Shown piece after piece: positions 1 through 38,572 of a DNA stretch of 38,572 nt. Every line of letters begins with the position of its first letter. Position 1 is the stretch's first letter. This stretch comes from an uncultured Candidatus Saccharibacteria bacterium (GTDB taxonomy: Bacteria > Patescibacteriota > Minisyncoccia > UBA6257 > UBA11618): assembly GCA_964363475.1 (NCBI GenBank), contig CAYIII010000004.1:1-38572 (forward strand), in the 5' to 3' direction. Position numbers and translations under genes: made by a program. Below the pieces are notes generated by a model. That model made no database searches. It was given only the letters and a program-made list of their open reading frames with translations, and was not told the DNA's origin.

Positions 1-241
1 CTCCCTTAACTAATCCGGCAATGTCATAAAACTCCACTACGGCCGGAATAATTTTTTCCGACTGGCTCATTTGAGCCAGCTTTTCTAATTGTCCATCGGG
101 AACAGTTACCACGCCGATATTAGGGTCAATGGTGCAAAAAGGATAATTGGCGATATTAACTTCTTTTTTTGTTAAAAGCTTAAAAAGCGTAGATTTTCCG
201 ACATTGGGCAATCCGATAATGCCGATGGATAGTTTATTCAT
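1..241 (-). CDS. ychF: Redox-regulated ATPase/GTPase YchF, N-terminal part (runs off window)
   Basis: Manual translation from ATG at 241: [20 protein letters not shown]...[10 protein letters not shown]...[11 protein letters not shown], the OBG-family YchF signature. Confidence 0.93.
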
Positions 242-242
242 A

Positions 243-785
243 TTATTTATAAAAAATTTTATTTTCCACTCTTAAATCTATTTGACTTACATTTTGCATT
301 TTATTTTTCTCTAAAGCGGATAAAAGTCCGGCAATATTATTTTGGGGATTAAATCTTAAACTAAATAATATTTTTACGCTATCGTTGGTTGTGATAATTA
401 AATCCTGACTGCTTCTTATGAACAACACGTTTTTAACATCTAACTTCCCGCTTTTCAAAAATTCTATAATAAGCGCCATATTTTCCCATAAATTATTTTC
501 TAAAAATTGCTTATTGCTTTCCGGCTTGTAATCGGAAATTTCATTAATATTTAGCAACACATCGCCCAGAACAACAGTGGCTTTTTGATTTAAAACGCCG
601 TTATTATCAAACCAATAACAAGCGTCTGGTCGTTCTTCTCCAATGCAAAAAACCCCGTATTCTCGTATTTTATTATTATTTGTCCGCGAAGAGCTCGCTA
701 AAGTTGTTGAGAAATTATTCCAAAAATAATAAACACTGACGGATAAAGAGATAATAAAAATCAAAAGCAAAAATACTAATCTCAT
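243..785 (-). CDS. Membrane-anchored protein, probable FtsQ/DivIB-like cell division protein
   Basis: N-terminal TM helix and C-terminal [12 protein letters not shown] resembling the FtsQ C-terminal DLR motif; ATGA overlap with alr stop. Confidence 0.55.
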
Positions 786-1876
786 TGAACAATCTTTTTA
801 ATTAAAGGGTTGATGCGAGTTATTATTTCATAATGAGAGGCCCCTAATTTTTGCGCTATATTAACGGGAATAATTTCCACCTTATCCCCCACTCTGCAAT
901 TTATGTTAGTTACGTCAATAGTAATTAAGTCCATAGAAACCCTTCCTAATATTCGCGCGGATTTATTCTTAATGAAAACCTCTCCTATAGAAGACAAATC
1001 GCGTGGCAATCCATGCCAATATCCAATAGGCACTATTGCTATTCTACCATTGTGTCCCATTTTCTCGGTAAAATCATAACCAACATATTCCCCTCTTTTA
1101 ATATCTTTAACTTCGCTAATCAACGCATGCCACGACATAACGGTCTTAAAATTTAATTTATCGTTTAATTGAATTTCCAATTCCTTTGACGGCCATAAAC
1201 CATAAAGGCCGATTCCTATTCTAACCAAGTCAAGATGATATTTAGGATTGATAAGAGTTCCCGCCGTAGCCGCAATATGTTTCTTTAATCCGCCGGTCGG
1301 CGGATTAAAACCCGCCCGTTCCAGTATAAAAACCGCCTGCTGAAATTTTGAAAATTGCCGTTCATTAAAAGTGGGGTAATTTATATCTTTGGCGGAAGCA
1401 AAATGAGTGTAAACACCCTTTAAATGATTTCCAATTTTTTTTAAGATTCCGTCTAAATCTTCCGCATAAAAACCCTGCCTGTGCATACCGGTATCTATTT
1501 TAAGATGAAAGTTCGGACGTTTTTTAATTGGGCAGCGAATTAAGTCGTCTAATGCTTCTTTGTTGGATATGGTAACGGTAATATCCAATTTACAAGCCAA
1601 AGGATACCAATGGGGCAAGGTAGGGCCTAGAACCAAAATGGATTTTGTAATGCCGTTTTCTCTTAATTTAATTCCCTCAATTACGCTATCTACGCAAAAA
1701 CCGTCAACCCCAAAACTTTCCGCTAATTGAGAAAATAAAACCAAACCATGACCATAGGCATTTGATTTCACCACAGCCCAAAGCTCTGTTTTAGAACCAA
1801 TTATTTTTCGAAAAACATTTAAATTATGCTTAACGGCTTTCTTATTGATTGTTAGCCAAACTTTATATTTATTCAC
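782..1876 (-). CDS. alr: Alanine racemase (probable GTG start at 1876; ORF open to 1915)
   Basis: AVVKSNAYGHG PLP-lysine motif, HLKIDTGMHRQG, VRIGIGLYG, GRVSMD. Confidence 0.96.
   Translation of the reverse strand: MNKYKVWLTINKKAVKHNLNVFRKIIGSKTELWAVVKSNAYGHGLVLFSQLAESFGVDGFCVDSVIEGIKLRENGITKSILVLGPTLPHWYPLACKLDITVTISNKEALDDLIRCPIKKRPNFHLKIDTGMHRQGFYAEDLDGILKKIGNHLKGVYTHFASAKDINYPTFNERQFSKFQQAVFILERAGFNPPTGGLKKHIAATAGTLINPKYHLDLVRIGIGLYGLWPSKELEIQLNDKLNFKTVMSWHALISEVKDIKRGEYVGYDFTEKMGHNGRIAIVPIGYWHGLPRDLSSIGEVFIKNKSARILGRVSMDLITIDVTNINCRVGDKVEIIPVNIAQKLGASHYEIITRINPLIKKIVQ
1284..1309. repeat. Perfect palindrome inside alr, probable in-frame insertion
   Basis: TTTAATCCGCCG-GT-CGGCGGATTAAA, 12-bp arms; encodes FNPPTGGLK. 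Confidence 0.7.
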
Positions 1877-1963
1877 CGCTAATAATCTACCTTGTCTATT
1901 TACAAAATACAACACAAATGATTAGCTTACAAAAGAACTTCTCAACGCAAAAAGGAGGGGCGA

Positions 1964-2494
1964 ATGAGCATTTTAACTTACTGTGGTAAAATTGCGATTG
2001 GCGTTATCGCTACCATAGTGATATTTATCGCATTTCAGGATGAACCTTTTGATAATTACAATACTTGGCATGACCTTTTTACGCTTGAATCCGTAAGCAA
2101 CAGAATCGGGAATTCCATTAAGAATGATGGGGTGGGCGACACGATTATATTATATGCGGTTAAAGCGCCGATTTTTGAAGAAATAGTTTACAGAGGGCCG
2201 TTATGGTTTCTATGCGTAATGTTCGGACTTCTTGGTTTTAATTACTGGGTAAGAAACGTTGTTTTATGGCCCTCGCTAATACTGCCAACCCTAAGTTGGT
2301 CTCTTCACCACCCATATCCGCCGATATATCAACCCCTCATTTTCATAGGGGGAGTCATGAACGGAGCCATTATTATTTATTTATTAGAAAAAAAATGGTC
2401 CAAAACCTCCGTATTTGGAAGCTTGGCTTTGGTAATTTGCGCTCATTCTCTTTTGAACATTTTATTTATTTTGTTTGTTTTGATTACACTATAG
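1964..2494 (+). CDS. CPBP (CAAX/Abi) family intramembrane glutamic protease
   Basis: APIFEEIVYRG motif, downstream His motifs (SLHH, AHSLLN), hydrophobic; AGGAGG RBS upstream. Confidence 0.8.
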   Translation: MSILTYCGKIAIGVIATIVIFIAFQDEPFDNYNTWHDLFTLESVSNRIGNSIKNDGVGDTIILYAVKAPIFEEIVYRGPLWFLCVMFGLLGFNYWVRNVVLWPSLILPTLSWSLHHPYPPIYQPLIFIGGVMNGAIIIYLLEKKWSKTSVFGSLALVICAHSLLNILFILFVLITL

Positions 2495-2516
2495 CCCGTA
2501 AGAAATTGCGGGCTAT
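2491..2516. terminator. Hairpin between convergent CPBP gene and serS
   Basis: ATAGCCCGTA...TGCGGGCTAT inverted repeat overlapping both stop codons. Confidence 0.5.
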
Positions 2517-3709
2517 TCTTCTAAAACTTCGGGAATCGCAAAGTCCCCGTCAGAATTCTGATAATTTTCTATAATGGCAATAATAATTCTACCGATAGCC
2601 AGAGCGGTGGCGTTTAACATATGCGCATATCCTCCTTTTTCATACTTACAATTAATACCCCGCGCTTGAAAATCGGTGGTATTGGAACACGAATGGGTCT
2701 CGCGATATTGATTCTGACCGGGAAGCCAAACCTCAATATCATATTGTTTGGCGTCAGTCCAACCCAAATCACCGGTACAAATTTGCATCACCCTGTAACA
2801 CAACCCCAAATCCCGCATTAATTCTTCTTGACAACTTAACAAAAATTGATGTTCTTTTTCTGATTCCTCCGGCTTGGAAAAAGAAAACATCTCCACCTTA
2901 TCAAATTGATGAACTCGTAAAATTCCTTTTGTATCCTTGCCGTAAGAGCCGGCCTCACGCCTAAAACAAGTAGAAAGCCCGACGTACCTTTTGGGCAAAT
3001 CCCTATCTCTTAATGTCTCATCCATATGCAACGGCCCAAGCGTATGTTCCGCGCTGCCCACCAGATATAAATTATCTTTTTCTAAAAAATAACGCTCTTC
3101 TTTTTGGTCGGCGGCTAATCTCCCCATACCGGCAAATACTTCTGGCCTAATCATCACCGGAGGAATAATCGGTGTAAATCCTTTAGCAATCAGTTTACTA
3201 AAAGCAAACCTGACTAACGCTAATTCTAATAGAGCCGCTTTGCCCTTTAAATAACCAAATCTGCTTCCGGAAACCCTAACCGCTCTCTTAACATCAATAA
3301 TGTCTAGATTTTCCGCCAATAATAAATAATCTTTCGGCTTAAAATCAAATGTTGGTTTTACGCCCACCTCCCTTAAGACAACGTTTTCTAATTCGTTTTT
3401 TCCCACTGGAACATCGCTGGCCACGATATTGGGAAAATCGTTTAATAAATCATTTCTTTTTCTTTCCAATTCTAACATTTCAATGTTAAGCGATTTGATT
3501 TTTTCTTTTACCGACTTAGATTCTTCTATCTTCCGTTCTTTGCTTAATACATTTTGTTCAGCCCTATATTTATCCATACTTGTGGTCAGAGAACGCCATT
3601 TCTCATCCAAATCCAAAAATTGGTCAACTAAATTAGAATCCTTATTTCTTTTGATAAGGGATTCTTTAACCAAATCGGAATTTTCACGAATCAATCTAAT
3701 GTCTAACAT
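2513..3709 (-). CDS. serS: Serine--tRNA ligase
   Basis: MLDIRLIREN start, CFRREAGSYGKDTKGILRVHQFDKVEM, ETHSCSN, HMLNAT. Confidence 0.98.
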   Translation of the reverse strand: MLDIRLIRENSDLVKESLIKRNKDSNLVDQFLDLDEKWRSLTTSMDKYRAEQNVLSKERKIEESKSVKEKIKSLNIEMLELERKRNDLLNDFPNIVASDVPVGKNELENVVLREVGVKPTFDFKPKDYLLLAENLDIIDVKRAVRVSGSRFGYLKGKAALLELALVRFAFSKLIAKGFTPIIPPVMIRPEVFAGMGRLAADQKEERYFLEKDNLYLVGSAEHTLGPLHMDETLRDRDLPKRYVGLSTCFRREAGSYGKDTKGILRVHQFDKVEMFSFSKPEESEKEHQFLLSCQEELMRDLGLCYRVMQICTGDLGWTDAKQYDIEVWLPGQNQYRETHSCSNTTDFQARGINCKYEKGGYAHMLNATALAIGRIIIAIIENYQNSDGDFAIPEVLEE

Positions 3710-3716
3710 AAATTCA

Positions 3717-5147
3717 TTATTTTTCCTTTTGTTTCATCAAAGGAAATATTACTGTTTCCCTTACCGGCCTATTCATAAGAACAGCAAAAAGCCGTTCCGA
3801 AAAGCCGAAACCTGCTGACGGTGGCATGCCATATTCCATGGCCTCTAAAAAGTCCTCGTCCAATCTTTGCGCTTCTCTGTCGCCTTCCTCTCTTAATTTC
3901 ATTTGCTCTTCAAATCTTTTTCTCTGGTCAATCGGGTCGTTATTTTCAGAAAAACCCTTGCCCAATTCCGTACCACAAGCGACAACCTGAAACCGCGCCA
4001 CTCTATTTTTATCATCATTCAAACGCTTAGCCAATGGCTCTATATCCACCGGAGGATTAATTAAAAACGATGGCTGGATAATATTCGGACGTACCAACTT
4101 TTTATATAACAAATCTATTAATCTGCCTCGCCCCAAATTTTTCTCCGGTTTCAAATTTAAATCTGCGGCTTTCTGATAGAGGTCGTCTTTATCGGATTTC
4201 TCCAGATTTAAATCCGCATACTTCTCAAAAAGATGGTAGTAGTCAAGAACTTCCCATTTTCTACCCCAATTAATAGAATCCTCATTATAACTTGTTGTTA
4301 AACTCCCCGCGGTTTTTTCAATAATATCTTTATACATTTCTTCAACAAATTTCATCATGCCTTGATAATCCTGATAGGCCCAATAAAATTCGCATTGGTT
4401 ATAATCTTGCAGATGCTCTTTATCAATGCCTTCATTTCTAAAAACCCTTCCTATTTCAAAAATTTTTTCAAAATTGCCTACTAGGATTTTTTTTAGAGGC
4501 AATTCTAAAGAAATTCTAAGGTAAAAATCCATATTCAAGGCGTTATGATGAGTAATAAAGGGCTCGGCATCGGCGCCACCGGGTATTGATTCTAAAACGG
4601 ATGTTTCCACCTCTAAAAAGCCGTTCTCCCTTAAATACGCCCGACAGGCATCCCAAAAAATGGGCTTCTTTTGAAAAATATCGCGAACTTCAGGATGAAA
4701 AAGCAAGTCCAGATATCTCTTCCTCAAACGAGTTTCCGTATCTTCTAAACCAGACCATTGGTCGGGCAATGGCCTGAGGCCCTTGGCCAATAAACGCAAA
4801 CTTTTTGCGTCAACGCTGATTTCTCCTTTTTTTGTTTCAAAAATATCGCCGCTAACTTCAACAAAGTCCCCGATATCTAAATTATTTTTAAACAGGTCAA
4901 AATCAGAAATATTTTCCTTTTTTATTACAGCTTGAATTTTTCCCGTAGCGTCAAAAACATCAATAAAAAAAACGCCTCCCTGCACTCTCAACCCCATCAT
5001 TCTTCCGGAAACAAAAACATTATTTTGCCCTAATCTGATGTCTTGAGCAAAATGAGTTCGTTTACTTTCAGCCGCATAAGGCGAATGGCCCGCTTTCTGA
5101 AAATTGGCTAATTTCTTTAAACGTTCGTTTATTAAATCATCTAGCAT
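3717..5147 (-). CDS. lysS: Lysine--tRNA ligase (class II)
   Basis: OB-fold, RLRKRYLDL, YLRISLELPLK, EIGRVFRNEG, MEYGMPPSAGFG. Confidence 0.98.
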   Translation of the reverse strand: MLDDLINERLKKLANFQKAGHSPYAAESKRTHFAQDIRLGQNNVFVSGRMMGLRVQGGVFFIDVFDATGKIQAVIKKENISDFDLFKNNLDIGDFVEVSGDIFETKKGEISVDAKSLRLLAKGLRPLPDQWSGLEDTETRLRKRYLDLLFHPEVRDIFQKKPIFWDACRAYLRENGFLEVETSVLESIPGGADAEPFITHHNALNMDFYLRISLELPLKKILVGNFEKIFEIGRVFRNEGIDKEHLQDYNQCEFYWAYQDYQGMMKFVEEMYKDIIEKTAGSLTTSYNEDSINWGRKWEVLDYYHLFEKYADLNLEKSDKDDLYQKAADLNLKPEKNLGRGRLIDLLYKKLVRPNIIQPSFLINPPVDIEPLAKRLNDDKNRVARFQVVACGTELGKGFSENNDPIDQRKRFEEQMKLREEGDREAQRLDEDFLEAMEYGMPPSAGFGFSERLFAVLMNRPVRETVIFPLMKQKEK

Positions 5148-5154
5148 CTACTAC

Positions 5155-5619
5155 TTATTCTACACTAATAATCTTATATGTAACCTCCCCCCTTGGCGTA
5201 TTAATATTAACCACATCCCCCGCCTTCTTATTTAAAAAGGCCTTGCCCAAAGGAGACTCATTGGAAATAAAACCGGATTCCGGATTAGATTCGTTAGAGC
5301 CGACTATAGAAAACCTTGATTCTTTGCCGTCTTTTTTCACAACTGCGGTAGAACCGACTCGAACTGTCTTACCGCCTTCATCTTTTTTAATTAAAACGGC
5401 GTTTCTAACTATTTCTTCTAATTCAAAAATTTTTGACTCAACTATGGACTGCTCCTCTCTGGCCTCCACATATTCCGAATTTTCGGACAAATCGCCCAAT
5501 TCTTTCGCTCGCTTCAACCTATCCGCAATTTCCAGCCGTTTTCTAGTTTTTAAATCTATTAATTCCTTCTTTAGTTCCTCCAACCGACCGGCAGTTAAAT
5601 AATGTTTGTCGTATTCCAT
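5155..5619 (-). CDS. greA: Transcription elongation factor GreA (probable start MEYDKH)
   Basis: GDLSENSEY and ISNESPLGKAFL motifs. Confidence 0.96.
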   Translation of the reverse strand: MEYDKHYLTAGRLEELKKELIDLKTRKRLEIADRLKRAKELGDLSENSEYVEAREEQSIVESKIFELEEIVRNAVLIKKDEGGKTVRVGSTAVVKKDGKESRFSIVGSNESNPESGFISNESPLGKAFLNKKAGDVVNINTPRGEVTYKIISVE

Positions 5620-5667
5620 AATTTTATTCCTAAGTTTGAAATAATAATGGGCAAATGTCAATCTTTT

Positions 5668-6135
5668 TTAAGAATCAATCGTTCTGGCGCTGACTGTAGT
5701 TTGCAAATTAGTGACAAAGGACTCCAACGCCCCTTTTGCGCTGATTCCTAAACTAATCGTAACTCTAGTTGAACGGCCGTCATTTAATCTCTCCCCCAAA
5801 AGACTGATATTAAAATAAACAACATTAACATTGCTAGCGGTTATAGATTTGCCGTTTCTCTTAATAGAATTAGAATCCAGCTCATAAACTACCGACTCTT
5901 CTAAATAATTTGTAAAACTCAACTGGCTTTTTCCCGAAGAAAAATCCCTGCCCGTTCTTATCTCTCTGATTATTTGTTCCAACGCCAAACTGGCATTGTC
6001 ATTCGCCGCCATTAAAGAAACAATTTGCCTTTGCGTTCTTAAAGATTTTATAAAAATTCCGGAAGAAACGGAAATAACAACAATAAATAGGCCTATCGCC
6101 ACTAAAAGCTCTATCATTGTAAAACCTTTTTTCAT
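5668..6135 (-). CDS. Minor type IV pilin (prepilin N-terminal cleavage/methylation motif)
   Basis: KKG/FTMIELLVAI class III signal peptide. Confidence 0.88.
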   Translation of the reverse strand: MKKGFTMIELLVAIGLFIVVISVSSGIFIKSLRTQRQIVSLMAANDNASLALEQIIREIRTGRDFSSGKSQLSFTNYLEESVVYELDSNSIKRNGKSITASNVNVVYFNISLLGERLNDGRSTRVTISLGISAKGALESFVTNLQTTVSARTIDS

Positions 6136-6136
6136 A

Positions 6137-6634
6137 TTATTGTCTCCAGTTAAAAAAGTGGTCTTCTAAATTAATATCAAACTTTCCGCCGCCCCTTGTA
6201 GTCCAATTAACTTTGGAATTCACTCTTATTTCTTGGCCGTCCGTTGAAGTATTAATGGCGATAGTTCTCTGAAAGTTTGTTGACTGAAAATTATCGTAAC
6301 TATAAAATCCGTCAACGGGATTAAAATTTAAAAAACGAACTTGTCTAGGGGCTAAAGAAACACTTCGGTAATCAACTTCGTGCTCGCCGTCGCCAATTTC
6401 ATAATTCCAAGGCCTTTCTTGAATCAAATTATTGTCTATAAGATTTTTTACAATCTCTATGCCTTCAGCGGCCAAATAGGCGGCCTTAACACGGTCTGAA
6501 ACAACTCTATTTAAACTTAAAGACCGAGAAAGCAGGGAAAATATTCCCAATAAACCAACGGTTACCAATGTAATGGCAATTATTGATTCTATTAAAAGAT
6601 ACCCCTTATTATTATGAACTGATTTGTCCGGCAT
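6137..6634 (-). CDS. Minor type IV pilin, PilV-like
   Basis: KG/YLLIESIIAI class III signal; AAYLAAEGIEIVK motif. Confidence 0.85.
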   Translation of the reverse strand: MPDKSVHNNKGYLLIESIIAITLVTVGLLGIFSLLSRSLSLNRVVSDRVKAAYLAAEGIEIVKNLIDNNLIQERPWNYEIGDGEHEVDYRSVSLAPRQVRFLNFNPVDGFYSYDNFQSTNFQRTIAINTSTDGQEIRVNSKVNWTTRGGGKFDINLEDHFFNWRQ

Positions 6635-7133
6635 TGTTGATTAAAATATTTACCTTTAAATTCTCATCCGCCGAAGACAATCCAATCTGAACTTCTTCCA
6701 GAAACTGACCGCCATCTAAATATACTCGGGGATTGGGAGGAACGAATAAAATGTCATGAATATCCAATCGATAAAATTTTAAAGCGGAATCTAAAGAATG
6801 AACTTCGTTATCAAGCTTTTCGCCAAAAGCCAATCCAGAGTAAACACGGTCGGTATTACGGCAATCACTGGATAAGTCCTTATAAATAAAATAAGATTTT
6901 TCTTCAAAAGCGACTCCGTAACCACAAGTCGGCTCATTCTCCACAAAAGTATTTAAAGATAAAGATTTTGCTCTTAATATTACGCTGATAAGATTTGCTT
7001 TTTCTCTTAACAAAATCAACTGCCGTTCGCCGGTCCTATTGTAAAGAACCAAAACGGAAATCAAAAAGGTAAGAATGCTTATGATAATCAGCATTTCTAT
7101 CAAAGTAAAAGCTCTTCTGCTATTCATACCCAT
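6612..7133 (-). CDS. Minor type IV pilin, FimT/GspH-like
   Basis: RRA/FTLIEMLIII class III signal. Confidence 0.85.
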   Translation of the reverse strand: MGMNSRRAFTLIEMLIIISILTFLISVLVLYNRTGERQLILLREKANLISVILRAKSLSLNTFVENEPTCGYGVAFEEKSYFIYKDLSSDCRNTDRVYSGLAFGEKLDNEVHSLDSALKFYRLDIHDILFVPPNPRVYLDGGQFLEEVQIGLSSADENLKVNILINNAGQISS

Positions 7134-7151
7134 GATAGTATTCTATCTTAT

Positions 7152-7180
7152 TTGACACCATAAAAAAAAGTTGATAGCGT
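7152..7180 (+). promoter_or_regulatory. Sigma70-like promoter for the CPBP gene
   Basis: TTGACA-17 nt-TAGCGT with TG extension. Confidence 0.5.
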
Positions 7181-7223
7181 CCTCATTAGATCGTTTAAAA
7201 ACCTATCAGCACTGGAAAGAAAA

Positions 7224-7724
7224 GTGGACAACAAAACGAAATTCGTTTTGGGATTAAAGTATGGATTAATTTTAGTAGTTATCGCAATATTGATTAACTC
7301 TGCGAATTATCTTGTAAGCCGTCTACTTAATCTGCCAATCGAAGATCCTAATAATGATTCTCCTGTAATGGACTTGTTAAAAAGCGCTTCTCGCAATCCC
7401 TCTACTTTTCTGTTTATCATTTTATATATAACCGTCTTAGCCCCCCTTGTTGAAGAATCAATTTTTCGTTGGGTTCCAATACGATTAACAAAGTTTTTCA
7501 CAGATAGCAAAGTTGTTTTATGGTCTGTAGTCGTTATTTTTTCAATTATTTTTGGATCACTGCACGGCGATCCGGCGTCAATGTTGATAGCTGGCGTTGC
7601 CGGACTCTTGTTGTCAAATGTATTTCTGAAGGGGGGGATGATTTCGTCGTGGACTGCTCATACTTTTTTTAATTCTGTTGGAGTAACAGTCGCGTTAATT
7701 CATATGTATTTTTTTAAAAACTAA
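7224..7724 (+). CDS. CPBP (CAAX/Abi) family intramembrane glutamic protease
   Basis: APLVEESIFR, FGSLH, AHTFFN motifs; multiple TM helices. Confidence 0.85.
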   Translation: MDNKTKFVLGLKYGLILVVIAILINSANYLVSRLLNLPIEDPNNDSPVMDLLKSASRNPSTFLFIILYITVLAPLVEESIFRWVPIRLTKFFTDSKVVLWSVVVIFSIIFGSLHGDPASMLIAGVAGLLLSNVFLKGGMISSWTAHTFFNSVGVTVALIHMYFFKN

Positions 7725-7754
7725 ATGCCACAGGTACATCCCTATGGCATTTTT
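7723..7754 (+). terminator. Probable intrinsic terminator of the CPBP gene
   Basis: AAATGCCA...TGGCATTTTT hairpin right after the stop. Confidence 0.4.
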
Positions 7755-7774
7755 AAATTTCTAATTAACCTAAT

Positions 7775-7896
7775 AAAACCCCAAATCCCAATGACCAAAT
7801 CCCAATAAAATCTTAAAATCACAAATCCCAATATTAAGTATTGTAATTTGGGGTTTGGGGCTTTGTTGGGATTTGGAACTTGGTGCTTGGGATTTT
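7775..7896. repeat. Long imperfect inverted repeat built from CAAATCC-type heptamers
   Basis: Left arm 7775-7832 and right arm 7840-7896 each consist of 7-nt units and match unit-for-unit in inverted orientation. Confidence 0.85.
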
Positions 7897-7908
7897 ATTT
7901 CGAACATG

Positions 7909-8772
7909 TTATATAAAACTAAAATACCAATTTAATATCTGGTGGCCAAAAAATATTTCCAGCCAGAATCCGGTTACCAAAAACGGGCCGAAAGGCACCA
8001 TGGTTTTTAATTTTTTCTTTCTCAACAACAATAATATTGAAGCCCAAACACCGCCGACTAAAAAAGACAAGCATAAAGCCAGCGTAATATCCGGCCAACC
8101 TAAAATTAAACCCATCGCTCCTGCCAGCTTTACATCCCCCATGCCCATTGCCCTGCCCCAAGTTAACAGAACAATAATTCCCAGAAACGCCGTTCCAATA
8201 AAACCGGCAAGGAAATGATTTATAAATATGCCGGCAAGCCCTTCAACGCGGCTCGGAGCAAGCCATTCGCTGTAATTTCTTAAAAAAGAAGTTGAGCCCA
8301 AAAACATTAAAACAAAACCCATTACAGCCAAAAAAATATTTATCCCGTCAGGAATAATCATCTGCCGCCAATCAATAACTGACAGAACAAGCATTGCCAA
8401 GGCAATCAGCAACCAAATTAAAGCCAACCATTCTCTATAAGCATGCGGAGGGAAATAATAATAATTATAAAAATACAAAGGCAATAAAAAAATAAAACCG
8501 GTTATCAGCTCTACTATCGGATATTGCCAAGAAATTTTTTTACGGCACCCGCGGCATTTGCCTAATTGAATAACAAAACTTAGTAAAGGAATCAATTCAA
8601 ACCAATTTAGTTTCTTTTTGCAGTGAGGACAAAAAGAACGCCCGCCTAAAGATTGTTTTTGATAACGCAAACCAACCACATTTAAAAAACTACCCACCAT
8701 TAAACCAAAAACAAAAAGGCTTGTCCCGAGCAAGGTCGAGGGGCTAAAACTTAACGCAGTAATATCTGTCAT
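7909..8772 (-). CDS. pilD: Prepilin peptidase (A24); probable start MTDIT at 8772
   Basis: GSFLNV, RSFCPHC, GKCRGC, YPIVEL, ID...IIPD, MGMGDVKL, PFGPFL. Confidence 0.95.
   Translation of the reverse strand: MTDITALSFSPSTLLGTSLFVFGLMVGSFLNVVGLRYQKQSLGGRSFCPHCKKKLNWFELIPLLSFVIQLGKCRGCRKKISWQYPIVELITGFIFLLPLYFYNYYYFPPHAYREWLALIWLLIALAMLVLSVIDWRQMIIPDGINIFLAVMGFVLMFLGSTSFLRNYSEWLAPSRVEGLAGIFINHFLAGFIGTAFLGIIVLLTWGRAMGMGDVKLAGAMGLILGWPDITLALCLSFLVGGVWASILLLLRKKKLKTMVPFGPFLVTGFWLEIFFGHQILNWYFSFI
8234..8264 (+). repeat. 24-bp in-frame mini-insert with GCAAGCC direct repeat inside pilD
   Basis: GCAAGCC at 8234-8240 and 8258-8264; adds LAPSRVEG; similar to 8718-8745 and 35327-35351. Confidence 0.65.
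8718..8745 (-). repeat. 24-bp mini-insert with AGCC direct repeat at the pilD 5' end/pilin stop
   Basis: Minus strand AGCC-CCTCGACCTTGCTCGGGACA-AGCC; in frame in pilD (PSTLLGTS). Confidence 0.65.
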
Positions 8773-9196
8773 CTTCGCTAGCCGGACCGCAATCAACAGA
8801 GCCAAATTGCAAACTATCAATATCCTCGCGCAAAACGGAATTATTTTTGTCCTCTAAAACCGCTTTTAAGACATAACTCTGCCCATCGCCCGCATATTCA
8901 TAAACCGCCCTCTTGTCCGGGTCGTTGGGAATATTTTCAATGCCAATTCCCGAATTAACCAATTCGCTTTGAAGACCGGCCCAATTATTGATTTGAGGAT
9001 AAGAACCATTTTTACTGTAATAAAGTTCCAGTCCGTTTTGAACTGAACGCAAGTCCGCAACACGCCTAGTATCTCGGCCTCTCTGCCTAAAAGAGCCTAA
9101 GCCCACTAAAACAACGGAAGCCAATAGGCCGATTATAAAAATAACAATAAGAATTTCTATTAATGTGAATCCTTTATTTGCCCTATTTTCACTCAT
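8744..9196 (-). CDS. Type IV pilin / GspG-like major pilin
   Basis: KG/FTLIEILIVI, RDTRRVADL, GLELYY, IPNDP, C-terminal Cys pair. Confidence 0.9.
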   Translation of the reverse strand: MSENRANKGFTLIEILIVIFIIGLLASVVLVGLGSFRQRGRDTRRVADLRSVQNGLELYYSKNGSYPQINNWAGLQSELVNSGIGIENIPNDPDKRAVYEYAGDGQSYVLKAVLEDKNNSVLREDIDSLQFGSVDCGPASEDDRYYCVKF

Positions 9197-9234
9197 GTTT
9201 ATAATCGTACTATATGTTTTTAAAAATTCCAACC

Positions 9235-10443
9235 CTAAAACACTTGCACTAGATTGTATATCGGCAAAAGAATTGCCGCAAATAATAAACCCACTAATCC
9301 TCCAATTAAAATCATTAAACTTGGCTGAATTAATTCAACTAAATTATTGACTAAATTATCAACTTCTCTGGTATAAAATTGAGAAATTCTGTTAAACATT
9401 TCCGACAAACGGCCGGTGCTTTCTCCCACCGCCACCATTTGGCTCACTAATGAGGGGAAAAGAAACTCATATTCTTCAAGGGATTGGGATAATAATTGGC
9501 CTTGGCGAATTTTATCAGCCACCTCATGCAAAGCATCCCGATAATTAATGCTGGTAGTGGTATGACCGCTTATTTCTATCGCTTGGGCTATCGGTATGCC
9601 CCCCTTAATTAAAATACTGGTTGCGTCAGCAAAACGGGCCACATAAAATTGCTTAAACAAGTGGCCGATAATCGGTGAACTTAACAGTAATTGGTCGTAA
9701 ACCACCTTTCCTTCGTCGCTTTGAAAATAATCAAAAAGCAAAATAAAAAATATGAGTAAAATAAAAATAATAGCAAACCACCAGTTAGCCAGAAAATTGC
9801 CTATAATCAAAAAAATAGTGGTAATTAAAGGCAAGGACACGTTCGCGTCACGAAAAATCGGCTCAATTTGAGGAAAAACTAAACCCATCAATACGCCTGC
9901 CGTTAATACAAATAAAACTATAACAAAAATTGGATAAATCATGGCATTTCTAACCTTAGAAACCAATATAGTTTCTTTCTCTAAATAATCTGCCAAAAAA
10001 CTCATCGCCTCTTCAATTCTTCCCGTTATTTCAGCGGATTTAATTAAATTAATGTAAAATTCCGAAAAAATATTCGCGTGTCTTTCCAGGGACTGCGACA
10101 ATGAAAGGCCGGAATCAATATCGGTGGAAATTTCAAAAATCGCCTCTCTCAAAACGACATTATGAGTATTCCTGTAAAGACTTTTTAAAGCGTCGTTTAA
10201 AGGAACCGCCGATTCAAGCATTGTGGCCAATTGCCTGGTAAAAACCATCAGGTCAATTCTGCGAACGCGATTAAAAAAAATTAAAAACTTGCCGTACCAA
10301 ATCGGCGCTTCCATTGATTCCATACTCAAGACATACAAATCATGGCCGTTTAAGATATTAACGGCCGCTTCTTTGGTAACCGCCTCCACAAATCCAATTT
10401 GCAGTTCTCCTGTTTTAGTTCTGGCGCTATATTTTAATTTCAT
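9235..10443 (-). CDS. pilC: Type IV pilus inner membrane platform protein PilC (GspF family)
   Basis: FTRQLATMLES, two GspF repeats, MVAVGESTGRL, ILLPIY. Confidence 0.93.
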   Translation of the reverse strand: MKLKYSARTKTGELQIGFVEAVTKEAAVNILNGHDLYVLSMESMEAPIWYGKFLIFFNRVRRIDLMVFTRQLATMLESAVPLNDALKSLYRNTHNVVLREAIFEISTDIDSGLSLSQSLERHANIFSEFYINLIKSAEITGRIEEAMSFLADYLEKETILVSKVRNAMIYPIFVIVLFVLTAGVLMGLVFPQIEPIFRDANVSLPLITTIFLIIGNFLANWWFAIIFILLIFFILLFDYFQSDEGKVVYDQLLLSSPIIGHLFKQFYVARFADATSILIKGGIPIAQAIEISGHTTTSINYRDALHEVADKIRQGQLLSQSLEEYEFLFPSLVSQMVAVGESTGRLSEMFNRISQFYTREVDNLVNNLVELIQPSLMILIGGLVGLLFAAILLPIYNLVQVF

Positions 10444-10446
10444 AGT

Positions 10447-11520
10447 TTATGAAATTCTTTCCAATAATATTTTTAATTCGGCGGAGTTGGGAGAATAAAG
10501 CTCCGCCTGTTCCAAAGAAATAACTCTTTTTTGCACCCAGGAGGCCAACGAACGATTTAAAGTTACCATGCCGTCTTGCGAACTGGTTTCAATTACTAAA
10601 TCAATTTGATAGGTCTTTCTTTCACGAATCAGATTGCGAATAGCGGAATTAACAATCATGATTTCCACTGCTGGCACTCTGCCACCGTCAACGCGTGGTA
10701 TTAGACGCTGAGAAATAATCGCTACCAGCGTAGCCGCCAGCTGTGATGTTGCCTGCCCTTGCTGTTCGGCCGGAAAACTGTCAAGAACGCGGTCTATCGT
10801 CTGCGCCGCCGAATTAGTATGAAGCGTCGCAAAAACTAGATGTCCCGTCTCCGCCGCCGTCATTGCCGTTGAAATAGATACAGTATCACGCATTTCTCCA
10901 ACCATAATAACATCGGGGTCTTGACGTAAAACTGACCGCAACGCTTTATGAAATCCTAAAGTATCAGGACCGACTTCTCTTTGGGAAACAATAGACCTGT
11001 CCTGAACAAATAAATATTCAATAGGGTCTTCAATGGTAATAATGTGGTCAGTACGATTATGATTAATTTCGTCTATAAGAGCGGCTAAAGTTGTTGACTT
11101 GCCGTGACCTGCCGGACCTACCAACAAAACAAATCCTTGGGAGATTCTGGTAAAATCGTGCAGTAAAGAGGGCAGATTTAATTCTTCAATGGTATGTATT
11201 TTCGGAGGAATCAAACGCAGAGCCGCTCCTAAAAATCCTTTTTGAAAAAAAGCATTAACCCTGAATCTTACCTTGTCTTCCAGAGAATAAGAGAAGTCAA
11301 GTTCTTTTTTTTGTAAAAAAATATTCTTCTGTTCTGAAGAAAGCATGACCATAACCAATCCTTGCGCGGTTTCCGGAGTAACAATTTCTTCTTTTTGTAA
11401 AGGCAATAATTTTCCGTCAACTCTCAAAGTCGGTCTCTGCCCCACCGCGATATGTAAATCGGACGCATTTTGTCTGGCAGTGGCTAATAAAAGTTCGTCA
11501 AGTTTACTTTTGTAATCCAT
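10447..11520 (-). CDS. pilT: Type IV pilus retraction ATPase PilT
   Basis: GPAGHGKSTT, TIEDPIE, LRQDPDVIMVGEMRD, TLHTN, AIRNLIRE motif. Confidence 0.96.
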   Translation of the reverse strand: MDYKSKLDELLLATARQNASDLHIAVGQRPTLRVDGKLLPLQKEEIVTPETAQGLVMVMLSSEQKNIFLQKKELDFSYSLEDKVRFRVNAFFQKGFLGAALRLIPPKIHTIEELNLPSLLHDFTRISQGFVLLVGPAGHGKSTTLAALIDEINHNRTDHIITIEDPIEYLFVQDRSIVSQREVGPDTLGFHKALRSVLRQDPDVIMVGEMRDTVSISTAMTAAETGHLVFATLHTNSAAQTIDRVLDSFPAEQQGQATSQLAATLVAIISQRLIPRVDGGRVPAVEIMIVNSAIRNLIRERKTYQIDLVIETSSQDGMVTLNRSLASWVQKRVISLEQAELYSPNSAELKILLERIS

Positions 11521-11537
11521 AATACAATTATATATGA

Positions 11538-13214
11538 TTACGATTCGCTCGTCTCTCTTAATACCTCCTCCACGCTCACCAGTCCTTCTATCGCCTTTAG
11601 CAAACCGTCCTGCCTCATTGTAACCATGCCTTGTTTCTTAGCTTCTTCAGCGAGATTGCCCTCCATTAACGCCTGACTCATTTCTAAAACTTCAAAAATA
11701 GCCACCCTCCCTTTAATGCCCTTATTGTTGCACTCCTTGCATCCCGTAGAATGATATATTTTATATCCGTCAGCCGGTGGAGTTTTTAGTTTGCCAATTT
11801 CTTTTTTAATTAAATCGTCAATATCGGGAGGCGGATTTTTGGTTTTTTTACAACTCTGGCATAATTTTCCCAATAATCTTTGCGCCAGCATTATATTCAA
11901 TGACGATGGCAAAAGAAAAGCGTCAACTTTCATATCAATCAATCTTGGGATGACCCCAATGGCATTGTTAGTATGTAAAGTGGATAAAACAATATGGCCG
12001 GTCAAAGCGGCGTGCACCGCCAAAGACGCCGTTTCCGAATCGCGAATCTCGCCCACCATAATCACATCCGGGTCCTGCCTTAATATTTGCCTTAGCCCGG
12101 AAGCAAAATCATAACCGATTTCCGGACGCACTTGCGATTGATTAACGCCGTCAATGGTATATTCAACAGGGTCTTCTAAACTGACAATATTATACTCATC
12201 ATTATTATTTAAACCCTGCAACAGAGCGTAAAGGGTTGTTGTTTTTCCCGAACCGGTCGGACCGGTAATCAAAATCATGCCAAATGGCCTTTCTAAGGCC
12301 TTTTGAACTAGTTCCGCATTATGGCCGACCAAACCCAATTCATCTAATTTTTTTAAGCCAATTTGCGGGTCAAGAACGCGCAAGGCAATTTTTTCCCCGG
12401 ATGGAGTGGGGAAGGTTGAAACACGGTAATCAATATCGCGCCCAAACAAAATAGTTCTAAAACGCCCATCTTGCGGAATGCGATTTTCGTCAATTTTTAA
12501 ATTAGAAAGAATTTTAATGCGGGAAATTATCGGCTGATGAAGCTCAAGCGGCAAAGTAGACACTTCTTGCAAGACCCCGTCAATGCGAAAACGAATCCTT
12601 AACCTGTCTCTTTGGGGTTCCACATGAACATCGGAAGCGCCGGCGCTAACCGCTTCTTTAAGAGTGGAAGAGACAATCTTGATAATGGGAGCGTCTTCGG
12701 TAACAGCGGTAGCATCCGCCATTCTCTGCCCCGGCTTGATATTTAAGGACTTGACAGCCGCTTGAATTTGAGAGCCAAAAGGTGAATATTTTTTTAAAAC
12801 CAATTCCAAATCGGACGGCGCAATTAAGTAAACGCCCAAGCTGATTTTGTTTTGCTTGGCGATAAATCTCAACGCCTCCTGGGCTTTGATATCATCAGGA
12901 TTAACCATCCCCACTACCAGCATATCTTTTGTCCTGGAAATCGGAACGACTTTATAATTGGAGACCGTTTCTTCGGGAATCAATTTCAGTAAATCCGCCG
13001 TTAAATCCGCAACGCTTACTTTTGTATAAGGAATATTTAGTATCCGGCTTTTTACTTTTACCACCTCAACGTCGTCTACTAATCTTTTTTCATATATAAT
13101 ATCCTCCACTCTTTGGCGAGTTGCTTCCGATTCTTTCATAAGATTGTCGGCCTGCTCAATGTCTAATAATTTAGCTTCTATTAAAGAATTTAATATGGCT
13201 CTGTTTTCAATCAT
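11538..13214 (-). CDS. pilB: Type IV pilus assembly ATPase PilB (GspE family)
   Basis: ASDVHVEP, PQDGR, GPTGSGKTTT, LRQDPD, tetracysteine motif. Confidence 0.95.
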   Translation of the reverse strand: MIENRAILNSLIEAKLLDIEQADNLMKESEATRQRVEDIIYEKRLVDDVEVVKVKSRILNIPYTKVSVADLTADLLKLIPEETVSNYKVVPISRTKDMLVVGMVNPDDIKAQEALRFIAKQNKISLGVYLIAPSDLELVLKKYSPFGSQIQAAVKSLNIKPGQRMADATAVTEDAPIIKIVSSTLKEAVSAGASDVHVEPQRDRLRIRFRIDGVLQEVSTLPLELHQPIISRIKILSNLKIDENRIPQDGRFRTILFGRDIDYRVSTFPTPSGEKIALRVLDPQIGLKKLDELGLVGHNAELVQKALERPFGMILITGPTGSGKTTTLYALLQGLNNNDEYNIVSLEDPVEYTIDGVNQSQVRPEIGYDFASGLRQILRQDPDVIMVGEIRDSETASLAVHAALTGHIVLSTLHTNNAIGVIPRLIDMKVDAFLLPSSLNIMLAQRLLGKLCQSCKKTKNPPPDIDDLIKKEIGKLKTPPADGYKIYHSTGCKECNNKGIKGRVAIFEVLEMSQALMEGNLAEEAKKQGMVTMRQDGLLKAIEGLVSVEEVLRETSES

Positions 13215-13219
13215 AATTC

Positions 13220-13510
13220 TTAAAAACCCAGAAAAGGGTTGTCGCGACCCAAATTACCAACATTTGGTAAATTGCCATATTGTCGCAATGTTTTTAAAGT
13301 AGGATTGGAAATAATTTGAGAGGGGTCAAACTCCACCCGCGATAATTCGGCTGTTGATTGGAAAGAGGCGGGCGCTATTATCTCAATGCCAGGAGAAGAA
13401 GCAAAAAATAAGAAATAAGCGCCACCAAAAATTACTGCCAGCAAAAAGACAAAGGTTAGCAAAGCAAACCAATTAGTTTTTTTCTGTTGTTGTTTTAAAA
13501 TAATTGCCAT
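13220..13510 (-). CDS. Small membrane protein in pilus operon (PilP position)
   Basis: Single TM helix, C-terminal GRDNPF, located between pilO and pilB. Confidence 0.6.
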   Translation of the reverse strand: MAIILKQQQKKTNWFALLTFVFLLAVIFGGAYFLFFASSPGIEIIAPASFQSTAELSRVEFDPSQIISNPTLKTLRQYGNLPNVGNLGRDNPFLGF

Positions 13511-13516
13511 ATAAAA

Positions 13517-14083
13517 TTATTTAACTTGATAATAAGCGTCCACGACCAAATTATATAAGAAAACATCTTGAATGGGAGTGCCTGCTCTATCTACTTTAAG
13601 ATTTACAACATCCATCAATCTGATATTTGTTTCCAGCCCTCTCAAAAAATTTTTAAAATCCTGATAGCGGCCGATTAATCTCACATTCAATCGCAAAGTC
13701 CCCAAGTCCCTGACCAAATCATCTTTTGCGGCGGGCTTAATAGCCAGCGGTTGAACGCCAAAGACCTCAATGCCAACACCGCTGGACTGAGCAATGGCGT
13801 ATAACTGGCTAAAAACGGAAGAAATATTTTCTGTTGAAGGCAAAGAAAGCGAAATGACATCCTGTAATTTTCCCGTTCCCTGATACCTTTGAACAAGGTC
13901 GTTAATTTTTTGCATAGCTTTTTCTTGTTCATTGAATAATTGCTTTTGGCTGGCAAGAGTGCCGCGCAGAACAAGCGCGTCTTCATAAACGGGCTTAATT
14001 AAAACAGCGTAAACCGCCAGAGCCGATATAAAAAATAATGATGCCACCAATAAACTTATTGCCCTTTTAGCGGAAGATTTCAT
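13517..14083 (-). CDS. pilO: Type IV pilus biogenesis protein PilO
   Basis: TM + coiled coil, LP...SGV, GRYQDFKNFLRGLETNIRLMDV. Confidence 0.85.
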   Translation of the reverse strand: MKSSAKRAISLLVASLFFISALAVYAVLIKPVYEDALVLRGTLASQKQLFNEQEKAMQKINDLVQRYQGTGKLQDVISLSLPSTENISSVFSQLYAIAQSSGVGIEVFGVQPLAIKPAAKDDLVRDLGTLRLNVRLIGRYQDFKNFLRGLETNIRLMDVVNLKVDRAGTPIQDVFLYNLVVDAYYQVK

Positions 14084-14612
14084 TTTTTAAAATAAGAAAT
14101 AACTTGAATCTAACGCGACCTTCTATGGCGCTGGATTCATTGACTACTAGATTTTCAACGCCGGAAGCAATGTTGAACGCCTCCAGTTGTTGCGCAAAAA
14201 TTTCATAATTACTGGCCGTGCCTTCTAAATTCAATCGCCTCTCCCCCACTCTTAAATCAGCGCTGCTATAAGCAACGGATTTATTAGTATTGTTTTGTAA
14301 AAAATTAAAAACTTTTGACACGTTCACGTGATTTTTTAATAAATCCTGCAAATTAATTATTTGGGAATAAAATCTGATTAAATTATCCTGTTGCTCTTTG
14401 GGAATTGTTTGGCTTAATTGGTCAATGGATTGGTTAAGAGAATCAATTCTGCTATTTAAAAACGGCTTGTAACCGAATTCTAAACTGAAATATAAAACCA
14501 CCGCCGTAACCAAAACCAGCAAAGAAAATAGAAAAAATTTCCAAGGCCAACCTACCGGTAATTTTTCAGGCCCCAACCTTTCGCTCATATTAACTGGAGT
14601 GATAGGCAACAT
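14067..14612 (-). CDS. pilN: PilN-like protein
   Basis: TM + coiled coil + LEGTA segment, between pilM and pilO. Confidence 0.7.
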   Translation of the reverse strand: MLPITPVNMSERLGPEKLPVGWPWKFFLFSLLVLVTAVVLYFSLEFGYKPFLNSRIDSLNQSIDQLSQTIPKEQQDNLIRFYSQIINLQDLLKNHVNVSKVFNFLQNNTNKSVAYSSADLRVGERRLNLEGTASNYEIFAQQLEAFNIASGVENLVVNESSAIEGRVRFKLFLILKNEIFR

Positions 14613-14613
14613 T

Positions 14614-15699
14614 TTAAAGTTTAAAATTCCTCAAAGAAGCGCCGACGGCAACCGGCAACAGAACGCCCAAAGAATTAACGAAGGCGCTTGTCCGAGAATC
14701 ATAGGATAATCCCGAGAATGGATTGGCCTTGCTTACGGGCAACTTTAGTTCGTCTTCAAAGTAGCTCTCAATGCCTAAAAGCTGGGCGCCGCCGCCTGTC
14801 AAAATCACGTTTTTTACTTCTTGGTGATAAGTATTTTTGTAATTTTCTCTTAACTTCCTCACCTCATTGATTGTAACATCCAGAATAGGTTTCATTAGTG
14901 TGGATAACTCCTGTTCCAAACCGATACCGACATCTAAAAGTCCTCGCTGTTTCTTTAAATCCTCCGCCCTTTGGCTATTAATGCCCAAACCGGAAGATAT
15001 GGCGTGGGTTAGAGAAGCGCTGGCAAAGTCGGTTTGGCTGATAAGTTGAAGCACGCCATCGCGCGCGATTGATAAATTAGTGGAGCGCGCTCCTATATCA
15101 ATAATCAAAACAGCGTCATCAATGCCGGCAGTCAACGCTCTTGCTAAACTGACTCCTTCTATTTCTAAGGCCGTTAAGTTAAGGCCAGCGGCATAAAAAA
15201 TTCTTTTATATTTCTCTATTTGCTCATTTGTAATCGCAATAAGAAAGATTTGCTGTCTTTTTTTGCCGTCTCCGTCTTCTTTTTCCCCCACCTTTATCCA
15301 ATCCAAAGTTATCGCGGAAATTGGCAATGGAATATATTGCCTCGCTTTAAATCCCAGAGCCGTTTCCAACTCTTCGTCAGACATCAACGGCATTTCTATA
15401 ATAGTGGTGAAAGCGGAAAAAAACGGCAGAGAAGCAACAACATTTTTACTGTTGAAGCCGGCTTTTTTTATCATCAGCCGAATATGTTTTATGATTTCTT
15501 TTTCAAATAATTTAAGGGTGCTTGTTTGCAGGGCGGTATTTGGTCTTTCCAAATAACCTAAATCTTCCAGTAAGCTGTAATTAATAAATCGGGGCTTGTT
15601 TTTGCCGGAAGAAATCTCAACTATTTTTATAGAGGTTGTGCCTATGTCAACTCCCAAATAGGAGGGTCTAAAAATCATTTTCTTTAGAAAATTGAACAT
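14614..15699 (-). CDS. pilM: Type IV pilus assembly protein PilM
   Basis: LGVDIGTTSIKIVE, IIDIGA, ILTGGGA actin-like ATPase motifs. Confidence 0.93.
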   Translation of the reverse strand: MFNFLKKMIFRPSYLGVDIGTTSIKIVEISSGKNKPRFINYSLLEDLGYLERPNTALQTSTLKLFEKEIIKHIRLMIKKAGFNSKNVVASLPFFSAFTTIIEMPLMSDEELETALGFKARQYIPLPISAITLDWIKVGEKEDGDGKKRQQIFLIAITNEQIEKYKRIFYAAGLNLTALEIEGVSLARALTAGIDDAVLIIDIGARSTNLSIARDGVLQLISQTDFASASLTHAISSGLGINSQRAEDLKKQRGLLDVGIGLEQELSTLMKPILDVTINEVRKLRENYKNTYHQEVKNVILTGGGAQLLGIESYFEDELKLPVSKANPFSGLSYDSRTSAFVNSLGVLLPVAVGASLRNFKL

Positions 15700-15728
15700 G
15701 CTATTCTTCTATTAATTATAACACTACT

Positions 15729-16436
15729 ATGCTCCGGACAATAAAAAACATTGTTTTAGACGTTATTTTTCCGCCAATCTGTCTTACTTGCAAAAAAAAT
15801 CTTAATAAAAGCGATAAATATAAAATTATTTGCCAACAATGCCTCAGCTCGGTTATCCTATACGACTCCCTTTTTTGCCCCGTTTGCCTTCGCCGCACTC
15901 CAGAAAAAAACGAGTGTCATCCTAAAGCTCATTACTCTTTAGCTCCCGCCTGCCATTACGATAATGAAATAATTAAAAAATTAATCTGGCAATTTAAATA
16001 TGAATACTGGATGAGCGCCGCCGAACCACTTTCAGAATTATTGTCAAACTATTTAAAGAATCTAAACACGACTCTAAAAGATTTTTCAATTATCTATGTA
16101 CCTCTTCATAAAAAAAGAGAGTTTCAAAGGGGCTTTAACCAGTGCGCTGTTTTAGCGAATTATATTAGTAAAGAATTAAGAATGGAAATAATTAAAAATA
16201 ATTTGATAAGAATAAAAAACACCGAGACCCAAGCTGACCTGAAAGATTATAAATCCCGCGAAGATAATATTAAAAATTCTTTTTCTATAAATAATTCTGA
16301 ATTATTAAAAGGGAAAAATATTTTATTGATAGATGATGTCTATACTTCAGGAGCGACTCTAAATGAAGCGGCGCGCGTTTTGAAAGCTGGCGGCGTTAAA
16401 AAAATTCTAGCTTTGGTGGTAGCCAAAGCTAGATAA
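15729..16436 (+). CDS. comF: ComF family competence protein (Zn ribbon + PRTase)
   Basis: CxxC pairs, VPLH...RGFNQ, LIDDVYTSGATL. Confidence 0.93.
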   Translation: MLRTIKNIVLDVIFPPICLTCKKNLNKSDKYKIICQQCLSSVILYDSLFCPVCLRRTPEKNECHPKAHYSLAPACHYDNEIIKKLIWQFKYEYWMSAAEPLSELLSNYLKNLNTTLKDFSIIYVPLHKKREFQRGFNQCAVLANYISKELRMEIIKNNLIRIKNTETQADLKDYKSREDNIKNSFSINNSELLKGKNILLIDDVYTSGATLNEAARVLKAGGVKKILALVVAKAR

Positions 16437-16443
16437 CGCTGTG

Positions 16444-17061
16444 TCACTTGCGCACGACCGCAAACCGGCACATTTCGTGCCATTTTTTTCCGATATAGAC
16501 CGAATCAAGAGTTCTCTTCTTTCCTGATTTACCGCCGCTGTCAAGAATTTGACCGAATAATGCCCTATTCGGTCCCTCCCAAATAGAACCCAATGCGATA
16601 ATGGGAAAATCATACTGCAATTGAGGAAATTTTATCCCTAAAAAAAGAAGCTCGTGAATTGTTGCTGGACGAAAACCCATTTTATCCATACAGCAAAGCA
16701 CCTTATTATTTTCTATTTTATAACTAAAACGCATCAATTCAACCACAACATTTGCCTTGCCTCGCCGCTGTTCTCTTGGCAGATAATGAATGACATTGGG
16801 ACCACACCAATCATACCGGCCAAGCATAATCAGCTCCGAAACTGGCATATCGAAATCAACCTCAAGAGGAAAAGTGCGGCCATCTATTTGTTCTTCTATT
16901 TTCATAAATCTTTCAAAATCGCCATTAACAATCAGTTCAAGAGCGGTATGAATGGCATTCGGATCGTGAAGACAGCCGCCTTTTTGTTCAAGTTGATGCT
17001 TGATGTCATCAAGTTTTCTAAGAATCTTATAATAAAGACCTTCCGGGACTTCGTGTGTCAT
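16444..17061 (-). CDS. Hypothetical protein, possible C-type-lectin/FGE-like fold
   Basis: ORF with AAGGAG RBS before MTHEV; GFRPATIHELL and terminal W...CRFAVVRK motifs. Confidence 0.6.
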   Translation of the reverse strand: MTHEVPEGLYYKILRKLDDIKHQLEQKGGCLHDPNAIHTALELIVNGDFERFMKIEEQIDGRTFPLEVDFDMPVSELIMLGRYDWCGPNVIHYLPREQRRGKANVVVELMRFSYKIENNKVLCCMDKMGFRPATIHELLFLGIKFPQLQYDFPIIALGSIWEGPNRALFGQILDSGGKSGKKRTLDSVYIGKKWHEMCRFAVVRK

Positions 17062-17102
17062 AATGACTCCTTTCTTGCAATGACAAGGTGCTAGCAAACC
17101 GC

Positions 17103-17131
17103 AGGATAAAACAAAAAATATAATGTGTCAA
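17103..17131 (-). promoter_or_regulatory. Sigma70-like promoter
   Basis: Minus strand TTGACA-17 nt-TATCCT upstream of the 16444-17061 gene. Confidence 0.5.
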
Positions 17132-17185
17132 ATGTAATAAAACCCCCCAGTTTTCTATAAAAGAGAAATGAGCTAAACTACAATC

Positions 17186-17686
17186 ATGAAAGACGCTCTT
17201 ATTGTTTTAGGAGGCGGCATTAATGCTAATGGAGAAATTTCTTTAACATCAAAATCCAGAATAGAAAAAGCTGTGAAAATTTTTAATTCCGGATACGCAA
17301 ATCATTTGATTTTATCAGGCAAGGCAAGTTTTTCAAAAAATCCAATACCGGCAAGAACAGAAGCTCAAATAATGAAAGAATATGCCGTTTTACTTGGCGT
17401 GCCAACAGAAAAAATCCTGCTGGAAGAAGATTCCCGAGATACTATCGGCAATGCTTATTTTGTTAAGAATAAATTTTTAGAACCAAATAATTGGCGCGAT
17501 GTGGGGGTAGTAACTTCTGAATATCATTTGCCACGCGCGGAATATATTTTTAAAAAAGTTTTAGGAGAACAATACAAAATTGAGTTTTTTCCCGCTGAAA
17601 GTGATTTTCTTACAAAAGAAGAACTGGAAAATAAAATAGCCGGAGAAAAAACAAAATTATCAATAATTAGTCTCTGGAGAATATGA
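17186..17686 (+). CDS. YdcF/DUF218 family protein
   Basis: ALIVLGGG, LILSG, TEA..MK, EEDSRDTIGNA, VVTSEYHLPRA. Confidence 0.9.
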   Translation: MKDALIVLGGGINANGEISLTSKSRIEKAVKIFNSGYANHLILSGKASFSKNPIPARTEAQIMKEYAVLLGVPTEKILLEEDSRDTIGNAYFVKNKFLEPNNWRDVGVVTSEYHLPRAEYIFKKVLGEQYKIEFFPAESDFLTKEELENKIAGEKTKLSIISLWRI

Positions 17687-17752
17687 CGATCTTGCCGATG
17701 TTCTTACGGAAGCATAAAATTGAAGGAGAAGGACTTTGAAAGGAGAAGTAGA

Positions 17753-18388
17753 ATGCTGGGACTTCCTGATGTCTGGTTCTATAAAAATCCTAAAAAACCA
17801 AGACGACTTTATTGGGTATTTCATCTGAAGCATCCCTGCAATCCGGACGACATCCATTCTGACTGGATTTTTTATGACAAAGAAGAAAATAACTGGAGTA
17901 ATTTAGATAAAGAAGAATTTGATAAAAACAAGAACGGCGTTGGTTATAAAAGAATTAATTACGAGGACTTATTGAAAGATTGGGAAACCGTACTACAGCG
18001 AGCCGATCCGCCGTTCGGTTTAAATAATATTGCCTCCTGCCAACTGCAAGTCTGGGCCTGGTGTTATAGTATTAATGAATCAAAAGAATTCGCGGGTCCA
18101 GAAGATTATAACGAAGATGATTCGGCCGGGAAATGCCCTAAAGAAAAAGTTTGTTGGTTCTTCCATTTAAAAAACAATTCATGGTCTATATATGATTTTT
18201 GTGAGAATGCGTGGGGAGCAATAGATAACAAAAAACATCTTGTTACAGATAAAACTTGTCATCCGGTTTCTTTTGATGTTTTTGAAAAAGAATGGCAACT
18301 AAGATTTAGCAAGGAAGAAACCCGAACCCCTTTTGAAATTGCTGACATTATGACAAAAAACGATGACCCCCCTTCATATCAAATATAG
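17753..18388 (+). CDS. Hypothetical Trp-rich protein with two internal repeats
   Basis: AAGGAG RBS before ATG 17753; WxFHLK..W..YD..EN.W motif occurs twice. Confidence 0.65.
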   Translation: MLGLPDVWFYKNPKKPRRLYWVFHLKHPCNPDDIHSDWIFYDKEENNWSNLDKEEFDKNKNGVGYKRINYEDLLKDWETVLQRADPPFGLNNIASCQLQVWAWCYSINESKEFAGPEDYNEDDSAGKCPKEKVCWFFHLKNNSWSIYDFCENAWGAIDNKKHLVTDKTCHPVSFDVFEKEWQLRFSKEETRTPFEIADIMTKNDDPPSYQI

Positions 18389-18410
18389 AGGGGGATTTTT
18401 AATTTATGGA

Positions 18411-18590
18411 TGGCGGTGGGGGTGAGCGCTATCGCTACTCGAACAATTTGGAAACCCTCGGTTTCCAACGGTCGCTTCGCGACCTGCCTTCCTACACGGG
18501 AAACTCCCGTTTCCCGACCCTTTCCCGTTCGAATCTCACCCTCAACAGCAGAAACAAAACAGGGTCTTATGCCCTGTTTTGTTTCTGATG
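18411..18590 (-). mobile_element. ~180-bp structured element at tRNA-Ser 3' end
   Basis: 14-bp duplicate of tRNA 3' end with CCA (18411-18426), antisense T-arm copy (18527-18541), 16-bp hairpin (18549-18587), GC hairpins shared with 28662-28845. Confidence 0.7.
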
Positions 18591-18676
18591 CGGTGGGGGT
18601 GAGATTCGAACTCACGATGCCTTTTGAGCATAACACTTTTCAAGAGTGCCGCCTTAATCCTCTCGGCCACCCCACC
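18591..18676 (-). tRNA. tRNA-Ser(TGA)
   Basis: GGTGGGG/CCCCACC acceptor, G73, anticodon loop CTTGAAA, long variable arm, GTTCGAATC T-loop; followed by CAT, not CCA. Confidence 0.95.
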
Positions 18677-18720
18677 TTTTAAAACAAAATAACATTTAAT
18701 AATAAACTTGTCGAACCACA

Positions 18721-18744
18721 AAAAAAGCCCGCTATTCGGGCTTT
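18721..18744 (-). terminator. Intrinsic terminator of the 18743-20896 gene
   Basis: Minus strand AAAGCCCG-AATAG-CGGGCTTT followed by a T run. Confidence 0.75.
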
Positions 18745-20896
18745 ACTCGGTGTCAGTAGATAGAGGCAGTGGTTTATCAGACGGCATTTCAACCGCTCCA
18801 AAAGACCCTGCGAAAGACACGCTAATCAAAAAACCATTTTTCATAACATCCTCTATGCCATTAATATCAGTAATCGTTTCAACAATATCCGGCAAACCAA
18901 ATCCCGGCTCGCCTTCCTTATCCATATCCAGAACCAAAATTTGACTTTGCCTGTCATTTGAAAAAAAGATTTTAACAAAGGGCTTGCTTTCCTTAACGCC
19001 GTCTTTATAGCGATACACCTCAATCAAATCCAGTTGATTGTCATCGGGATTGTTGTTGTCCATAATCTTTAAGCCAACGAAATAAAGCAAATCCATTGTC
19101 TTGGACGCCCAAACAGCAGGATCGCCCTCCTTATGGTCAAGCTTTTTCTTTAACGAAAAACTCCCCTCTTCAATAACTTTAAGAAGAGATTTTTTTTGCG
19201 CTTCTTCCAATTTAGATGTCGTAAAAGAAAAATTTTTAGAAAGGTCGTCTACCAAAAAAATCCTTGCGTCATATACATAAGGAAATCCGCCGTCATCAAC
19301 TAATAGTTTAAACTTGCTATTTAATGAACAAATTCGCACAGTATCACTAATCGCCTTTATGACTTCTTCTTTATGAGCAAATTCTTCCCGCAAGCCAGGC
19401 ACATAATCAACATATTGCTTGTTACTCACACGAAGAGCGTTATAAATACTTGAATAAACTTCCAGTTGACCTTGCGCTAAATCAGCCGTCAACATTGAAT
19501 AATTAACTTGTACCACACCCTTCACGCCTCTCCTTATTAAAAACAACTTATAAGAATAGTGCAAAGCCGCTAATTGTTGTTTTTCAGTGTAACTTAAAGA
19601 TTTGGCTTGATTTAAAAATTCACTTCTATAGGTTACTCCTTCAGCAGTGCCGCTTTTGTTATAAGCGTTTCTTGCCATTCCATTAATTTCTATAATATGC
19701 TCCGCCAGCCACTTTTCGGTATTCCCGCCCATAATGGCGGGAGTATAAAATTTAGCCATCATAATCTGAAATACAAGATTTTTATCTCCCATTTTCGTAT
19801 TCATAGCTGTCCAGAAAAGAATATCTGAATAAAATTCGGGAATGATATCATCGCGAAAAAGATCTAGAAACTCTACCTTCAAATTATTCAATTTATAGTA
19901 ATGTTCACGATATTTTTTCTCATCAACAATTAAATTTCCGCCAAGATTCAAAACAACGGACTCGCCCTTAACCTTATTAAAATCAAATCCTTTATACACC
20001 CACATCAATTCGCGCAAATTTTTAGCGTAATTGTGATTAATCAAATTGATTTTGTCTTCAAAATACAGAACCTGCGGCAAACTCGCCATCATTTCCACGT
20101 CAAAGGCCAAGGCAACCGGCAAGCTTTGCAGATTAGTATTAACATGAACCATTTCGTGGCCAAGTACTAAGGGCTTTCCCATTAAATAGTCGAATATTGA
20201 GGCCTGCGGATTATAATAGACAATGCCTGAATTCAACCAAGTTACTCCAATAGCGTTGACGCTGGGCGTATATCCTAAATGCAGTTCTCTGGGAATGAAA
20301 TCGGAACGAAGGCACTGTCCGGGAATGAGATTGTACTCTCTGTAAGTGATATTTTTTCCCGTAAGTTTCTTATCAAGCAAGTCGCGAAAATCTTTTTCTG
20401 AAATCCCCAATTTCAACGCGCGCGCTTTGATAGCTTTATCAGTAAAATCTTTATAAAAATTATAATCATTGTCAGCCGCTTGATTCGCCATGGTAATTAA
20501 ATAATTAATAACAATGTCTTTTTCTTCCTCGCTAATAAACCTCTGGCCATTCATCGTAGTAACTCTAATTTTTCCATCCACACGCACAAATTGGTCAAGA
20601 ATAATTTTCATATGAGTATTTTTATCAGCCGTACAGGTGCTGGAAATATCAGTTTGAAAAACAATACTATCGCTTGCTAAAACAAAAATTCTATTATTTA
20701 AATTATCACTGTGATTTTCATCATCAGTAACGCTAATGTAACGATTGTATTCTTGCCATTGATTTACAGGATCGGTAGTTGTCTTAATGCCGTCAGGAAA
20801 ATAAAAAGGCAATTCCACAGCCATAACGGAAATAGGTAAAATGCAAATAGAGATAAAAACAAAAAGAACGCCAATCAATGCCCTGGTCTTAATCAT
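18743..20896 (-). CDS. Large secreted hypothetical protein with HExxH (possible zinc metallopeptidase)
   Basis: Signal peptide; GHEMVH plus downstream Glu (FDVE); AAGGAG RBS before MIKTRA. Confidence 0.6.
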   Translation of the reverse strand: MIKTRALIGVLFVFISICILPISVMAVELPFYFPDGIKTTTDPVNQWQEYNRYISVTDDENHSDNLNNRIFVLASDSIVFQTDISSTCTADKNTHMKIILDQFVRVDGKIRVTTMNGQRFISEEEKDIVINYLITMANQAADNDYNFYKDFTDKAIKARALKLGISEKDFRDLLDKKLTGKNITYREYNLIPGQCLRSDFIPRELHLGYTPSVNAIGVTWLNSGIVYYNPQASIFDYLMGKPLVLGHEMVHVNTNLQSLPVALAFDVEMMASLPQVLYFEDKINLINHNYAKNLRELMWVYKGFDFNKVKGESVVLNLGGNLIVDEKKYREHYYKLNNLKVEFLDLFRDDIIPEFYSDILFWTAMNTKMGDKNLVFQIMMAKFYTPAIMGGNTEKWLAEHIIEINGMARNAYNKSGTAEGVTYRSEFLNQAKSLSYTEKQQLAALHYSYKLFLIRRGVKGVVQVNYSMLTADLAQGQLEVYSSIYNALRVSNKQYVDYVPGLREEFAHKEEVIKAISDTVRICSLNSKFKLLVDDGGFPYVYDARIFLVDDLSKNFSFTTSKLEEAQKKSLLKVIEEGSFSLKKKLDHKEGDPAVWASKTMDLLYFVGLKIMDNNNPDDNQLDLIEVYRYKDGVKESKPFVKIFFSNDRQSQILVLDMDKEGEPGFGLPDIVETITDINGIEDVMKNGFLISVSFAGSFGAVEMPSDKPLPLSTDTE

Positions 20897-20935
20897 TAGA
20901 AACACTCCTTATTCAGATTTCAACAATCTAAGTTA

Positions 20936-20963
20936 AGATTATCAAATTAAGAATGTTCGTCAA
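20936..20963 (-). promoter_or_regulatory. Sigma70-like promoter for the large secreted protein
   Basis: Minus strand TTGACG-16 nt-TAATCT with TG extension. Confidence 0.45.
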
Positions 20964-20964
20964 T

Positions 20965-20990
20965 AAAAAAACTCCGATGCTAATCGGAGT
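20965..20990 (-). terminator. Intrinsic terminator ending the MoxR-vWA operon
   Basis: ACTCCGAT-TAGC-ATCGGAGT followed by T run on minus strand. Confidence 0.75.
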
Positions 20991-20991
20991 A

Positions 20992-22008
20992 TTATTTTCC
21001 TCTGCCTAATATGAAGATTATTATCGCCGAACAGAGAAACAAAAATCTCAATGATGTTTTTTCGTAACGCGTTCTCACTTCTTTCAGCTGACGATTTTCT
21101 TCAATAATATTTTTCAAATTATTGTTTAAATCGCCCGGATTTTCAAACCTAAAATATTTGCCACCGCCCCACCCGGCAACGCTTTGCAAAATACCTTCGT
21201 CTAAAACCGAATAATATCTTTTGCCGGTTTTTTCATCTTTTAGATAAGAAATGAATTCTCCATTATCTCCGCGCTCAACTAAAGGCGCGGGTTTAAGTCC
21301 ACCAACGCCAAACGTATAAATCTTAAAATTAAATTGAACGACATTGCCTATCGCCTGCTGTAATTCAGACCTATTAATGGCAAACGCTTCTTCTTTGCCA
21401 CCATCAGAGAGCAGTACCACTAAATTAGTATCTTCTTTATTGAAACCAAAACCATCAACCATCTCCTTTAATCCCAAAAATGCCGTTATTAAATCAGTGC
21501 CTCCGTAAAAAATAAGGTCGCCGTCAAGTTCTCTCACGGCATCAATAAAAGCTGGCTTTGAAACGGCGGGCGTAAAATAATAACTGCTGGCATCGCTGGC
21601 AAAAGGAATAACGGCGAACTCATAATCGCCTTCAAGATTAAGACAAAAATTCTCAATTTCTTTCTTAGTAGCAGTCAATCTATTCGGCAAAACATCTTCG
21701 GCGCTCTCCATTGAATTAGAAATATCCACCAGAAAATAAACTCGCACGCCTTTGTAAATATTTTCTGAAACGGGTTTCTGATAGTAAGGGTCGGCCAATG
21801 CCAGAACAATCAGAGAAAGCGCAAAGCAATATCCGAAGGCCTTAAAAAACCTCAAAAACCACGACGGTAATTTTACCTGAAACTGATAAAGTTTTTTCTT
21901 GGACATCTCCTGCCATCGCCAATATGCCATCCAAGAAAGTAGGTAAAAAAATCCAACTGCCGGCAAAAGCCAAAACAGTTGGAGGTACTCGGGTGCGTCA
22001 AATCCCAT
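20992..22008 (-). CDS. vWA domain membrane protein, BatB-like
   Basis: N-terminal TMs, LALADP, MIDAS DISNSM, GTDL, LLSDG, C-terminal TM. Confidence 0.88.
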   Translation of the reverse strand: MGFDAPEYLQLFWLLPAVGFFYLLSWMAYWRWQEMSKKKLYQFQVKLPSWFLRFFKAFGYCFALSLIVLALADPYYQKPVSENIYKGVRVYFLVDISNSMESAEDVLPNRLTATKKEIENFCLNLEGDYEFAVIPFASDASSYYFTPAVSKPAFIDAVRELDGDLIFYGGTDLITAFLGLKEMVDGFGFNKEDTNLVVLLSDGGKEEAFAINRSELQQAIGNVVQFNFKIYTFGVGGLKPAPLVERGDNGEFISYLKDEKTGKRYYSVLDEGILQSVAGWGGGKYFRFENPGDLNNNLKNIIEENRQLKEVRTRYEKTSLRFLFLCSAIIIFILGRGK

Positions 22009-22009
22009 T

Positions 22010-22798
22010 TTAAAACTCCCCCGGTCTTAAACCAATAGAGTGTTGCGGTCTGGTCAGATTCGGAATGTGTCTTAACTTTTCAAGACCGCTATCAGTCGCT
22101 CCCATCAGCAATTGTTGCTGATTAGTTTTTAATAATTCTAAATTTATTTGCGCATCTTGGTCCTTAACTCGGAAATCCAACGCGCGCTCCCAAGCCAAAG
22201 CTGTTTGTTCAAAGAACTCTCTTTTCTCGTCATCTTCTGCCAAAATTTGCAACACCCTGTAGTAGACATTGCCACGCGCGTATTGGAGCGCAAAGTTAAA
22301 ATCATCATCTCCTTTGATTTCTTTTATTTTATCAATTTCTTCTTTTGCCTTTTTATAGTTCTCCAGCGCGGAATTATAATTCTCCATTACCAAAGGGTTC
22401 ATATCGTTACTGGGAAGATTTCCATAAAGAACTAACAAACTTTGCGTCCGATAAAGACGATCTTCAGCCGTCTCATAATAAGCAATAGCCAGGGCTAATT
22501 CTAATTGAGATCTAATCTGAAAAGGTTCTTTGGGATTATTAGAATCGCCTGTCAAAACTTTCAAGGGCTCCAATGTATTAATTCTTTCCTCTGGGTCAGG
22601 ATGTTTTTCTACATTACTTAAATCAGCTAATGCCGAAAGCAATTTTTCATGCTGGCTTTCTTTCTTCTGCTGAAATTCTTGGATGGCAATATTTGCTTTC
22701 TCAATTTTTTGTTCTTTTGAATAAAGTTGATATAGCCACACAAGACCGACAGAAAGAAACAGGAGGGATAAAATCCCGGCCACAATAAATTTCTTCAT
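22010..22798 (-). CDS. TPR-like membrane-anchored protein, BatC-like
   Basis: N-terminal TM; YARGNVYY and WERAL...DAQINLELL TPR-like segments. Confidence 0.7.
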   Translation of the reverse strand: MKKFIVAGILSLLFLSVGLVWLYQLYSKEQKIEKANIAIQEFQQKKESQHEKLLSALADLSNVEKHPDPEERINTLEPLKVLTGDSNNPKEPFQIRSQLELALAIAYYETAEDRLYRTQSLLVLYGNLPSNDMNPLVMENYNSALENYKKAKEEIDKIKEIKGDDDFNFALQYARGNVYYRVLQILAEDDEKREFFEQTALAWERALDFRVKDQDAQINLELLKTNQQQLLMGATDSGLEKLRHIPNLTRPQHSIGLRPGEF

Positions 22799-22810
22799 AG
22801 CTTACCTCCA

Positions 22811-23893
22811 TTACGATTCTGTCAAGGACCTACTTACAGTATTCTTTAACACAATCCAGAAAGACAGTAAAGTAAAGGCGGGCAGAGCAAACCAACGGTA
22901 ATAATAATGTTTTTTTTGCTCAATATAATTTTTTGTAGACCTTGATTCTCTTTCAGCAATTTTTTTGTACAGCGTGGCTACGGCTTGGCGATCTTTGCTG
23001 GTTTTAAGAAAAAGCATATCGCCACCCGTTGCTCTAACTAATTTCTGTAAATCAACATTGGCAGAGCCGACGCTAATAATATAAACTGTGATGCCTAACC
23101 GCTCACAAAGATTAATGGTCTTCTTGGGAGAAATAAATTGAGGTGTCGACCCTAAATCAAAAACCCCGTCAGTAAAGACAATAAATACATAACCAGTCAA
23201 TTCTTGTCTGATAATAGTTGTTTTTTCTTCCAATGCTTTATTAAGTTTTAAATCACCCTCCCATCCTCGCGAGCGAGCAATTAACATTTTCATTTCTTCA
23301 GGAGAATAATTATGACCGCCATTATAAACATTTTTCTTTAATGCCAATTGAATAGCGCTCCAAAAACCGCTACCCGCATCAGTGCCTTGATTCAACGGGG
23401 ACGTCTTCCAATCAACCAATTCCATTTTTCTCATAAGATTGTCATAGTCCTCTCTAAAATAAGAAATCACATAAGCGCCGTTAGAAAAAACTATTTGCGC
23501 CACTAAATCACGTTCATTGTCTTTTCTGTCGGATTCTTTCAAAGCGTCAAAAAAGGTCTTGTTGCCAAACAATAGGGCGGGGATGGTTTCTTTAAACATC
23601 GTCATTGACCCCGAACCATCATTTATCAGCACATAGTTATGCAATAAATATTTTTTTGAACGCTCTGAATATCCTATCCACAAATCACCCGCCGATAAAA
23701 TTAATAAGCTTATACCTGAAATAAATAAAAAAGAGGGGAAGTATTCCTTCCAAATAATCTTCCCCTTTTTCTTCTTATAATACGGAGCATGCTTAATGAG
23801 CGACCCAATCTTCACAAAATATTTATTTCTGCGCAAGAAAAAAACGGGAATCAAAGCCACAAAAAACAACAACGCCCACGGATGGTCAAACAT
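22811..23893 (-). CDS. vWA domain membrane protein, BatA-like
   Basis: MFDHPWALL BatA-type N-terminus, DGSGSM MIDAS, GTDAG, FTDG, ATGG. Confidence 0.85.
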   Translation of the reverse strand: MFDHPWALLFFVALIPVFFLRRNKYFVKIGSLIKHAPYYKKKKGKIIWKEYFPSFLFISGISLLILSAGDLWIGYSERSKKYLLHNYVLINDGSGSMTMFKETIPALLFGNKTFFDALKESDRKDNERDLVAQIVFSNGAYVISYFREDYDNLMRKMELVDWKTSPLNQGTDAGSGFWSAIQLALKKNVYNGGHNYSPEEMKMLIARSRGWEGDLKLNKALEEKTTIIRQELTGYVFIVFTDGVFDLGSTPQFISPKKTINLCERLGITVYIISVGSANVDLQKLVRATGGDMLFLKTSKDRQAVATLYKKIAERESRSTKNYIEQKKHYYYRWFALPAFTLLSFWIVLKNTVSRSLTES

Positions 23894-23895
23894 TT

Positions 23896-25641
23896 TTATC
23901 CCCCTTCTCGTTCTGCGTAAATAGAACAAAGGTCATAACATTCTTCAAGAATTTTTAATGAATCAGCGTTCGGCTGATATTTCGGATTGTGCCTTTTGTT
24001 CAATTCCCACAAAGCCAAAAAAATAACATGCTGGTCAGTGCCTTCCTGAACTATCTTTCTTAATTCATTGGCAGAAATGTTATTCGGAATATCAAACATA
24101 AACAAGCATTCCCTTAAAGCTGATTCTATATCTCTATAATTTTTGCGGGATATGGCGCGCTCCAATTTATCTATTTTTTTAAGAAGCTCTTTTCTTTCAT
24201 ACTTCTTGTTAGATTTCTTAAGAAGAACCGAGGAAACAACGCCAATTATAGGCCAAGCCCAGACAAGAACGCCGAAAACGACCAGCGCTGTCGCAATTGA
24301 AATCTGCGTTGTAAACCAAGGCCCGATGCTTCCCAATTCAGCAGCCAAGATACCTTGAACTCCCGCAGAATCAATTTGATGATTTTTAATTGACTGAATA
24401 TCAGTTACTTCTAAAATAGTCGGTTTGGTTATACTGCTCACAGAAAAGCCGAAATTAGGCGGAGTAAATCTAAATACTCCACCATCCAATCCCTCAACGG
24501 GTACTTCAAAAGAAGTAAACCAATACGAACCAACCGAATAAGAATAAAAAGGGTAAGACAGCGTCCATATTTTTTTGCCGTCAATTTCCTCAACCACTCT
24601 ACTCCCCTCTTCAAATTTGAAAAAAACATTAGAAGCGCCGGCATTAGCAGATATAGTAGAGGCGCCAAGAGGAACAATATTGAAACTTCCTTGTCCTAAT
24701 TGAGGAATCTCATCTTCTTTCAATTCAAGTTTTGGGTCATCAATAATAATGTTCACCACAAGCATTCTTTTTTCTCCGAGAGTCGGCGCGCCATTAGGCG
24801 TAACGCGAAATGTTGCCATAATAGGCGAGGAAAGAAATTGAAGAGATGGTTGGGCATATTTAACCCAAGGACTTTCAGAAAGCATATTGGCAAAAGTCAA
24901 TAGATTAATCGGTAAATTTAGTTTATCAACAGTAATATAATAAACTCTTTCAGTTGGTGAAGTGCCAATGCCAACATAAAAGTTTCCGATATTCATTTCA
25001 CTTAAAATAGCCCTCAAACGGCCTTGGTCAATAGCATCAGCAGTTTTTACTTTAATAGTGTTATTAAAGGTGGCCTCACGACCATCTACAACAAAAACTG
25101 GAAACAAGCTCATTTTAGGAGAGTCCTTATTATGCTGATTAATAAAAAGCAAAGTTCTCCCTGCGGGGTCCTTATTATAAGGAGGATAAATACCCAAAGT
25201 AAGAACCATACTTTTGAAATCCAAAGTCCTAATTGCGGTTATATCAACCTCTTTTGCGATTTCTTTTTCTAAAATCGCAACTCTCAATTGCAAATCATTT
25301 CTCTCTTGAAGAGCTTGCGTATACTCTTCGGTTACATTATTTAGCAACTTGCTAATTCTACTATTAACATCCGGAAGCTTCTTGGTCTTAATCTCTTCTA
25401 ATTCTTCCCGCATTTTATTGATGCTTTTAGGAGTTGTTCCTAATTTAGCGAGAAGAATAGCTCTCTCTTCGGTACTAACAACGCCATTAAAAGTAACAAC
25501 TACTTTGTTTATAACCCCTAAACCAACATGTTTCCCACTTTCTTCCTGAAAATAAAAATCTTCAATCTTGTAATCATGAATCGGGTTTCCCTGACTAATT
25601 GCCATGGGACTTAACAGCAACATCAATAGAGTTGAATTCAT
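23896..25641 (-). CDS. Exported/membrane protein in BatD position
   Basis: Signal-like N-terminus, coiled coil, beta-rich region, TM near residue 460; operon position. Confidence 0.55.
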   Translation of the reverse strand: MNSTLLMLLLSPMAISQGNPIHDYKIEDFYFQEESGKHVGLGVINKVVVTFNGVVSTEERAILLAKLGTTPKSINKMREELEEIKTKKLPDVNSRISKLLNNVTEEYTQALQERNDLQLRVAILEKEIAKEVDITAIRTLDFKSMVLTLGIYPPYNKDPAGRTLLFINQHNKDSPKMSLFPVFVVDGREATFNNTIKVKTADAIDQGRLRAILSEMNIGNFYVGIGTSPTERVYYITVDKLNLPINLLTFANMLSESPWVKYAQPSLQFLSSPIMATFRVTPNGAPTLGEKRMLVVNIIIDDPKLELKEDEIPQLGQGSFNIVPLGASTISANAGASNVFFKFEEGSRVVEEIDGKKIWTLSYPFYSYSVGSYWFTSFEVPVEGLDGGVFRFTPPNFGFSVSSITKPTILEVTDIQSIKNHQIDSAGVQGILAAELGSIGPWFTTQISIATALVVFGVLVWAWPIIGVVSSVLLKKSNKKYERKELLKKIDKLERAISRKNYRDIESALRECLFMFDIPNNISANELRKIVQEGTDQHVIFLALWELNKRHNPKYQPNADSLKILEECYDLCSIYAEREGG

Positions 25642-25688
25642 TGGTAATCCTTTCACAAAATTGTCAAGAAACTAGGGTTATAATATAT

Positions 25689-25830
25689 GAACCCTCTCCG
25701 CGTAGCAAGCTACGCGGCATCAGGGGAGGGTTCTGGAGAAGAGTCGGCTCCGCCGACCCTTTATTTTTTATTCGCCTTCGGCGAACTCGCCCTTTATTCC
25801 TCGTCTAAAGACGAGGAATTTCGGGCTCGA
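25689..25830. mobile_element. Non-coding multi-hairpin element, possible IS200/IS605-derived MITE
   Basis: Subterminal hairpins CCGCGTAGC-AA-GCTACGCGG and ATTCCTCGTCT-AA-AGACGAGGAAT plus two internal hairpins; GC-rich insert within an operon. Confidence 0.5.
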
Positions 25831-25845
25831 AACCAATAAAAAAGC

Positions 25846-26700
25846 TCATTTACACAAGAGTAATGAGCTAAAGAATTTCACTAACTGTTTGAAGCATTTA
25901 TCGCTGGCATCAACCCGCGCGACATAAGAATTGAGTGAACGCAATTCTTCATCTAAAGAACTTTTTTCATAATGAGCGGAACGAAGGTCTATCGGGAAAT
26001 ATTTTTTCGTTTCGGAATCAAAAACATTCGCCATTAACGGAGCTTTGGGCAAATCATCTTCTTGCCTATCTCCAATAATAATTGAAAGCAGGACAGTATT
26101 GCGCAAACTGCCGATATGGCCGATATGATTTTTGGCGGAAAGCGGAAGGTTAAAACAAAAATCAGAAATAATTATAACTAAGGAGTTTGTTGGTTCGCGA
26201 GCGGTTATTAGGGAAAGGGAATCCGATATAGAAACGGTGTGATACCCGTCTTTATGTTTTTTACTTAACGCAAAATCAATTGCCGTCAGCGCGTTATCGT
26301 TTCCCAAACCAAGCTCCGTAAAGAAGGGCTGGTCTGAACCGAAAACAGAAACAGACAAACGGTCGCCGACGCTATCAACGGAAAAACCAAACAACAGACA
26401 AAGCGCGCAGGCAATGTCAATTTTTTTCTGCTCCGAACCAAAATTCATTGACGGGCTGTTGTCAATTAACAGCCAAACTTTAAGCGACTTGGGTTCCTCA
26501 AAAACCTTGAACATCGGCTTGCTCGTGCGAATAGTGGCGGGAATGGACAAGTGACGGTCACCAGGTTGCCAATCCCGAACGCCATAAAAATCTCCACCTC
26601 TGCCAAAAAGCAAACTGCGGTGTATGCCTACTGAAAAATTATGTATTTCTCTGGCAACGCCTATTTGAATATTGCGCTTGCGTCTTTTTATGCCTAGCAT
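25846..26700 (-). CDS. DUF58 family protein
   Basis: GIHRS..GRGGDFYGVRDWQPGD, FEEP, LIDNSPSM, IISDF; follows MoxR. Confidence 0.88.
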   Translation of the reverse strand: MLGIKRRKRNIQIGVAREIHNFSVGIHRSLLFGRGGDFYGVRDWQPGDRHLSIPATIRTSKPMFKVFEEPKSLKVWLLIDNSPSMNFGSEQKKIDIACALCLLFGFSVDSVGDRLSVSVFGSDQPFFTELGLGNDNALTAIDFALSKKHKDGYHTVSISDSLSLITAREPTNSLVIIISDFCFNLPLSAKNHIGHIGSLRNTVLLSIIIGDRQEDDLPKAPLMANVFDSETKKYFPIDLRSAHYEKSSLDEELRSLNSYVARVDASDKCFKQLVKFFSSLLLCK

Positions 26701-27824
26701 GAAGGCACCTCCTCTAAGACCTCACTAATAAGGTCTTCCACTAAATCGCTTTTGGTCTTATACCTGCCATCATCATCAATAAGAGTCATTAACGCCGCCG
26801 GATGCAGTAAACTCATTCTGGTCCGCAAAACAGACCGTCCAATTTTTTGAACATCATCAGGTGTCACATAAGAACGATAACGAACAAACGCTTGGGCTTG
26901 AGCGGCTCCTATCAAAAACAGCATGCTCCTGGGATTAATGGGCGGCTTCTGCCTAAAAAGCGGAGCTTTTCTAAGCTTCCTGAATTGCCTTCTAAAAAGG
27001 CCGTGGTCTTTGGGATGATTAACGGCGTCAATAATTCTTGCGCAGTATTCACAAACCTCTTTTCCCACCGCAACATTATCAAATAAAAATTTACGAATGT
27101 TCGCTAATTTTTCAGTGGTAACTACCGGTTCCAAATCAAGCTCATCTATATTTTTGGTTCTGTAATGAATTTCCACCATTTCCTCCGGAGTTACTTCTTG
27201 CATAATTTCTTCAAACATAAAACGATCGCTGACGGCCTCCTGGTCGCTACTAAAAGTGCCGCCGGACTCGCTGGGATTCATAGTCGCTAAAACCACAAAG
27301 GGTTCCGGCAAATTAAATACCTCGCCTCCGTAAGTAATAGTGCCTTCAGCCATCGCCTCAATTAGACCGCTGGCCGCTTTTGGCGGAATCCGATTAATTT
27401 CATCCACCAATAAAACATTAGCGAAAACCGGACCCTTGCGAAATCGCAACCCCTGCTCTTTATTGCCCTGATTAAAATCTAGAATTTCAAAGCCGGTAAT
27501 ATCGCTTGCCATAAGGTCGGGCGTACCCTGAACTTTTTTGCTATTCCCGCCGATTGAATAAGCAAGAACCTTACAAAGCAAGGTCTTACCGGTGCCGGTA
27601 GGGCCGACAAAACGAATATGTCCGCTACCAAGATACGCTTTTCTATTCTTAAAATCCCGTTGGCCGGTAGAAATCAAAGCCAGTATGGTTCTGGTAATAG
27701 GCCCTTTTTGGCCGACAATAAATCCGTGAATTCTTTCAAATAAGGGTTCAATGTCATTAACCATTAAATTGTAATGCTCTTCCGAACAGCTGAAAGTTGT
27801 CGGGTCATAAGGGGCTTGCCTCAT
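26694..27824 (-). CDS. moxR: MoxR family AAA+ ATPase
   Basis: GPTGTGKT, QGTPDLMASDITG, GPVFANVLLVDEINR, LIEAMAE, ATMNP, DRF. Confidence 0.93.
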   Translation of the reverse strand: MRQAPYDPTTFSCSEEHYNLMVNDIEPLFERIHGFIVGQKGPITRTILALISTGQRDFKNRKAYLGSGHIRFVGPTGTGKTLLCKVLAYSIGGNSKKVQGTPDLMASDITGFEILDFNQGNKEQGLRFRKGPVFANVLLVDEINRIPPKAASGLIEAMAEGTITYGGEVFNLPEPFVVLATMNPSESGGTFSSDQEAVSDRFMFEEIMQEVTPEEMVEIHYRTKNIDELDLEPVVTTEKLANIRKFLFDNVAVGKEVCEYCARIIDAVNHPKDHGLFRRQFRKLRKAPLFRQKPPINPRSMLFLIGAAQAQAFVRYRSYVTPDDVQKIGRSVLRTRMSLLHPAALMTLIDDDGRYKTKSDLVEDLISEVLEEVPSC

Positions 27825-27878
27825 GCCATCTCCTCCATTGGTAAAAATGTCGAAGTTCTCACCTATATATAAAATGAA

Positions 27879-27904
27879 ATCCCGCGCTTGGCAAGGCGCG
27901 GGAT
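27879..27904 (-). terminator. Hairpin downstream of the 27915-28544 gene
   Basis: ATCCCGCGC...GCGCGGGAT 9-bp inverted repeat. Confidence 0.55.
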
Positions 27905-27914
27905 AAACAAATAC

Positions 27915-28544
27915 TTATCTGTTTAGAATTTCTTTAGCGCACTCAAAAACCTTTTTTCCATGGTCGTCATTGGCATAGCCGCACATATGTATATATTCAT
28001 GAGCGGCAATATTATCATGATACTTTCCGGGACCCCAAGTTACATAAGCGGTATTACCACCGACAGCCGGAGTCAAACCTACCACCCAAATATCTCTCCA
28101 TTTAAATCTAGTAGTACCCGTTATGGGATTAATTTCGGCATTATCGGGAAACTTTAATTTAACAGTACTGACAGCGCGGATATTAAAGCCGCCGCCGCGA
28201 AGACATTTTTCCGCCAAAGGAAGATACTTTTCAGCGTCAATAAAACAATAAACGGCCTCATTGAAAAAATGCTCTTTCCCCTTTTGATAAGGAATATTAT
28301 CAAAAGTAAATCCTAATTTGGAAATTAATCTTAATTTACGGCCGTCATCATAAATTTCGTAGCCCGCAAGCTCGGTGATTTTTTCACCACCGGATTCTAT
28401 CCAATGACTAACGCTATTTTCTTTATAGCTGACACTTTTGTAAGTGGTAATAGAATATTTGTCATGCGCTTTGAAGTCCTCGGCTTTAGCATTAAATCCG
28501 AATAAAAACACTAATATAAAAAACAGCGCGACTAAGCGTTTCAT
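27915..28544 (-). CDS. Secreted protein with HExxH zincin-like motif
   Basis: Signal peptide ending AKA; AAHEYIHMCGYANDDH; AAGGAG RBS. Confidence 0.65.
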   Translation of the reverse strand: MKRLVALFFILVFLFGFNAKAEDFKAHDKYSITTYKSVSYKENSVSHWIESGGEKITELAGYEIYDDGRKLRLISKLGFTFDNIPYQKGKEHFFNEAVYCFIDAEKYLPLAEKCLRGGGFNIRAVSTVKLKFPDNAEINPITGTTRFKWRDIWVVGLTPAVGGNTAYVTWGPGKYHDNIAAHEYIHMCGYANDDHGKKVFECAKEILNR

Positions 28545-28618
28545 CAGAATCTCCTTTTATTAATTTACAAATAATCTAAAACTAGAGTAGCACAAATATT
28601 AAAATTCTTTTCAATGCG

Positions 28619-28666
28619 GGTGCCTGCACCGCGAAGCTCATCAATTTATTGATGAGCGAAGTGGTG
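28619..28666 (-). repeat. Mini palindromic insert at the duplicated tRNA-Ala 3' end
   Basis: CACCAC-TTC-GCTCATCAAT-AA-ATTGATGAGC-TTC-GCGGTG-CAGG-CACC. Confidence 0.65.
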
Positions 28667-28845
28667 GACCTACGGGGAGTCTCACTGCTCAGCCGACGTA
28701 CGTCGGCTTGCGCTCTAAAACCTTGCGGTTTTAGTATTTCCACCTTGGAGGGGAAACCTGCGTTTCCCCTCCATCACCACCCCTTGTTCAATTCCCAGGC
28801 CAAGACAAAAATAGCCGTCTTAAATTAGACGGCTATTTTTGTCTG
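28662..28845 (-). mobile_element. ~180-bp structured element at tRNA-Ala 3' end
   Basis: 15-bp duplicate of tRNA 3' end with CCA (28662-28678), antisense T-arm copy (28786-28802), perfect 18-bp hairpin (28803-28844), hairpins shared with 18411-18590. Confidence 0.7.
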
Positions 28846-28916
28846 TGGACCTACGGGGAATTGAACCCCGCCCTCCTCCATGCCATGGAGGCGTAATACC
28901 GATTTACTATAGGCCC
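28846..28916 (-). tRNA. tRNA-Ala(GGC)
   Basis: GGGCCTA/TAGGTCC acceptor with G3:U70, A73, CCTCC-ATGGCAT-GGAGG anticodon arm, GTTCAATTC T-loop. Confidence 0.92.
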
Positions 28917-28952
28917 AAACTAAGACCATTTTAATTTAAAATCCGCAACCTT

Positions 28953-29549
28953 TCAAGAAGGTTGCGGAGGGGGTTTTTCCGCCAATATCGCGGCGTTCAT
29001 GATTTCTCCTTCAAGCGTGTCTCCGCCTACTTGAATACAAATAAGAGGAACTCCGCTACCGGCTCGGCGAGCGCTTTTAATTTTCATTTCTATTTCAAAA
29101 ATATCCGTGTTCTTCAATCTTTTTTTGAAACTAATATTATTGCGAAGAAAAACTAATTTGTATTGCCTCATCAGCTCTTCAAAAAGATATTCTTGCTTCG
29201 TAAAATGACTCTTCTTCATTCTTAAACGCCACCGAAAATACCAAGGAATAGATTTATCAGACATCAACTTTTCCATTTCCGCTTCGGTCAGCAATTCAAC
29301 TTTTCCGTCATTAATTAAAAAATCTATAAAAACATAAACTAATTGGGAAAGCGCCAAGTAATACTGGACGCCGGTAATATGGTCGGTTTTCTTTTTAGTA
29401 TAGCTGTAATTGTGAGGGGCTCTCATTCTGGCCTTAATTAGCCTTGGTTCTTGATCCGAATATTCCACTATTTCTACCAGACAAATGGCCCACTTTTTAT
29501 AAATGCCGCGCAACAACACAAGGCCTCTTTCTGTTAAATTTTCCTTCAT
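28953..29549 (-). CDS. Hypothetical protein, possible hot-dog fold (FcoT-like thioesterase)
   Basis: DHITGVQYYLALSQLVY helix followed by beta strands (NISFKK, FEIEMKI) resembles a hot-dog fold. Confidence 0.4.
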   Translation of the reverse strand: MKENLTERGLVLLRGIYKKWAICLVEIVEYSDQEPRLIKARMRAPHNYSYTKKKTDHITGVQYYLALSQLVYVFIDFLINDGKVELLTEAEMEKLMSDKSIPWYFRWRLRMKKSHFTKQEYLFEELMRQYKLVFLRNNISFKKRLKNTDIFEIEMKIKSARRAGSGVPLICIQVGGDTLEGEIMNAAILAEKPPPQPS

Positions 29550-29622
29550 GCCTGCACCGTCAGTTAAATTGTTAAATTTCTAATTTTATACTATATTACT
29601 ATATGATTTCTGTATATCCTTG

Positions 29623-29793
29623 GCCCTCGTAGTTCAATGGATAGAACCGACCCGTCCTACCTGCCCGCCATACGCCTTCGTAGTTCAATGGACAGAACAA
29701 TACCGTCCTAAGGTGAAGATCGAGGTTCGATTCCTCGCGAAGGCACAAGGCAGGCGGGAGGGTAAAATGGGAGTTCGATTCTCTCCGGGGGCA
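29623..29793 (+). tRNA. Interrupted tRNA-Arg(CCT): exons 29623-29659 and 29759-29793, 99-nt insert at 37/38
   Basis: Joined exons fold as a cloverleaf: GCCCTCG/CGGGGGC, GTTC/GAAC, ACCC-GTCCTAA-GGGT, GGGAG-TTCGATT-CTCTC. Confidence 0.8.
29674..29745 (+). tRNA. tRNA-Arg(CCT), nested inside the interrupted tRNA-Arg
   Basis: GCCTTCG/CGAAGGC acceptor, GTTC/GAAC D-stem, TACC-GTCCTAA-GGTG, CGAGG-TTCGATT-CCTCG. Confidence 0.9.
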
Positions 29794-29808
29794 CCGATAA
29801 AAAACAGA

Positions 29809-29892
29809 GGGCGAGTGGCGGAATGGCAGACGCACGCGACTCAAAATCGCGCGGGGAAACCCATGAGAGTTCGACTCTCTCCTCGCCCACCA
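29809..29892 (+). tRNA. tRNA-Leu(CAA)
   Basis: GGGCGAG/CTCGCCC, CGCGA-CTCAAAA-TCGCG, variable arm, GTTCGACTC, encoded CCA. Confidence 0.96.
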
Positions 29893-29900
29893 AAAGCAAA

Positions 29901-30647
29901 ATGAATCACCAATTAATTATTTTTGATTTAGACAGCACGCTTACAGAAAGTAAATGTGCTTTAGATGAAGAAATGGCTAATTTACTTTGTCTCTTAATAA
30001 AGCAAAAAAAAGTATTAATAATTTCCGGTGGAGCTTTTGCGCAATTTCAGAAACAAGTTGTTAATTATTTACCCTGCAATCAATCTTTCAATAATTTATA
30101 TTTAGCTCCTTTAAATGGCGGGAATTTTTATGCTTTTAAAAATGGACAATGGGAAACATTATATGAAGAAAGTTTGAGCCAGACAGAAAAAGAAAAAATA
30201 ATGGGCGCTTTTGATAAATCATTTAAAGAAACCGGATTTTCTCCGCCGCAAAAAGTTTACGGAACTTTGATTGAAGACCGCGGAGGACAGATAACCTTCT
30301 CCGCCCTAGGCAGTAAAGCGCCATTAGAATTAAAAAAACAATGGGACCCCGACCACCAAAAAAGAATGAAAATTAAACAGTCGTTAGAAAAATATCTGCC
30401 CGATTTTGCAATCAGCATCGGTGGCATGACTTCAATTGACATTCACCGAAAAGGAATTGATAAGGCCTACGGGGTCAAAAAAATTTCCGCTCATCTGTCA
30501 ATTTCGCTTGATAAGATTTTATTTGTCGGGGATGCACTTTTTAAAGGCGGCAACGATTATCCGGTGTTACAACTAGGCATAGAAACAAAAAGCGTTTCCG
30601 GTCCGGCTGAAACCAAAGAACTTATAAAAGAAATTATCAAAATCTGA
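29901..30647 (+). CDS. HAD-IIB hydrolase, eukaryotic-type phosphomannomutase-like
   Basis: IFDLDSTL, ISGG, IEDRGGQITFSALG, GGMTSID, DKAYG, FVGDALFKGGND; true start MNHQL after tRNA-Leu. Confidence 0.85.
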   Translation: MNHQLIIFDLDSTLTESKCALDEEMANLLCLLIKQKKVLIISGGAFAQFQKQVVNYLPCNQSFNNLYLAPLNGGNFYAFKNGQWETLYEESLSQTEKEKIMGAFDKSFKETGFSPPQKVYGTLIEDRGGQITFSALGSKAPLELKKQWDPDHQKRMKIKQSLEKYLPDFAISIGGMTSIDIHRKGIDKAYGVKKISAHLSISLDKILFVGDALFKGGNDYPVLQLGIETKSVSGPAETKELIKEIIKI

Positions 30648-30659
30648 TAAACTAAAACT

Positions 30660-31016
30660 ATGGAGTTTTATGAAGAAAAAAGGCCCTGGGGATTCTTTAA
30701 AGAATTTATAAAGAATCAGGAAGCCACTGTCAAAATTATTGTCATCAACCCAAACGAACAACTTTCTCTTCAATATCATCTTCATCGCAAAGAATTTTGG
30801 AAGGTCCTCTCGGGAAATCCTCAAATACAAATTGATGATGAAAAAATTACGGCTAAAGCCGGAGACGAATTTATTGTTCCCGCAAAAATAAAGCATCGCC
30901 TTACTAGCGGAAACGAAAAAACGGAAATTTTAGAAATATCTTTCGGAAAATTTGACGAAAACGACATCGTCAGATTGGAAGACAAATACGGACGCCCAAC
31001 CCAACCAAACAATTAA
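30660..31016 (+). CDS. Mannose-6-phosphate isomerase type II C-terminal cupin
   Basis: RPWG, LSLQYHLHRKEFW, HRL, EDKYGR. Confidence 0.9.
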   Translation: MEFYEEKRPWGFFKEFIKNQEATVKIIVINPNEQLSLQYHLHRKEFWKVLSGNPQIQIDDEKITAKAGDEFIVPAKIKHRLTSGNEKTEILEISFGKFDENDIVRLEDKYGRPTQPNN

Positions 31017-31018
31017 CA

Positions 31019-32911
31019 TTATTTGCTTTCGGCAATAAGTTTCTCAAGAAGCTCGTTAAGTTTTATAGTGGCAACGCCAATCACCTTATCGGCGCCGCCA
31101 TAATAAACAAAAAGCGTTCCGTCTTTAACAATAGCGCCATTAGAAAAGACCACATTAGACACATTGCCGTATTTTTCATATGCCATTTCTGTTTCCAAAA
31201 TTGTGTCTTTGGTTCTGGCAATAATTTTAGTCGGGTCTTCAAGGTCAAGAAGAGCGGCTCGCAAATGATAATGATTGTCATGTTTTTTGGATATGCCGTG
31301 ATAAATCAACAACCATCCTTCGCTTGTCTCAATAGGCGGTCCGGCAATGCCGATTTTTTTACTGTCTCTTTCTCCCAAGCGAGGACTCATTAAAATTTTT
31401 CCTTTTAGCCACTTCTCGCCGCCAAAGTTTAAGTCATCAACAAAATCAATCCAAATACTCACGCCAAAGCGATGAAGAATGGCATATTTGCCTTTTATTT
31501 TTTTGGGAAATAGGGCCGAATCCTTATCATCCATATCGGGGGGAGAAATTAAAACCGGCTTTTTCCAATTCCATTGCTGATTAGTAAAATCATTATAAGA
31601 AATAGAAGTCAGCGCCACTTTTGGCAAATTTTTGCCTTCATAAGCGGTGTAAAGCATATAAATTGTATCTCCAATTCTCGTTAATCTTGGGTCTTCACAT
31701 CCGGAATTAGCATCCGGCACGCCTTTCTTTTCAAAATCTTCCCGTGGAACATATATTGGCTGGGACAAACGCTCATCAATATCAAAACCATTTTTTGTTG
31801 AAGCATAGCCAAATACCGAAGTATTATCATCGGACATAGCCCTGTACACTAAATGAATTTTCTTCTCGTCATAAAAGACCCCCGGATTAAAAACGGCTTT
31901 TGATTCCCAAGGATGTTCCCGTAGGGGCTTTATAATCGGATTTCCCGAAAATTTTTCCAACCGAACCACATTAGATTTCAAAAGAACTTTTAATAATTCA
32001 TCCGCTTCCCCGATTGCCAAAGCGCAAACAGTATCCGCCGCGCCATAATACAAGCGCAGTTCTTTGCCCTTAACATATCCTCCCGTAGGAAAAACTATAT
32101 TCGGCACTTTCCCGTATTTTTCATAATTTTCTTGAGAAATAAGAAGCGTCTTTTCGGTGCGAGCGATAATTTTCATAGGATTTTTCAAATCAAGCAAGGC
32201 GGCTTCAACTCCAAAACTTGCCGGCGGAGAAAAATAATTATAAATATAGGAATAAATTAAAAGCCATCCGTATTTGGTTTTAATCGGGGGAGCGCCCACT
32301 TCAACATGGTCTTGCGACGAACGAACCAACGGCAAAGAATGATAATCAAAAGAAGCGTACCACTCTTTCCAATAATCGGACGACCAAATATCTTCTTCGC
32401 GCTCAAAAAAAGCGACACAAACTTTAGCCGGTGGCTTGTCAGTATTGACTGTCAAGACAGCAACTATTTTATCTCCTATTTTTTGAGGAAAAAGCGCCAT
32501 GGCCTTGGCGTTAAAAGTCGTAACAAGATGTTTTTCTTCAATTTTTTTGAAATCTTTTGTAATGGCAACAGCAACTTTAATTCCGTCGGCGTTAAACGGA
32601 AAAGCGGAAAGCGCCGTATAAAAAATATAATATTTATCGTTTAGTTTTATTACCCGAGGGTCTTCGCATCCAAAGGCCTCCCAGTCGTATTCCGGCTTTA
32701 TAAACTGCCGACGCTCTTTAAAATGAATGCCGTCATCGCTAATGGCATAACCAATGGAAGAAGAATGCGCCGAAGAAACGGCTCTATATAAAAAATGAAT
32801 TTTTTTACCGTCAACAACCGGACAACCGTTGAAAGCCGCCTCCGCTTCCCAATCGTCATTACTATTAGGAACTAATACGGGATTTTCTTCAGAACGCCTA
32901 AACTCAAACAT
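31019..32911 (-). CDS. GH130-like glycosidase/phosphorylase with two tandem catalytic domains
   Basis: Two copies of WE..A.FN, YRA, GCEDPR, PPI.T..GWLLIY, NIVF/NVVF, YYGAAD/YYGGAD. Confidence 0.88.
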   Translation of the reverse strand: MFEFRRSEENPVLVPNSNDDWEAEAAFNGCPVVDGKKIHFLYRAVSSAHSSSIGYAISDDGIHFKERRQFIKPEYDWEAFGCEDPRVIKLNDKYYIFYTALSAFPFNADGIKVAVAITKDFKKIEEKHLVTTFNAKAMALFPQKIGDKIVAVLTVNTDKPPAKVCVAFFEREEDIWSSDYWKEWYASFDYHSLPLVRSSQDHVEVGAPPIKTKYGWLLIYSYIYNYFSPPASFGVEAALLDLKNPMKIIARTEKTLLISQENYEKYGKVPNIVFPTGGYVKGKELRLYYGAADTVCALAIGEADELLKVLLKSNVVRLEKFSGNPIIKPLREHPWESKAVFNPGVFYDEKKIHLVYRAMSDDNTSVFGYASTKNGFDIDERLSQPIYVPREDFEKKGVPDANSGCEDPRLTRIGDTIYMLYTAYEGKNLPKVALTSISYNDFTNQQWNWKKPVLISPPDMDDKDSALFPKKIKGKYAILHRFGVSIWIDFVDDLNFGGEKWLKGKILMSPRLGERDSKKIGIAGPPIETSEGWLLIYHGISKKHDNHYHLRAALLDLEDPTKIIARTKDTILETEMAYEKYGNVSNVVFSNGAIVKDGTLFVYYGGADKVIGVATIKLNELLEKLIAESK

Positions 32912-33953
32912 GCAGTTTTTTAAGAAAACTTTCTAAATCAGCCACGGCAACACAAGTTACCTTATCGGCGCCTCCATAGTAAACAAAAAGCTGGCCGTCT
33001 TTAACAACCGCCCCGCAACAATAGACCACCCCGGCTTTAAATCCTTGGTTTTCATAAATTTCATCCGGTTCTAAAATCGGTTGTTTTGAACGATATAAAA
33101 TTTTAGCGGGGTCTTTTTTGTCCAAAATCATCGCTCCTAATTTATAACGATTGGGGTCGCGGTCGTCCATCGCGTGATATAGAAGCAACCAGCCGTATTT
33201 AGTTTTAATCGGAGGAGCGGCGGCTCCTCTAATCCAATTATCCCAATTGCTCTTTCTACGAGCTGATTTGCCATAATAACTTTTGACATAATCGTTGTCA
33301 TCAAATTCTTCTAAATTGTCAAAATAATCTATTAAAATTTCCGGAGAGACGCTGTGCAAAATAGCGAATTTGCCGTTTATTTTTTCCGGAAACATTACCC
33401 AATTTTTGTGTATTTCTCCGGGCGGAGAAATTAAAGTCGGTTTTTTCCAACGCCATTTTTTATCTAAAAAATCGCCTAAGCCGATTGAAGTTAAAGCAAT
33501 TCTCAAAGAGCCCCATCCATCAAAAGCCGTATAAAGCAAATAAACCTTGTCATCTATTAAAGTAAGACGAGGGTCTTCACACCCACCATTACCTCCGCCG
33601 CCGGAGCCATAGTGAATCGGGTTAGTGAATGATAAATGAGTGGCGCCTTTTTTATGAAAATATACCGGATAATCTAATCGTTCTTTTATATTCAAACCAT
33701 CATCGCTAGAAGCATAGCCAAAAACAGACATATCATTATCGCCAATTGCTCTATATATCAAATGAATTTTTCCGTCTTTCAAAACCGCTCCCGGATTAAA
33801 CGCCGCCTTTGATTCCCAAGAATTTTTTGCGTCGGGTTCAATAATCGGATTCTTTTTGAATCTTTTAAGATTAAGCGGCGCTTTTCTCTTCGTTATTTTT
33901 TTTCTTGCCGTTATTTTCTTCGCTTTTATTTTTTTTGCCGCCACTTTTGGCAT
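32904..33953 (-). CDS. GH130-like glycosidase/phosphorylase (probable start MPKVAAK)
   Basis: WESKAAFNPG, GCEDPR, HKNW, PPIKTKYGWLLLYH, YYGGAD; Lys-rich N-tail. Confidence 0.88.
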   Translation of the reverse strand: MPKVAAKKIKAKKITARKKITKRKAPLNLKRFKKNPIIEPDAKNSWESKAAFNPGAVLKDGKIHLIYRAIGDNDMSVFGYASSDDGLNIKERLDYPVYFHKKGATHLSFTNPIHYGSGGGGNGGCEDPRLTLIDDKVYLLYTAFDGWGSLRIALTSIGLGDFLDKKWRWKKPTLISPPGEIHKNWVMFPEKINGKFAILHSVSPEILIDYFDNLEEFDDNDYVKSYYGKSARRKSNWDNWIRGAAAPPIKTKYGWLLLYHAMDDRDPNRYKLGAMILDKKDPAKILYRSKQPILEPDEIYENQGFKAGVVYCCGAVVKDGQLFVYYGGADKVTCVAVADLESFLKKLHV

Positions 33954-33994
33954 ACCTAATAAGTTTACCAAAAAAAAATGTCCGCGTAAATTAA

Positions 33995-34016
33995 AATCCC
34001 CTCTTATCAGGGGATT
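33995..34016 (-). terminator. Hairpin after the Clp-like ATPase stop
   Basis: AATCCCCT-CTTATC-AGGGGATT. Confidence 0.55.
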
Positions 34017-35316
34017 AATTAGTATCCTTGTCAAAGACTAGCTTATGATTTTCCAAAGAAACATAAACGGAGTCCCCATCCGCCAGTTGAAAAGTTGTTC
34101 GCAAACTTGCCAATGGACGACGGAGATAATTATCAATTTTACGCTTCAATTCTCTCGCTCCATATTCCACTTTTTTGGTTGATTTATCAATTATAAATTT
34201 TTTGACTTCGGGAGTTATAACAACGCTTACTATAAAACCGGAATCGGCCAAAATCTTTTTTAAATAATTAAGTTCCAGGTCAAATATCGCTTCCAATGAC
34301 TCGCGCGATAGCGGAGCGAAAACAATTAAATCATCAAAGCGGTTCAAAAATGCCGGGTCGCCAAAAAATTTTTCCAATTCCTTAATTGCCACCGATCTTA
34401 TTTTTTCGTGCAGAGCGGGGTCATCCACCAATAATTGAGAAAAGCTAGTATAAAATCCAAGACGGTTTTTCCCCATTAAATCAAATATAGCGTCTGTTCC
34501 GACATTGGAAGTCGCGGTAATAATTGAATTATAAAAAATAGTTTTCCTGCCGTCTTTCAAGTCCAGCACGCCCTGCTCTAAAATGCTCAACATTATTTTA
34601 TGCAATTGCTCGCTACCCTGTTCAATCTCGTCAAAATTAACAATTGAAAAATATTTATGACTGGGATTATACGCATTAATTTCTTCTCGCAAGTCGCTAA
34701 TTTCTTTTTTTAATCTTTTCATGGTTGCTAATAGTCTTTTGCCAATTTCGGTCTTCTCTGCCTTTCCGTTCCTTCCTTTTTCAATGATTTCTAATTCATT
34801 AAAAGCGGCTTCTTCTAATTCTAATTCCTCTACTTTAATGCGAATCTCTTCTTTGGTTTTTATAATCTTATCTCTATAAAGATAATAAAAATGATGCCTG
34901 TCAATATTCCATTGAGACAAAAGCGGATAAGGATGCATCCGTATTTCTTTCTCGGAATAAGTACTTTTATCAAGAAAACCGATATAGCCCGGCGGAGCGC
35001 CTTGCAAGGTGGATAAAGTATAGCCGTTAGAATAATCGGGACAATTGATTTGGGTATAACCAAGGCGAGAGTTAAACCAATATTCAGCCAAAGCTGAAGG
35101 GATTAAGCTTTTACCCACGCCGGACGGACCTAAAAATAACAAGGTTAATATCGGCCTGTGCTTTGGCCTTATTCCGGATTCCACCGCCTCAAACGCATGC
35201 GCTATTTTTTCTAATGCCTGGTCCTGACCCACAATTCTTTTCTTCATGAAATCCAATAATTCTTTGCTTTTGCGTCCCAGCCTTTCAGAATCAAGGCGAA
35301 TTTTCTTTTTCGCCAT
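34015..35316 (-). CDS. ClpA/B-type AAA+ ATPase, NBD2 only, with ~100-aa insertion
   Basis: IVGQDQA, GPSGVGKS, GAPPGYIG, FDEIE, TSNVG, FLNRFD, GARELKR; no N-domain or NBD1. Confidence 0.85.
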   Translation of the reverse strand: MAKKKIRLDSERLGRKSKELLDFMKKRIVGQDQALEKIAHAFEAVESGIRPKHRPILTLLFLGPSGVGKSLIPSALAEYWFNSRLGYTQINCPDYSNGYTLSTLQGAPPGYIGFLDKSTYSEKEIRMHPYPLLSQWNIDRHHFYYLYRDKIIKTKEEIRIKVEELELEEAAFNELEIIEKGRNGKAEKTEIGKRLLATMKRLKKEISDLREEINAYNPSHKYFSIVNFDEIEQGSEQLHKIMLSILEQGVLDLKDGRKTIFYNSIITATSNVGTDAIFDLMGKNRLGFYTSFSQLLVDDPALHEKIRSVAIKELEKFFGDPAFLNRFDDLIVFAPLSRESLEAIFDLELNYLKKILADSGFIVSVVITPEVKKFIIDKSTKKVEYGARELKRKIDNYLRRPLASLRTTFQLADGDSVYVSLENHKLVFDKDTN

Positions 35317-35326
35317 TTATTCGCCT

Positions 35327-35351
35327 CCCTTCGGCAAGCTCATGGCAAGCC
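35327..35351 (+). repeat. Mini-insert related to the pilD inserts, next to the RBS of the Clp-like gene
   Basis: CCCTTCGGCAAGCTCATGGCAAGCC. Confidence 0.55.
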
Positions 35352-35391
35352 TTTTTAATTATCAACAATCTAATCTAATTAGATAACAAAT

Positions 35392-35417
35392 AAAAAAGCC
35401 GCCTTCAAGGAGGCGGA
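35392..35417 (-). terminator. Intrinsic terminator after the metallophosphoesterase gene
   Basis: CCGCCT-CCTTGA-AGGCGG-C-TTTTTT on minus strand. Confidence 0.7.
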
Positions 35418-35429
35418 CTTCAAATTCAA

Positions 35430-37421
35430 TTAAGAAGTAATCTTAAAACGATTCTTTAAATCTTTCAAAACATCATCATTGCTCAAAGGCTGACTGGGGG
35501 GGTCGCTTCCATAAAAAGTTGTTTCGGTCATAACAATTCTACCATTCAAAGTTTTTATTCTAATATATCCAACGCCCTTATCAACAATCTTCAGTTTATT
35601 GGCTTCAAAACCGCTGGTCCACTTAATGGTGCCTACCTGCAAACATTTTCGTTGACCGGTAGCCATTGACCATTCGCCAACGCCTTCAGCCACGTGAAAA
35701 TTACCGCCAACAACGACAGCGGTGGAGTCCCTGGCAAAAGCCAGCATTTCCTGCGGACGAATTGAAGTGGTTTTAGTGCGAGACATGTGAGGATGGAAAA
35801 TTTCCATAGTCAATCCGGAATTAGGCAGTTTATAAGAAGATGTCTCAATAATTTTAGAACGCACTAATCCGGCAATACCGGACAATTGAACTCCGCAATC
35901 ATTAAGAATCTTGCTGACTCCCGCAATAACCGATTCCCTTAACTCGCATCCAAAAGTTTCCAAAGCGTGAAAACCGTAACTTACAGTCCATTGACAATGA
36001 TTGCCGGAAATATAAACAAAGGCGGGTAACGAATTATTAACCCATCCCCTTAATATTTCTTCACCGACTCGTTCTCGAGAGCCCTTTAACGGAAAGAAAT
36101 AGCCCTTAAAGACCCTTAATAAAACTTCCGCCACGAGAGACGCGGAAAATTTTTCTTGACGAGTATAATCCAATCCGCCATAAACTTCCTTCAAAATCAA
36201 ATCGTGCTTCAGCCCCTCAATAAAATCACCGGCGCCAACTAAAATTCTGGAACCGCGAGTCAACATTACCTTCGGCACTTCATTAACAAAGAAATCATAA
36301 TCGGTAGAAATACATCCGGCATGCAAACAAGCAAAGGCGACTAAAGAGTCCTCTTTTAATTCACCCTTATCTTGCTCGTAAACAAGATGCTCTCTAATCC
36401 AATTAGAATCAAAATCGTATTTGTGAGACCCTTCGTCCAAAACTAATCCGGGCCAATCCTTGGAGGCCTTAATAATTCTTAGTTTTTCCATATCGCTCTG
36501 CAATTCAGAGCGGGTCTTTAACTTCAACTCATGAGCTAAAAGACCGATAGTGGAACCGCCACGGCGCTTAAGGGCTTCAATGGCGGCCAACTGTCTTTTA
36601 GTAATATCTTTAGGAACACCAATAAATTGCCTTTCATTAGCAACCATATCATTAAAACTATAAGCGAGCTCCGTCGGCACATCGGAATTTTCAGAATATT
36701 CAACCACAGTCACGCCAATCTGATTTTCAGAACCAGTGCGAGTTTCATGAAGTTCGTGTAAAACCGGCAAAGCGCAATAAGCAACCTTGGACTCACCTTT
36801 CGGCTTTTGGATGTCTGAACCAAAACAACCAACAAGAGTCAAAGAAGCGGATAGTCTTTTGGTTTTTTTCAAATAATCTTTGATCGTGCGCTCAACAGGC
36901 GTACTGTAATAATCACCGCGCAACCAAGCGGCTTTACGGGGAGTTAAAACACAGACATCGCGGCCAATTTTCTTAGTTGAAAGAGTAGCCTCTCCTTCAC
37001 CCTCATGAACAATGTCCTGCCGACGCCGCGCAAGGCGATAGGCAATACGATTTCCCATCTCACCATCGTAAGCGGGACTGGTTACAATATAAATCTTGCA
37101 CCACTTTTTAGCGAGATCGGGACTTTTAATGTGAGGAATATGCGAAACAAGATAATTAACACAATCATTATAAAACTGTTTTTCGGCGTCAGCCCGCTCA
37201 TCAACTTTGAGTCCCTTCAGAAGCACTCTTAATTTTTCTTTTAAAGCCCTTTCATTAACTAATCCGCCGGCGAGTACAATAAAATCAACGCCATTTTCTG
37301 CAAAAATATTTGCGGCATATTGCAATAAGCCAGAACGAAACCCTTCACTGCCGTAATCAATTCTTGAAAAACAGCCAATTTTCACGCCCGCGCTTTTGGG
37401 AATTTTTTTTGCGGACATCAA
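35430..37421 (-). CDS. Tandem calcineurin-like metallophosphoesterase protein with central HTH-like segment
   Basis: C-domain ACLHAG, GAGDFIEG, ISGNH, FHPH, GNFH; N-domain degenerate equivalents (VLAGGLV); AAGGAG RBS. Confidence 0.65.
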   Translation of the reverse strand: MMSAKKIPKSAGVKIGCFSRIDYGSEGFRSGLLQYAANIFAENGVDFIVLAGGLVNERALKEKLRVLLKGLKVDERADAEKQFYNDCVNYLVSHIPHIKSPDLAKKWCKIYIVTSPAYDGEMGNRIAYRLARRRQDIVHEGEGEATLSTKKIGRDVCVLTPRKAAWLRGDYYSTPVERTIKDYLKKTKRLSASLTLVGCFGSDIQKPKGESKVAYCALPVLHELHETRTGSENQIGVTVVEYSENSDVPTELAYSFNDMVANERQFIGVPKDITKRQLAAIEALKRRGGSTIGLLAHELKLKTRSELQSDMEKLRIIKASKDWPGLVLDEGSHKYDFDSNWIREHLVYEQDKGELKEDSLVAFACLHAGCISTDYDFFVNEVPKVMLTRGSRILVGAGDFIEGLKHDLILKEVYGGLDYTRQEKFSASLVAEVLLRVFKGYFFPLKGSRERVGEEILRGWVNNSLPAFVYISGNHCQWTVSYGFHALETFGCELRESVIAGVSKILNDCGVQLSGIAGLVRSKIIETSSYKLPNSGLTMEIFHPHMSRTKTTSIRPQEMLAFARDSTAVVVGGNFHVAEGVGEWSMATGQRKCLQVGTIKWTSGFEANKLKIVDKGVGYIRIKTLNGRIVMTETTFYGSDPPSQPLSNDDVLKDLKNRFKITS

Positions 37422-37484
37422 AAAATCTCCTTGTAAAAAATTTTCTAAGTTCTAATTCAAAACTAAAGGTTATTTAAATAAAAA

Positions 37485-38276
37485 TCAATCGCTCAATTTG
37501 CTGGCAATATATTTTGGGGCTCCATACACAAAATCTGGCGAAGAAAAGCGAAAAAATCTGCCAATCGCGGTGAAACGCATTAGCGGCATTTGCGACTCCA
37601 CGGTCCGATGAAGCGCGTTCATAGACATTAGAACCACATCGCCAGCCCTCGCCTCAACGCAATACCTTTTAAATCCACCAATATATGAATCTGCGATACT
37701 GATGTACTCGGAGGCATTCTTTTTATTTCTATTGGTAACCACAACATCACGCACACGGTCGTGATGGCTCCCGATACAAAGCTCAAGCGTCCCTCTTTTT
37801 TCATCAACATGGTGAAGCGGGATCCATGCGGTGATTCCGTCAGACGCGCCTAGCGCCGCTTTTTCGGTTACCATAAAATCTTGGTGCCAACCAAGCGCAT
37901 TCGGATTATTGCCGGGAACATCAATACGAAGACATCGAAAATATTGAGACAAATCATGTTTGGACGTTTTCAAAAGCTCTGCAATTTTTTTCACTATTAT
38001 AGGGTGCTGAATAAGAGTGGTGAGTGAATATGAGGATTGCATCGTATCGTATATCGCCCCTGTAATATCAGGACGCCTTTTCTTCAAAGCACAAAATTTC
38101 TTTACAAACTTAGGGTCATTAAAAGATTCTTTTCCGGTCAATAAAAGCTTTGGGGCAAGTTTGGCGCATAACATAAAAAAAGTTTTTCGTATCATTTCAA
38201 TAGCGCTACGAGGCGCGATATTTTTAAGAATCACAAACCCCGCGCGTTGAAATGTTTCCGCATCACTATTATTCAT
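37485..38276 (-). CDS. Phytanoyl-CoA dioxygenase (PhyH) family Fe(II)/2OG oxygenase
   Basis: GFVILKN, WHQD, TAWIPL, GTLELCIGSH, AGDVV...LHR, R. Confidence 0.88.
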   Translation of the reverse strand: MNNSDAETFQRAGFVILKNIAPRSAIEMIRKTFFMLCAKLAPKLLLTGKESFNDPKFVKKFCALKKRRPDITGAIYDTMQSSYSLTTLIQHPIIVKKIAELLKTSKHDLSQYFRCLRIDVPGNNPNALGWHQDFMVTEKAALGASDGITAWIPLHHVDEKRGTLELCIGSHHDRVRDVVVTNRNKKNASEYISIADSYIGGFKRYCVEARAGDVVLMSMNALHRTVESQMPLMRFTAIGRFFRFSSPDFVYGAPKYIASKLSD

Positions 38277-38369
38277 AATAGGAAAAATGTAGCATAGAAA
38301 ATTATATTTTTAAAATAAAAAAAAGGGGGGGGATAGTACACAATTATAAATCTCGCCTTCGCGATCTAC

Positions 38370-38415
38370 TGGCGGGCTTTGCCCGCCGTAGCTCGCTTCT
38401 GCGAGCGAAGGCGGG
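38370..38415 (-). repeat. Mini palindromic insert duplicating the tRNA-Trp 3' end
   Basis: CCCGCC-TTC-GCTCGC-AGAA-GCGAGC-TAC-GGCGGG-CAAAG-CCCGCCA. Confidence 0.7.
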
Positions 38416-38482
38416 GGCGCAAGGATTCGAACCCTGATAGCTGGTTTTGGAGACCAGAGTCCTGCCATTGGACGACACCCCC
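38412..38482 (-). tRNA. tRNA-Trp(CCA)
   Basis: GGGGGTG/CGCCCCC, G73, CTGGT-CTCCAAA-ACCAG, GTTCGAATC. Confidence 0.95.
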
Positions 38483-38487
38483 CTGCG

Positions 38488-38559
38488 TGGACCCGACGAG
38501 ATTTGCACTCATTTCCCCGCTTGCTAAAGGCAGGATTTTACTAAATAAAATACGGGCCC
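38488..38559 (-). tRNA. Atypical tRNA-like gene with Ala identity and 9-nt anticodon loop
   Basis: GGGCCCG/CGGGTCC (G3:U70), A73, TTTT/AAAA D-stem, CCTGC-CTTTAGCAA-GCGGG, T-loop TGCAAAT. Confidence 0.6.
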
Positions 38560-38572
38560 AAGTCCACGCGCA

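Follow-up and report, generated by a model that had tools for sequence, protein, structure and literature searches.

The stretch of DNA that lies 3' of a tRNA-Ser(UGA) gene in the window analysed here (the whole 38,572-nt sequence CAYIII010000004.1, from an uncultured Candidatus Saccharibacteria bacterium) is one copy of a phylum-wide family of insertion cassettes found in bacteria of the candidate phyla radiation (CPR). These cassettes are ~130-200 nt long and contain no open reading frame (ORF). The interpretation that we favour, and that we regard as probable, is that the cassette is a non-autonomous integrative mini-element that restores its own target. There is also a real chance that the mechanism of this undescribed family is new in kind.

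The organization of the tRNA-Ser copy is given in Table 1. All the parts that the initial annotation had listed are present on the minus strand: a tRNA without CCA, hairpins, an antisense segment and a second 3' end bearing CCA. The tRNA is followed by CA, not CCA, and we read its last 13-14 nt (the 3' half of the T-stem, the 3' strand of the acceptor and the discriminator) as borne by the cassette. The perfect 16-bp hairpin found next is the terminator-like hairpin of tRNA-Ser and is also cassette-borne. Together, the proximal repeat (X), this hairpin and the antisense segment (antiX) make an imperfect palindrome of ~85 nt. Within antiX, 15 nt are an exact antisense of the T-loop and the 3' half of the T-stem (tRNA positions 53-67), while over the remaining 5 nt the antisense, here to the acceptor strand, has diverged. 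Three hairpins follow, of which P2b (GGTCGC-GAA-GCGACC) is lineage-specific, being common to all the copies seen in genomes of the same family. The 3' junction of the cassette has homologues in other copies that read GTTCGATTT or GTGARAT, and the distal repeat (X') completes the structure. The 14-nt direct repeat has a spacing of 177, as first reported. The claim that no credible ORF is present also held: ORFs across the stretch overlap the tRNA, and related copies differ by hairpin-sized insertions, which argues against coding. The 276-nt tRNA-Ser stretch folds far more stably than shuffled sequences (z = -8.0, 0/200 shuffles), and in the minimum-energy folds of both copies in the window the 5' acceptor strand of the tRNA pairs with the distal 3' end, and X with antiX.

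Table 1. Cassette features in the window, with the second motif described at the end of the text.
Feature	Position (nt)	Strand	Basis and details
Host tRNA-Ser(UGA)	18591-18676	minus	ARAGORN; Rfam RF00005, 56.4 bits; no encoded CCA
Proximal repeat X (14 nt), same sequence as the distal repeat	18590-18603	minus	Repeat search
Perfect 16-bp hairpin and the T-rich run after it	18549-18587	minus	Inverted repeats; fold; arms 18587-18572 and 18564-18549
antiX, antisense of tRNA positions 53 to ~68	18527-18546	minus	Sequence match; exact 15 nt at 18541-18527
Purine-rich conserved junction (GGGAAAGGGTC) and hairpin P2	18497-18526	minus	Invariant alignment columns; P2 at 18516-18497, GGGA loop
Conserved junction (GTGTAGGAAGGCA) and extra hairpin P2b	18470-18496	minus	Fold, alignment; P2b at 18484-18470, GAA loop
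Hairpin P3, conserved apical AACC-GNNG-GGTT, one covarying base	18448-18468	minus	Inverted repeat
Cassette 3' junction: ATT, T-loop-like GTTCGA, small GC hairpin	18427-18447	minus	Sequence
Distal repeat X' with CCA	18411-18426	minus	Repeat search; direct repeat at 18413-18426 and 18590-18603
Second cassette, tRNA-Ala(GGC)	28662-28916	minus	Repeat/antisense search; R1 42.9 bits
tRNA-Ala(GGC) gene	28846-28916	minus	
X of the tRNA-Ala cassette	28845-28859	minus	
Hairpin of the tRNA-Ala cassette	28804-28843	minus	
antiX of the tRNA-Ala cassette	28786-28803	minus	
Core of the tRNA-Ala cassette	28711-28796	minus	
X' with CCA of the tRNA-Ala cassette	28662-28678	minus	
Second motif, first place in the window	38387-38409	minus	
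Second motif, second place in the window	28632-28660	minus	

The copy that had been noticed behind tRNA-Ala(GGC) in the same window has the same layout as the tRNA-Ser one, built with its own sequences: a 15-nt repeat with a spacing of 181, an antisense to its own T-loop and three hairpins, in a stretch that also folds better than shuffles (z = -9.2). The source genome (506 kb in 29 contigs, 95.6% complete, tmRNA present) contains 31 tRNA genes, and at seven of them we found a downstream antisense and/or duplicate of the 3' end. A near-identical core is present at four of these seven loci, and two contigs end within the core. On contig C18, the last 14 nt of tRNA-Ala(cgc) (2937-3008) are repeated beyond a stretch of N, so that this is probably another cassette. 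A different arrangement was observed on contig C7 (~9705-9950, copy L002) behind tRNA-Ser(cga), where a circularly permuted core, inverted and inside a 12-bp stem, occupies the place of the terminator. The CCA-bearing 3' fragment downstream of it matches tRNA-Ser(gct) and not the adjoining tRNA. This copy might stem from two cassettes having been rearranged with each other, or else be a chimera of the assembly.

To describe the spread of the family, 15 copies of the core were used to build a covariance model, R1. Of the 151 genomes in the order, 62 gave R1 matches, at most 16 in any one genome, and so did 12 of 150 further genomes from the phylum. The spread across the order is patchy, with 0/7 genomes positive in several families and 7/7 in others. 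A scan for the exact pattern, using one genome per species, yielded at least 114 stretches, and most of the titles shown were Patescibacteria-type metagenome-assembled genomes, with a few from other groups. The search for further copies that the initial annotation had called for thus returned hundreds, R1 matching across order and phylum. No family in Rfam 15 matches the cassette: at the gathering score only tRNAs were recovered, and at E values up to 10 only hairpin look-alikes, so that the elements do not fall into a family already described there. Among viral contigs there was no real match, the single one obtained being a chance match in a GC-rich coding context, and blastn found no match to the cassette in phage records. 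The literature on mobile elements, tRNA and structured RNA in Patescibacteria/CPR, taken without supplements, gave no description of such an element.

We collected 94 distinct copies to analyse their position. The initial annotation had asked whether matches sit at tRNA 3' ends, and most do: for 79 of the 94 copies, a tRNA (76) or tmRNA (3) gene ends within a few tens of bases upstream on the same strand, and the hosts in this set span ~35 anticodons. Among the other 15 copies, two are at the 3' end of rplK and five (at four loci) lie within the 5' end of fusA or lepA, at the codons of the AHID motif and opposite in direction to the gene; the rest of them lie at the edge of a contig or are orphans whose distal repeat resembles a tRNA. 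A circularly permuted copy is found at the 3' end of a thioredoxin-like gene. The protein-coding hosts were identified with Pfam. At each of the non-tRNA targets the cassette has its own matching antisense and duplicate. Without exception, host sequence from the left edge of the duplication is found in antisense before the core, and host sequence is repeated after it. Targeting is hence not confined to tRNA genes. Furthermore, because the copies in the GTPase genes are antisense, orientation follows the target sequence and not transcription.

Where a distal repeat was found, it lies 11-124 nt behind the modelled core, which leaves no room for an integrase ORF; the exception is copy L027, in which it is 870 nt away and was judged to be the end of another tRNA. 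Duplications range from 14 to ~66 nt. The distal repeat is exact in most copies and is often interrupted by extra hairpins, and the CCA of the distal copy is not conserved in other genomes. Several tRNAs are followed by two cassettes in succession (L059, L104 and L112).

The initial annotation had asked whether the antisense segment follows the identity of the host tRNA, and this is the case. For the 71 tRNA-hosted copies, the longest exact match of the antisense averaged 10.1 nt with the own host versus 5.8 nt with other hosts. The distal repeat gave 13.5 versus 5.7 nt, with a modal exact length of 15. The match to the own host exceeded the non-self mean in 65 of the 71 copies, for antisense and distal repeat each, and 0 of 300 host permutations reached the observed means for either segment. 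In 48 copies the T-loop part of the antisense follows the T-loop variant of the host, forming 7.6 of 8 Watson-Crick pairs, a value that is inflated by the filter used to locate it, which demanded an antisense match within two mismatches. The 8 nt before the distal repeat pair less with the antisense (3.6/8). These T-loop-like bases usually do not include the T55-C56 of a real T-loop, and their commonest form, GTGARAT, is a T-loop with TC replaced by GA, which produces with the antisense a helix containing tandem G-A pairs. In one genome (G129; copies L077, L078, L081 and L082), several cassette-bearing tRNAs have a TCCGA T-loop, with C at position 55, in place of TTCGA; the antisense of these cassettes follows the variant and the distal copy has the usual TTCGA.

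Comparison with related genomes gave evidence of insertion. At the 5' end of fusA in genome G122 (copy L089), two tandem identical 190-nt units are located between rpsG and fusA (2.3 copies with 99% matches according to TRF), so that ~380 nt of inserted DNA precede the functional fusA start. Between the duplicated 63-66 nt and the resident copy there are two base differences. In another fusA insertion the duplicates are identical over ~63 nt, and we read the fusA insertions as recent. The interval between fusA and rpsG is uninterrupted in 5/5 relatives from the family of G122. Element-free tRNA-Ser(tga) genes encode CCA in three relatives (G003, copy L043 of G007, and G051); the other G007 copy (L041) has no encoded CCA. 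These encoded CCA ends indicate that the distal, CCA-bearing copy is the displaced resident end, and consequently that the CCA-less end completing the tRNA came with the cassette. Empty sites are present in relatives at both fusA and tRNA-Ser. At rplK and lepA, X and X' have diverged without loss of the reading frame in either, and there is a separate terminator for each of them; divergence between X and X' is expected if one of them came from another lineage.

The cores also carry a signal of spread within genomes. Core identity is 0.778 within genomes versus 0.738 between them, a difference that 0 of 500 label shuffles reached, and the nearest core neighbour is in the same genome for 31 of 67 copies. 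Sharing the same host tRNA adds little (0.754 versus 0.734). This similarity reflects intragenomic spread or homogenization, and gene conversion could be responsible instead of transposition. Nine public sequencing runs contain the stretch, with no RNA run among the holders listed. A search for circular or excised forms gave no X-X' joint in the contigs of four DNA runs, a result that is uninformative since contigs drop rare variants. These contigs break in the repeated core, ending at 18488 and restarting at 18595, and the joints listed in them link different tRNA genes or other places. The contigs of a relative of the same genus also end at tRNA-Ser.

No copy among those examined carries an ORF, and the longer versions encoding a recombinase, a reverse transcriptase (RT) or a nuclease that had been suggested as a check did not appear among them. 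The source genome gave no match for RVT_1, Phage_integrase (PF00589) or Resolvase, nor for the IS110 DEDD domain (PF01548), the TnpB zinc ribbon (PF07282) or Y1_Tnp (PF01797). One Xer-like tyrosine recombinase is encoded in 143 of the 151 genomes of the order, carriers or not, and its presence therefore does not discriminate between them. All seven other genomes of the same family have the Xer-like gene, although the source genome has no tyrosine recombinase match; its gene may lie in an assembly gap. An RT, which a retroelement inserting by target-primed reverse transcription would need, was found in 37 of the 62 carriers versus 37 of the 89 non-carriers, by a hand count over related genomes that are not independent, and in 13 of the 15 genomes with at least seven cassette copies (also by hand count). 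The three RTs inspected are 312-361 aa long and score below every NCBIfam cut-off. By the listed coordinates, these three are not adjacent to the listed cassette copies, and the co-occurrence may only reflect genomes that are rich in mobile elements.

The core, of ~80 nt with only three or four hairpins, is predicted to be a four-way junction made of P2, P3, variable hairpins and purine-rich junctions. In 99 distinct matches aligned to the model, 98.8% of the helix cells are paired and 14 of 17 pairs show compensatory changes (P2: 99.3% paired, 7 of 9 pairs; P3: 98.2% paired, 7 of 8 pairs), in an alignment that was fitted to the model and so favours the structure. None of 500 shuffles reached any of the covariation measures, and sliding the partners abolished the signal. 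GNRA-like loops are present. G-U pairs outnumber A-C pairs 18 to 5, which points to the tRNA-sense strand. A closing helix, P1, formed by antiX and X', is present in the minimum-energy fold of 30 of 48 copies versus 43 of 134 with swapped tails. The variable hairpins are inserted at fixed points of the core. In the longest variants (L083 and L084, both in G129), P3 carries an insertion of ~290 nt, GC-rich and non-coding, with 19-nt inverted repeats at its bounds; it has the look of an expansion segment or of a structured element nested within the cassette. In circularly permuted copies P2 is opened, and a short linker connects the two ends that would otherwise abut the helix of host-derived sequence; the order of the blocks was swapped and the same helices were kept in the four permuted copies examined (4/4), in which individual matches are short. 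Two other identities were considered for the core. RNase P RNA was ruled out, as the genome has its RNase P RNA elsewhere, and a G-quadruplex or pseudoknot in the purine-rich junctions, judged by eye, was set aside because the four G-tracts are not kept in permuted copies.

The minimal versions of the variable hairpins are very often GCGAAGC, for instance at 18484-18470 in the window. The GCGAAGC mini-hairpin, with its GAA triloop, is unusually stable as single-stranded DNA. These hairpins may give a weak hint of a role for a single-stranded DNA form of the cassette.

In the integrative mini-element that we propose, the cassette comprises three parts. The first replaces the part of the target that lies beyond the insertion point (here tRNA positions ~61-73, with trailer and terminator hairpin), the second is antiX, an antisense of 10-20 nt to target sequence on both sides of the insertion boundary, and the third is the conserved four-way-junction core. 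The cassette is located at the boundary of T-loop and T-stem, with the cassette-borne 3' end completing the gene and the resident 3' end (here with CCA) displaced ~180 nt downstream. Integration would proceed by recombination inside the repeated segment. Folded in a single strand, the hairpin made of X, terminator and antiX could mimic the duplex target; alternatively, antiX could be a guide that locates T-loop-like sequences. Function would be supplied in trans by the Xer-like recombinase, by homologous recombination after DNA uptake or by another factor. Opening a folded circle within the target copy would generate exactly the order of parts that is observed. Since the targets are highly conserved, the repeat and the gene body might serve as homology arms and allow spread between lineages. 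A miniature tRNA-targeting element with its own target-matching segment had been proposed in the initial annotation. This fits the data, except that targets other than tRNA genes are used too, and a guide-like nature of antiX, also suggested there, may be entertained. No step in the mechanism proposed here accounts for how a cassette that reaches a different type of target gains the antisense and the repeat that match it.

Several known elements share parts of this scheme. CTX-phi and integrative mobile elements exploiting Xer (IMEX) integrate via the host XerCD through a folded single-stranded attP. Like them, the cassette has no recombinase of its own and contains an inverted pair of target-like segments that can fold into a mimic of the duplex target, and its integrated order is that of a folded circle opened within the target copy. 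In contrast, IMEX are kilobases long, encode genes and integrate at dif, whereas the cassette is found at tRNA T-loops and similar sequences. Miniature inverted-repeat elements (MITEs) are bounded by terminal inverted repeats of their own, and the target duplication that they cause is short and constant in length. The cassette resembles MITEs, as well as the cis-mobilisable elements (CIMEs) that derive from integrative elements, in being small, non-autonomous, multi-copy, structured and gene-less. Unlike in MITEs, its inverted repeat is derived from the host and differs at each site, and its duplication is of variable length (14 to ~66 nt). Behind E. coli tyrT there are 178-bp direct repeats, each with the 3' end of the tRNA, that form a local tandem array. 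They are similar in being direct repeats of ~180 bp behind a tRNA gene that contain its 3' end, but they are restricted to one locus and are not known to have an antisense or a core common to many tRNAs and genomes.

An unlikely alternative is that the cassette is a structured non-coding RNA of benefit to the host, co-transcribed with the tRNA by read-through and closed by the antiX-X' helix, which would copy the T-arm. Its roles could be those of a processing or termination module or of a tRNA-like decoy, the repeats being possible by-products of module duplication. Such an RNA would account for the strong covariation of P2 and P3 and the phylum-wide conservation of the junctions, for the excess of G-U pairs on the sense strand, for hairpins inserted at fixed permissive points, for the helices kept in all four permuted versions examined and for the preference of P1 for its own tails. 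It is also favoured by the GTGARAT junction, which turns T-loop pairing into a helix with tandem G-A pairs, and by the retention of at least seven copies in a 506-kb genome without a mobility-enzyme match. However, no promoter-like site is found between the tRNA and the cassette, whereas a terminator-like hairpin is. Copies that lie antisense within GTPase 5' ends, as well as those at rplK, speak against it too, as do the patchy distribution between families, the empty sites in relatives and the existence of tandem arrays. Moreover, an RNA function gives the closing helix no reason to copy the host.

The RNA-like conservation of the core (covariation, loops and G-U excess) is nevertheless something that a passive DNA cassette does not explain. 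Together with the permuted forms, it keeps alive both the functional RNA and a bolder version of the element. Here the core would be an active structured RNA or single-stranded DNA that uses the antisense as a programmable guide and directs its own insertion at T-loop-like sequences in highly conserved genes, a proposal that we consider doubtful at present. The cassette would then be a protein-free, guide-bearing homing element of ~180 nt that relies on general host enzymes only and that tolerates permutation as small ribozymes do. The bridge RNA of IS110 and the omega RNAs of TnpB/IscB work with an encoded recombinase or nuclease and are not known to leave a long duplication. As in these systems, a structured RNA of ~150-200 nt would be flanked by segments matching the insertion site; in the cassette, however, the host-matching segments are complementary to each other, and the genome has no IS110 or TnpB match.

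The integrative mini-element that we favour also has to be set against the genomic islands found at tRNA genes. The Islander report describes islands in tRNA/tmRNA genes that regenerate their target and leave a displaced fragment (PMC4383910), and partial tRNA duplication upon integration is described in a second source (PMC9897764). The cassette resembles these islands in that the 3' part of the gene is split off, a replacement 3' end is carried, the resident fragment remains as a direct repeat and the repeated block starts in the T-loop. It differs from them in its size (130-200 nt and not kilobases), in having neither integrase nor other gene, in its covarying hairpin core and internal target antisense, in its presence also at rplK and GTPase genes, and in that one core family is associated with dozens of targets. 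The T-loop is one of the sublocation classes of tyrosine-integrase islands. With respect to membership of this class, the repeats are present in the window (14 nt for Ser, 15 nt for Ala) and the integrase is absent.

Cassettes might, instead of being elements in their own right, be scars or deletion derivatives of integrase islands or prophages that had entered tRNA T-loops, with attL and attR joined and the core as an arm-type binding region. The classical layout of regenerated target and displaced fragment at tRNA/tmRNA genes, the start of the identity block in the T-loop and its modal exact length of 15 nt are what such scars would leave, yet we hold this origin to be improbable. Indeed, no integrase or island gene is present at any of the ~94 copies, and all units fall within a uniform length of 130-200 nt. 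Arms that merely bind protein would have no need of covarying helices, and dozens of target sequences, all different, would have to be recognized by a single integrase. Viral and phage collections contain no similar sequence, and att sites have no counterpart of the internal antisense.

The last proposal is a T-loop intron or processing switch that joins the tRNA body to the distal CCA end, or in which antiX toggles between the two copies to regulate tRNA output. It is echoed in the window-copy folds and in an X-loop-antiX...X' order reminiscent of group I P1/P10 logic, where an antisense just inside the element likewise pairs with the upstream sequence and with the start of the downstream copy. 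This suggestion of the initial annotation is nevertheless very hard to sustain, as the tRNA is complete and the host gene intact without splicing, the target is duplicated, no group I core or other intron family matches (Rfam), other genomes do not conserve the distal CCA, many distal copies contain intervening hairpins or are devoid of T55-C56, and splicing could not remove the antisense copies from the mRNAs of protein genes.

If the target-restoring reading holds, these cassettes are the smallest target-restoring integrative elements known to us, a tenth the size of any tRNA-gene island and gene-less, and they abound in bacteria with the most reduced genomes known. This raises the question of how a 180-nt cassette finds T-loop-like sequences, duplicates its target and rewrites its antisense for each host. 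Candidate answers are the hijacking of a host recombinase, a parasite of DNA uptake driven by recombination, or a guide-bearing RNA or DNA with an activity of its own. On the practical side, the cassettes break assemblies at tRNA genes, the tRNA 3' fragments that they create are open to misreading by annotation pipelines, and their core provides a new, strongly covarying RNA-like motif for these phyla.

A second motif was observed in the source genome. It consists of TTCGCTC, a short hairpin and GAGCTTCG, followed by a GGCA-rich tail, and it is found in 10 places: the two in the window (Table 1) and others on contigs C6, C7, C8, C10, C12, C14, C17 and C20. In five of the 10 it lies directly 3' of a tRNA end, namely those of tRNA-Trp, of three tRNA-Gly and of the distal tRNA-Ala repeat of the cassette.

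Follow-up and report, generated by a model that had tools for sequence, protein, structure and literature searches.

A segment on the minus strand of the window, the whole 38,572-nucleotide stretch of DNA that was analysed, lies behind a tRNA-Ala gene and is probably one copy of a family of miniature insertion cassettes of Patescibacteria that encode no protein; that is, it is likely to be a mobile element. The best reading, set against known systems, is that the element is miniature mobile DNA of a variant not yet described, whose arms derive from the target. The initial annotation had proposed a retargetable family in which a conserved scaffold is combined with a variable target-matching part. 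Our analysis supports this proposal, as the core is kept from copy to copy and the arms follow the local gene; the target-matching parts could be products of the insertion event rather than guides.

The genome holding the window (G000) measures 506 kb in 29 contigs, is 95.6% complete and has 31 tRNA genes. To describe the layout of each copy, we call the copy of the target gene end X, a hairpin or short flank f or F, the inverted copy of X X′, the core S, and the upstream and downstream repeat copies T1 and T2 (Table 1). All of the features initially listed for the Ala locus are present on the minus strand in the order given when checked in the sequence, including a T1-to-T2 distance of 181 nt for the 15-nt direct repeat.

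Table 1 Parts of the cassette at tRNA-Ala and its sister copy at tRNA-Ser, with positions in the window
Feature	Position	Strand	Basis
tRNA-Ala(GGC) gene	28845..28916	-	ARAGORN (anticodon GGC); Rfam RF00005, 57 bits against a threshold of 29
T1, repeat copy 1, final 15 nt of tRNA-Ala, TCCCCGTAGGTCCAC	28859-28845	-	sequence
F1, 18-bp perfect hairpin, loop AATTTA, 5′ arm A-rich, 3′ arm T-rich	28803..28844	-	sequence and fold
X′, TGGCCTGGGAATTGAAC	28786..28802	-	11-nt antisense match; pairs with the T-arm in the minimum-energy fold
S core: J1 AAGGGGT.., P1, J2, P3	28715..28785	-	R1 match 28711-28778; P3 covariation; P1
Variable 3′ part of S: hairpin GCCGACGTACGTCGGC (28707-28692), then TGAGCAGTGAGAC	28679..28714	-	sequence; motif recurs in many copies
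T2, TCCCCGTAGGTCCAC (28678-28664) plus CA, reads ..ACCA	28662..28678	-	direct copy of tRNA 3′ end
Sister copy: tRNA-Ser(TGA) (18676-18590), then hairpin, X′ (GGGTGAGATTCGAAC), S, T2 CTCACCCCCACCGC plus CA	18411..18676	-	ARAGORN; R1

The tRNA-Ala gene terminates in ..GTAGGTCCAC, which is followed by AGAC, and thus CCA is not encoded. The hairpin F1 is terminator-like and is part of the insertion. The 18 bp of its stem are all paired without mismatch, and TATTTTTGTCT lies in the 3′ arm; a consensus terminator scan does not list it, because the T-run sits within the stem. In other copies, F1 is specific either to the locus or to the cassette. Located 48 nt behind the tRNA, the X′ segment GGGAATTGAAC reproduces 11 nt of the T-arm (T-loop and T-stem), GTTCAATTCCC, as an exact reverse complement. 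An antisense match to both the T-arm and the acceptor had been suggested for this arm: the T-arm portion is exact, but its TGGCCT complements the acceptor strand in shortened and degenerate form. In the minimum-energy fold of this locus, X is paired with X′, and the complementarity reaches up to 22 nt in other copies.

Within the Ala core, hairpin P1 is formed by GGGGAAAC-GCAG-GTTTCCCC (also delimited as GGAGGGGAAAC-GCAG-GTTTCCCCTCC), the purine-rich joiner J2 (..GGTGGAAAT) contains GGAA, and hairpin P3 is formed by CTAAAACC-GCAA-GGTTTTAG. The variable 3′ part of S carries a GUGAGA motif that forms tandem G.A pairs with a 5′ GAAC, and the motif GAGCAGTGAGAC lies between the third hairpin and T2. 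The 181-nt insert contains no open reading frame. Its fold z-score is -4.4 when taken alone and -11.2 together with the tRNA. A promoter-like site (TTGAAA, 17-nt spacer, TAAAAT; 10/12) is located just upstream of the tRNA-Ala gene at window positions 28928-28956 on the minus strand, and none is present within the insert.

The Ala segment had been described as a diverged copy of the architecture at tRNA-Ser, and this description is borne out: the parts occur in the same order at both loci, the arms are specific to the adjoining tRNA, and both copies are matched by a covariance model (R1) built from 30 copies, all of them from other genomes. When the whole window was scanned on both strands, R1 scored 55.7 bits (E 1.6e-13) on the Ser copy and 25.4 bits (E 2e-5) on the Ala copy, compared with 10.3 bits (E 0.2) for the best unrelated match. 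The similarity of the scaffolds is therefore far above background.

Across the whole of G000, R1 yields five matches, two of which are at contig ends. Among the 31 tRNA genes of this genome, a downstream direct repeat and an antisense arm occur together only at tRNAs that are followed by the scaffold, namely Ser(tga), Ala(ggc), Glu(ttc) and, with a variant, Gln(ctg). The core is also present behind Ser(gct) and Tyr(gta), where the contigs end inside it. These contig ends within near-identical cores indicate that the assembly breaks on the repeat. Copies with an identical S reside behind different tRNAs and carry unrelated hairpins. In all three complete copies of G000, T2 is followed by CA, which gives CCA, whereas T1 lacks CCA. 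The CCA behind T2 might have pointed to mature tRNA, and thus RNA, as an intermediate, an idea that we dropped: the copies of relatives lack CCA.

A second core type was observed in the same genome behind tRNA-Gln(ctg) (contig C10 1377-1601, plus strand; L002:378-602), and it also occurs inverted in a hairpin behind tRNA-Ser(cga) (contig C7 ~9705-9815, minus strand; within L005). These two copies are related to each other (score 61), and the C7 copy has the joiner CCCGTGGNGGAAGGCAGG in common with the main type (score 42, shuffles up to 25). The second type has GGGGGTCGGGG at its 3′ end rather than its 5′ end, and a circularly permuted version of the main type is suggested; a permutation comparison of the variant core at tRNA-Gln gave a score of 25 against a shuffle maximum of 29, which is not significant. 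Two further loci of G000 carry gene-end copies. Behind tRNA-Ala(tgc) (contig C7 12898-13000, plus strand; L007) are two partial, coreless copies of a tRNA-Ala 3′ end, GGGTCCACCA and a 26-nt copy running from the T-arm to the end, which may be relics of lost cassettes. At tRNA-Ala(cgc) (contig C18 ~2830-2936; L006), a scaffold gap of 100 N is followed by a 19-nt direct copy of the tRNA's own 3′ end, and this locus probably holds another cassette that collapsed in the gap.

The core S spans roughly 70 nt. Its invariant or nearly invariant elements are GGAAGGGGUC, the segments GGGAAAC/GUUUCCC, the purine-rich joiner ending in GGAA and the tip AAACC-GNG-GGUUU. P1 is almost invariant, and RNAalifold applied to MAFFT alignments recovered P1 only; P3, analysed by script in 46 copies, has an outer stem that occurs in 19 different versions, each of them complementary. 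In 47 of 53 copies (p = 4e-9), the better fold is that of the sense strand (the one on which the upstream gene is read) and not that of its complement. No strand bias is observed for the closing helix formed by X′ and X (24/53), and this helix thus provides no support for RNA over DNA. Optional hairpins are inserted at two places in the core, and many of them carry GCGAAGC, a mini-hairpin that is hyperstable as DNA. Single-stranded DNA could thus be the active form just as RNA could. In some copies (L062, L078 and L097), the P3 loop holds a small nested insert (GGGCGACC ... GAAGTACTCTTGTGGTG, or an unrelated 60-nt piece), which is a second mini-element targeting the first.

The core is spread widely but patchily in Patescibacteria. 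Its exact pattern was found in at least 117 stretches of the genome collection, nearly all of them titled as Patescibacteria or CPR MAGs, whereas viral contigs yielded none. When 401 genomes of the phylum were sampled, an exact 14-mer was present in 31 of them, compared with 2 of 401 for a reversed control. R1 detects the core in 40 of 121 genomes of the class, with 1 to 28 copies in each, and finds none in the rest. Among the matches listed, 59 of 80 loci have a same-strand tRNA gene 20-170 nt upstream, representing many isoacceptors, and 48 of these 59 have a direct repeat of at least 9 nt; the remaining listed loci include tRNAs missed by ARAGORN and the ends of protein genes. The protein-gene copies are located at three rplL genes, an L11-like gene and an S9-like gene, and one is antisense at the 5′ end of an RNase H-like gene (L097). 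The genome with 28 cores (G549, 0.9 Mb; L162-L181) carries most of them in mosaic intergenic arrays of short hairpin repeats (GTCYTCCCTT..GGGAGG units), some with two or three cores per 3 kb, and its sister genomes have 10 and 12 cores.

The core matches no Rfam family, with only tRNA and hairpin-type noise returned for the window copies at E up to 10 and for eight further loci at E up to 0.5. At the same thresholds, neither the catalytic-core models of group I and group II introns nor the self-cleaving ribozyme classes of Rfam (hammerhead, twister, HDV-like, pistol, hatchet and others) gave a match in these copies. Full-text literature searching returned nothing relevant in titles or abstracts.

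Presence or absence at orthologous sites, which the initial annotation had put forward as a check, proved to be polymorphic. The site at tRNA-Glu(ctc) is unoccupied in G000, whereas G001 and G002, both of the same genus, carry an insertion there; the flanks are collinear, and the inserted stretch contains the hairpin, the inverted arm, the core and the second repeat. At rplL, the core is present in 3 of 20 related loci, and the closest relative is without it. At tRNA-Ala(ggc), it is present in one of eight family loci and in none of the seven others. The sequence that follows T2 of the Ala copy shows homology (score 36, shuffle maximum 24) to that lying immediately after the empty tRNA-Ala of G010. 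On the basis of the locus counts and this homology, the Ala copy is a lineage-specific insertion, and T2 with its flank is the native end, displaced from the gene and still joined to the sequence that natively follows it. In G001, of the same genus, the Ala locus has a different neighbour and lacks the tRNA, and the Ser flank gives only a short match. Among the contigs of four DNA runs, one contig of run X3 spans the Ala copy; none skips the element, and no circular or excised form was seen.

This distribution bears on the reading that S is an immobile non-coding RNA or 3′-end structure of the host, which would act in the stabilization, processing or termination of transcripts. Such a role would accord with the fact that S is far better conserved than neighbouring intergenic DNA between G001 and G002, and with the preference for highly expressed genes (tRNAs and ribosomal proteins). 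However, the patchy occurrence, the empty orthologous sites in close relatives, the existence of tandem and nested copies, and the near-identical copies that break contigs all speak against it, and we consider a purely host-encoded structure very unlikely.

The arms always match the local gene, and they differ at Ser, Ala, Glu, Gln, Tyr, Arg, Met, Asp, Val, rplL, the S9-like gene and the RNase H-like gene. Arms measure 11-22 nt, direct repeats 9-54 nt and inserts about 119-300 nt. The rplL copies indicate which parts travel. There, X′ matches T1 (15/16, 15/15 and 15/17) rather than T2; the differences between T1 and T2 are synonymous or conservative only; and F2 resembles the terminator of an empty relative, whereas F1 resembles the cassette F1 in two other genomes. 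Several copies have a T2 that is shortened or decayed. Over 69 nt, T1 and T2 of the antisense copy at the RNase H-like gene differ in the same synonymous manner, which rules out splicing as the cause of the differences there. Together, the match of X′ to T1, the resemblances of F1 and F2, the decay of T2 and the pattern of the antisense copy indicate that T1, the hairpin, X′ and S behave as the incoming unit and that T2 is a relic. Among the counter-signs, the duplicated stretch of some copies takes in native flank or terminator sequence (up to 54 nt), and in some young copies, such as L153, f1 is the same as the native terminator f2 or nearly so; the unrelated hairpins found with identical cores in G000 are a further counter-sign.

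Other, unrelated structured cores were observed at the rplL 3′ ends of G440 relatives (L149, L150, L157 and L144), in the same layout of gene end, inverted copy, core and second gene end, and these are also without an Rfam match. At L144, a 24-nt perfect palindrome of the gene end surrounds the terminator and has no core.

Direct repeats of a tRNA 3′ end around foreign DNA are the classical signature of genomic islands, and the loci could in principle be leftover attachment sites of integrase-driven tRNA islands that have since been deleted. Synonymous replacement gene ends are known from phages integrated in protein genes, such as phage 21/e14 in icd, and they fit this idea as well. Yet hundreds of loci share one conserved 70-nt core between their repeats, the inserts of 119 to ~300 nt hold no island genes, no integrase was found in G000, and an inverted copy of the attachment site is foreign to such scars. 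We therefore attach hardly any credence to island scars as the source of these loci.

A further reading places the activity at the level of RNA: S would be a ribozyme, X′ its guide against the upstream RNA and T2 a replacement 3′ exon, so that the whole would resemble a small intron or trans-splicing RNA. Engineered trans-splicing ribozymes combine an antisense guide, a structured core and a copy of the 3′ end of the target, and the parts of the cassette follow this order. The sense strand is structured and has GNRA-type loops, the 5′ acceptor strand of the tRNA pairs with T2 in the fold of tRNA plus insert, and the CCA formed by T2 and CA in the three complete G000 copies, along with the synonymous rplL differences, would suit a replacement exon; the possibly circularly permuted variant core is suggestive. 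In contrast, S RNA from the antisense copy could not splice the mRNA of the RNase H-like gene, and yet the same synonymous pattern is observed. Furthermore, T2 is truncated or has lost the stop codon in L099, L092, L095 and L151, a terminator-like hairpin separates the gene from S, the core of ~70 nt has no Rfam ribozyme or intron match, and no RtcB ligase was found in G000. We downgraded the intron with T2 as exon because of the antisense copy and the copies with decayed T2, and now regard an RNA-level device as quite improbable.

A mobile cassette thus stays the preferred reading, and a route by circle and hairpin is the most likely single mechanism for it, followed by fold-back template switching and then by a ribozyme or intron. 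The chromosomal order is gene..X-f-X′-S-X-native flank, so that the gene retains a complete end together with a terminator of its own, while the native end persists as the relic T2. The moving unit would be a small circle [X-f-X′-S], probably single-stranded, in which X may fold against X′ to yield a hairpin copy of the target. Entry by a single crossover inside X would produce exactly X-f-X′-S-X, and repeated entry would produce tandem arrays. S, as RNA or single-stranded DNA, would be needed for the cycle by the host machinery or by the element. Tandem units of the form [X f X′ S] are present at tRNA-Arg(tct) (L175), and three copies of the gene end are present at rplL (L036). Taken as a whole, the statement that a protein-less cassette moves by this circle and hairpin route seems to us about evenly poised between right and wrong.

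Searches for a mobility enzyme bear directly on this route. No reverse transcriptase, tyrosine or serine recombinase, IS110, TnpB or RtcB was found in G000 at its 95.6% completeness, and no reverse transcriptase, Y1 transposase or Nop-domain protein was found in five high-copy carrier genomes; Nop-domain proteins were included as possible partners for tandem G.A or dual-guide RNA. Each of the five carriers has exactly one tyrosine recombinase, and the Xer type was not detected in G000. A tyrosine recombinase would be the obvious host enzyme for circle entry, and its absence from the G000 search counts against the route. A sequence-specific recombinase as the mover would not explain the dozens of different X sequences, and the one-crossover model leaves unexplained how both X and X′ come to be rewritten when the target changes. 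Identical cores with unrelated hairpins, together with the copies in which f1 resembles f2, indicate that X, the hairpin and X′ are all rewritten in one process when a new target is acquired. Because f1 equals f2 in some young copies, duplication in place fits these copies as well as circle entry does.

Rewriting of this kind is what a replication-based process with no free intermediate would offer. In that scheme, a nascent strand would come to a halt where a highly expressed gene has its terminator, fold back on the hairpin to generate X′ from the gene end, switch to an existing S and return at X, giving the whole of X-f-X′-S-X in a single event. Both arms would be rewritten automatically and no mobility enzyme would be required. 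Several copies have a palindrome that is continuous from the gene end through the hairpin into X′, the repeat length is variable (9 to 54 nt) and often takes in the native flank or terminator, f1 and f2 are nearly identical in L153, and extended gene-end palindromes that lack S occur, as in L144. However, template switching gives no reason for the near base-for-base conservation of S across CPR classes or for its strand-specific structure. Moreover, T1, F1 and X′ at rplL look imported whereas T2 and F2 look native, the left and right arms of the palindromes often differ by deletions, and three switches must recur hundreds of times with the same outcome. For these reasons, we judge this process unlikely to be the origin of the family. 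A bolder version of the mobile cassette assigns more to the core: S would be a catalytic or guide nucleic acid, and the ~150-nt element would insert itself and rebuild its arms with ubiquitous host machinery or by its own chemistry, with the unrelated cores of the same layout as independent solutions. We put this version forward tentatively and consider it doubtful; if true, it would make the cassette a self-retargeting mobile element of a kind not described before.

If the preferred reading of a mobile cassette is true, some of the smallest bacterial genomes (0.5-1 Mb) harbour an active mobile element of ~150 nt, with no transposase or reverse transcriptase found in the six that were tested. 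This element would target the ends of essential conserved genes harmlessly and carry a copy of the target in both orientations. It would raise the questions of which host enzyme or nucleic-acid catalyst moves it, how its arms are rewritten and whether the core is a new RNA or DNA fold. There are also practical consequences: the repeats break MAG assemblies at tRNA genes, and a gene end that has been displaced can be misread as a pseudogene or a fragment of a tRNA.

Several known systems resemble the S-cassette in part. The attC cassettes of integrons and the attP of CTX phage do so in the proposed architecture: inverted site halves pair to form a hairpin that imitates a double-stranded target, a small circle integrates by strand exchange and leaves the hairpin halves adjoining in the chromosome, and an element that lacks its own enzyme functions in a strand-specific manner. 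However, attC and CTX attP recombine at a fixed attI or dif through IntI or XerCD, whereas the S-cassette hairpin copies the end of any targeted gene, with dozens of sequences. The S-cassette also has the additional conserved core S, and no recombinase was found in G000. The islands and phages that integrate into tRNA genes with a replacement gene end are likewise similar, in that repeats of a tRNA 3′ end flank the insert, a functional end is supplied and the native one is displaced, and differences at the ends of protein genes are synonymous. Unlike these, the S-cassette measures 120-300 nt, holds neither genes nor an integrase, carries an extra inverted copy of the site and uses one core for many targets.

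MITEs and REP/BIME repeats are, like the S-cassette, short, non-coding, multi-copy, structured, intergenic and patchily distributed, and one genus with S-cassettes has mosaic arrays. In MITEs, the terminal inverted repeats are fixed and the target duplication is short and constant in length, whereas the arms of the S-cassette are target-derived and its duplication varies from 9 to 54 nt. The bridge or seek RNA of IS110 and the omega RNA of IS200/605 share with the S-cassette a structured scaffold combined with short target-matching segments, one for each strand. Here the differences are that no IS110 or TnpB was found in G000 and no Y1 in the five carriers, that the element has no coding capacity, and that the arms of 11-22 nt pair with each other. 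Finally, group I introns and trans-splicing ribozymes, as well as R2 elements with a 5′ ribozyme that pairs with upstream rRNA, join an antisense segment, a core and host-derived 3′ sequence and are inserted in highly expressed RNA genes, as is the S-cassette. The S-cassette differs from them in that its core is too small and matches no Rfam family, no reverse transcriptase was found, and some copies reside where splicing is impossible.
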